IMG/VR virus record: IMGVR_UViG_2671181064_000008 | Strand: one strand, 5' to 3' | Origin: a virus | Taxonomy: Duplodnaviria; Heunggongvirae; Uroviricota; Caudoviricetes | DNA: 4,370 bases | Part shown: positions 1 through 4,370 of the stretch, one piece after another | Position numbering within the stretch: the first letter of the stretch is position 1 | Layout: each line of letters opens with the position of its first letter | The notes under the pieces: generated by a model | Seen by the model: the letters and a program-made list of their open reading frames with translations, nothing else | What the model was told of the DNA's origin: nothing | Databases searched by the model: none | Made by a program: the position numbers and the translations under genes

Positions 1-41
1 GCTTTGAACTCTTTAGAGTAACGTTGGGTTTTTCTGCTCAT
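1..41 (-). CDS. IS3-family transposase OrfA, N-terminal fragment (partial, runs off the window)
   Basis: Minus-strand ATG at 41..39 preceded by GAAGGAG with a 6-nt spacer. Translation MSRKTQRYSKEFK... matches my recollection of the IS600 OrfA N-terminus. Confidence 0.6.
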   Translation of the reverse strand, partial: MSRKTQRYSKEFK

Positions 42-105
42 TATTAGCTCCTTCTGATGCCATTCTATTTCAGGAAGGAGTGTCCGTTAAACTCAGGCTA
101 CCTCA
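1..105 (-). mobile_element. Left end of an IS3-family insertion sequence (IS600-like): terminal inverted repeat, 5' leader and start of orfA; the element continues beyond the window start
   Basis: Reverse complement of 105..77 is TGAGGTAGCCTGAGTTTAACGGACACTCC: it starts with TGA and has GGACAC at positions 21-26, the same layout as the IS3 left inverted repeat. A minus-strand ORF starts just inside it. The exact boundary at 105 is inferred from this motif. Confidence 0.7.
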
Positions 106-161
106 GGTTATTCGCTTCTGGGCATGGGCGGATCAACAAATGATAGACGGTAATGCAGATT

Positions 162-180
162 GTAACGCTCGCGGCGTTAC
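162..180. promoter_or_regulatory. 19-bp dyad GTAACGC-N5-GCGTTAC (iteron/operator-like site A)
   Basis: Exact 7-bp inverted arms gtaacgc (162-168) and gcgttac (174-180). The same architecture recurs at 371-389. Confidence 0.45.
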
Positions 181-370
181 AAAAAGTGCAATAGATCGCA
201 TCACTTTTATGTCTGGTTTTGCTGATGCGTTAATTCAGGTTGGATGGCTGGTCGAAAATGACGGAGGGCTTTCTCTACCTAACTTTGAACGTCATAACGG
301 AAAAAGCTCTAAAAAAAACGGGCGGTTACAAACGAGCGAGTAACAAAAATACGCGAACTGAAACGAAAAG

Positions 371-389
371 GTAACGCTGCCAGCGTTAC
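371..389. promoter_or_regulatory. 19-bp dyad GTAACGC-N5-GCGTTAC (iteron/operator-like site B); arms extend to 9 bp (GTAACGCTG / CAGCGTTAC)
   Basis: Exact inverted arms at 371-377 and 383-389. An extra GCGTTAC half-site sits at 406-412 and a GTTAC/GTAAC pair at 325-344. Confidence 0.45.
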
Positions 390-414
390 ACAAACGGATC
401 AAAAAGCGTTACCA

Positions 415-434
415 GAGGAAGAGGAAGAGGAAGA
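415..434 (+). repeat. (GAGGAA)x3 hexanucleotide tandem repeat encoding a Glu6 acidic linker in the initiator
   Basis: gaggaagaggaagaggaaga read directly; translates EEEEEED in frame 1. Confidence 0.8.
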
Positions 435-788
435 TCTAAATACTGATCTCCCCCTCGCCAAAAACGAGCGTCTAAAAAATTCGAGCCGGAGGCTATTGAG
501 CTGCCCGATTGGTTGCCGGAAACACTCTGGCATGAGTGGGTCCGGTTCAGACAGGCATTGCGAAAACCGATTCGAACGGAGCAGGGCGCTAACGGGGCGA
601 TACGGGAACTGGAAAAATTCCGTCAGCAGGGTTTTACACCTGAGCAGGTGATTCGACACAGCATCGCCAATGAATACCAGGGCCTGTTCGCGCCGAAAGG
701 TGTTCGGCCTGAGACGTTGCTCCGACAGGTTAACACCGTCTCGTTGCCGGACAGTGCGATCCCGCCAGGCTTCAGGGGGTAACGGACC

Positions 789-1230
789 ATGAAAAATATT
801 GCGACAGGCGGCGTTCTGGAACGCATCCGCCGACTGACCCCGCCACATGTAACCGCCCCATTCAGAACGGTAGCGGAGTGGCGCGAGTGGCAACTTGCTG
901 AAGGCCAGAAACGTAGCGAGGAGATCAACCGCCTGAATCGCCAGTTGCGGGTGGAAAAAATTCTGAATCGCTCAGGCATCCAGCCGTTGCACCGTAAATG
1001 CTCGTTTGCGAATTACCAGGTGCAGAACGACGGCCAGCGATACGCGTTAAGCCAGGCGAAATCCATCGCCGATGAACTGATGACCGGGTGTACAAATTTT
1101 GCGTTCAGCGGAAAACCTGGTACCGGGAAGAATCACTTAGCGGCAGCTATCGGGAATCGCCTGCTGAAAGACGGTCAGACAGTGATTGTGGTTACCGTGG
1201 CTGATGTTATGAGCGCCCTGCACGCCAGCT
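789..1230 (+). CDS. DnaC-like helicase loader (AAA+ ATPase; phage P-equivalent), N-terminal about 147 codons only; 3' part absent at the N run
   Basis: Translation MKNIATGG...NRSGIQPLHRKCSFANY...FSGKPGTGKNHLAAAIGNRLL...VTVADVMSALHAS aligns with E. coli DnaC (NRSGIRPLHQNCSFENY, FSGKPGTGKNHLAAAI Walker A, ITVADIMSAMKDT). ATG at 789 follows the upstream stop (780-782) with a G-rich stretch 9 nt upstream. No Walker B or sensor region in any frame after the N run. Confidence 0.8.
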
Positions 1231-1271
1231 NNNNNNNNNNNNNNNNNNNNNNNNNNNNNNNNNNNNNNNNN
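1231..1271. other. Run of 41 N (masked or gap); content unknown
   Basis: Read directly. Confidence 1.
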
Positions 1272-1287
1272 AGTTTCAGGAGGATTT

Positions 1288-1710
1288 ATGGCGAAACCTT
1301 TTACTCCCGAACAGCGGGAAGAACTGAAGACGCGAATTGTGGAACTCGTGCATCAGGACGGTCGGGTCACGATTCGGCAGTTGTCAGATGAAACAGGTAT
1401 CAGTCGTGCGTCTGTCGGTCGCTTATGCATAGAACTGGTCGCAAGTGGTGATGTATATAATTCTGGCTACGGCTTATTCCCGTCTGAACAGGCTCGCAAG
1501 GACTGGCAAAGCGCCCGCAAAAAACTCTCGAGAGTAAAGGTGAGGAAACCGGTTGTTGTTGATCCGGACCTTATCTGGTCATTACCTGACGGAGAAATAC
1601 GCCGCTACGACAGGCGCCTGAATATAATCTGTCGCGAGTGCCGGAAGAGCGAAGCTATGCAGCGTGTACTGGCTTTCTATCAGGGTAATTTTCAGGAGGC
1701 GATACTGTGA
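1288..1710 (+). CDS. ren: Ren-like protein (homolog of phage lambda Ren, Rex-exclusion resistance); HTH-like N-terminus, 140 aa
   Basis: AGGAGG at 1278-1283, 4 nt before ATG 1288. C-terminal ...ICRECRKSEAMQRVLAFYQG resembles lambda Ren ...FKECRQSAAMKRVLAVYGV as I recall it. The N-terminal region resembles a helix-turn-helix. Its position directly after the P-equivalent gene matches the lambda O-P-ren order. Confidence 0.55.
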   Translation: MAKPFTPEQREELKTRIVELVHQDGRVTIRQLSDETGISRASVGRLCIELVASGDVYNSGYGLFPSEQARKDWQSARKKLSRVKVRKPVVVDPDLIWSLPDGEIRRYDRRLNIICRECRKSEAMQRVLAFYQGNFQEAIL

Positions 1711-2124
1711 ATGAAATTAGCTATCAGGCTTCAATTACCGCTGGCATTCGCATCAAAGGAGAGGAGCATGGAAATAAAACCAGAAGATGAGTTAAGCAAT
1801 ATCGTTTTATTTCCGGTAAAAGAGGATGACCCTCGTAATCAGGTTAATTTTCTTTATGAGCCATCGGAAAGACCATATTGCCATCACGCCTCTGTACGGG
1901 TTGACGAAAAAGAGCGTCAGGTCCGCTGTAAAATCTGCGGTGCGGTTGTGGAGCCGTTTGACTGGATGCTCTCTGTGGCAAAAAGAGAAACCAGACTGGC
2001 AGATGATGTAAGGCTATTGCGCCAGGAGGAACAGGAAAGGCGGAGAAATATAGAAAAGCTGATACAGATTGAGCGTAACGCGAAAGCGCGGATACGCAGG
2101 GCGACAAAATCCAGAACTGAATAA
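1711..2124 (+). CDS. Hypothetical small protein with a Cys/His cluster (C-H-H ... C-x2-C, zinc-ribbon-like) and a basic coiled-coil C-terminus; alternative start at 1768
   Basis: ATG 1711 overlaps the ren-like stop (TGAATG) with AGGAGG 11 nt upstream. In-frame ATG 1768 has a stronger RBS (GGAGAGGAG, about 5-nt spacer) and would give 118 aa. Motif YCHHASV...RCKICG, then an Arg/Glu-rich tail. No recognisable family. Confidence 0.5.
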   Translation: MKLAIRLQLPLAFASKERSMEIKPEDELSNIVLFPVKEDDPRNQVNFLYEPSERPYCHHASVRVDEKERQVRCKICGAVVEPFDWMLSVAKRETRLADDVRLLRQEEQERRRNIEKLIQIERNAKARIRRATKSRTE

Positions 2125-2271
2125 TTAAATTTAGCACTGTTAAAAATTTAATCCTTAACCGGAGGGATTTCTGCACCCTCAAATCATCAGGAGACCACCC
2201 GAAAGGGCGGGGAGCAGTCACACATCTGTTTCCGATAGCCCCGTTCTAATGCTACACTCTTTGATATTTTT

Positions 2272-2958
2272 ATGACCCCAATAAACATATTTATGACAGT
2301 TGCTGATTTCAAACGGCCCAAATTGGAGCTCCCAAACGGGGCAAACAAACTACTACTGCACTCTTGCTGTGCTCCATGTTCCGGTGAGGTGATGGAGGCG
2401 CTTCAGGCCTCGGGAATCGACTACACCATCTTTTTCTACAACCCGAACATTCATCCTCAGAAAGAGTATTTAATTCGTAAGGATGAGAATATTCGCTTTG
2501 CTGAACAACACGGCGTGCCGTTTATTGATGCTGATTACGACACAGACAACTGGTTTGAACGAGCCAAAGGAATGGAATGGGAGCCCGAACGAGGGATCCG
2601 TTGCACCATGTGTTTTGACATGCGTTTTGAGCGGACAGCGCTGTACGCCGCTGAAAATGGTTTCAGTGTGATCAGCAGTTCACTGGGCATTTCACGCTGG
2701 AAAAATATGCAGCAGGTTAACGACTGTGGGCGGCGAGCCGTCGCGCATTATCCGGGCATGGTGTACTGGGATTATAACTGGCGCAAGCAGGGCGGCTCGT
2801 CCCGTATGATTGAAATCAGCAAGCGCGAAAAATTCTATCAGCAGGAATATTGTGGCTGTGTGTATTCTCTGCGCGATACCAATCTACACCGCAAATCTCA
2901 GGGACGCCCTCTTATCAAAATTGGTCAACTCCACTACGGTAAAGAAGAGAAGGAGTGA
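2272..2958 (+). CDS. queH: Epoxyqueuosine reductase QueH-like protein (DUF208 family, Fe-S enzyme of queuosine tRNA modification)
   Basis: Translation contains [39 protein letters not shown], the conserved Cys motifs and overall pattern I recall for QueH/DUF208. Start is uncertain (ATG 2272 or 2293), neither with a clear Shine-Dalgarno. Confidence 0.75.
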
Positions 2959-3117
2959 TTTTATGGGGCACCTTTCTGATTGATTTCATATTGGCGAGGT
3001 AAGTAGAATGACTGCGGGTGCTTGAGGCTATCTGCTTCAGGCATGAACACCAAAAGGCAGATAGAGAAAAGCCCCAGTTAACATTACGCGTCCGGCAAGA
3101 CGCTTAACATTAATCTG

Positions 3118-3434
3118 NNNNNNNNNNNNNNNNNNNNNNNNNNNNNNNNNNNNNNNNNNNNNNNNNNNNNNNNNNNNNNNNNNNNNNNNNNNNNNNNNNN
3201 NNNNNNNNNNNNNNNNNNNNNNNNNNNNNNNNNNNNNNNNNNNNNNNNNNNNNNNNNNNNNNNNNNNNNNNNNNNNNNNNNNNNNNNNNNNNNNNNNNNN
3301 NNNNNNNNNNNNNNNNNNNNNNNNNNNNNNNNNNNNNNNNNNNNNNNNNNNNNNNNNNNNNNNNNNNNNNNNNNNNNNNNNNNNNNNNNNNNNNNNNNNN
3401 NNNNNNNNNNNNNNNNNNNNNNNNNNNNNNNNNN
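3118..3434. other. Run of 317 N (masked or gap); content unknown
   Basis: Read directly. Confidence 1.
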
Positions 3435-3457
3435 CATCCTCAACGCACCCGCACTTA

Positions 3458-3501
3458 ACCCGCCCATCGCTGTGATCTCTCAGCGTTTCGGCGGGTTTTT
3501 T
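3458..3501 (+). terminator. Compound rho-independent terminator (+ strand)
   Basis: Outer stem acccgcc (3458-3464) pairs with ggcgggt (3490-3496); inner stem cgctg (3468-3472) / cagcg (3481-3485); followed by a T run (3496-3501). T run lies 3' on the + strand only. Confidence 0.5.
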
Positions 3502-3521
3502 GTTGTTTATTTCCGGTGAAT

Positions 3522-3549
3522 TTGATTCGCGCACCTTCGCAGATAGAAT
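3522..3549 (+). promoter_or_regulatory. Candidate sigma70 promoter for the downstream small-ORF pair
   Basis: TTGATT (3522-3527), 16-bp spacer, TAGAAT (3544-3549); about 80 nt upstream of ATG 3631. Sequence-only prediction. Confidence 0.35.
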
Positions 3550-3630
3550 CGACTCACTTAAGTAGCGCGCAGGGAGAAGAGGGATGGACCCCGAACAGGG
3601 GAGAGCTATTTATCTGGAAGGATTCTGAAG

Positions 3631-3918
3631 ATGAAAATCGAAGAATTGCGTGAAATTTTTAGTGAAAATGGCCTCTATGCTGTGCGCGTTGAGAATGGAG
3701 CGATTGTCAGCCATTGCCGCATTAGATGTTTGCAATCTCAACAAAGGAAGAGCGGTGCTGTGTTATTTTATTTTTGTAATGGACTTCTGACGGACGGTTT
3801 TATTTTGCGTGAGGACGAATTTGTCACATCATTACGGGTTTTGAAAGAGATTGGTTTTAAGGCTGGTTTTCTGCTTTTGCTGAAGAATAAACTCATCTAC
3901 AATCTTGAGCAGGATTGA
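3631..3918 (+). CDS. Hypothetical protein, 95 aa, AT-rich, no recognised family
   Basis: ATG 3631 with GGAAGG 9 nt upstream; uninterrupted ORF; no competing ORF on either strand; downstream of the promoter-like element. Confidence 0.4.
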   Translation: MKIEELREIFSENGLYAVRVENGAIVSHCRIRCLQSQQRKSGAVLFYFCNGLLTDGFILREDEFVTSLRVLKEIGFKAGFLLLLKNKLIYNLEQD

Positions 3919-3956
3919 ACTCCTGCTGTGTAACACCGTGCCACCGGAGAAAGCCG

Positions 3957-4310
3957 ATGGCACATATACAACTGGTCAAACAAACCTCTTCCGGATTACT
4001 TCTCCCGGCGACGCCGGAGAGTTGCGATTTTCTGCATCAAATCAAAATAGGTGAGTGGATACACGCAGACTTTAAGCGTGTGTGTAACTACGCATTCCAC
4101 AAGCGTTTTTTCAAACTCCTGCAACTGGGTTTCGATTACTGGACTCCGGTCGGTGGGGCGATCACGCCTCGCGAACGAAAACTGGTGTCCGGTTTCGTTG
4201 ATTACCTGTGTGAATCAGTAGGCCGGGAACATACGCCAGCTCTGAGCGAAGCCGCAGAGCAATTGAGGTGTACTGGCAATAGCGGACACTACCATTTGTT
4301 CTTTTTTTAA
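3957..4310 (+). CDS. Hypothetical prophage protein, 117 aa as written; may be truncated by a frameshift in a T7 tract at its 3' end
   Basis: ATG 3957 with GGAG 7 nt upstream (the TTG at 3915 in the ORF track lacks an RBS). Ends TAA 4308-4310 immediately after T7 (4301-4307). One extra T would keep the frame open to the window end. Confidence 0.45.
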   Translation: MAHIQLVKQTSSGLLLPATPESCDFLHQIKIGEWIHADFKRVCNYAFHKRFFKLLQLGFDYWTPVGGAITPRERKLVSGFVDYLCESVGREHTPALSEAAEQLRCTGNSGHYHLFFF

Positions 4311-4370
4311 GCAGCCATCTGATGATATTTTTCCCTGAAGGCTGCCGGGGAGATATTCCCCAGACGAGAG

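Follow-up and report, generated by a model that had tools for sequence, protein, structure and literature searches.

A replication origin embedded in an initiator gene is a classical mechanism class. In phage lambda the origin lies in the middle of gene O, where an AT-rich tract comes after the iterons, and the O protein gains residues when extra iterons are present (PMC7466680). In the lambda sequence we also find an 18-nt purine run on the coding strand, ~20 bp after iteron 4 and within the AT-rich region. Repeats inside an initiator gene are also seen in the YdaU/YdaV module of the Rac prophage. The K-12-type ydaU gene contains linker repeats of the sequence ATGTTCAAACA (L163:1253-1359), with four direct copies and one inverted copy, and these repeats may be the sites of the Rac origin (oriJ). 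For the initiator family considered here, no description of sites or of an origin was found in the literature searched, the coverage of which was incomplete, and a prior description is possible.

We have analysed a 4,370-nucleotide stretch of DNA (referred to here as the window) which is a 4.1-kb fragment of a Rac-like lambdoid prophage, probably from Shigella or E. coli. The features that concern us are as follows.

1-103, minus strand: end of IS600 (IS3 family), which truncates the initiator gene; IS600 transposase regions of many E. coli genomes match it at 100%
104-782, plus strand: remnant of a Rac-like replication-initiator gene (phrog_2509), delimited by alignment with intact 789-bp genes
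150-156, plus strand: decayed forward half-site GTAATGC, 12 bp before the next site
162-180, forward arm 162-168 and reverse arm 174-180: dyad 1 (cluster 1), GTAACGC-TCGCG-GCGTTAC, encoding the N-domain loop C-N-A-R-G-V-T
325-344, GTTAC at 325-329 and GTAAC at 340-344: weak pair, outside the consensus arrangement
371-389, forward arm 371-377 and reverse arm 383-389: dyad 2 (cluster 2), a perfect 9+1+9 palindrome, GTAACGCTG-C-CAGCGTTAC, in the part encoding the interdomain linker
406-412, minus strand: terminal reverse half-site GCGTTAC, 23 bp (two lattice steps) past the previous one and read A-L-P
414-434, plus strand: polypurine tract AGAGGAAGAGGAAGAGGAAGA, 21 nt, directly after the last half-site
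789-1230, plus strand: 5' part of ydaV, a DnaC/IstB-like helicase-loader gene (Pfam IstB_IS21, 1.7e-7), annotated as ydaV in relatives
~4257-4370: end of a second IS600 copy, which closes the right side of the window

The two IS600 copies thus bracket a 4.1-kb prophage fragment, and the right-hand copy truncates a DUF1367 gene (3957-4310). A masked run of N (1231-1271) cuts ydaV, the product of which is the presumed partner of the initiator, and replaces ~305 bp of its 3' end. A second masked run (3118-3434) lies where close relatives have the hokD toxin locus (L003:7352-7507). The remnant also contains an intact epoxyqueuosine reductase gene, QueH (2272-2958; Pfam 1.9e-65).

Intact 789-bp copies of the initiator gene are present in E. 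coli FDAARGOS_944, in phage vB_EcoS-666R9 and in the 'phage Rac' of strain 442/2. Alignment with these genes shows that homology begins at ~104 in the window; the window copy is without the first ~102 nt (codons 1-34), which are replaced by the IS600 end. Two extra A residues in the run at 311-318 cause a +2 frameshift and a 10-bp deletion at ~448 causes a second one. Because the 5' part is missing and because of the two extra A residues and the 10-bp deletion, the window copy is a pseudogene. The preliminary description placed the dyads inside a replication-initiator gene; the location is right, but the gene is not intact, being truncated by IS600 and frameshifted. It follows that the module in the window could act only with the initiator supplied in trans. 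The window copy is a dead remnant (a 'fossil'), in which the in-gene sites are nonetheless intact.

The intact initiator protein matches PHROG 2509, 'replication initiation protein', over its full length (residues 1-262, E 1.2e-89). It has a winged-helix-like N-terminal domain and a DnaT-like C-terminal domain, the C-terminal ~90 residues matching the C-terminal domain of DnaT (PDB 2ru8, E 9.5e-5), including the terminal PDSxIPPGFRG. No Pfam family matched the intact protein at E <= 0.01, Phage_rep_O and DUF1376 included. Two families were considered and rejected. For the lambda O family (Phage_rep_O), comparison of the N-domain with O using hhalign gave a probability of about 0.1 (0.1-0.14) and, for the YdaU/DUF1376 family, the name of which is an occasional label of the gene, comparison with K-12 YdaU gave 0.13; neither had a Pfam match. 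The N-domain family comprises 7000 cluster representatives (at 50% identity) at E <= 1e-3 and 4427 at E <= 1e-10. Its members are found in phages and prophages of Enterobacterales (epsilon15-like phages and the Rac-like prophages of E. coli and Shigella), Pseudomonas, Burkholderiales, Akkermansia and Planctomycetota.

The heptamer GTAACGC or its complement occurs in the window at 162, 174 (minus strand), 371, 383 (minus strand), 406 (minus strand) and 2075. These six copies compare with 0.34 expected, and none of 200 dinucleotide-preserving shuffles of the window reached this number. The preliminary description had reported six copies against an expectation of about 0.5, and the excess over chance is confirmed; its coordinates for the two dyads, for the half-site at 406-412 and for the GTTAC/GTAAC pair at 325-344 are all correct. 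The centre-to-centre spacing of the dyads that it gave, 209 bp, is likewise borne out for the window. In the intact genes the spacing is 207 bp, the difference being due to the two extra A residues in the window. The forward half-site that has decayed at 150-156 reads GTAACGC in phage 666R9, in Rac 442/2 and in several Enterobacterales. In intact enterobacterial relatives there is a third, intergenic dyad, 13-31 bp upstream of the start codon, which is absent from the window because the IS600 insertion removed that stretch. The status of the 325-344 pair as a site is uncertain: its GTAAC reads GTTAC in Rac 442/2 and the pair is not part of the conserved lattice. The sixth copy of the heptamer (2075-2081) is isolated, without a partner half-site, inside the open reading frame (1711-2124) of a Zn-ribbon protein. 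Two other loci (L008 and L009) have an isolated GTAACGC at gene position +2327, which may match the copy at 2075 if ~260 bp are concealed by the masked run.

Loci that encode the N-terminal domain were collected by a pattern scan of one genome per species, which gave 75, and 74 of these were scanned for dyads. They come from Enterobacterales, Pseudomonas, Burkholderiales, Planctomycetota, Verrucomicrobiota (including Akkermansia) and others, with a GC content of 0.39-0.68. Roughly half of the 74 loci have a GTAAC-N9-GTTAC dyad at both of two gene positions, ~137-173 and ~338-413, and most of the remainder have one in-gene dyad or half-sites only. When the half-sites of the 50 loci with full flanks are counted in bins of 100 bp, 107 fall at 100-199 and 118 at 300-399; there are 23 in the 100 bp before the start codon and 0-12 in every other bin. 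A group of Verrucomicrobiota (L044-L051, L055, L058, L064 and L066), in which the loop reads P-N-D-L-N-V-T or G-N-D-I-G-V-T, is without recognisable in-gene dyads; what it retains is one GTAACGC, ~56 nt upstream, and a reverse half-site at ~161.

Alignment of the homologous loci shows that the dyads are conserved beyond codon constraint, and more clearly than was expected. Both dyads are kept at ~67% DNA identity in the epsilon15-like phages TL-2011b, ZX5 and BUCT554 and in a Klebsiella phage, where dyad 2 is read V-T-P-T-A-L. In the window the same dyad, GTAACGC-N5-GCGTTAC, is read in a different frame as G-N-A-A-S-V-T. Across loci the half-sites of the linker occupy all three frames (forward sites, 22/59/8; reverse sites, 9/40/37). 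At dyad 1 the synonymous positions are essentially fixed. In a comparison of 57 loci, which share descent so that the counts are not independent trials, the Val codon is GTT in 52/52 loci with Asn (background in these genes, 29%), the Asn codon is AAC in 52/52 (62%), Gly is GGT in 37/43 (20%), Ser is AGC in 28/28 (23%) and Ala is GCT in 32/43 (19%). This Val is preceded almost without exception by S, G, C or R, the amino acids for which NGC codons exist.

Among 66 distinct close relatives, 5 of 49 half-site positions are variable compared with 93 of 461 other positions, a weak trend in the expected direction. Most of the variation within the three dyads (L003:3867-3885, 4058-4076 and 4265-4283, the latter two corresponding to 162-180 and 371-389 in the window) affects the central 5 nt and, in the forward arm, position 7. 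The reverse arms are invariant and the core of the forward arm is nearly so, two of the three dyads being coding. Since the same DNA is read in different frames and synonymous codons are fixed in other phyla, selection acts on the DNA and not on the peptide. The proposal that the palindromes have a DNA-binding function and are not a protein repeat is thus upheld by the other peptides and frames at dyad 2 and by the fixed synonymous codons at dyad 1. On this comparison of sequences, the dyads are very probably protein-binding sites that act at the DNA level. If anything, the loop G-N-A-x-S-V-T and the GNA, SVT and ALP units of the linker look like translations of DNA sites.

The repeat unit is the 7-bp half-site GTAACGC, placed on a lattice of 11-12 bp. 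Forward and reverse sites (FR) are spaced by 12 bp in 83 cases, successive forward sites (FF) by 12 or 11 bp in 39 and successive reverse sites (RR) by 11 or 12 bp in 28, and multiples of these distances also occur; RR spacings of 11, 12, 22, 23 and 33 bp were seen. The orientation is almost always convergent, with forward sites followed by reverse sites, often in unequal numbers (FFR, FRR, FFFRR, ffffrr), and the clusters of sites are about 190-210 bp apart. Across loci a run of 14-33 purines begins within 1-2 nt of the last reverse site; it is of the type (GAGAA)n in most phyla, Enterobacterales having (GAGGAA)n. When the whole ~5.4-kb locus is considered, its longest purine run falls at gene positions 330-520 in 42/68 loci. 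The AGAGAAGAG core of this tract is read as REEKRREE (frame 0, 21 loci), PEKRREEK (frame 2, 11 loci) or QRREEK (frame 1, 1 locus), and because the frames differ the tract, too, is conserved as DNA. The region at 400-439 in the window has a GC content of 0.43, so the tract is purine-rich but not especially AT-rich. We regard the tract at 414-434 as a candidate unwinding or helicase-loading region.

A natural variant of the half-site was found in five loci that have His (CAC) in place of Asn (AAC) at dyad 1. In 5/5 of these the partner Val codon changes from GTT to GTG, so the dyad becomes GTCACGC-N5-GCGTGAC and the change in the second arm is synonymous. The N-type loci have 286 A-type and 5 C-type half-sites and the H-type loci 4 A-type and 41 C-type. 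All the other copies in the H-type loci, those without a palindromic partner among them, also switch, from GTAAC/GTTAC to GTCAC/GTGAC. Two loci (L039 and L056) have GTCAC/GTGAC half-sites though their proteins look nearer to the GTAAC-type group; tentatively, these look like separate lineages in which the same switch may have occurred independently.

The loci have a single gene in common, the initiator (68/69 in an all-against-all comparison of open reading frames), and differ in the downstream partner, which is DnaC-like in 11 loci, a protein of ~455 aa in 13 and yet another protein in 10. The N-domain was modelled with AF2 (mean pLDDT 72). In the model, two helices (residues 61-68 and 73-80) precede a hairpin (84-91), and the chain is disordered from residue 123 onwards. 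The pLDDT is low for the loop that dyad 1 encodes, which in the Rac group is longer by four residues, corresponding to an extra half-site. Cluster 2 falls at residues ~123-137, the interdomain linker, after which the C-terminal domains vary. The structural neighbours of the N-domain are weak matches, mostly to winged-helix DNA-binding domains. As the initiator is the only shared gene and its N-domain has neighbours of the winged-helix type, the simplest explanation is that this domain recognises the half-sites, and we consider the initiator itself to be the likely binder.

Taken together, the data suggest that the iterons, bound by the initiator, and the polypurine tract would form a replication origin embedded in the initiator gene; we put the probability of this reading at about 0.65. 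We infer the initiator as binder, the firing of the origin and the position of melting as follows. The N-domain would bind the dyads and half-sites as iterons in three clusters, namely upstream of the start codon (in the enterobacterial relatives), in the coding sequence of the DNA-binding domain (162-180) and in the linker (371-412). Initiator molecules would fill the lattice and bridge the clusters, the duplex would open at or near the polypurine tract, and the DnaT-like C-terminal domain, together with the DnaC-like YdaV, would recruit the host helicase. Several points tell against the origin reading. The tract after the sites is purine-rich rather than AT-rich; the gaps of ~200 bp between clusters, and the cluster within the coding sequence of the DNA-binding domain, are unlike the compact array of lambda; the upstream dyad abuts the Shine-Dalgarno sequence, which also suits autoregulation; and some members of the family, the verrucomicrobial subgroup described above for example, have no recognisable in-gene dyads. 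A search of plasmid records for a replicon dependent on this initiator alone gave two records, of 41 kb (Pusillimonas) and 52 kb (E. coli). The former, the circular 'plasmid' of Pusillimonas sp. T7-7 (NC_015459.1; L164), carries integrase, capsid and tail genes and is the whole genome of a temperate phage, the replication module of which consists of a homologue of the window initiator and an ATP-binding loader. As a temperate-phage genome, it is uninformative on origin activity.

Other explanations of the palindromes have to be set against this reading. Both dyads of the window encode N-A-x-x-V-T in the same frame, as would be expected if a peptide repeat had produced them, but elsewhere the same DNA is read as VTPTAL, ALP, SVT or GNA in differing frames, the synonymous positions are fixed and one dyad is intergenic. 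These analyses refute a peptide repeat and, with the shuffles failing to reach the number of heptamers observed, it is extremely improbable that either a repeat or chance gave rise to the palindromes. The dyads might instead work as hairpins in RNA or single-stranded DNA, in mRNA stability, translation control or priming and primosome assembly, and not as sites in duplex DNA. Each dyad does fold stably (-7.6 to -9.4 kcal/mol, z -3.2 to -4.8), its arms are conserved around a centre that is hypervariable among close relatives, and the change from A:T to C:G on both arms is also what a stem would give. However, the unbalanced arrays leave many conserved half-sites without a pairing partner, these unpaired copies and the paired ones change in concert, a spacing of 11-12 bp between direct repeats suits a protein lattice and not a stem, and the deviations at position 7 are uncompensated. 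We therefore consider the hairpin reading quite unlikely. No Rfam covariance model matched the window at the gathering score. On the minus strand, dyad 2 (L003:4265-4283, window 371-389) followed by CTTTTCGTTT resembles an intrinsic terminator, though no more than shuffled sequences do.

If the sites are bound in duplex DNA, the binder could be a protein other than the initiator, from the host or from the phage; identification of the binder is indirect, and a DUF977 wHTH protein and the Zn-ribbon protein are encoded downstream of the initiator in the window. Against this, no gene besides the initiator is shared across the loci and the half-site variant changes along with the initiator lineage; we know of no host factor of such specificity across Enterobacterales, Planctomycetota and Verrucomicrobiota. 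A different binder thus seems very unlikely. The remaining alternative is that the sites are autoregulatory operators only, bound by the initiator or by another phage regulator, and that the true origin lies elsewhere. Autoregulation by way of inverted repeats of the iteron sequence is known from many plasmid Rep proteins and, in the intact relatives, the end of the upstream dyad is 6 nt ahead of the Shine-Dalgarno sequence (AAGGTG). However, a promoter scan around the dyads predicted none, with no sigma-70-like promoter in the region from -200 to +550, two of the three clusters are deep in coding sequence, and simple repression needs neither the polypurine tract nor a multi-site lattice of 11-12 bp. 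We consider it unlikely that the sites are operators alone. Autoregulation is plausible as an extra or alternative role, mainly for the upstream dyad, and is compatible with origin function.

In our judgement there is an even chance that the ~120-residue N-domain and the origin constitute a self-contained cassette of ~450-500 bp, in which the coding sequence of the protein contains its own binding sites, one cluster of sites dictates the conserved loop G-N-A-x-S-V-T of the DNA-binding domain and the linker peptide (GNA/SVT/ALP, REEKRREE) is largely a by-product of the DNA, with a half-site that is common to several phyla and has undergone at least one concerted switch from A:T to C:G. If this is true, a module of origin and initiator moves as a unit between phages with different helicase-loading systems, and the locus shows with unusual clarity how a regulatory code in DNA can constrain the sequence of a protein. 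Should the origin reading be right, the half-site, lattice and polypurine tract would give a sequence definition of the origin, for use in annotation and in building replicons, and the natural variants GTAAC and GTCAC would be a ready test of initiator-origin recognition. Constraint at the DNA level would also explain low-complexity linkers that are otherwise taken as meaningless.

How the locus compares with lambda bears on an analogy drawn in the preliminary description, that of a lambda-type origin. The analogy holds for the layout, with sites in the linker, a purine-rich tract and an adjoining loader gene; no sequence homology to O was detected, and the window copy is defective. As in lambda, dyad-symmetric repeats lie in the linker-coding part of the initiator gene, between a DNA-binding N-domain and a loader-recruiting C-domain; a purine-rich tract follows on the coding strand, the helicase-loader gene is immediately downstream and extra repeats lengthen the protein. 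In contrast with lambda, which has four adjacent iterons of 18-19 bp, the repeats here are 7-bp half-sites on a lattice of 11-12 bp, their clusters are about 200 bp apart with one inside the sequence that encodes the DNA-binding domain itself, the tract beside the sites consists of (GAGAA)n or (GAGGAA)n and is not AT-rich, and one half-site is conserved across phyla.

The other systems share less. No sequence relationship was found with the winged-helix Rep proteins of iteron plasmids, such as pSK41 RepA (PDB 4pta), and, unlike in those systems, the sites lie in the initiator's own coding sequence, in a temperate-phage context and, in the lineage of the window, with a DnaT-like C-terminal domain. 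With DnaT it is only the C-terminal domain that matches, and this domain is replaceable within the initiator family and unrelated to the dyads. Finally, the YdaU/YdaV module of K-12 Rac has the same gene order, a near-identical DnaT-like C-terminal domain and ydaV (93-95% DNA identity to the window, beginning at position 525 or 552 according to the record), and linker repeats in the initiator gene. Its N-terminal domain is different, with no homology detected, and its repeats have the different sequence ATGTTCAAACA. As K-12 YdaU shares the 3' part and differs in both the N-domain and the repeats, this suggests that N-domain and repeats have been exchanged together, which is what one would expect of an initiator and the origin that it serves.

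Follow-up and report, generated by a model that had tools for sequence, protein, structure and literature searches.

A replication initiation pseudogene with an IS600 insertion and two small indels in a Rac-like prophage remnant of Shigella sonnei

The window, by which we mean the whole stretch of 4,370 nucleotides analysed here, is a Rac-like prophage remnant of Shigella sonnei with one copy of IS600 at each edge. All of its stretches that are free of N are 100% identical to an S. sonnei locus (L003). The list of open reading frames shows an initiator-like frame in three pieces (80–343, a frame without a start codon, and 513–782), followed in order by a DnaC-like gene (from position 789), a DUF977 gene, a zinc-ribbon gene, QueH, a small Rem-like gene and a DUF1367 frame (3957–4310). 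The same module is found by megablast at 98–99% identity in many complete genomes of E. coli, in which the features are named “hypothetical protein” or ydaV, and phage records annotate it as ydaU/ydaV or as “DNA replication protein O/DnaC-like”. The best record is that of E. coli FDAARGOS_944 (locus L001), with an intact initiator gene of 262 codons and, after it, ydaV, DUF977, a hypothetical gene, QueH, hokD, another hypothetical gene and a DUF1367 gene of 199 codons. When the whole window was compared with L001 by BLAST, positions 1–104 and 4264–4370 were found to be non-prophage sequence.

The window contains two runs of N (1231–1271 and 3118–3434), which, compared with the identical S. sonnei loci, are masks that do not preserve length. 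The 41 N of the first stand for 303 bp, namely the 3′ end of an intact ydaV of 248 codons, and the 317 N of the second stand for 277 bp with a hok-family toxin gene. That these runs are true gaps, or that ydaV is truncated, was ruled out by the unmasked S. sonnei loci, which are identical on both sides of the masks and have ydaV intact with 248 codons. Since the masks stand for other lengths, ydaV is untruncated in the real genome, and distances in the window that extend over the masks are unreliable. In the window the gene for this DnaC-like helicase loader can be read on the plus strand from 789 to 1230, its first 147 codons before the mask (NCBIfam PRK12377, E = 9e-87; DnaC, E = 1.5e-47). 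An apparently intact queH for epoxyqueuosine reductase (2293–2958; Pfam QueH, E = 1.8e-65) separates the replication genes from the hok locus.

Immediately upstream of ydaV, at 106–782 on the plus strand, is what is left of a ydaU-like replication initiation gene, a pseudogene that comprises the 3′ 226 codons and is 98.9% identical to the intact gene of FDAARGOS_944. The annotation as initiator came from searches of PHROGs and of PDB sequences. Along its whole length the intact E. coli protein has a match in PHROG 2509 “replication initiation protein” (E = 1.2e-89), and its residues 170–262 resemble the C-terminal domain of the primosomal protein DnaT (2ru8, E = 9.5e-5). For the intact initiator there was no useful match in Pfam or NCBIfam, and DUF1376 (PF07120) was not found. 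Over its last 124 residues the protein shares 81% identity with the 285-aa YdaU of the K-12 type, and for the N-terminal residues 1–138 BLASTP gave no alignment to that protein. By these comparisons the initiator is a mosaic relative of YdaU which shares with it only the C-terminal domain and which is not a DUF1376 protein. The putative name “initiator” is supported by this homology and by the place of the gene upstream of the DnaC-like ydaV. In the literature on ydaU and ydaV only incidental mentions of the two genes were found.

The coding sequence of the pseudogene runs in frame 2 to 343, in frame 1 from 313 to approximately 449, and from 447 onwards in frame 3, where it ends with the stop codon at 780–782. 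Close homologs have one uninterrupted open reading frame instead, which has 262 codons in L001 and is likewise seen in many full-length representatives of the family clusters. Between positions 105 and 1230 the window differs from L001 by one substitution and two indels; within the initiator gene the differences are an A6 for the A8 tract, a 10-bp segment and one synonymous base only. Both small lesions, the one in the A tract and the 10-bp deletion, fall within the linker, acidic and basic in composition, that joins the two domains of the protein.

A third lesion, larger than these, is the insertion of IS600 into codon 36. Positions 1–105 of the window are the left end of an IS600 copy on the minus strand (copy 1), with the terminal inverted repeat TGAGGTAGCCTGAG... 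and the start of orfA (MSRKTQRYSKEFK), and are 100% identical to the IS copies of L003. They are followed at 106–108 by GGT, the right copy of a 3-bp target-site duplication within codon 36 of ydaU, as is evident from a comparison of L003 with L001: where the latter has the uninterrupted GGGAAGGTTATTCGC, the former reads ...GGGAAGGT, then IS600, then GGTTATTCGC. As a result of the insertion, the part of the initiator gene that is in the window lacks its start codon and codons 1–36; in L003 these 36 codons are found beyond IS600 as an open reading frame of 41 codons. The element of L003 is 1264 bp long, has TGAGGT... ends with imperfect terminal inverted repeats of the type TG...CA, and generated a target duplication of 3 bp. 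It is 99.8% identical to copies in RefSeq genomes of E. coli annotated “IS3-like element IS600 family transposase”, its orfA matching HTH_Tnp_1 and its orfB matching rve and NCBIfam transpos_IS3.

A second copy of IS600 (copy 2) forms the other edge of the window. Its right end on the minus strand (4264–4370) has the inverted repeat TGAGGTGTACTGG... and, from orfB, the 3′ end; in L003, copy 1 of IS600 finishes on the right with a sequence 100% identical to positions 4263–4370. The two copies, which have the same orientation (L003: 4763–6026 and 10406–11671), bracket a prophage segment of 4.16 kb. No target duplication was found at the junctions of copy 2, and its far flank is a fragment of an integrase gene; together these point to an IS-mediated deletion of late prophage genes. 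In four draft assemblies (L007, L010, L011 and L012; approximately 3176–5962) the left IS600 is preceded by genes of another prophage, with a 285-aa DUF1376 YdaU and a truncated ydaV, rather than by the 5′ fragment of our ydaU. This layout reflects either an IS600-mediated recombination of two Rac-like prophages or assembly chimeras over the repeat.

Copy 2 also accounts for the end of the DUF1367 frame. The gene is represented on the plus strand by its first 102 codons (3957–4263), which match positions 1–101 of the 198 positions of Pfam PF07105 (E = 1.7e-46). Homology to the intact DUF1367 gene of L001, with its 199 codons, stops at 4263 in codon 102; IS600 begins at 4264, and it is IS600 copy 2 that supplies the stop of the frame 3957–4310. 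The original prediction had seen this frame broken at a T7 tract given as 4301–4307. The tract is at 4302–4308, lies within IS600, is invariant in every copy of IS600 and overlaps the stop codon of orfB on the minus strand, and an extra base in it would merely lengthen the frame, antisense to the transposase gene. Where the tract ends (4307–4310), the stop of the plus-strand frame and that of the minus-strand orfB both use the palindrome TTAA. The DUF1367 frame is thus truncated by the second IS600 copy, probably together with an IS-mediated deletion; a frameshift is not what ended it.

With respect to the A8 tract (311–318, plus strand), the original prediction, which placed a change of frame there, was borne out. 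Frame 2 closes at 341, and frame 1, which is blocked by a TAA at 310–312, opens no earlier than 313; the first switch must therefore fall within 313–341, and in the alignment with the intact homolog the only indel of this region is the one in the A tract. What reads TCT AAAAAA CGG in L001 (an A6, encoding S-K-K-R) is an A8 in the window. The lysine pair KK is present at this site in 80 of 120 cluster representatives of the family, and KKK in none. Judged from these sequences, the conserved state of the tract is KK, which is written as A6 in the closest relative, and the tract of the window is two bases longer. It had been predicted that one added base restores the frame. Arithmetically this is correct, and alleles with A9 exist; it does not describe the conserved state, which is A6 and is shorter than the A8 rather than longer.

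The A tract has not the same length in all assemblies. Among the S. sonnei contigs A8 was counted approximately 565 times, A7 three times, and A9 a handful of times. The A9, which encodes KKK in frame, is present in a few contigs labelled S. sonnei (L013, L014 and L015, with the tract at 2052, 1858 and 1728, respectively). These contain a copy of this prophage whose upstream DNA is 99.9% identical to that of L003. The A9 allele has no IS at codon 36; instead, it is interrupted near codon 137, after ...CAAAAAGCG (L015, 1839–1868), by an IS600-like end with one mismatch in the inverted repeat. It represents either an independent IS insertion in the same gene of another lineage or a second copy of the prophage. 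The A8 may have arisen from A6 by the gain of two bases or from A9 by the loss of one.

The three contigs with A7 (L016, L017 and L018) have the tract at 1720, 1720 and 299, respectively. One of them, the 4.8-Mb contig L017, has in addition a C4 for a C5, an A5 for an A6, and ydaV and transposase genes that are split, a pattern typical of homopolymer errors in long reads, and the A7 tracts of L016 and L018 may be real variants. In a minority of assemblies the tract thus still varies or is miscalled. Whatever the direction of change, the A tract is a hot spot of slippage, and the gene whose linker contains it is also dead through other lesions.

The second change of frame was originally assigned to the A6 tract at 474–479. 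This tract (codons AAA AAA of SKKF) is no lesion, its sequence TCT AAA AAA TTC being identical in the intact homolog, and the homology in frame 3 (PPRQKRASKK) starts at approximately 449, already upstream of it. The lesion proper is a deletion of 10 bp, whose junction is marked by the TCCCCCT at 449–455 (plus strand), the survivor of two direct repeats of 7 bp: L001 has GATCTCCCCCTAAATCCCCCTCGCC and the window has GATCTCCCCCTCGCC, one repeat and the spacer being lost. It should be noted that both frames are open over 447–649 (approximately 200 bp), so that a map of stop codons alone would leave the second switch anywhere within this range. The claim that the lesions all point in the same direction holds as arithmetic for the two within ydaU, since +2 (or −1) and −10 each shift the frame by −1; it does not extend beyond these two. 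Upstream of the deletion, at 415–432 on the plus strand, is an in-frame hexanucleotide repeat (GAGGAA)3 encoding EEEEEE, which is no frame lesion. The repeat is polymorphic in length in the assemblies of S. sonnei: the window, L001 and 6 of the 10 loci fetched have 18 nt and the others 36 or 42 nt, always in frame.

The lesions are common to nearly all sampled S. sonnei assemblies. An exact-sequence look-up of the 87-aa product of 80–343, which includes the IS junction and the A8-specific tail KKNGRLQTSE and is named in Shigella sonnei (e.g., FORC11_0721), found it on 492 contigs, indexed in 481 blocks and ranging from less than 2 kb to whole chromosomes, and a 67-aa version of the A8-specific product was found on 73 further contigs. 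The 89-aa C-terminal reading frame (513–782) corresponds to FORC11_0720, and the 117-aa fusion product of DUF1367 and IS600 is present on 531 contigs. In 10 of 10 independent loci fetched, the A8, the deletion junction and the A6 of the second tract were all present. When the 5′ fragment was joined to the rest, IS600 and one GGT were removed, the A8 was changed to A6 and the 10 bp were restored, the result was a reading frame of 262 aa with zero differences from the intact E. coli protein WP_038340159. Repair of the A tract alone, be it to A6 or to A9, yields only 215–216 aa before a stop.

The initiator gene also contains two perfect 19-bp palindromes of the type GTAACGC-N5-GCGTTAC (162–180 and 371–389), of which 0.01 would be expected in the window; they bracket the A8 tract. 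Of the six GCGTTAC half-sites in the window five are within 162–412, including one at 406–412, where 0.39 would be expected. The origin of phage lambda lies inside gene O, and by analogy the palindromes look like a candidate cluster of initiator-binding sites or an origin inside the gene.

How can an initiator gene in three frames be explained? The favoured explanation at the outset was that homopolymers had been under-called by one base each and that the real gene is intact. Miscalls of this kind do exist at the locus, as is exemplified by the A7, the C4, the A5 and the split neighbour genes of L017, and one base added to the A8 does restore the frame locally. However, the A8-specific protein is encoded on approximately 500 contigs, from short drafts to whole chromosomes, and all ten loci inspected agree base for base on the A8 and the deletion. 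Moreover, the A8 is longer than the tract of the conserved intact gene, a 10-bp deletion and an IS junction cannot be miscalled homopolymers, and two of the three tracts concerned are not the sites of lesions. Even with an A9 the gene would still be broken, by the stop after 216 aa and by the IS600 at codon 36. We therefore reject under-calling as the leading explanation and consider it very improbable. An even smaller chance is given to recoding, in which two programmed −1 frameshifts, or transcriptional slippage on the A8, would result in a functional initiator; programmed frameshifting had been deemed unlikely from the beginning, and we agree. The heptamers A_AAA_AAC (313–319, frame 2) and A_AAA_AAT (474–480, frame 1) are both in the −1 register of the incoming frame, and in some bacteria and IS elements RNA polymerase can slip productively on runs of 8–9 A (PMC1088944). 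A-rich heptamers, and an A8 near a frame boundary, are indeed what the locus has in common with dnaX (A_AAA_AAG), with orfAB of the IS3 family and with mxiE of Shigella (PMC5009743; PMC1088944). Unlike in these systems, the split layout is not conserved, the homologs being single reading frames with KK encoded by A6 at the site; there is no stimulatory structure, the 81-nt stretches downstream of the two heptamers folding no better than their shuffled versions (z-scores −1.13 and −1.60); IS600 has cost the gene its start codon and codons 1–36, and no start codon is present in frame 1; and one of the two boundaries is the scar of a deletion upstream of an A6 that also occurs in intact genes. 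Transcriptional slippage is typified by a run of approximately nine or more A or T that is conserved across homologs (PMC1088944), whereas here an A8 was found only in S. sonnei and an A6, in frame, elsewhere.

Length variation of the A tract could also be thought of as a selected, phase-variable switch in which A6, A7, A8 and A9 toggle the expression of the initiator, and four lengths are indeed found among close relatives in E. coli and S. sonnei. This is again most improbable, because nearly all S. sonnei contigs have the same A8 (approximately 565 versus three with A7 and a handful with A9), because the gene is independently dead by the IS600 insertion and the 10-bp deletion, because the A9 contigs, too, have an IS600-like insertion further into the gene, and because some of the A7 calls are from assemblies with other homopolymer errors. 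A little more credit, albeit still slight, may be given to the more modest ideas that slippage of RNA polymerase on the A8 yields some frame-restored transcript or that the length of the tract once tuned the function of the initiator or origin.

The remaining explanation, which had originally been named as giving the same picture, is genuine pseudogenisation in a decaying prophage, and it is the correct one: the homologs are single reading frames, and undoing the lesions restores the intact protein. We are highly confident that the initiator gene is a true pseudogene with three independent lesions in a defunct Rac-like prophage of S. sonnei and that the DUF1367 frame was truncated by IS600. 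The course of events that we infer is the following. IS600 entered codon 36 with duplication of the 3-bp target GGT, which cut the promoter, the start codon and codons 1–36 off from the rest. Replication slippage in the linker between the domains would have generated the A8, either from the conserved A6 (+2) or via an A9 intermediate that was in frame (−1), and a slipped-strand deletion would have removed 10 bp between the two TCCCCCT direct repeats. A functional product would then most probably no longer be formed. Both small indels have textbook signatures of replication slippage, one being a change in an A tract and the other the loss of a repeat plus spacer between 7-bp direct repeats, and differ from known cases in nothing.

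The locus thus has its closest parallels within Shigella itself. IS600 has expanded in all Shigella species, and in S. sonnei 50% of the pseudogenes are due to insertion of an IS and a further 12% to an IS in combination with other inactivating mutations (Hawkey et al., 2020; PMC7373316). The gene described here fits the latter class. It shares with the pseudogenes interrupted in the course of the expansion of IS1, IS2, IS4, IS600 and IS911 (PMC7373316) the cut by IS600 with target duplication, the frameshifting indels, the occurrence of the lesions in nearly all sampled assemblies of the species, and a second IS copy with a deletion. Nothing material distinguishes it from them, except that the gene belongs to a cryptic prophage rather than to metabolism. 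The order of genes (repressor, cro-like gene, ydaT, initiator, DnaC-like ydaV) is that of the Rac prophage of E. coli K-12; however, YdaU from K-12 has a DUF1376 N-terminal domain, whereas the initiator here has an unrelated one. What we have before us is therefore an ordinary pseudogene that is explained by already known processes.

There are consequences for annotation and for the reading of similar loci. The frames 80–343, 513–782 and 3957–4310, which have been deposited as hypothetical or bacteriophage proteins, are better treated as fragments of pseudogenes. A homopolymer near a change of frame should not be assumed to be its cause: in the present case a single intact homolog sufficed to move one lesion by approximately 25 bp to a deletion between direct repeats and to turn another into an IS junction. 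The result is mainly a negative one, in that an apparent artefact of sequencing chemistry, or an apparent case of double recoding, is the usual decay of a gene in a Shigella genome rich in IS elements.

What the first reader, a model, noticed from the sequence alone, without database searches (positions are those of the whole stretch)
1288..2124. Ren-like gene translationally coupled to a Cys/His zinc-ribbon-like coiled-coil protein
The first ORF resembles lambda Ren (which lets lambda escape Rex exclusion) but is about 45 residues longer, with an extra central segment. Its stop overlaps the start of the next ORF (TGAATG), which encodes a small protein with a C-H-H...C-x2-C cluster and a highly charged coiled-coil tail and no family I recognise. 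Two coupled genes in the anti-exclusion position could be a two-component counter-defence or superinfection-exclusion module.
Basis: inference. Interest (0 to 1): 0.5.

Follow-up and report, generated by a model that had tools for sequence, protein, structure and literature searches.

The report
Two unlinked accessory prophage genes
The two genes are real and very common in E. coli and Shigella prophages, but they are neighbours brought together by recombination, not a coupled two-part system, and the function of each is still unknown.

Summary
The window is the replication/nin region of a Rac-like lambdoid prophage, 99.7% identical to E. coli CP065613. ORF1 (1288-1710) is a full-length DUF977 protein that falls in the same PHROG as lambda Ren. 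It has an N-terminal winged helix and the C-terminal Ren motif, and it is 44 residues longer than Ren, mostly through a central insertion. That part of the finding is confirmed.

ORF2 is real but starts at ATG 1768 (118 aa), with its own ribosome-binding site 57 nt after the ORF1 stop. Every homologue starts there.

The conserved metal ligands are C-x-H-x13-C-x2-C. They are followed by a roughly 55-residue helix with a strongly conserved basic end.

ORF2 moves independently of DUF977. In E. coli it also follows ea22-like genes, and in Serratia and Klebsiella it follows RusA, NinG or YbcO. A 24-nt relic of the ea22 3' end lies directly upstream of it in this window. Only 4 phage records carry both genes.

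ORF2 belongs to a large family (about 1,600 clusters at 50% identity) with no Pfam model, no solved structure and no informative fold match. Verdict: ordinary mosaic prophage cargo, and the two-component module is not supported.

The parts
1288..1710 (+). ORF1: DUF977 / Ren-like protein, 140 aa. Its ribosome-binding site AGGAGG is at 1278-1283.
   Evidence: Pfam PF06163 E 1.1e-33, residues 1-136 against model positions 1-134 of 134. phrog_142 E 2.7e-44. Annotated 'DUF977 family protein' in the 99.7%-identical CP065613 locus. The exact protein is on 997 contigs.
1306..1476 (+). ORF1 N-terminal winged helix-turn-helix (residues about 7-63). This is the variable part of the gene.
   Evidence: HTH_24 E 7e-6 and HTH_IclR E 6e-5. 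The AF2 model has pLDDT 87-92 here, with H7-24, H29-36, H40-53 and a beta wing. Foldseek top hits are IclR/MarR/GntR-type winged helices, all with E at or above 0.007. Most E. coli megablast matches to the gene begin only at nt 141-160.
1516..1620 (+). ORF1 central segment that is absent from lambda Ren (residues about 77-111).
   Evidence: MAFFT gap in Ren. The segment is nearly invariant within DUF977 but is modelled with pLDDT below 50.
1615..1683 (+). ORF1 C-terminal Ren motif (residues 110-132, RLNIICRECRKSEAMQRVLAFYQ).
   Evidence: BLASTP against lambda Ren: 12 of 20 identical, E 3e-7. hhalign probability 88.6%, E 2.6e-6.
1708..1713 (+). TGA stop of ORF1 abutting an in-frame ATG. This ATG is not the conserved start of ORF2.
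   Evidence: The hexamer is polymorphic: TGAATG 16, TGAGTG 25, TGAGTA 5. The 19-residue extension it would add is absent from all homologues.
1740..1763 (+). 24-nt relic of the 3' end of an ea22-like gene (GCTGGCATTCGCATCAAAGGAGAG, which codes AGIRIKGE). It also supplies the ORF2 ribosome-binding site AAGGAG at 1756-1761.
   Evidence: Identical to the last 8 codons of lambda ea22. Exact in 59 of 79 IMG/VR ORF2 loci whatever lies upstream.
1768..2124 (+). ORF2: 118-aa protein with a zinc ribbon and a long helix, family phrog_1621, function unknown.
   Evidence: phrog_1621 E 5e-56, starting at the residue encoded by ATG 1768. PGAP CDS at 9497-9853 of L001. 148 homologues by word-indexed search and 1,620 clusters at 50% identity by exhaustive HMM search.
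1789..1815 (+). ORF2 conserved N-terminal peptide motif E-L-S-N-V/I-V-x-F-P (residues 8-16), inside an acidic, poorly ordered region.
   Evidence: Invariant or nearly invariant columns E8, L9, N11, V13, F15, P16. pLDDT 55-57. Net charge -5 for residues 1-37.
1879..1938 (+). ORF2 zinc ribbon with ligands C38, H40, C54 and C57.
   Evidence: Invariant in the 40-sequence alignment. In the 44 distant homologues C54 and C57 are invariant and C38 and H40 are at least 90% conserved. There is a sub-threshold hit to the TFIIB zinc ribbon PF08271 (E 1.7e-4, 21.5 bits against a cutoff of 29). The top Foldseek PDB hit is the TFIIB N-terminal ribbon, E 0.4.
2017..2100 (+). ORF2 conserved part of the long helix (residues 84-111, LRxEExxRRxNIEKLIQIERNAKARIRR); basic.
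   Evidence: Most of the invariant columns lie here. E102, N104 and R108 remain at least 90% conserved in homologues of 25-35% identity. pLDDT 90-95. Residues 84-118 have net charge +6 and pI 11.5, and the d positions of the heptad run V70-L77-L84-R91-L98-A105-A112.

Best explanation
These are two independent accessory genes of the delayed-early rightward operon of a Rac-like lambdoid prophage. Modular recombination placed them side by side.

ORF1 is a DUF977 / Ren-like protein. It has a variable N-terminal winged-helix domain and a conserved C-terminal part ending in the Ren motif. It sits directly after the DnaC-like helicase-loader gene, as ren sits after P in lambda. I infer that it is a replication-associated DNA-binding accessory factor of the Ren type. 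Its biochemical activity is unknown.

ORF2 is a separately translated 118-aa protein. It has an acidic flexible N-terminus carrying a short conserved peptide, a C-x-H...C-x2-C zinc ribbon, and a leucine-zipper-like helix of about 55 residues with a strongly conserved basic end. I infer that it forms a coiled-coil dimer and uses the basic helix end and the ribbon to bind a conserved host macromolecule (nucleic acid, or part of the transcription or replication machinery) early in lytic growth, independently of ORF1.

Shown here: gene boundaries, family membership, independent distribution and the ea22 relic. Inferred: oligomeric state, ligand and biological role.
For: Gene boundaries:
- All homologues start at ATG 1768, and PGAP agrees.
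- Similarity in other contexts begins about 28 nt upstream of that ATG.
- No promoter or terminator was detected between the genes, so they are probably co-transcribed.

Independent distribution:
- In 5,426 complete E. coli genomes, DUF977 DNA is found at 5,014 places in 3,617 genomes and ORF2 at 2,135 places in 1,679 genomes. The adjacent pair is found in 888 genomes.
- Among GenBank phage records, 25 carry DUF977, 22 carry ORF2 and 4 carry both.
- Of 79 IMG/VR ORF2 loci, 46 have the DUF977 3' end upstream and 33 have something else, mostly ea22-like genes.
- In Serratia and Klebsiella prophages the homologue follows RusA, NinG or YbcO and comes just before the antiterminator region. In Enterobacter phage Tyrion and Stx2a phage ArgO145 it follows an Ead/Ea22-like gene.
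- tblastn found no DUF977 within 5-6 kb in the Kluyvera, Erwinia, Photorhabdus and Pantoea loci.

Recombination origin: the ea22 relic at 1740-1763.

ORF1: DUF977 and phrog_142 hits, the Ren motif, the winged-helix model, and its position 14 nt after ydaV in the near-identical locus. A bioRxiv paper (10.1101/2021.04.19.439022) calls Ren 'likely involved in DNA replication' and reports two-hybrid contacts of the Rex proteins with O and Ren.

ORF2 architecture: AF2 model, conservation, charge and heptads.
Against: - The pair is adjacent in about 40-58% of E. coli-type ORF2 copies (888 genomes against 2,135 places; 46 of 79 IMG/VR loci). That is frequent enough that cooperation within Rac-like prophages cannot be excluded from distribution alone.
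- In the 16 of 46 alleles with TGAATG, including this window, termination-reinitiation could make a 137-aa isoform.
- Nothing tested here shows DNA, RNA or protein binding by either product.
- Both AF2 models are of only moderate confidence (mean pLDDT 74 and 72).
- No fold or sequence match gives a function for ORF2.
Confidence: 0.72

Rival explanations
1. One reading: the DUF977/Ren-like protein and ORF2 form a two-component counter-defence or superinfection-exclusion module whose expression is translationally coupled.
For: The genes are adjacent and co-oriented, with no detected terminator between them. The adjacency recurs in 888 E. coli genomes and in 46 of 79 IMG/VR loci. Lambda Ren is historically linked to escape from Rex (established knowledge). 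Rare chimeric ORFs join ORF2 residues 1-85 to a DUF977 C-terminus (P0040, P0042, P0060).
Against: - The conserved ORF2 start is 57 nt downstream, with its own ribosome-binding site.
- The TGAATG hexamer is not conserved.
- Each gene occurs widely without the other.
- An ea22 gene-end relic separates them, which shows that ORF2 arrived from another context.
- ORF2 is 95-99% identical in 1,596 of the 1,701 matching E. coli records, while for the adjacent DUF977 gene 2,268 of 3,634 records have a best match of only 80-90%, so the two genes have not diverged in step.
- Neither protein hits any PADLOC defence model.
- The chimeras are single-member clusters with truncated halves, so they look like rearrangement products.
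Confidence: 0.08
2. ORF2 is functionally tied to Ead/Ea22-like proteins. On this view it is a detachable alternative C-terminal module of the pro-lysogenic Ea22 family and acts in that pathway, either as a separate subunit or as a fused domain.
For: - ORF2 directly follows, and often overlaps the end of, ea22-like genes in Stx2a phages, in many E. coli prophages and in a 33%-identical homologue in Enterobacter phage Tyrion.
- The 24-nt ea22 end travels with ORF2 in 78 of 79 loci.
- Natural in-frame fusions of the Ea22 N-terminus and coiled coil to ORF2 exist (P0002, P0242, P0043).
- PMC10834534 reports that Ea22 C-terminal domains are the most variable part and appear to be swapped.
Against: - At most 8 of 5,426 E. 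coli genomes have a match spanning the fusion junction, and the best one listed was joined from two separate pieces.
- In Serratia, Klebsiella, Hafnia, Cronobacter and Serratia phage Parlo contexts no Ea22-like gene is called or annotated next to the homologue.
- The shared 24 nt could simply be a recombination joint.
- The mechanism of Ea22 is itself unknown.
Confidence: 0.15
3. ORF2 is not a functional gene. On this view it is a chance ORF, or the coding strand is the opposite one (ORF 1844-2221 on the minus strand).
For: A 125-codon ORF overlaps it on the minus strand.
Against: Protein-level conservation from 96% down to about 25% identity across many genera, with invariant metal ligands and helix residues, and a strong PHROG hit.
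Confidence: 0.01

Closest known systems
Lambda Ren (phrog_142, 'Ren-like exclusion protein')
   Same: - It occupies the same position, directly after the helicase-loader gene in the rightward early operon.
- It has an N-terminal winged helix-turn-helix.
- It shares the C-terminal motif xECRxSxAMxRVLAxY.
- Both proteins match phrog_142 over their full length.
   Different: - ORF1 is 44 residues longer, with a central insertion of about 35 residues.
- Direct similarity outside the 23-residue motif is weak: 29% identity in a forced alignment.
- Ren does not score against Pfam DUF977.
- The upstream loader is DnaC-like here, not lambda P.
- No Rex-related phenotype has been tested.
Pfam DUF977 (PF06163), called 'LygF' in Salmonella and in phage annotations
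   Same: ORF1 is a full-length, high-scoring member. It is annotated as DUF977 in RefSeq and as LygF in phage records.
   Different: Nothing differs. The family has no known function. The only paper in the searched library that mentions DUF977 concerns Fic/Doc domains.
phrog_1621, an uncharacterised phage protein family
   Same: ORF2 matches over essentially the whole profile (E 5e-56).
   Different: The family has no name, no Pfam model, no sequence match to any solved structure and no significant fold match.
TFIIB-type zinc ribbon (PF08271)
   Same: The spacing and beta-hairpin topology of the ORF2 metal site resemble it. It is the best Pfam hit and the best Foldseek PDB hit.
   Different: Both hits are below threshold (21.5 bits against a cutoff of 29; Foldseek E 0.4). 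One ligand is His rather than Cys. The long helix has no counterpart in TFIIB.
Lambda Ea8.5 (hybrid homeodomain / zinc-finger protein of the exo-xis region)
   Same: It is a small Cys/His protein encoded next to ea22, with a superficially similar 'C-R-H-H-x-x-V-x-V-D-E' stretch.
   Different: Profile comparison shows no relationship (hhalign probability 0.5%).
E. coli K-12 Rac YdaW (reported retron-Sen2 RcaT 'blocker')
   Same: It has the same position after ydaV and an N-terminal winged helix.
   Different: It belongs to a different family (phrog_630). BLASTP against ORF1 gives E 0.054, so the retron result cannot be transferred to ORF1.

Membership tests
Pfam DUF977 (PF06163) | Full-length match to the family HMM above the gathering score. 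| tested here: met
   116.5 bits against a cutoff of 22.1, E 1.1e-33, residues 1-136 against model positions 1-134 of 134.
Ren-like (phrog_142 / lambda Ren) | Match to the PHROG profile that also contains lambda Ren. | tested here: met
   ORF1 E 2.7e-44. Lambda Ren E 1.6e-41.
Ren-like (phrog_142 / lambda Ren) | Direct sequence homology to lambda Ren along the whole protein. | tested here: inconclusive
   Only the C-terminal 20-23 residues align significantly (BLASTP E 3e-7; hhalign probability 88.6%). The N-terminal winged helices align in MAFFT but without statistical support. The DUF977 profile used was shallow (Neff 1.3).
Ren-like (phrog_142 / lambda Ren) | The gene lies immediately downstream of the replication helicase-loader gene. 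| tested here: met
   In the 99.7%-identical locus, ydaV ends 14 nt before the ORF1 ATG. In lambda, P overlaps ren. In the window itself the ydaV 3' end is N-masked.
Ren-like (phrog_142 / lambda Ren) | Confers resistance to RexAB exclusion. | not testable with these tools
   This needs plating of ORF1-positive and ORF1-negative phage on rexAB lysogens.
phrog_1621 (ORF2 family) | Full-length profile match, with conserved C-x-H...C-x2-C ligands and the ERNAKARI helix motif. | tested here: met
   E 5e-56, residues 20-136 of the 137-aa ORF against profile positions 1-120 of 134. Ligands and motif are invariant.
Translationally coupled gene pair | A stop/start overlap or abutment that is conserved and is used as the start of the downstream gene. 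| tested here: not met
   The conserved start is 57 nt downstream. The hexamer is TGAATG in only 16 of 46 loci, and TGAGTA in 5 of 46 has no start codon.
Two-component module (conserved gene pair) | Co-occurrence and adjacency of the two genes across relatives. | tested here: not met
   4 phage records carry both genes, out of 25 with DUF977 and 22 with ORF2. 888 genomes have the adjacent pair, against 5,014 DUF977 places and 2,135 ORF2 places. No DUF977 lies near homologues of 72% identity or below.
Known anti-phage defence systems (PADLOC) | Significant match to a defence-system protein model. | tested here: not met
   ORF2 has no hits. ORF1 has only weak HTH-type hits, with E at or above 0.0017.
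Lambda Ea8.5 | Profile-level homology to Ea8.5. | tested here: not met
   hhalign probability 0.5%.

The most novel reading that the evidence does not exclude
ORF2 would represent a large, unnamed family of early phage proteins with an acidic peptide tail, a CHCC zinc ribbon, a leucine zipper and a basic helix end. There are about 1,600 clusters at 50% identity and no Pfam model. The family would target a conserved host machine or defence. In Rac-like prophages ORF2 would cooperate with the upstream Ren-like DUF977 protein, or elsewhere with Ea22-like proteins, as an interchangeable partner.
Probability: 0.1. Interest if true: 0.5.

Novelty: already known. Interest (0 to 1): 0.2.

Why it matters
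The finding matters little as it was posed. Both exact proteins are already in public databases on about 1,000 contigs each, annotated as 'DUF977 family protein' and 'hypothetical protein', and the proposed coupled module dissolves on inspection.

Three points of residual value remain:
- The mechanism of Ren is still unsolved. The much more abundant DUF977 relatives, with a variable winged helix and a constant C-terminus, would be a useful comparative handle on it.
- ORF2 belongs to a large, uncharacterised zinc-ribbon/coiled-coil family with a strikingly conserved basic helix. It is a cheap candidate for host-takeover or counter-defence screens.
- The ea22 relic is a clean example of a short boundary sequence that marks module exchange in lambdoid phages.

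Tried and rejected
- Ea8.5 homology of ORF2. I recalled a similar 'CRHH..V.VDE' stretch, fetched the lambda ea8.5 sequence and compared profiles; the probability was 0.5%. Rejected.
- K-12 YdaW as a DUF977 member, which would have imported its retron-blocker phenotype. YdaW is in phrog_630 and BLASTP against ORF1 gives E 0.054. Rejected; my recollection was wrong.
- Sequence search of PDB chains with the ORF2 profiles gave nothing, or only coiled-coil noise.
- Foldseek of the ORF2 model against PDB and BFVD gave no hit with E below 0.3.
- Foldseek of the ORF1 model gave only generic winged helices.
- The afdb50 library was unavailable.
- Pfam scan of 44 distant ORF2 homologues gave only sub-threshold zinc-ribbon and coiled-coil hits.
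- NCBIfam and PADLOC gave nothing useful.
- Genomic context of two very distant ORF2 homologues: the contigs were too short to be informative.
- Scan of viral contigs with the broad alignment: no stretch was conserved enough to search with.
- 'Rosetta-stone' reading of the ORF2::DUF977 chimeras (P0040, P0042, P0060): these are single-member, truncated rearrangement products.
- Ea22N::ORF2 fusions as strong linkage evidence: at most 8 of 5,426 E. coli genomes have a match spanning the junction, and the best one listed was joined from two pieces.
- Literature: DUF977 returned one irrelevant paper. 'LygF' is only a locus name in Salmonella genome notes. The key Ren paper (Thomason & Court 2022, PMC9529316) is not held.
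- Complex prediction of the pair was not possible with the monomer-only tool.
Full report
**What the window is.** The 4,370-nt window is 99.7% identical to a Rac-like lambdoid prophage in E. coli CP065613 and CP065615. RefSeq annotates this gene order there:
- Cro/CI-type regulator
- YdaT-family protein
- O-like hypothetical protein
- ydaV (DnaC/IstB-like ATPase)
- DUF977 family protein
- hypothetical protein
- QueH
- hokD
- hypothetical protein
- DUF1367 (NinB-like)
- DUF1364
- DUF1133
- a tRNA cluster
- lysis genes

Pfam and PHROG scans of the window's own ORFs agree with this. The finding therefore lies at the junction between the replication module and the nin region of the rightward early operon.

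**Observation, ORF1.**
- ORF1 runs from 1288 to 1710 (140 aa), with AGGAGG four nt upstream.
- It matches Pfam DUF977 over the full model (E 1.1e-33) and phrog_142, 'Ren-like exclusion protein' (E 2.7e-44).
- I fetched lambda ren from NC_001416. It hits the same PHROG over its full length (E 1.6e-41) but no Pfam family.
- Direct comparison finds only the C-terminal motif. BLASTP gives 12 of 20 identical residues (E 3e-7). hhalign of a DUF977 alignment against Ren gives 23 columns at 88.6% probability (E 2.6e-6).
- A MAFFT alignment also lines up the N-terminal winged helices. It places about 35 extra ORF1 residues (about 77-111) in the centre, 10 at the N-terminus and a few at the C-terminus.
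The caveat is that statistically supported similarity is confined to one motif plus shared architecture and position.
- The AF2 model (mean pLDDT 72) shows a confident winged helix (residues 7-63), a helix at 67-82, a low-confidence stretch at 84-113, and C-terminal helices carrying the Ren motif.
- Foldseek returns only generic IclR/MarR/GntR winged helices.

**Observation, ORF2 and the 'coupling'.**
- The stop TGA (1708-1710) and ATG (1711-1713) abut.
- This ATG is not the start of the gene. PHROG 1621 aligns from residue 20 of the 137-aa ORF, and PGAP calls the 118-aa form from ATG 1768.
- In an alignment of 29 homologues from Escherichia, Salmonella, Klebsiella, Kluyvera, Yokenella, Serratia, Erwinia, Pluralibacter and Yersinia, every protein begins at the position of ATG 1768 with M-x-T-E-T-E-x-E-L-S-N-V-V-x-F-P.
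- ATG 1768 has its own AAGGAG six nt upstream.
- In Stx2a phages, DNA similarity to the window begins only about 28 nt before that ATG.
- Among 79 near-identical ORF2 loci from IMG/VR, 46 have the DUF977 3' end upstream.
- The exact 118-aa protein is on at least 1,000 contigs, against 10 for the 137-aa call.
- Translational coupling through an overlapping stop and start is therefore not a property of this gene pair. At most, the TGAATG allele could yield a minor 137-aa isoform.
- No promoter or terminator was detected between the genes, so they are probably co-transcribed.

**ORF2 anatomy.**
- Invariant residues are C38, H40, C54 and C57, and most of the helix segment L84-R111 (LRxEExxRRxNIEKLIQIERNAKARIRR). 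The N-terminal peptide ELSNVVxFP is nearly invariant.
- The AF2 model (mean pLDDT 74) gives a poorly ordered, acidic N-terminus, two short beta hairpins around the ligands, and one helix from residue 63 to 117 with pLDDT 90-95 over its conserved part.
- The helix has a leucine-zipper-like d-position series (V70, L77, L84, R91, L98, A105, A112). Its last third carries net charge +6, against -5 for residues 1-37.
- An exhaustive HMM search found 1,620 clusters at 50% identity with E at or below 1e-3, and 262 at or below 1e-10.
- In homologues of 25-35% identity, C54 and C57 are invariant, and C38, H40, R50, L98, E102, N104 and R108 are at least 90% conserved.
- No Pfam family covers these proteins; there are only sub-threshold TFIIB zinc-ribbon hits. 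No PDB sequence matches, and Foldseek against PDB and BFVD gives nothing below E 0.3.

**Are the two genes a module?**

Distribution does not support it.
- In 5,426 complete E. coli genomes, DUF977-like DNA occurs at 5,014 places in 3,617 genomes and ORF2 at 2,135 places in 1,679 genomes. A match covering at least 80% of the two-gene stretch occurs in 888 genomes.
- In GenBank phages, tblastn finds DUF977 in 25 records and ORF2 in 22, with 4 in common.

When DUF977 is not the upstream neighbour of ORF2, several other genes are.
- In E. coli it is usually an ead/Ea22-like gene.
- In Serratia and Klebsiella prophages it is RusA, NinG or YbcO, with the antiterminator region downstream.
- In Enterobacter phage Tyrion it is again an Ead/Ea22-like gene.
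- In Hafnia phage Meifeng, Serratia phage Parlo and Cronobacter phage JK004 it is an unrelated small early gene.
- tblastn found no DUF977 within 5-6 kb in the Kluyvera, Erwinia, Photorhabdus and Pantoea loci.

The sequences themselves point the same way.
- ORF2 is 95-99% identical in 1,596 of the 1,701 matching E. coli records, while for DUF977 2,268 of 3,634 records have a best match of only 80-90%.
- The 24 nt at 1740-1763 (GCTGGCATTCGCATCAAAGGAGAG) are identical to the last eight codons of lambda ea22, which code AGIRIKGE.
- This relic precedes ORF2 in 78 of 79 loci with at most a few mismatches, and is exact in 59, whatever lies further upstream.
- ORF2 therefore reached its place after DUF977 by recombination at an ea22 boundary.
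- In 16 of the 80 IMG/VR loci, 649-1,313 nt (in several, an Ea22-like ORF) still lie between DUF977 and ORF2.

**Fusions.**
- Three chimeric ORFs join ORF2 residues 1-72 or 1-85 to a DUF977 C-terminus (P0040, P0042, P0060). They are single-member, truncated products of rearrangement.
- In-frame fusions of the Ea22 N-terminus and coiled coil to ORF2 exist in E. marmotae Rac-like prophages, where the post-ydaV position is held by a DUF1627 protein instead of DUF977.
- At most 8 E. coli genomes have a match spanning the junction, and the best one listed was joined from two pieces.
- These fusions, the conserved Ea22-to-ORF2 order across 33% identity, and the published variability of Ea22 C-terminal domains (PMC10834534) make an Ea22 connection the best rival explanation. 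It is not conserved in other genera.

**How it most likely works.**

ORF1:
- It is a Ren-type accessory protein of the replication module.
- It has a DNA-binding winged helix whose sequence is the variable part of the gene. Only 87 genomes match at least 80% of ORF1, and most matches start at nt 141-160.
- It also has a constant C-terminal part ending in the Ren motif.
- The literature available here says only that Ren is 'likely involved in DNA replication', that Rex proteins contact O and Ren in two-hybrid assays (bioRxiv 10.1101/2021.04.19.439022), and that Ren is not needed for P-lethality or replicative killing (PMC3640518). The role I assign is therefore inference.

ORF2:
- It is most likely a zinc-stabilised coiled-coil dimer.
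- Its basic, highly conserved helix end and ribbon would bind a conserved host macromolecule early in lytic growth.
- This is inferred from architecture, charge and conservation alone; nothing here identifies the ligand.

**Comparison and novelty.**
- ORF1 is a member of DUF977 and phrog_142. ORF2 is a member of phrog_1621.
- Both exact sequences are abundant in public data, mostly from Shigella and E. coli.
- I tested and rejected a link of ORF2 to Ea8.5, and a link of ORF1 to K-12 YdaW, the reported retron-toxin blocker.
- The finding is ordinary mosaic prophage cargo. The coupled two-component reading is not supported.
- The residual interest is that both families remain functionally dark and that the ORF2 family is large and unnamed.

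Noticed in passing
window 2293-2958 (+): A full-length epoxyqueuosine reductase QueH homologue (PF02677, E 1.9e-65; phrog_3217 'unknown function') is encoded in the prophage nin region. In the near-identical locus it lies upstream of a four-tRNA cluster. It may be a phage-borne tRNA-modification gene.
   Followed up: partly
window 3016-3116 (+) and N-run 3118-3434: There is an Rfam sok antitoxin RNA hit (58.7 bits against a gathering score of 59, E 1e-11) that is cut by the mask. The masked stretch corresponds to hokD in CP065613, so a hok/sok type I toxin-antitoxin locus sits in the nin region.
   Followed up: partly
window 80-782 (+): The O-like (ydaU-position) replication initiator gene is broken in the window compared with the intact 262-aa CDS of CP065613. 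An A8 run replaces A6 at 311-318, and 10 nt are deleted after position 448 next to a TCCCCCT repeat. This splits the gene into ORFs 80-343 and 513-782, so the prophage may be replication-defective, or the homopolymer may be a sequencing error.
   Followed up: partly
window 1231-1271 (N-run): The 41-nt N-run stands for about 303 nt of the ydaV 3' end in the homologous locus. The second N-run (317 nt) stands for about 277 nt. The masks therefore do not preserve length, and coordinates across them are not collinear with the source (offsets taken).
   Followed up: yes
window 1288-1450 against 1450-1710: The DUF977 gene is itself mosaic. Only 87 of 3,617 E. coli genomes match at least 80% of ORF1, and most matches start at nt 141-160. 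The winged-helix N-terminus is therefore a rare allele joined to a common, nearly invariant C-terminal two-thirds. I did not test whether the allele co-varies with the replication module.
   Followed up: partly
window 1740-1763 (+): A 24-nt stretch is identical to the last eight codons of lambda ea22. It serves here as intergenic sequence and as the ribosome-binding site of ORF2, and it appears to be a conserved recombination boundary that travels with ORF2.
   Followed up: yes
L110 and L111, 4001-4609 (E. marmotae prophages): A natural in-frame fusion joins the Ead/Ea22 N-terminal coiled coil to ORF2 (202 aa). In these prophages the position after ydaV is held by a DUF1627 protein, not DUF977. 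At most 8 of 5,426 E. coli genomes have a match spanning the junction.
   Followed up: yes
L105 3753-4313 (E. coli K-12 ydaW): K-12 YdaW was listed as a blocker of the retron-Sen2 toxin RcaT (bioRxiv 10.1101/2020.06.22.160242). It occupies the same post-ydaV slot but belongs to phrog_630, not DUF977. Several unrelated winged-helix proteins appear to occupy this slot.
   Followed up: yes
window 3631-3918 (+) and 3957-4310 (+): A small phrog_340 protein of unknown function is followed by a DUF1367 / NinB-like gene. In the window the NinB-like gene is only 117 codons, against 199 aa in CP065613, and the sequence diverges near the window end. It may be truncated.
   Followed up: no

Follow-up and report, generated by a model that had tools for sequence, protein, structure and literature searches.

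Prophage- and plasmid-borne queH in enteric bacteria: a candidate cobalamin bypass for the last step of queuosine synthesis

Why should a temperate phage bring along an enzyme for a reaction that its host can already perform? Queuosine (Q), an anticodon modification of wide occurrence, has been connected with biofilm formation and virulence (PMC10570037), and the last step of its synthesis, the conversion of epoxyqueuosine (oQ34) to Q34 in tRNA, is catalyzed by the cobalamin-dependent enzyme QueG (PMC4646009). A cobamide-independent alternative to this enzyme, QueH, has been described (PMC6461909). The question arises from a stretch of 4,370 nucleotides of viral DNA (IMG/VR record IMGVR_UViG_2671181064_000008, Caudoviricetes; hereafter the window), in which a gene that looks like queH is found in the company of phage genes and in a prophage type that resides in Escherichia coli, an organism that has QueG.

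The window contains an open reading frame of 228 amino acids on the plus strand (2272–2958). That the gene within it (2293–2958) encodes the epoxyqueuosine reductase QueH is very probable, judging from profile matches and from a structure model. The product matches the QueH family of Pfam (PF02677, formerly DUF208, COG1636) over virtually the whole model (positions 1–174 of 175), with a score of 220.6 bits where the gathering score is 23.5 bits, and an E-value of 1.9e-65 over such a length is far beyond chance. The QueH of Thermotoga maritima (PDB 7lc5) is matched over residues 27–203 with E=5e-22. A first-pass annotation, made without database searches, had assigned the reading frame to QueH/DUF208 because of its hallmark cysteine motifs, and both the assignment and the motifs are confirmed by these searches and by the alignment with 7lc5. 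The motifs are CCAPC, CTMC and CGC, and they comprise the cysteines C25, C26, C29, C104, C107, C187 and C189 in the numbering of the 221-residue protein. All of these except C29 align with cysteines of 7lc5, and the six shared metal-ligand positions are unchanged in 14 copies from Enterobacterales, prophages and plasmids as well as in an alignment of 26 homologues. The six cysteines of QueH reportedly hold a [4Fe-4S] cluster and an adjacent iron. C29 is aligned with Asp13 of the T. maritima enzyme, giving CCAPC where the latter has CCAPD, and a cysteine is present at this position in every Enterobacterales copy that was compared. Structures of the T. maritima QueH mutants C9S and D13N (9dco) exist in the PDB.

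The predicted structure points in the same direction. An AlphaFold2 model built on 26 homologues reached a mean pLDDT of 80.5 and a pTM of 0.81, and its five best matches in the PDB are the five entries of T. maritima QueH (E ~1e-10, target TM 0.78–0.80), followed by TtuA-type PP-loop enzymes, which are tRNA thiolases, at E ~1e-5. The modelled fold is thus that of QueH, with an adenine-nucleotide alpha-hydrolase-like core. The T. maritima enzyme (7lc5/7lc7/9deu; target TM 0.79), the only QueH of which the structure has been solved, shares about 31% identity with the prophage protein over some 177–180 residues, and the two have in common the six cysteines and the motifs NPNI..EY, RC..C, ER and YCGC. 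They differ in the cysteine that replaces Asp13, in about 18 additional N-terminal and 20 additional C-terminal residues of the prophage protein, and in their genomic location, the T. maritima gene being chromosomal whereas the gene studied here is prophage-encoded. The PGAP annotation of the gene also reads 'epoxyqueuosine reductase QueH'. Since a search of the window with NCBIfam profiles gave no match to a QueH model, this name must stem from another rule, and the missing match does not speak against QueH.

The boundaries of the gene need one correction as compared to the first-pass annotation, which had it run from 2272 to 2958. The reading frame is real and the stop codon at 2958 stands, but the start is at 2293, so that the coding sequence has 221 codons plus stop (2293–2958, plus strand). 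We place it there because ATG 2293 is unchanged in all nine aligned copies (from prophages, plasmids and the Erwinia chromosome), because PGAP uses the same start, and because the chromosomal homologues begin at the equivalent residue. ATG 2272 was considered as the start of queH and rejected, since it is not conserved in the way ATG 2293 is: the A10 prophage copy and those on the Klebsiella and Salmonella plasmids have ATT in its place. The seven in-frame codons between the two sites (2272–2292, plus strand) are probably a 5' untranslated leader. When the window is compared with Escherichia phage HannyBb, three of these seven residues differ, as against five of the 221 in the rest of the protein.

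The genomic setting is that of a prophage. Over positions 1272–3117 and 3435–4263 the window is 99.8–99.9% identical to the genome of E. coli FDAARGOS_944, the homology ending at 4263, and in that genome queH lies inside a lambdoid prophage of about 43 kb between ybhA and pgl. This prophage starts with genes for an integrase, an excisionase, Gam, RecE, Rha, repressor/Cro and YdaT, continues with an O-like initiator, the DnaC-like YdaV, DUF977, a small hypothetical protein, QueH, HokD and another hypothetical protein, and proceeds through DUF1367, DUF1364, DUF1133, four tRNA genes and lysis genes to the terminase, head, tail and baseplate genes, with ipaHb at the far end. The window covers part of the middle of this order, with all features on the plus strand. 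The 5' part of a DnaC-like helicase loader gene of the ydaV type (789–1230; NCBIfam PRK12377, E=1.1e-86; DnaC, E=2.5e-47) is followed by a DUF977/Ren-like gene of the ydaW type (1288–1710; PF06163, E=1.1e-33; phrog_142, 'Ren-like exclusion protein', E=2.7e-44), which is the last gene of the replication module. A run of N (1231–1271) interrupts the DnaC-like gene, which PGAP annotates in FDAARGOS_944 as ydaV, 'ATP-binding protein'. Between DUF977 and queH lies a small zinc-ribbon reading frame of unknown function (1711–2124; phrog_1621, unknown function, E=5.1e-56), in which the zinc-ribbon match is weak and below the Pfam cutoff. It can be regarded as variable filler, as other prophages have a different gene or none at this place.

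Downstream of queH, a hok/sok type I toxin–antitoxin locus (2980–3434) is indicated by a promoter-like site (2980–3009), by an Rfam match to sok (RF01794, 3016–3116, E=1.1e-11) that, at 58.7 bits, stays just below the gathering score of 59 and is truncated by the N mask, and by hokD at the corresponding place in FDAARGOS_944; most of the locus (3118–3434) is masked. A NinB/Orf-like DUF1367 gene (3957–4310; PF07105, E=1.5e-46; phrog_319, NinB/Orf, E=6.1e-26) then marks the start of the nin-type region. The position of queH between the replication/ren genes and nin-like genes, as read by the first-pass annotation, is therefore found both in the window and in the gene order of FDAARGOS_944. The same slot, directly behind DUF977 and ahead of hokD and the nin genes, also holds queH in the prophages of ST131 strain MB1159 and of strain A10 and in the isolated phage HannyBb, and it is constant across prophages that differ in repressor, antiterminator and late genes.

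Residence of the gene in prophages, which had also been proposed, is further borne out by 189 viral contigs with queH in IMG/VR. Isolated phages with the gene are rare. Of the 74 phage records that match the window, 73 (933W, VT2-Sakai etc.) match the hok/sok flank only and lack queH, the flank by itself matching sokW as it occurs in Stx phages such as 933W, and HannyBb alone carries queH. In a tblastn search of phage collections HannyBb was likewise the sole convincing isolated phage; the other matches were short unannotated 'Bacteriophage sp.' contigs from faeces or dubious records of 280–380 kb, and were not counted. The first reading had seen no other gene of the queuosine pathway, and there is none, nor any other 7-deazaguanine gene, in the window or in the whole FDAARGOS_944 prophage.

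How common the gene is in E. coli, and in which background, follows from a survey of complete genomes. The queH coding sequence is present, at a nucleotide identity of at least 90%, in 995 of 5426 complete E. coli genomes, with nearly all copies on the chromosome; carriers include isolates of ST131 and O157:H7 as well as APEC O1 and 042. All 40 records listed bear the annotation 'epoxyqueuosine reductase QueH', and the gene is intact among those listed. A search with the queG gene of K-12 gave a match of at least 95% identity over at least 80% of the gene in each of the 5426 genomes. Every carrier of queH thus also possesses queG, in agreement with the earlier statement that hosts of this type use QueG for the last step. 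The two enzymes catalyze the same reaction, oQ34 to Q34, but QueG is non-homologous to QueH, requires cobalamin and is encoded by a universal chromosomal gene instead of one found in part of the strains. The suggestion that a phage QueH could be redundant is consistent with the universality of queG, but understates the difference between an enzyme that needs cobalamin and one that does not.

Among four prophage and phage alleles, dN/dS is 0.025–0.054 at dS values of 0.15–0.45, which means that prophage queH is under strong purifying selection. The protein has the same length as, and 79–86% amino acid identity with, the chromosomal QueH proteins of Erwinia, Providencia, Photorhabdus, Ewingella, Pantoea and Gibbsiella, and the invariant residues of the Enterobacterales enzymes (Proteus included) are those of the prophage enzyme. 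In these six genera queH occupies ordinary neighbourhoods among housekeeping genes, for example in the order purL-queH-glrK-glrR-glnB in Erwinia and beside tmcA in Providencia, whereas in the window it is part of a phage early operon whose host has QueG. A neighbour-joining tree places the mobile copies in one clade beside the chromosomal gene of Erwinia. The simplest history that these relationships suggest is capture of a housekeeping queH from an Enterobacterales chromosome.

Mobility is not restricted to phages. A tblastn search of plasmid collections found the same queH clade, at 90–93% amino acid identity, on about 99 Klebsiella plasmids, and also on plasmids of Salmonella, Enterobacter and E. 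coli; many of the plasmids with queH are conjugative and of the IncF type. The neighbours vary. On one Klebsiella plasmid the gene is accompanied by CBASS genes (patatin, CD-NTase, E1/E2, JAB), a gene for a NACHT protein and a dGTPase gene, on another plasmid by genes for a TIR protein and an EAL phosphodiesterase, and on two further plasmids by the fecIRABCDE iron-citrate operon, with IS elements throughout. Because of this variation, no fixed functional partner of queH could be assigned on plasmids. What does travel with the gene is a short 5' flank (2222–2292, plus strand), conserved in copies from prophages as well as from plasmids of Klebsiella and Salmonella: some 75–110 nt upstream are common to prophage and plasmid copies, the sequences further upstream are unrelated, and the megablast match in most E. 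coli genomes starts at query base 73, which is window position 2222. It can be envisaged that queH was taken from an Enterobacterales chromosome along with this flank, and that it now moves as a one-gene cargo cassette, carried in E. coli by lambdoid prophages and in Klebsiella and Salmonella by IncF plasmids.

The flank contains what may be a promoter. A box built like an extended -10 element (TGn followed by TAnnnT), TGCTACACT, occurs once in the window, at 2250–2258 on the plus strand, 43 nt upstream of ATG 2293. Of the four prophage and phage copies, those of the window, HannyBb and ST131 have the exact box at -43, as do three out of four copies from plasmids. In the A10 prophage it reads TGCTACACA, with one mismatch to TGCTACACT, and the one plasmid, from Klebsiella, of which the queH flank is otherwise divergent has TGCTAAAAT at -44. 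A -10-like hexamer some 33–38 nt 5' of the ATG also occurs in five of the six chromosomal Enterobacterales genes: in Erwinia the box is identical to TGCTACACT and lies at -40, and in Providencia, Photorhabdus, Pantoea and Gibbsiella a TAnnnT hexamer is found at -33 to -38. A simple scan for -35/-10 sigma-70 sites called no promoter around queH and did not report the TGCTACACT box, which we infer to be the queH promoter from its conservation. Some of this conservation may be due to a recent ancestor that the mobile copies share. If the box is functional, queH would bring its own promoter and could be expressed from a repressed prophage.

In other respects the signals around the gene are sparse. 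No terminator-like site was found by a scan of positions 1600–3110, and in the allele of the window the stop codon of queH is immediately followed by hok/sok sequence. Differing G+C-rich inverted repeats just past the stop codon were seen by eye in the alignment of other queH alleles. The possibility of a preQ1 or cobalamin riboswitch upstream of queH was rejected, as an Rfam scan of the whole window returned sok only. The description of the locus as a typical moron slot, given in the first-pass annotation, can be kept in so far as queH is present in some genomes and absent from others (995 of 5426) at a constant place after DUF977, on a module boundary, and is preceded by a conserved promoter-like box; the terminator that would complete the picture is missing from this allele.

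What, then, could the enzyme contribute to a cell that already has QueG? E. coli has no de novo synthesis of cobalamin (vitamin B12) and has to import the vitamin. Because QueG needs this cofactor, QueH does not, and the organism cannot make it, the effect to be predicted for the mobile gene is a bypass of the corrinoid supply. The prophage would provide an iron–sulfur, cobalamin-independent enzyme that converts oQ to Q at position 34 of tRNA-Asp, tRNA-Asn, tRNA-His and tRNA-Tyr, and would thereby release the final reaction of the Q pathway from its dependence on the cobalamin-requiring QueG of the host. Since the gene probably has an extended -10 promoter of its own, it could be expressed both in the lysogen and in the lytic cycle. 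According to two papers, both citing Frey 1988, bacteria in glucose-salts medium without B12 contain oQ instead of Q (PMC4646009, PMC6850298). Under such conditions the tRNA of E. coli would stay at oQ, and a strain carrying the prophage should complete Q anyway. Coexistence of the two enzymes has a precedent in Staphylococcus aureus, where QueG and QueH are differently expressed, which the authors attribute to cofactor availability (PMC13443448).

Taken as a whole, mobile cargo queH that makes the step from oQ to Q independent of cobalamin is in our opinion the best explanation of the locus, and a fairly probable one. For B12 independence as the reason why the gene is carried, we would put the chances at about even. 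The gut, the main habitat of E. coli, contains corrinoids, so that a shortage of B12 may be less frequent there than in minimal medium. We know of no phenotype that separates oQ from Q. In the one E. coli test that we came across, a metE mutant supplied with cobamides grew no differently after deletion of queG (PMC11841063). The selected benefit, like activity of the enzyme in E. coli, is put forward here as a putative property.

Other explanations start from the phage instead of the lysogen. As queH belongs to the rightward early operon, sharing a strand with the replication and nin genes and with no terminator between, QueH could be made after induction and convert host oQ-tRNA to Q-tRNA during the lytic cycle for the benefit of the Asn, Asp, His and Tyr codons of the phage, in which case the phage would profit and not the lysogen. 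Retention of queH by the isolated phage HannyBb fits with this, and Q is reported in a 2026 preprint to be tied to phage infection in Shewanella. The retuning of Asp, Asn, His and Tyr translation had been considered in the first-pass annotation as well, but it finds no support in codon usage: the balance of NAU and NAC codons and the NAY share in early and late prophage genes are those of the host (NAU 0.54 versus 0.53–0.64). Moreover, the tRNA genes of the prophage are for Ile2(CAU), Arg, Thr and Gly, none of them a Q-tRNA, no difference in decoding between oQ and Q is known to us, and the same cassette with its promoter-like flank is found on plasmids, which have no lytic cycle. We consider translation tuning in the lytic cycle rather unlikely. 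Use of QueH in a 7-deazaguanine pathway that shields phage DNA from restriction, also proposed earlier in more general terms, has hardly any probability left, since it is largely refuted by gene content. To our knowledge epoxyqueuosine occurs in tRNA only. Phages do borrow queuosine-pathway enzymes for use on DNA, as in the clusters of the 9g and CAjan type, which combine DpdA with FolE, QueD, QueE and QueC (PMC6884629), but these clusters comprise the early steps and a DNA transglycosylase and lack QueA, QueG and QueH, whereas here the last, tRNA-level step is present alone. A DpdA/TGT-like transglycosylase and the FolE, QueD, QueE and QueC proteins would be needed, and none is annotated in the FDAARGOS_944 prophage of about 43 kb, in a 13.3-kb stretch of HannyBb that surrounds queH or in the window; in a 2019 survey of viral queuosine-pathway genes, furthermore, none of the viruses analysed yielded a homologue of QueA, QueG or QueH (PMC6884629).

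Two further views take the mobility of the gene as their point of departure. Colicin E5 reportedly cuts exactly those tRNAs that contain Q, and mobile QueH could act in defence or counter-defence, either by changing the anticodon nucleoside that nucleases of this type recognize in Q34-tRNAs or by acting on 7-deazaguanine-based defence chemistry. The CBASS, NACHT, dGTPase and TIR genes around plasmid copies and the hok/sok locus that abuts the prophage copy are suggestive in this respect, but the plasmid neighbours are inconstant and include the fec operon, an EAL phosphodiesterase and IS elements, and the protein matched no PADLOC-DB 2.0 family at E<=0.01. Since it has no added domain and is 79–86% identical to housekeeping chromosomal QueH, an ordinary enzymatic role is favoured, and a role in conflicts appears improbable. 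The opposite view, that queH is a redundant passenger which hitch-hikes in a recombination-prone lambdoid slot and is useless since QueG is always present, can point to queG in all E. coli genomes, to the lack of any queG-loss phenotype known to us, and to the 82% of E. coli genomes that do without queH. However, a dN/dS of 0.03–0.05 at dS values reaching 0.45 cannot be reconciled with relaxed constraint, none of the catalytic cysteines varies, and queH has been retained in prophages of different backbone as well as on plasmids of other genera, so that we attach little probability to neutral carriage.

The cobalamin bypass that we prefer has counterparts in known pairs of cobalamin-dependent and cobalamin-independent enzymes within one cell, such as MetH/MetE, NrdJ/NrdAB and the QueG and QueH of S. 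aureus (PMC6461909; PMC13443448). Unlike in these pairs, the cobalamin-independent partner is here supplied by a mobile element and is present in a fifth of the strains only. The identity of the gene as such is not new, as RefSeq names QueH in about a thousand E. coli genomes. In phage resources it has been less visible: the queH family corresponds to phrog_3217 of PHROGs v4 (E=1.7e-138), which is labelled 'unknown function' and of which the profile, built on truncated gene calls, starts at residue 34 and lacks CCAPC, and the gene of HannyBb is annotated as 'hypothetical protein'. Our literature search found no paper on QueH encoded by phages or prophages, an earlier mention in Zallot 2017 or Li 2021 being possible, and we have not found a description of the carriage of queH by temperate phages and plasmids in enteric bacteria that possess QueG, which is thus apparently undescribed.

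A more far-reaching form of the bypass, to which we assign a low probability, would be that queH on mobile elements serves lysogenic or plasmid conversion and has a phenotype of its own, altering the translation of NAU-rich genes or the susceptibility of Q-tRNAs to anticodon nucleases when corrinoids are scarce, so that carriers gain in the gut or in conflicts involving phages or colicins. If this were true, a temperate phage would for the first time be seen to rewire the anticodon modification of host tRNA by bypassing a cofactor, and the difference between oQ and Q would gain its first biological meaning. For the cobalamin bypass itself the consequences depend on the activity of the mobile copies. 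Should these be inactive, the finding would amount to the capture of an unremarkable housekeeping gene. With active copies in prophages and plasmids, a horizontally acquired bypass of the B12 requirement would be present in about a fifth of E. coli strains, the same gene being found on many Klebsiella plasmids; a tRNA-modification enzyme would join the cargo genes of phages, the annotation of PHROG 3217 could be corrected, and the carriers would form a natural genetic system for comparing oQ with Q. With a predicted function that is ordinary and a benefit that is putative, queH may thus serve as a testable example of a tRNA-modification enzyme, borne by phages and plasmids, that would bypass the need for a vitamin.

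The position immediately upstream of queH, between queH and the gene for the Ren-like DUF977 protein, is variable among prophages. In the window it is occupied by an ORF of 137 aa (1711-2124; 1768-2124 in the shorter version called by PGAP), the product of which carries a CxxC...CxxC zinc-ribbon signature and belongs to phrog_1621, a family of unknown function. The isolated Escherichia phage HannyBb has a methyltransferase fragment at this position, and the queH prophage of E. coli strain A10 a reverse-strand ORF; in other prophages DUF977 is itself preceded by DUF1627.

When the alignment was read by eye, the other alleles (L002 and L011, and the plasmid loci L092-L096) were found to have differing G+C-rich inverted repeats directly 3' of the queH stop codon, for example GAAGCCCACAT/ATGTGGGCTTC in one Klebsiella plasmid, which from their sequence would suggest a terminator hairpin. 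In the window this segment is replaced by the upstream region of hok/sok (2959-3015), and the last queH codons differ between alleles (KEEKE versus KEGQE), which together place a recombination junction at the extreme 3' end of queH. Further junctions may be present at the ends of the window: positions 1-104 and 4264-4370 have no match to L001, the corresponding prophage locus of E. coli FDAARGOS_944, whereas the interior is 98.9-99.9% identical, a pattern suggestive of mosaic recombination junctions. An early stop at 4310, just beyond the junction at 4263, limits the DUF1367/NinB-like ORF to 131 aa, as compared to 199 aa in L001.

Two runs of N are present in the window, one of 41 bases (1231-1271) that interrupts the DnaC-like gene ydaV, and one of 317 bases (3118-3434) that hides hokD. 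Since their counterparts in L001, where identity is 99.8-99.9%, measure 303 and 277 nt, respectively, the length of the masks is not true to the underlying DNA. In the FDAARGOS_944 prophage, that of the closest relative, the Q-like gene is separated from the lysis genes by four clustered tRNA genes (L001 23398-23708), with anticodon CAU (Ile according to PGAP, Met according to ARAGORN), Arg-UCU, Thr-UGU and Gly-UCC; none of these four is a queuosine-family tRNA. At the far end of the same prophage (L100 8761-10587), the type III secretion effector gene ipaHb adjoins what is left of a DNA invertase, and galE, in the flank, is a pseudogene. The host, classified as E. coli, looks Shigella- or EIEC-like.

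Members of the same queH clade adjoin anti-phage defence genes on IncF plasmids of Klebsiella (K. pneumoniae pKp2177_2, L093 1-11119; L092; L095). In one of these plasmids the defence genes comprise a type II CBASS set (patatin, CD-NTase, E1/E2, JAB) together with genes for a NACHT protein and a dGTPase; in two others, TIR-domain proteins are encoded nearby. On a K. variicola plasmid (L096 8001-16663) and a Salmonella plasmid (L094 8001-12504), queH is followed closely by the operon for ferric-citrate uptake, fecIRABCDE, or by remnants of it. QueH contains iron as an enzyme, but its association with the fec operon may be coincidental.

In PHROGs, the QueH protein corresponds to phrog_3217, annotated as 'unknown function', with a match to residues 34-221 (window 2392-2958). 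Because this profile begins at Met34, the underlying phage gene calls are too short and miss the metal-binding motif CCAPC, and this may be the reason that phage resources never recognised the protein as QueH.

What the first reader, a model, noticed from the sequence alone, without database searches (positions are those of the whole stretch)
2959..3534. Masked 317-nt block between queH and a strong terminator: possible non-coding RNA or tRNA locus that cannot be read
The intergenic region after queH has no plausible protein on either strand in the readable flanks. The N run is followed about 25 nt later by a compound hairpin with a T tract, a textbook intrinsic terminator for a + strand transcript. 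That fits a short structured RNA or tRNA(s) ending here, though it could equally be an ordinary gap or a masked repeat. A tRNA next to a queuosine enzyme would be a neat translation-tuning module, but that is speculation.
Basis: partly seen in the sequence, partly recalled or inferred. Interest (0 to 1): 0.45.

Follow-up and report, generated by a model that had tools for sequence, protein, structure and literature searches.

The report
Masked hok/sok toxin-antitoxin locus in prophage
The unreadable block between queH and the terminator almost certainly hides the core of an ordinary, well-known hok/sok toxin-antitoxin module of a lambdoid prophage, not a tRNA or a new RNA gene.

Summary
There is a 317-N run at 3118-3434, no ORF in the readable flanks, and a compound hairpin with a T tract at 3457-3501.

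The interpretation (tRNA or a stand-alone structured RNA) is not supported. The readable flanks are the two ends of one hok-type toxin mRNA:
- The left flank (3016-3116) matches Rfam sok/hok-leader RF01794 positions 1-83 and stops at the mask.
- The right flank holds the fold-back (fbi) element 3438-3450, which pairs with the mRNA 5' end (tac, 3016-3027), followed by the terminator.

A viral contig (L004) is 100% identical to all 4012 readable bases, including both IS600 junctions. It has 277 nt where the window has 317 N. That segment holds the sok promoter, the mok start, a 51-aa Hok toxin (Pfam HOK_GEF, 81 bits) and a 3'-UTR hairpin. Four other sequences carry the same segment. There is no tRNA and no tandem repeat.

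The only small RNA is Sok, on the minus strand (about 3137 to 3061); its 3' 57 nt are readable.

The N-run lengths are not faithful: 41 N stands for 303 nt, and 317 N for 277 nt.

hok/sok loci in lambdoid prophages are already described (hokW-sokW of Sp5). Verdict: already known, low interest.

The parts
2980..3009 (+). Promoter-like site TTGATT-18 nt-TAGAAT for the hok mRNA; it predicts a start near 3016
   Evidence: 9 of 12 matches. The Rfam model's position 1 aligns at 3016, 7 nt after the -10 hexamer. Function is inferred, not shown.
3016..3027 (+). tac element (GGGTGCTTGAGG): the 5' end of the hok mRNA and the 5' partner of the long-range closing stem
   Evidence: It pairs with 3438-3450 in the MFE fold of the reconstructed mRNA. 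It is the best duplex partner in all 9 family members tested.
3016..3116 (+). hok mRNA 5' leader: two hairpins, the second being the complement of the Sok terminator hairpin
   Evidence: Rfam RF01794: 58.7 bits, E = 1.1e-11, model positions 1-83 of 157, ending at the mask. The fold has z = -4.1. The full-length match in the unmasked relative scores 117 bits.
3061..3117 (-). Readable 3' two-thirds of the Sok antisense RNA: hairpin 3117-3075, then GGGGCUUUUCUCU. The 5' ~20 nt and the promoter lie inside the mask (to about 3137 and about 3172)
   Evidence: Homology to the annotated K-12 sokC and sokB ncRNAs. Hairpin fold -17.5 kcal/mol, z = -2.8; -32.7 kcal/mol, z = -4.7 for the full Sok equivalent.
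3118..3434 (+). N run. Inferred content (277 nt in relatives): rest of the leader with the sok promoter on the - strand, the mok start (mRNA +114), the invariant TAGCCTCTTA box, the hok ORF (51 aa), and a 3'-UTR hairpin
   Evidence: L004 is 100% identical over all readable bases and has 277 nt here. The identical segment is in L001, L002 and L005, and L003 overlaps its last 231 nt. Hok scores PF01848 81.1 bits. This is not readable in the window itself.
3438..3450 (+). fbi (fold-back inhibitory) element CCTCAACGCACCC, complementary to tac with one bulged C
   Evidence: The pattern CCTCAANGCACCC occurs once in the window, and 0 of 200 shuffles give any match.
3457..3501 (+). Intrinsic terminator of the hok mRNA: compound hairpin 3457-3497 and T tract 3496-3501
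   Evidence: -22.8 kcal/mol, z = -4.9. Most relatives have the simpler AACCCGC-TTCG-GCGGGTT form, so the inner hairpin is an insertion in the loop.

Best explanation
Window 2980-3501 is a hok/mok/sok type I toxin-antitoxin locus sitting between queH and the nin-region genes of a lambdoid (Rac/Sp5-like) prophage fragment. The N run hides its central 277 nt or so.

Mechanism, from the established hok/sok model:
1. A stable mRNA of about 445 nt starts near 3016 and ends at the terminator at 3457-3501.
2. In the full-length form, the 5' tac element (3016-3027) pairs with the 3' fbi element (3438-3450). This locks the mRNA in a closed fold that is neither translated nor bound by Sok.
3. Slow 3' exonucleolytic trimming removes fbi. 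The mRNA then refolds so that mok, and hok coupled to it, can be translated.
4. The unstable antisense Sok RNA is made from the - strand (about 3137 to 3061). It pairs with the mok start region, and RNase III destroys the duplex.
5. If Sok supply stops, through loss of the element, transcription shut-off or prophage induction, the 51-aa Hok peptide is made and depolarises the inner membrane.

Shown here: the leader, tac/fbi pairing, the Sok 3' hairpin and the terminator in the window itself; the ORFs and sok promoter in relatives with identical flanks. Inferred: that the window's own masked bases are the same, and all the dynamics and the toxicity.
For: - Rfam RF01794 matches 3016-3116 (58.7 bits, model 1-83 of 157) and is cut by the mask. 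The unmasked relative gives 117 bits full length.
- L004 matches all 4012 readable bases at 100%, including both IS600 junctions, and carries 277 nt in place of the mask. L001, L002 and L005 carry the identical 277 nt, and L003 its last 231 nt.
- That segment encodes a 51-aa Hok (PF01848, 81.1 bits) and an in-frame 70-aa Mok-type ORF. PGAP annotates it as hokD.
- The reconstructed mRNA folds at -189.6 kcal/mol, z = -8.5, with 3016-3027 paired to 3438-3450.
- The complement is unique in the window, with 0 of 200 shuffles matching.
- The 5'-3' duplex is the best partner in all 9 family members tested, with compensated differences in K-12 hokB and two plasmid hok loci.
- Sok was placed by alignment to annotated sokC and sokB.
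- Phage records annotate the same locus as MokW, HokD or gef.
- The mechanism and the prophage context are published: PMC9841398, PMC8621323, bioRxiv 10.1101/2025.08.07.668861.
Against: - The window's own central bases cannot be read.
- The N run is 317 long, not 277. None of the 91 fetched loci that have the identical left anchor and a recognisable right anchor shows 317; the range is 266-277.
- The window's Rfam score is 0.3 bits under the gathering score, because half the model is masked.
- The sok promoter (TTGCCT-17-TAACCT) is too weak a consensus match to be called by the scan.
- No expression or toxicity data exist for this allele.
Confidence: 0.93

Rival explanations
1. The N run is a genuine assembly or scaffold gap of estimated size at a repeat, and the source genome has a disrupted hok locus there (for example an IS element or a 40-nt indel within hok). 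That would be like the IS-inactivated hok loci of E. coli K-12.
For: The N-run lengths disagree with every relative: 317 against 277, and 41 against 303. The window is bracketed by IS600 copies, so the host is IS-rich. K-12 hokC has IS186 just downstream. Both hidden segments occur 2-3 times in the closest complete genomes, the kind of repeat that breaks short-read assemblies.
Against: L004 and L005 share the window's exact IS600 junction and have the intact 277-nt segment. L003, with the same junction, reads 231 nt into the block without interruption. A wrong gap-size estimate explains the lengths just as well, without any disruption.
Confidence: 0.05
2. One reading: the block holds one or more tRNA genes or a stand-alone structured non-coding RNA on the + strand that ends at the terminator, possibly linked functionally to queH.
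For: A strong terminator lies downstream, and there is no ORF in the readable flanks. Related prophages do carry tRNA genes, but about 2.2 kb further downstream.
Against: Both flanks belong to one hok mRNA. ARAGORN finds nothing in the window or in the unmasked equivalent. Rfam finds only RF01794. There are no tandem repeats. The unmasked segment is filled by the mok/hok ORF.
Confidence: 0.01
3. The stretch was masked deliberately by whoever prepared the data (the collection notes say a few stretches are masked), with run lengths unrelated to the true lengths, and the underlying sequence is simply the ordinary hok core. This concerns the origin of the Ns only, so it is compatible with the best explanation; its confidence is scored on that separate question.
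For: Both N runs replace well-annotated sequence in relatives that are 100% identical. The lengths are changed in opposite directions, 303 to 41 and 277 to 317. The genome-contig tool description mentions masked stretches.
Against: Nothing distinguishes this from a scaffold gap with the tools available. The exact source record was not found in genome contigs or metagenome contigs.
Confidence: 0.4

Closest known systems
hokW-sokW of Sakai prophage 5 (Sp5) and the hok loci of Stx2-converting and other lambdoid phages (annotated MokW, HokD, gef)
   Same: The same kind of element in the same kind of place, the early/nin region of a lambdoid prophage. Identity to Stx2 phage records is 92% at nucleotide level across the whole hok mRNA (e.g. 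AP004402.1). Both encode a 51-aa Hok. For hokW-sokW, Sok antitoxin activity partly dependent on RNase III and Hfq has been shown experimentally (PMC8621323).
   Different: It is a different allele. This one has an extra inner hairpin in the terminator loop and lies directly downstream of queH. Nothing has been tested experimentally for this allele.
hok/sok of plasmid R1 (parB), the founding member of the family
   Same: The same architecture: tac/fbi closing stem, mok/hok overlapping frames, antisense Sok over the mok start, and a terminator after fbi (PMC9841398). Plasmid hok loci of this type pass the same Rfam model at about 105 bits and show the same 5'-3' duplex.
   Different: The sequence is very diverged; blastn aligns only about 45-80 nt around the mok/hok start. 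mok is in frame with hok here, as in the chromosomal loci. The host replicon is a prophage rather than a conjugative plasmid, so the likely role is prophage maintenance, help with lysis, or abortive infection, rather than plasmid stabilisation.
Chromosomal hokC/mokC/sokC (gef) and hokB/mokB/sokB of E. coli K-12
   Same: The leader is nearly identical to hokC's (GGGTGCTTGAGGCT...). The Hok peptide is very similar by eye. The Sok position was taken from these annotated ncRNAs.
   Different: K-12 hokC has IS186 inserted just downstream of the ORF and has lost the fbi region. The window's locus keeps fbi and the terminator. The Sok hairpin here carries a 16-nt insertion relative to the Rfam consensus.

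Membership tests
[quoted passage not shown] | hok mRNA 5' leader matching the family covariance model | tested here: met
   Window 3016-3116: 58.7 bits, E = 1.1e-11, model positions 1-83 of 157. This is 0.3 bits under the gathering score only because the rest of the model is masked. The relative with identical flanks scores 117 bits over positions 1-157.
[quoted passage not shown] | Long-range tac/fbi pairing between the mRNA 5' end and a 3' element just upstream of the terminator | tested here: met
   Both elements are readable in the window: 3016-3027 pairs with 3438-3450 (12 bp, one bulge) in the MFE fold. The complement is unique, with 0 of 200 shuffles matching. The duplex is conserved, with compensated changes, in hokB and the plasmid loci.
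[quoted passage not shown] | Small hydrophobic Hok/Gef toxin ORF (about 50 aa), in the window's own sequence | not testable with these tools
   The position is inside the N run 3118-3434.
[quoted passage not shown] | Hok/Gef toxin ORF and overlapping mok frame, in relatives with identical flanks | tested here: met
   L004 12024-12179 encodes 51 aa, PF01848 81.1 bits against a cut-off of 22. A 70-aa in-frame Mok-type ORF starts at 11967. PGAP annotates hokD.
[quoted passage not shown] | Antisense Sok RNA overlapping the mok start, with its own promoter and terminator hairpin | tested here: inconclusive
   The 3' hairpin and U tract are readable on the - strand at 3117-3061 and align with annotated sokC and sokB. 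The 5' end and the promoter (TTGCCT-17-TAACCT in relatives) are masked, and the consensus scan does not call that promoter.
[quoted passage not shown] | Toxicity of Hok and neutralisation by Sok (functional definition) | not testable with these tools
   This needs experiments. It has been shown for the related hokW-sokW (PMC8621323).
   No tRNA in the window or in the unmasked equivalent L004 11700-12400. The Rfam E-value scan finds only sok.
   TRF finds no array in L004 11700-12400 at minimum score 30.

The most novel reading that the evidence does not exclude
The N run length is faithful, and the source carries a hok allele with about 40 extra nucleotides between the leader and fbi. Such an allele is not seen in any of the 91 fetched loci that have the identical left anchor and a recognisable right anchor. 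Alternatively, the conserved queH-hok adjacency reflects a functional coupling rather than mere synteny in lambdoid prophages.
Probability: 0.04. Interest if true: 0.2.

Novelty: already known. Interest (0 to 1): 0.08.

Why it matters
It matters little beyond correct annotation. hok/sok is the textbook type I toxin-antitoxin system, and its enrichment in Escherichia prophages is documented. A lambdoid-prophage member (hokW-sokW) has been characterised experimentally.

The useful lessons are methodological. The readable flanks of a masked block can identify what the block contains: here the 5' leader and the 3' fold-back element of one mRNA. And N-run lengths in this data set should not be read as true lengths.

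Tried and rejected
- Fixed-offset comparison with the two 100%-flank E. coli genomes failed because the N runs do not preserve length. Aligning each readable segment separately solved it.
- I searched for the exact source with the IS600 junction 40-mer. There was nothing in genome contigs or metagenome contigs. Three viral contigs share the junction. None could be shown to be the source, but L004 is identical over all readable bases.
- I looked for any relative with the flanks 317 nt apart. There is none among the 91 anchored loci with a recognisable right anchor (266-277). Listed E. coli hok loci with diverged flanks span roughly 247-338.
- A column-based covariation count on a 9-sequence MAFFT alignment was abandoned because MAFFT misaligned the fbi of the plasmid sequences. 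It was replaced by direct duplex computation.
- Within the 89 close viral-contig loci, tac and fbi are almost invariant and show only G-U-compatible single changes. That set gives no double compensatory evidence.
- The simple terminator and promoter scans call neither the compound terminator nor the sok promoter.
- tRNA, tandem-repeat and other Rfam readings were rejected.

Full report
**1. Observation**

The window has two N runs: 1231-1271 (41 N) and 3118-3434 (317 N). queH is confirmed by Pfam PF02677 at 220.6 bits and ends at 2958. No ORF of 40 aa or more lies wholly in the readable flanks 2959-3117 and 3435-3534. The long minus-strand 'ORFs' listed there only exist by running through the Ns.

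It has an 8-bp outer stem and a 5-bp inner stem at 3457-3497, followed by TTTTTT at 3496-3501. It folds at -22.8 kcal/mol, z = -4.9, with 0 of 200 shuffles as stable. The simple terminator scan missed it only because the scan allows loops of 3-8 nt.

**2. What the readable flanks say**

An Rfam E-value scan of the whole window gives one hit, RF01794 ('sok antitoxin', a model that in fact covers the hok mRNA leader in the sense orientation). It lies at 3016-3116 on the + strand, 58.7 bits, E = 1.1e-11, model positions 1-83 of 157, and it stops exactly at the mask. ARAGORN finds no tRNA.

A promoter-like site TTGATT-18-TAGAAT at 2980-3009 would start transcription near 3016, which is model position 1.

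On the right of the mask, CCTCAACGCACCC (3438-3450) is complementary to the first 12 bases of that transcript, GGGTGCTTGAGG (3016-3027), with one bulged C. The pattern occurs once in the window and in none of 200 shuffles. This is the tac/fbi long-range stem, the hallmark of hok-family mRNAs (PMC9841398). The two flanks are therefore the 5' and 3' ends of a single hok-type mRNA.

**3. What is under the mask**

The left flank plus the queH 3' end matches two complete E. coli genomes at 100% (FDAARGOS_943 and 944). In both, PGAP annotates 'type I toxin-antitoxin system toxin HokD' in the interval corresponding to the mask.

Segment-wise BLAST shows 99.8-99.9% identity on both sides of the second mask. 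It also shows that the N runs do not keep length: the references have 303 nt where the window has 41 N, and 277 nt where it has 317 N.

The right end of the window diverges from these genomes after 4263. A 40-mer across that junction retrieved three viral contigs. One of them, L004 (IMGVR_UViG_2671180821_000008), is 100% identical to all three readable segments, 4012 bases in total, including both terminal junctions. It is unmasked.

The 277-nt segment at L004 11956-12232 is identical in L001, L002 and L005. L003, which has the same junction, overlaps its last 231 nt.

That segment contains the following:
- The rest of the leader, giving a full-length RF01794 match of 117 bits in L001.
- An ATG at mRNA +114 that opens a 70-aa Mok-type frame.
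- In the same frame, a 51-aa Hok: MKQQKAMLIALIVICLTVIVTALVTRKDLCEVRIRTGQTEVAVFVDYESRK. It scores PF01848 81.1 bits against a cut-off of 22.
- A GC-rich 3'-UTR hairpin.

There is no tRNA, no tandem repeat and no other Rfam family.

**4. Structure**

The reconstructed 447-nt transcript folds at -189.6 kcal/mol, z = -8.5, with 0 of 100 shuffles as stable. In the MFE structure, window 3016-3027 pairs with 3438-3450.

I tested nine family members: the window equivalent, five diverged viral-contig alleles, two plasmid hok loci that pass RF01794 at about 105 bits, and K-12 hokB. In every one, the best duplex partner of the first 14 nt anywhere in the mRNA is an element just upstream of the terminator. 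Its energy is -21.5 to -24.9 kcal/mol, against -12.7 to -17.6 for the next-best site.

The paired sequences differ in a compensated way:
- Window: GGGUGCUUGAGG / CCUCAA(C)GCACCC
- K-12 hokB: GGGUGCCUGAGA / UCUCA(U)GGCACCC
- Plasmids: GGCGCUUGAGGC / GCCUGAAGCGCC or GCCGCAAGCGCC

Among 89 close alleles the elements are nearly invariant. Most of the few substitutions are G-U compatible, and the bulged base varies C/T/A.

Folded alone, 3016-3117 pairs the tac bases with a stretch immediately downstream. That matches the published metastable co-transcriptional hairpin.

**5. The antisense RNA**

K-12 sokC is annotated antisense to hokC mRNA positions +44 to +102, overlapping the mokC start codon by 9 nt. 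Alignment of sokC and sokB with the minus strand of the window equivalent places Sok from window-equivalent 3137 (masked) to 3061, about 77 nt.

Its terminator hairpin (3117-3075) and the GGGGCUUUUCUCU tail are readable. The full Sok equivalent folds at -32.7 kcal/mol, z = -4.7.

The putative sok promoter in relatives is TTGCCT-17-TAACCT, ending 6 nt before the SokC-equivalent 5' end. It lies inside the mask and is too far from consensus for the scan to call.

**6. Mechanism**

This follows the established hok/sok model (PMC9841398, and the Gerdes-laboratory papers cited there).
- The full-length mRNA is closed by tac/fbi. In that state the mok Shine-Dalgarno sequence is sequestered, so it is neither translated nor bound by Sok.
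- Slow 3' trimming removes fbi and the mRNA refolds. It becomes translatable, and at the same time a target for Sok.
- RNase III cleaves the Sok-mRNA duplex.
- When the unstable Sok is no longer replenished, Hok is made and kills the cell by damaging the membrane.

For the related lambdoid locus hokW-sokW, loss of sokW RNA on mitomycin C induction raises HokW and doubles phage release (PMC8621323). A recent survey finds hok enriched about four-fold in prophages (bioRxiv 10.1101/2025.08.07.668861).

For the window, the RNA elements are shown. The ORFs and the sok promoter are shown only in identical-flank relatives. The dynamics and the biological role are inferred.

**7. Why Ns, and why the wrong length**

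This is unresolved. Both hidden segments occur 2-3 times in the closest complete genomes, and the window is bracketed by IS600 copies. That fits a short-read scaffold with gaps of estimated size at repeats.

Deliberate masking by the data provider fits equally well. The source record was not found.

A real disruption of hok in the source, such as an IS insertion, cannot be excluded. It is unlikely, because contigs that share the window's exact IS600 junction have the intact segment.

**8. Comparison and novelty**

The same locus is annotated in published phage genomes as MokW, HokD, gef 'phage maintenance protein' or 'host killer protein', at 83-92% nucleotide identity. The family, its RNA switch and its presence in lambdoid prophages are all established.

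The allele-level peculiarities are minor variation:
- An extra inner hairpin in the terminator loop.
- A 16-nt insertion in the Sok hairpin relative to the Rfam consensus.
- A position directly downstream of queH. This junction is present at 80% or more coverage in 852 of 5426 complete E. coli genomes.

Verdict: already known, low interest. The tRNA or novel-ncRNA reading is rejected.

Noticed in passing
window 1-104 and 4264-4370: Both window ends are termini of IS600 copies (1266-nt element, 99.8% identical to annotated IS600). The window is a prophage fragment bracketed by two IS600 elements. The right-hand one interrupts the DUF1367-family gene that starts at about 3957.
   Followed up: partly
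window 1231-1271: The first N run (41 N) stands for 303 nt of the 3' part of the ydaV (DnaC-like ATPase) gene in every relative. Taken at face value, the 41-nt length would frameshift ydaV. N-run lengths in this window are therefore not reliable.
   Followed up: yes
window 2272-2958 (queH) with 2959-3117: An epoxyqueuosine reductase QueH (PF02677, 220.6 bits) is encoded in a lambdoid prophage directly upstream of hok. The queH 3' end plus hok leader is found at 80% or more coverage in 852 of 5426 complete E. coli genomes, so the adjacency is common synteny. Why a prophage carries queH was not examined.
   Followed up: no
L002 6348-6658 (about 2.2 kb downstream of the window's hok locus, outside the window): Related prophages carry a tRNA cluster Ile-Arg-Thr-Gly after the DUF1133 gene. 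In L001 an IS1A lies just upstream of it.
   Followed up: no
window 3465-3489: The window's hok terminator has about 21 extra nt forming an inner hairpin inside the loop. Most relatives have AACCCGC-TTCG-GCGGGTT. A few other alleles (L035, L056, L067) carry a different inner hairpin at the same place.
   Followed up: partly
window 3522-3549 and 3631-3918: A second TTGATT-16-TAGAAT promoter-like site lies just after the hok terminator, upstream of a 95-aa ORF with no Pfam match.
   Followed up: no
L004 mRNA position about +129 (masked in the window, equivalent to about 3144-3155): The box TAGCCTCTTA is invariant in all nine diverged hok mRNAs aligned. It is also the second-best duplex partner of the 5' tac element. 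That fits the published tac/ucb stem of the processed, translatable mRNA.
   Followed up: partly

What the first reader, a model, noticed from the sequence alone, without database searches (positions are those of the whole stretch)
3522..4370. Separately promoted pair of small unknown ORFs after the terminator
A sigma70-like promoter (TTGATT-16-TAGAAT) precedes two abutting ORFs of 95 and 117 aa. The first is AT-rich with no recognisable family, and its stop (3916-3918) lies 38 nt upstream of the second ORF's likely ATG at 3957. The arrangement is compatible with a small two-gene module such as a toxin-antitoxin or exclusion pair, or simply with nin-region genes of unknown function. A hairpin gcagcc...ggctgc (4311-4345) follows the second ORF.
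Basis: inference. Interest (0 to 1): 0.4.

Follow-up and report, generated by a model that had tools for sequence, protein, structure and literature searches.

The report
Prophage antirepressor gene rem plus IS600-truncated irsA
The two "unknown" ORFs are already-described lambdoid prophage genes: a frameshifted copy of rem, the small antirepressor that switches off DicA-type prophage repressors, followed by irsA/DUF1367, which an IS600 insertion cuts in half, so this is an ordinary decayed prophage remnant and not a toxin-antitoxin pair.

Summary

- **ORF1 (3631-3918)** belongs to the Rem family. It is 68% identical to E. coli K-12 Qin Rem, which has been shown experimentally to relieve DicA repression. 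This allele has lost one T (3867-3870), which replaces the canonical tail SAFAEE with 15 unrelated residues.
- **ORF2** is only the first 102 codons of a 199-codon DUF1367/irsA gene. From 4264 onward the sequence is an IS600 end. The last 15 codons, the stop codon and the "hairpin" at 4311-4345 all belong to IS600; the hairpin lies in the transposase coding sequence on the minus strand.
- **Known arrangement.** A small antirepressor gene followed by irsA occurs in Gifsy-1, Gifsy-2, SPN3UB and mEp237. There it follows a LexA box and a dinI homologue. Here it follows hok/sok (N-masked), and no LexA box is present.
- **The promoter is supported by comparison.** The -10 is invariant in eight aligned loci. 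Three unrelated upstream versions each keep a TTGAnn hexamer 16-18 bp away. The ~75-nt leader is nearly invariant.
- **No toxin, antitoxin or defence model matches either protein.**

This is already known and of low interest. The one open point is what controls this LexA-independent rem promoter and leader, since rem's inducer is unknown.

The parts
1..105 (-). End of a first IS600 copy, interrupting the ydaU/O-like replication gene. Context: it is the left boundary of the prophage fragment.
   Evidence: 100% identical to the IS600 end in L010 4854-4959. Homology to the intact prophage L001 starts at window 105. In L026 an IS600 copy (genes 4707-5863, minus strand) occupies this position.
2980..3434 (+). 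hok/sok type I toxin-antitoxin locus, with 3118-3434 N-masked. This is the real toxin-antitoxin system of the neighbourhood and lies upstream of rem in every locus where that flank is readable.
   Evidence: In the near-identical prophage L001, hokD is annotated at the masked position. Rfam sok RF01794 scores 117 bits at L001 4622-4797, equivalent to window ~3016-3191. A promoter-like site lies at 2980-3009. tblastn finds Hok upstream of rem in 16 of 16 readable loci.
3457..3501 (+). Intrinsic terminator: a hairpin at 3457-3497 with a 23-nt insert in its loop, then a T6 run at 3496-3501. It closes the hok transcript and precedes the rem promoter.
   Evidence: dG -22.8 kcal/mol, z -5.5, 0 of 200 shuffles as stable. 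The core ACCCGC-TTCG-GCGGGTTTTT is conserved in all rem loci. It also precedes the LexA-controlled dinI-antirepressor operons of SPN3UB and mEp237 and Gifsy-2.
3522..3549 (+). Sigma-70-type promoter of rem: -35 TTGATT at 3522-3527, 16-bp spacer, -10 TAGAAT at 3544-3549. No LexA box.
   Evidence: Called by the scan. ATAGAATC is invariant in 8 aligned loci. The homologous site is called in K-12 Qin as TTGAAG-18-TAGAAT and in Rac of strain 442/2 as TTGAGG-16-TAGAAT, although the spacer and -35 regions are unrelated in sequence. No CTGT-N8-ACAG lies nearby. No transcription start-site data were examined.
3557..3630 (+). Conserved rem leader (5' UTR) with the RBS GGAAGGA at 3616-3622. It is a candidate regulatory element of unknown function.
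   Evidence: Nearly invariant in 8 loci, and more conserved than the coding sequence. RNAalifold gives a consensus structure with one compensatory pair, A-U to U-A, in 4 versus 4 sequences. The single-sequence fold is only z -1.8. No Rfam family matches. The mini-ORF from the ATG at 3584 is not conserved in frame (read directly).
3631..3918 (+). rem, encoding a Rem-family small antirepressor. This is a frameshift allele: the T4 run at 3867-3870 is one T short. The canonical frame would end at TAA 3888-3890, giving 86 aa ending in SAFAEE.
   Evidence: 68% identity over 80 aa to K-12 Rem, E 2e-34. phrog_340, E 6e-20. Precomputed Pfam PF27490 'Rem'. The +1 frame reads GFSAFAEE*. P0003 is the unshifted, otherwise identical 86-aa allele. 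The run-length difference is visible.
3908..3927 (+). Conserved hairpin between rem and the next gene (AGCAGGA-uugaac-UCCUGCU) with no U-run. Its role is unknown; it may be a processing or stability element.
   Evidence: dG -11 kcal/mol, z -2.8. 100% of cells are paired in 4 distinct sequences, with 2 pairs changed on both sides; this is weak statistically, since 65 of 500 shuffles reach it.
3957..4263 (+). 5' half (codons 1-102 of 199) of irsA/DUF1367, with the RBS GGAGAA at 3946-3951. The gene is truncated by IS600.
   Evidence: PF07105, E 1e-46, covering profile positions 1-102 of 198. The intact 199-aa gene is present in L001. It is 53% identical to the Gifsy-2 irsA homologue STM1020. Homology to the intact prophage ends at 4263.
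4264..4370 (-). End of a second IS600 copy, with the transposase on the minus strand.
   Evidence: Matches the annotated IS3-like element IS600 in 2887 of 5426 E. coli genomes. The minus strand of 4307-4369 translates to the OrfB C-terminus ...SRLGNISPAAFREKYHQMAA*. The gene at L026 10351-11169 (minus strand) carries rve domains.

Best explanation
The region is the antirepressor module of a Rac/Qin-type lambdoid prophage that has decayed in an IS600-rich Escherichia/Shigella genome.

**Inferred mechanism**
1. A sigma-70 promoter sits just after the terminator that ends the hok/sok locus. It transcribes a conserved ~75-nt leader, then rem, then irsA.
2. Rem is a small protein (86 aa in its canonical form). 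It inactivates the prophage's short, non-cleavable DicA-type repressor. This derepresses the early promoters.
3. This is the antirepressor route of prophage induction known from Gifsy prophages and from K-12 Qin.
4. Here the module lacks the dinI gene and the LexA operator that couple the Gifsy operon to the SOS response. Its input signal is therefore different and remains unknown.
5. irsA/DUF1367 is a co-transcribed passenger of unknown role.

**State in this genome**
- rem carries a C-terminal frameshift that leaves the conserved core intact.
- irsA is cut after codon 102 by IS600.
- In genomes with the same junction (two of three contexts read; see the Against line), everything downstream (Q, lysis and morphogenesis genes) has been deleted.

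**Shown versus inferred**
- Shown: family identities, the IS600 junction, the frameshift, the conservation of the promoter and leader, and the absence of a LexA box.
- Inferred from homology: the antirepressor activity of this allele, promoter activity, and co-transcription of rem and irsA.
For: **ORF1 and its target**
- ORF1 against K-12 Rem: 68% identity over 80 aa, E 2e-34. It also matches phrog_340 and PF27490 'Rem'.
- Rem increases dicBp expression 165-fold by relieving DicA repression. The authors found it by searching from the Gifsy and Fels-1 antirepressors (PMC10448788).
- A 135-aa DicA-like repressor, 62% identical to K-12 DicA, is present together with Cro-like and YdaT genes. This holds in the intact sister prophage and in genomes carrying the exact same IS600 junction.

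**ORF2 and the gene arrangement**
- ORF2 matches DUF1367 and is 53% identical to the Gifsy-2 irsA homologue.
- Gifsy prophages carry a LexA-regulated operon of dinI, antirepressor and irsA (PMC3121763). The same order, with perfect LexA boxes, was seen in Gifsy-1, Gifsy-2, SPN3UB and mEp237.
- The bridging protein P0171 is 35% identical to Rem (E 2e-11) and 35% identical to the SPN3UB gene that lies between dinI and irsA (E 2e-11).

**Promoter, leader and decay**
- Promoter and leader conservation.
- IS600 junction.
- Frameshift.
- No toxin, antitoxin or defence model matches either protein.
Against: - No expression or transcription start-site data were examined, so the promoter is supported by comparison only. 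A single 9-of-12 match is at chance level.
- Rem shows no significant direct similarity to GftA by BLASTP, hhalign or hmmsearch. The link to the Gifsy-type antirepressors rests on one bridging sequence, on gene position, and on the published PSI-BLAST chain.
- The frameshifted tail may abolish activity.
- How Rem relieves DicA repression is described as unknown in PMC11430063. Direct binding to the repressor has been shown only for the Gifsy proteins.
- The Rem structural model is of moderate quality (pLDDT 72) and has no PDB neighbour.
- The deletion of late genes is not uniform among genomes sharing the junction. Of the three distinct downstream contexts read, two (L026 and L029; L027 is the same as L026 on that side) have the IS600 followed by an integrase fragment and host mod/gal genes. 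In the third (L028) it is followed by DNA of another prophage.
Confidence: 0.82

Rival explanations
1. The two ORFs form a toxin-antitoxin or superinfection-exclusion pair.
For: The genes are small, adjacent and separately promoted. One phage record labels Rem as 'Antitoxin Rem'. Ectopic Rem is growth-inhibitory in K-12 (PMC10448788).
Against: Rem toxicity in K-12 disappears in a dicB dicF double mutant or a Qin deletion, so it results from derepression and not from a toxin activity. No Pfam, NCBIfam or PADLOC toxin, antitoxin or defence model matches. The partner gene is not conserved: it is DUF1367 in some loci and a small ORF plus YdfU/DUF968 in others. ORF2 is a truncated gene here. Non-polar irsA deletions had no effect on Gifsy induction.
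Confidence: 0.03
2. The module is dead in this genome. The frameshift inactivates Rem and IS600 inactivates irsA, so nothing here functions and the sequence is only a relic.
For: The T-run deletion replaces the conserved tail SAF(E/S)(D/E)E. irsA is truncated at codon 102. IS600 copies bound the fragment on both sides, and the late genes are deleted in two of the three downstream contexts read among genomes with the same junction. Similar frameshifted alleles occur in another rem lineage, P0044 and P0045.
Against: The frameshift falls after the last strongly conserved residues (...KAGF). In distant relatives the tail beyond AG[LF] is variable. The allele is carried by many genomes, with the promoter, leader, RBS and cognate repressor all intact. 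No test of function is available.
Confidence: 0.35
3. There is no dedicated promoter. The TTGATT-16-TAGAAT match is a coincidence, and rem is expressed only by read-through from the early-right promoter, as lambda nin genes are.
For: The scan finds as many such sites in shuffled sequence. The genes lie in the early-right operon, in the same orientation as the replication genes.
Against: The -10 is invariant in eight aligned loci (mutated only in the degenerate locus L017) and all three unrelated upstream versions keep a TTGAnn hexamer at 16-18 bp. Sequence conservation restarts exactly at the -10 and the predicted start site. A strong terminator sits 20 nt upstream. The homologous operons of Gifsy, SPN3UB and mEp237 have their own LexA-controlled promoter at the same place, after the same terminator. 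An antirepressor must be expressible while the early promoters are repressed.
Confidence: 0.15
4. ORF2 (DUF1367/IrsA) is a NinB/Orf-type recombination mediator, so the pair is an antirepressor gene followed by the first recombination gene of the nin region, with no functional link between them.
For: phrog_319, which covers DUF1367 end to end, is labelled NinB/Orf, and many phage records copy that label. The gene occupies the NinB position upstream of NinG or RusA and Q. DUF1367 occurs without any antirepressor-like neighbour in Pseudomonas D3 and in Vibrio phages.
Against: Lambda NinB and YbcN belong to a different PHROG, phrog_72. BLASTP, hhalign and Pfam scans show no significant similarity, and there is no PDB sequence match. 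The AlphaFold model was too poor to test the fold (pLDDT 47).
Confidence: 0.3

Closest known systems
Rem of the E. coli K-12 Qin cryptic prophage (b1561), antirepressor of DicA (Ragunathan et al. 2023, J Bacteriol, PMC10448788)
   Same: 68% identical over the conserved 80 residues. Same neighbours upstream: hokD, terminator, promoter and leader. Same type of cognate repressor: 135 aa, 62% identical to DicA.
   Different: The C-terminal tail is altered by a 1-nt deletion, giving 95 aa instead of 83-86. The downstream gene is irsA/DUF1367 instead of a short ORF plus ydfU. The region between the terminator and the -10 is unrelated in sequence. Activity of this allele has not been tested.
LexA-controlled dinI-antirepressor-irsA operon of Salmonella Gifsy-1 and Gifsy-2 (Lemire, Figueroa-Bossi and Bossi 2011, PMC3121763)
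   Same: A small gene (73-86 aa) lies immediately upstream of an irsA/DUF1367 homologue that is 53% identical. The operon follows the same type of terminator and lies in the nin region ahead of Q. Its own promoter lies outside the immunity region. The target is a short, non-cleavable repressor of the DicA/GfoR type.
   Different: No dinI gene and no LexA box; hok/sok lies upstream instead. Rem and GftA show no significant direct sequence similarity. The input signal is therefore not the SOS response through LexA.
DUF1367 (PF07105) / IrsA family
   Same: The first 102 residues match the family profile with E 1e-46.
   Different: The C-terminal 97 residues are missing and replaced by 15 residues read from IS600.
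IS600 (IS3 family)
   Same: Positions 4264-4370 and 1-105 are 98-100% identical to IS600 ends.
   Different: Only the two ends of the element fall inside the window.

Membership tests
Rem family (Pfam PF27490, phrog_340) | Significant sequence similarity to K-12 Rem and to the family profile | tested here: met
   BLASTP gives 68% identity over 80 aa, E 2e-34. phrog_340, E 6e-20. PF27490 is recorded for this exact protein. The local Pfam copy lacks this model.
Rem family (Pfam PF27490, phrog_340) | Conserved core motif GF-x-LR-x-(D/G/N)EFVTSL-x(2)-L-x-E-x(3)-AG | tested here: met
   DGFILREDEFVTSLRVLKEIGFKAG is present. It aligns with near and distant members.
Rem family (Pfam PF27490, phrog_340) | Canonical length (82-87 aa) with the C-terminal tail SAF(E/S)(D/E)E | tested here: not met
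   A 1-nt deletion in the T run at 3867-3870 gives ...GFLLLLKNKLIYNLEQD (95 aa). The canonical tail is readable in the +1 frame.
Rem family (Pfam PF27490, phrog_340) | A cognate short DicA-type repressor in the same prophage | tested here: met
   The repressor is not inside the window. A 135-aa HTH_3 repressor, 62% identical to DicA, lies about 6 kb upstream in genomes with the identical junction and in the sister prophage.
Rem family (Pfam PF27490, phrog_340) | Antirepressor activity (relief of DicA repression) | not testable with these tools
   Shown only for K-12 Rem (PMC10448788).
Gifsy-type LexA-controlled antirepressor operon | Small antirepressor gene directly upstream of an irsA homologue, outside the immunity region | tested here: met
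   rem lies 38 nt upstream of irsA/DUF1367, which is 53% identical to STM1020.
Gifsy-type LexA-controlled antirepressor operon | LexA operator at the operon promoter | tested here: not met
   No CTGT-N8-ACAG with up to 2 mismatches lies at 3500-3630. No perfect box occurs upstream of rem in any rem locus; the only boxes in rem loci are two in L018, about 700 bp upstream and downstream of its rem fragment. Perfect boxes lie just upstream of dinI in Gifsy-1, Gifsy-2, SPN3UB and mEp237.
Gifsy-type LexA-controlled antirepressor operon | dinI homologue as the first gene | tested here: not met
   hokD/sok lies upstream instead.
Gifsy-type LexA-controlled antirepressor operon | Sequence homology of the antirepressor to GfoA/GftA | tested here: inconclusive
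   There is no direct signal to GftA. P0171 links Rem to the SPN3UB gene at the same position, at E 2e-11 each way in pairwise searches.
DUF1367 / IrsA (PF07105) | Full-length match to the 198-position profile | tested here: not met
   Only profile positions 1-102 are matched. The intact homologue matches 1-198. The gene is cut by IS600 at 4263/4264.
NinB/Orf recombination mediators (PF05772, phrog_72) | Sequence or profile similarity of DUF1367 to lambda NinB or YbcN | tested here: not met
   BLASTP E 0.23. hhalign probability below 1%. No member of a 10-sequence DUF1367 alignment hits PF05772 at E up to 10. The two groups are different PHROGs carrying the same label.
NinB/Orf recombination mediators (PF05772, phrog_72) | Orf fold | tested here: inconclusive
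   The AlphaFold model has pLDDT 47 and is unusable. There is no PDB sequence hit.
Toxin-antitoxin or anti-phage defence systems | Match of either protein to a known toxin, antitoxin or defence model | tested here: not met
   Pfam, PADLOC and NCBIfam give no match.
Toxin-antitoxin or anti-phage defence systems | Conserved co-occurrence of the two genes | tested here: not met
   rem is followed by DUF1367 in some lineages and by a small ORF plus YdfU/DUF968 in others. DUF1367 occurs without rem in D3 and in Vibrio phages.

The most novel reading that the evidence does not exclude
The invariant -10, the nearly invariant ~75-nt leader with its predicted stem structure around the Shine-Dalgarno sequence, and the hairpin after rem may together form a dedicated, LexA-independent control element. 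It would decide when the Rem antirepressor is made, and so would give DicA-type prophages an induction input other than the SOS response. The regulator would be unknown: a host protein or small RNA acting on the leader. The GGA-rich leader resembles CsrA sites by eye (RUACARGGAUGU SELEX consensus recalled from memory, not checked against a paper or tool), but GGA is not enriched over shuffled sequence (6 found versus 4.6 +/- 1.3).
Probability: 0.3. Interest if true: 0.45.

Novelty: already known. Interest (0 to 1): 0.15.

Why it matters
For the genome scan, this resolves an "unknown pair" into two named families plus an insertion sequence, and it removes a false toxin-antitoxin lead.

Biologically, the only part still open is regulation. 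Two papers state that the signal inducing rem is unknown (PMC10448788, PMC11430063). The comparison made here narrows where to look. Rem-type modules keep the terminator, promoter, antirepressor and irsA layout of the SOS-controlled Gifsy operon. They have lost dinI and the LexA box, and they carry a highly conserved leader instead. That gives a concrete fragment (window 3500-3640, or its K-12 equivalent) for reporter fusions and for regulator pull-downs.

Tried and rejected
**Structure and fold**
- The Rem model (pLDDT 72) had no PDB match better than E 0.4, so the fold gives no clue.
- Structure prediction of DUF1367 from a shallow alignment failed (pLDDT 47). No fold search was run on it.

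**My own assumptions that proved wrong or weak**
- I assumed DUF1367 was the same as YbcN, the DLP12 base-flipping, Orf-family protein. That is wrong: the two share no similarity, and YbcN matches NinB weakly.
- By eye, GftA and Rem seem to share NG-x-V-T...L-x-x-D-D/E. No statistic supports this.

**Regulatory sites searched for and not found**
- No LexA box lies near the rem promoter.
- I looked for the prophage's own operator palindromes in the rem upstream region: TGTTAG-N6-CTAACA in K-12 and CCTTAG-N6-CTAAGG here. None was found. Control by the prophage repressor, as for Fels-1 fsoA, is therefore not supported.
- The CsrA idea is not supported: GGA density in the leader is not above shuffles, and a literature search found nothing.
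- Rfam gave no match in 3435-4370 at E up to 1.
- A leader peptide starting at the ATG at 3584 was rejected because the frame is not conserved among loci.

**Family breadth**
- A profile search of 1.84 billion representative proteins found only 56 Rem-family members, mostly fragments. Deep alignments could not be built.
Full report
**What is in the window**

The window is the early-right (nin-type) region of a Rac/Qin-like lambdoid prophage. Reading left to right:
- a replication gene remnant;
- a DnaC-like gene;
- a DUF977 gene;
- a zinc-ribbon ORF;
- queH;
- an N-masked stretch;
- the two ORFs of the finding.

A near-identical intact prophage in E. coli FDAARGOS_944 (locus L001) matches window 105-1230, 1272-3117 and 3435-4263 at 98.9-99.9% identity. 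In that prophage the masked stretch is hokD, with an Rfam sok match just upstream. The genes after the finding are DUF1364, a DUF1133 Q-like antiterminator, tRNAs and lysis genes.

**Checking the observation**

The following points hold:
- The promoter-like site TTGATT-16-TAGAAT at 3522-3549 is called by the scan.
- The 95-aa ORF and the ORF running to the stop at 4308-4310 are real.
- The gap between them is exactly 38 nt, and ORF1 is AT-rich at 39.6% G+C.
- The upstream terminator is strong: dG -22.8 kcal/mol, z -5.5, followed by U6.

Homology to the intact prophage stops at 4263. Positions 4264-4370 match the annotated element IS600 in 2887 E. coli genomes. The minus strand of 4307-4369 encodes the C-terminus of the IS600 OrfB transposase. 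Three consequences follow:
- The "117-aa ORF" is 102 native codons plus 15 codons and a stop read from IS600.
- Pfam DUF1367 matches only profile positions 1-102 of 198, whereas the intact gene has 199 codons.
- The "hairpin" at 4311-4345 lies in transposase coding sequence and folds no better than shuffled sequence (z -0.97).

Window 1-105 is the end of a second IS600 copy.

**ORF1 is rem**

- tblastn against phage records finds genes annotated rem.
- BLASTP against K-12 Qin Rem gives 68% identity over 80 aa, E 2e-34.
- The protein matches phrog_340 and is filed under Pfam PF27490 'Rem'.

Ragunathan et al. 2023 (PMC10448788) studied K-12 Rem. They found that ectopic Rem raises dicBp expression 165-fold by relieving DicA repression. 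The resulting filamentation depends on DicB and DicF. They found Rem by PSI-BLAST from the Gifsy and Fels-1 antirepressors. They also state that the signal inducing rem is unknown, a point repeated in PMC11430063.

The cognate repressor type is present. A 135-aa HTH protein 62% identical to DicA lies in the sister prophage, next to Cro-like and YdaT genes. The same repressor is present in genomes carrying the identical IS600 junction.

The window allele is frameshifted. The T run at 3867-3870 is one base short, and the +1 frame reads the canonical ...GFSAFAEE*. An otherwise identical 86-aa protein exists (P0003). The shift falls after the conserved core, so whether activity is lost cannot be decided here.

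**ORF2 is irsA/DUF1367**

A GenBank record of a Rac prophage annotates the same gene order as dicA, dicC, ydaT ... mok/hok, rem, irsA, ybcO, q. Lemire et al. 2011 (PMC3121763) described a LexA-regulated operon in Gifsy prophages consisting of a dinI homologue, the antirepressor gene and an irsA homologue. They reported that non-polar irsA deletions did not affect induction.

I verified the following:
- The Gifsy-2 irsA homologue STM1020 is 53% identical to the intact DUF1367 protein of this prophage type.
- Gifsy-1, Gifsy-2, SPN3UB and mEp237 all have a terminator, then a LexA box, then dinI, a small gene and DUF1367.

Rem has no significant direct similarity to GftA. A 91-aa protein from the representative search, P0171, bridges the gap. 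It is 35% identical to Rem (E 2e-11) and 35% identical to the SPN3UB small gene at the same position (E 2e-11).

The PHROG label "NinB/Orf" for DUF1367 could not be substantiated:
- Lambda NinB and YbcN fall in a different PHROG.
- BLASTP, hhalign and Pfam scans were negative.
- The structural model was too poor to use.

**Is the pair a unit?**

Across the fetched loci that carry rem, hok lies upstream in every case where that flank is readable. The downstream gene varies. It is DUF1367 in the window lineage, in strain 13P484A and in Rac of strain 442/2. It is a short ORF plus YdfU/DUF968 in K-12 Qin, mEp460, PPompW and others.

The conserved block runs from the terminator to the start codon of whatever gene follows rem. 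This is typical of lambdoid mosaic junctions at gene boundaries. DUF1367 also occurs without any such neighbour in Pseudomonas D3 and in Vibrio phages. No toxin, antitoxin or defence model matches either protein. The toxin-antitoxin reading is rejected.

**The promoter**

Alone, the match is at chance level. Comparison supports it:
- In an alignment of eight loci, ATAGAATC is invariant.
- The stretch between the terminator's T-run and the -10 exists in three unrelated versions. Each has a TTGAnn hexamer at 16-18 bp.
- The scan calls the site independently in K-12 and in Rac of strain 442/2.
- Conservation restarts at the -10 and continues through a nearly invariant leader, which is more conserved than the coding sequence.

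RNAalifold predicts stems flanking the Shine-Dalgarno sequence, with one compensatory pair. A second conserved hairpin follows rem, with two compensatory pairs; this is weak statistically. There is no LexA box, and no copy of the prophage's own operator palindrome. It also makes biological sense: an antirepressor must be expressible while the early promoters are shut off.

**State of the module in this genome**

The exact 117-aa chimera is recorded in 521 blocks of the assembly collection. In two of the three distinct downstream contexts read (L026 and L029; L027 repeats L026 there), the second IS600 is followed by an integrase fragment and then the host genes modABC, acrZ, modEF and galETK. 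The Q, lysis and structural genes are therefore gone. In L028 the IS600 instead joins another prophage. This is a cryptic remnant of the kind common in IS600-rich Shigella and E. coli, and source names point to Shigella sonnei and S. flexneri.

**Verdict**

Both genes belong to described families, and the arrangement is a known one. The module differs from the Gifsy operon in lacking dinI and LexA control. The finding is ordinary and of low interest. The residual open question is what controls the conserved rem promoter and leader.

Noticed in passing
window 3867-3890: rem is a frameshift allele: a T4 run where other loci have T5 or CT4. The canonical tail SAFAEE and its stop codon are readable in the +1 frame. 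A different rem lineage also has frameshifted alleles with the same kind of tail (P0044 and P0045, ...LAFLLFQKNKLIYNLARG). This suggests recurrent slippage at this run, or selection against active Rem.
   Followed up: partly
window 1-105 and 4264-4370: The window is bounded by two IS600 copies in the same orientation. E. coli ECMA0423 and S. flexneri SFBU1023 (L010, L011) also have IS600 in the same DUF1367 gene, but 63 bp further downstream (intact-prophage L001 coordinates 5889-5892 versus 5829). That is an independent insertion.
   Followed up: partly
window 3557-3630: The rem leader is nearly invariant across prophages whose Rem proteins are only 63-80% identical. The predicted structure has stems flanking the Shine-Dalgarno sequence and one compensatory A-U to U-A change. 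No Rfam family matches.
   Followed up: partly
window 3908-3927: A conserved hairpin lies just after the canonical rem stop codon. It has compensatory changes at two pairs and no U-run. The RBS and ATGGCAC start of the following gene are conserved even where that gene differs.
   Followed up: partly
window 3457-3501; L019 10980-10999; L022 ~1240-1258; L023 ~1286-1304: The terminator ACCCGC-TTCG-GCGGG-T(n) that ends the hok locus is also the terminator in front of the LexA-controlled dinI-antirepressor-irsA operons of Gifsy-2, mEp237 and SPN3UB. The window version carries a 23-nt insert in its loop that forms an inner stem.
   Followed up: partly
window 2980-3434: A complete hok/sok type I toxin-antitoxin locus (sok RNA match and hokD gene) sits directly upstream and is mostly N-masked. 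Its promoter-like site at 2980-3009 uses the same hexamers as the rem promoter, TTGATT and TAGAAT.
   Followed up: partly
window 1231-1271 and 3118-3434: The N runs do not preserve length. 41 N replace about 303 nt at the end of the DnaC-like gene, and 317 N replace about 277 nt of hok/sok. Window coordinates therefore cannot be mapped linearly onto real genomes.
   Followed up: yes
window 2272-2958: An epoxyqueuosine reductase gene (QueH, PF02677, E 2e-65) is carried as a prophage cargo gene between the replication genes and hok/sok.
   Followed up: no
L018 1244-1259 and 2292-2307: The Escherichia albertii locus has only a 25-codon rem fragment. It has no hok upstream of the conserved terminator. 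It carries two perfect LexA boxes, one of them between the rem fragment and ydfU.
   Followed up: no
L003 4306-4651 (K-12 Qin, minus strand): The 346-nt "gap" between rem and ydfU in K-12 begins with the conserved RBS and an ATGGCACGC start. In PPompW this start opens an annotated 92-aa gene, so K-12 may hold an unannotated or decayed small ORF here.
   Followed up: no
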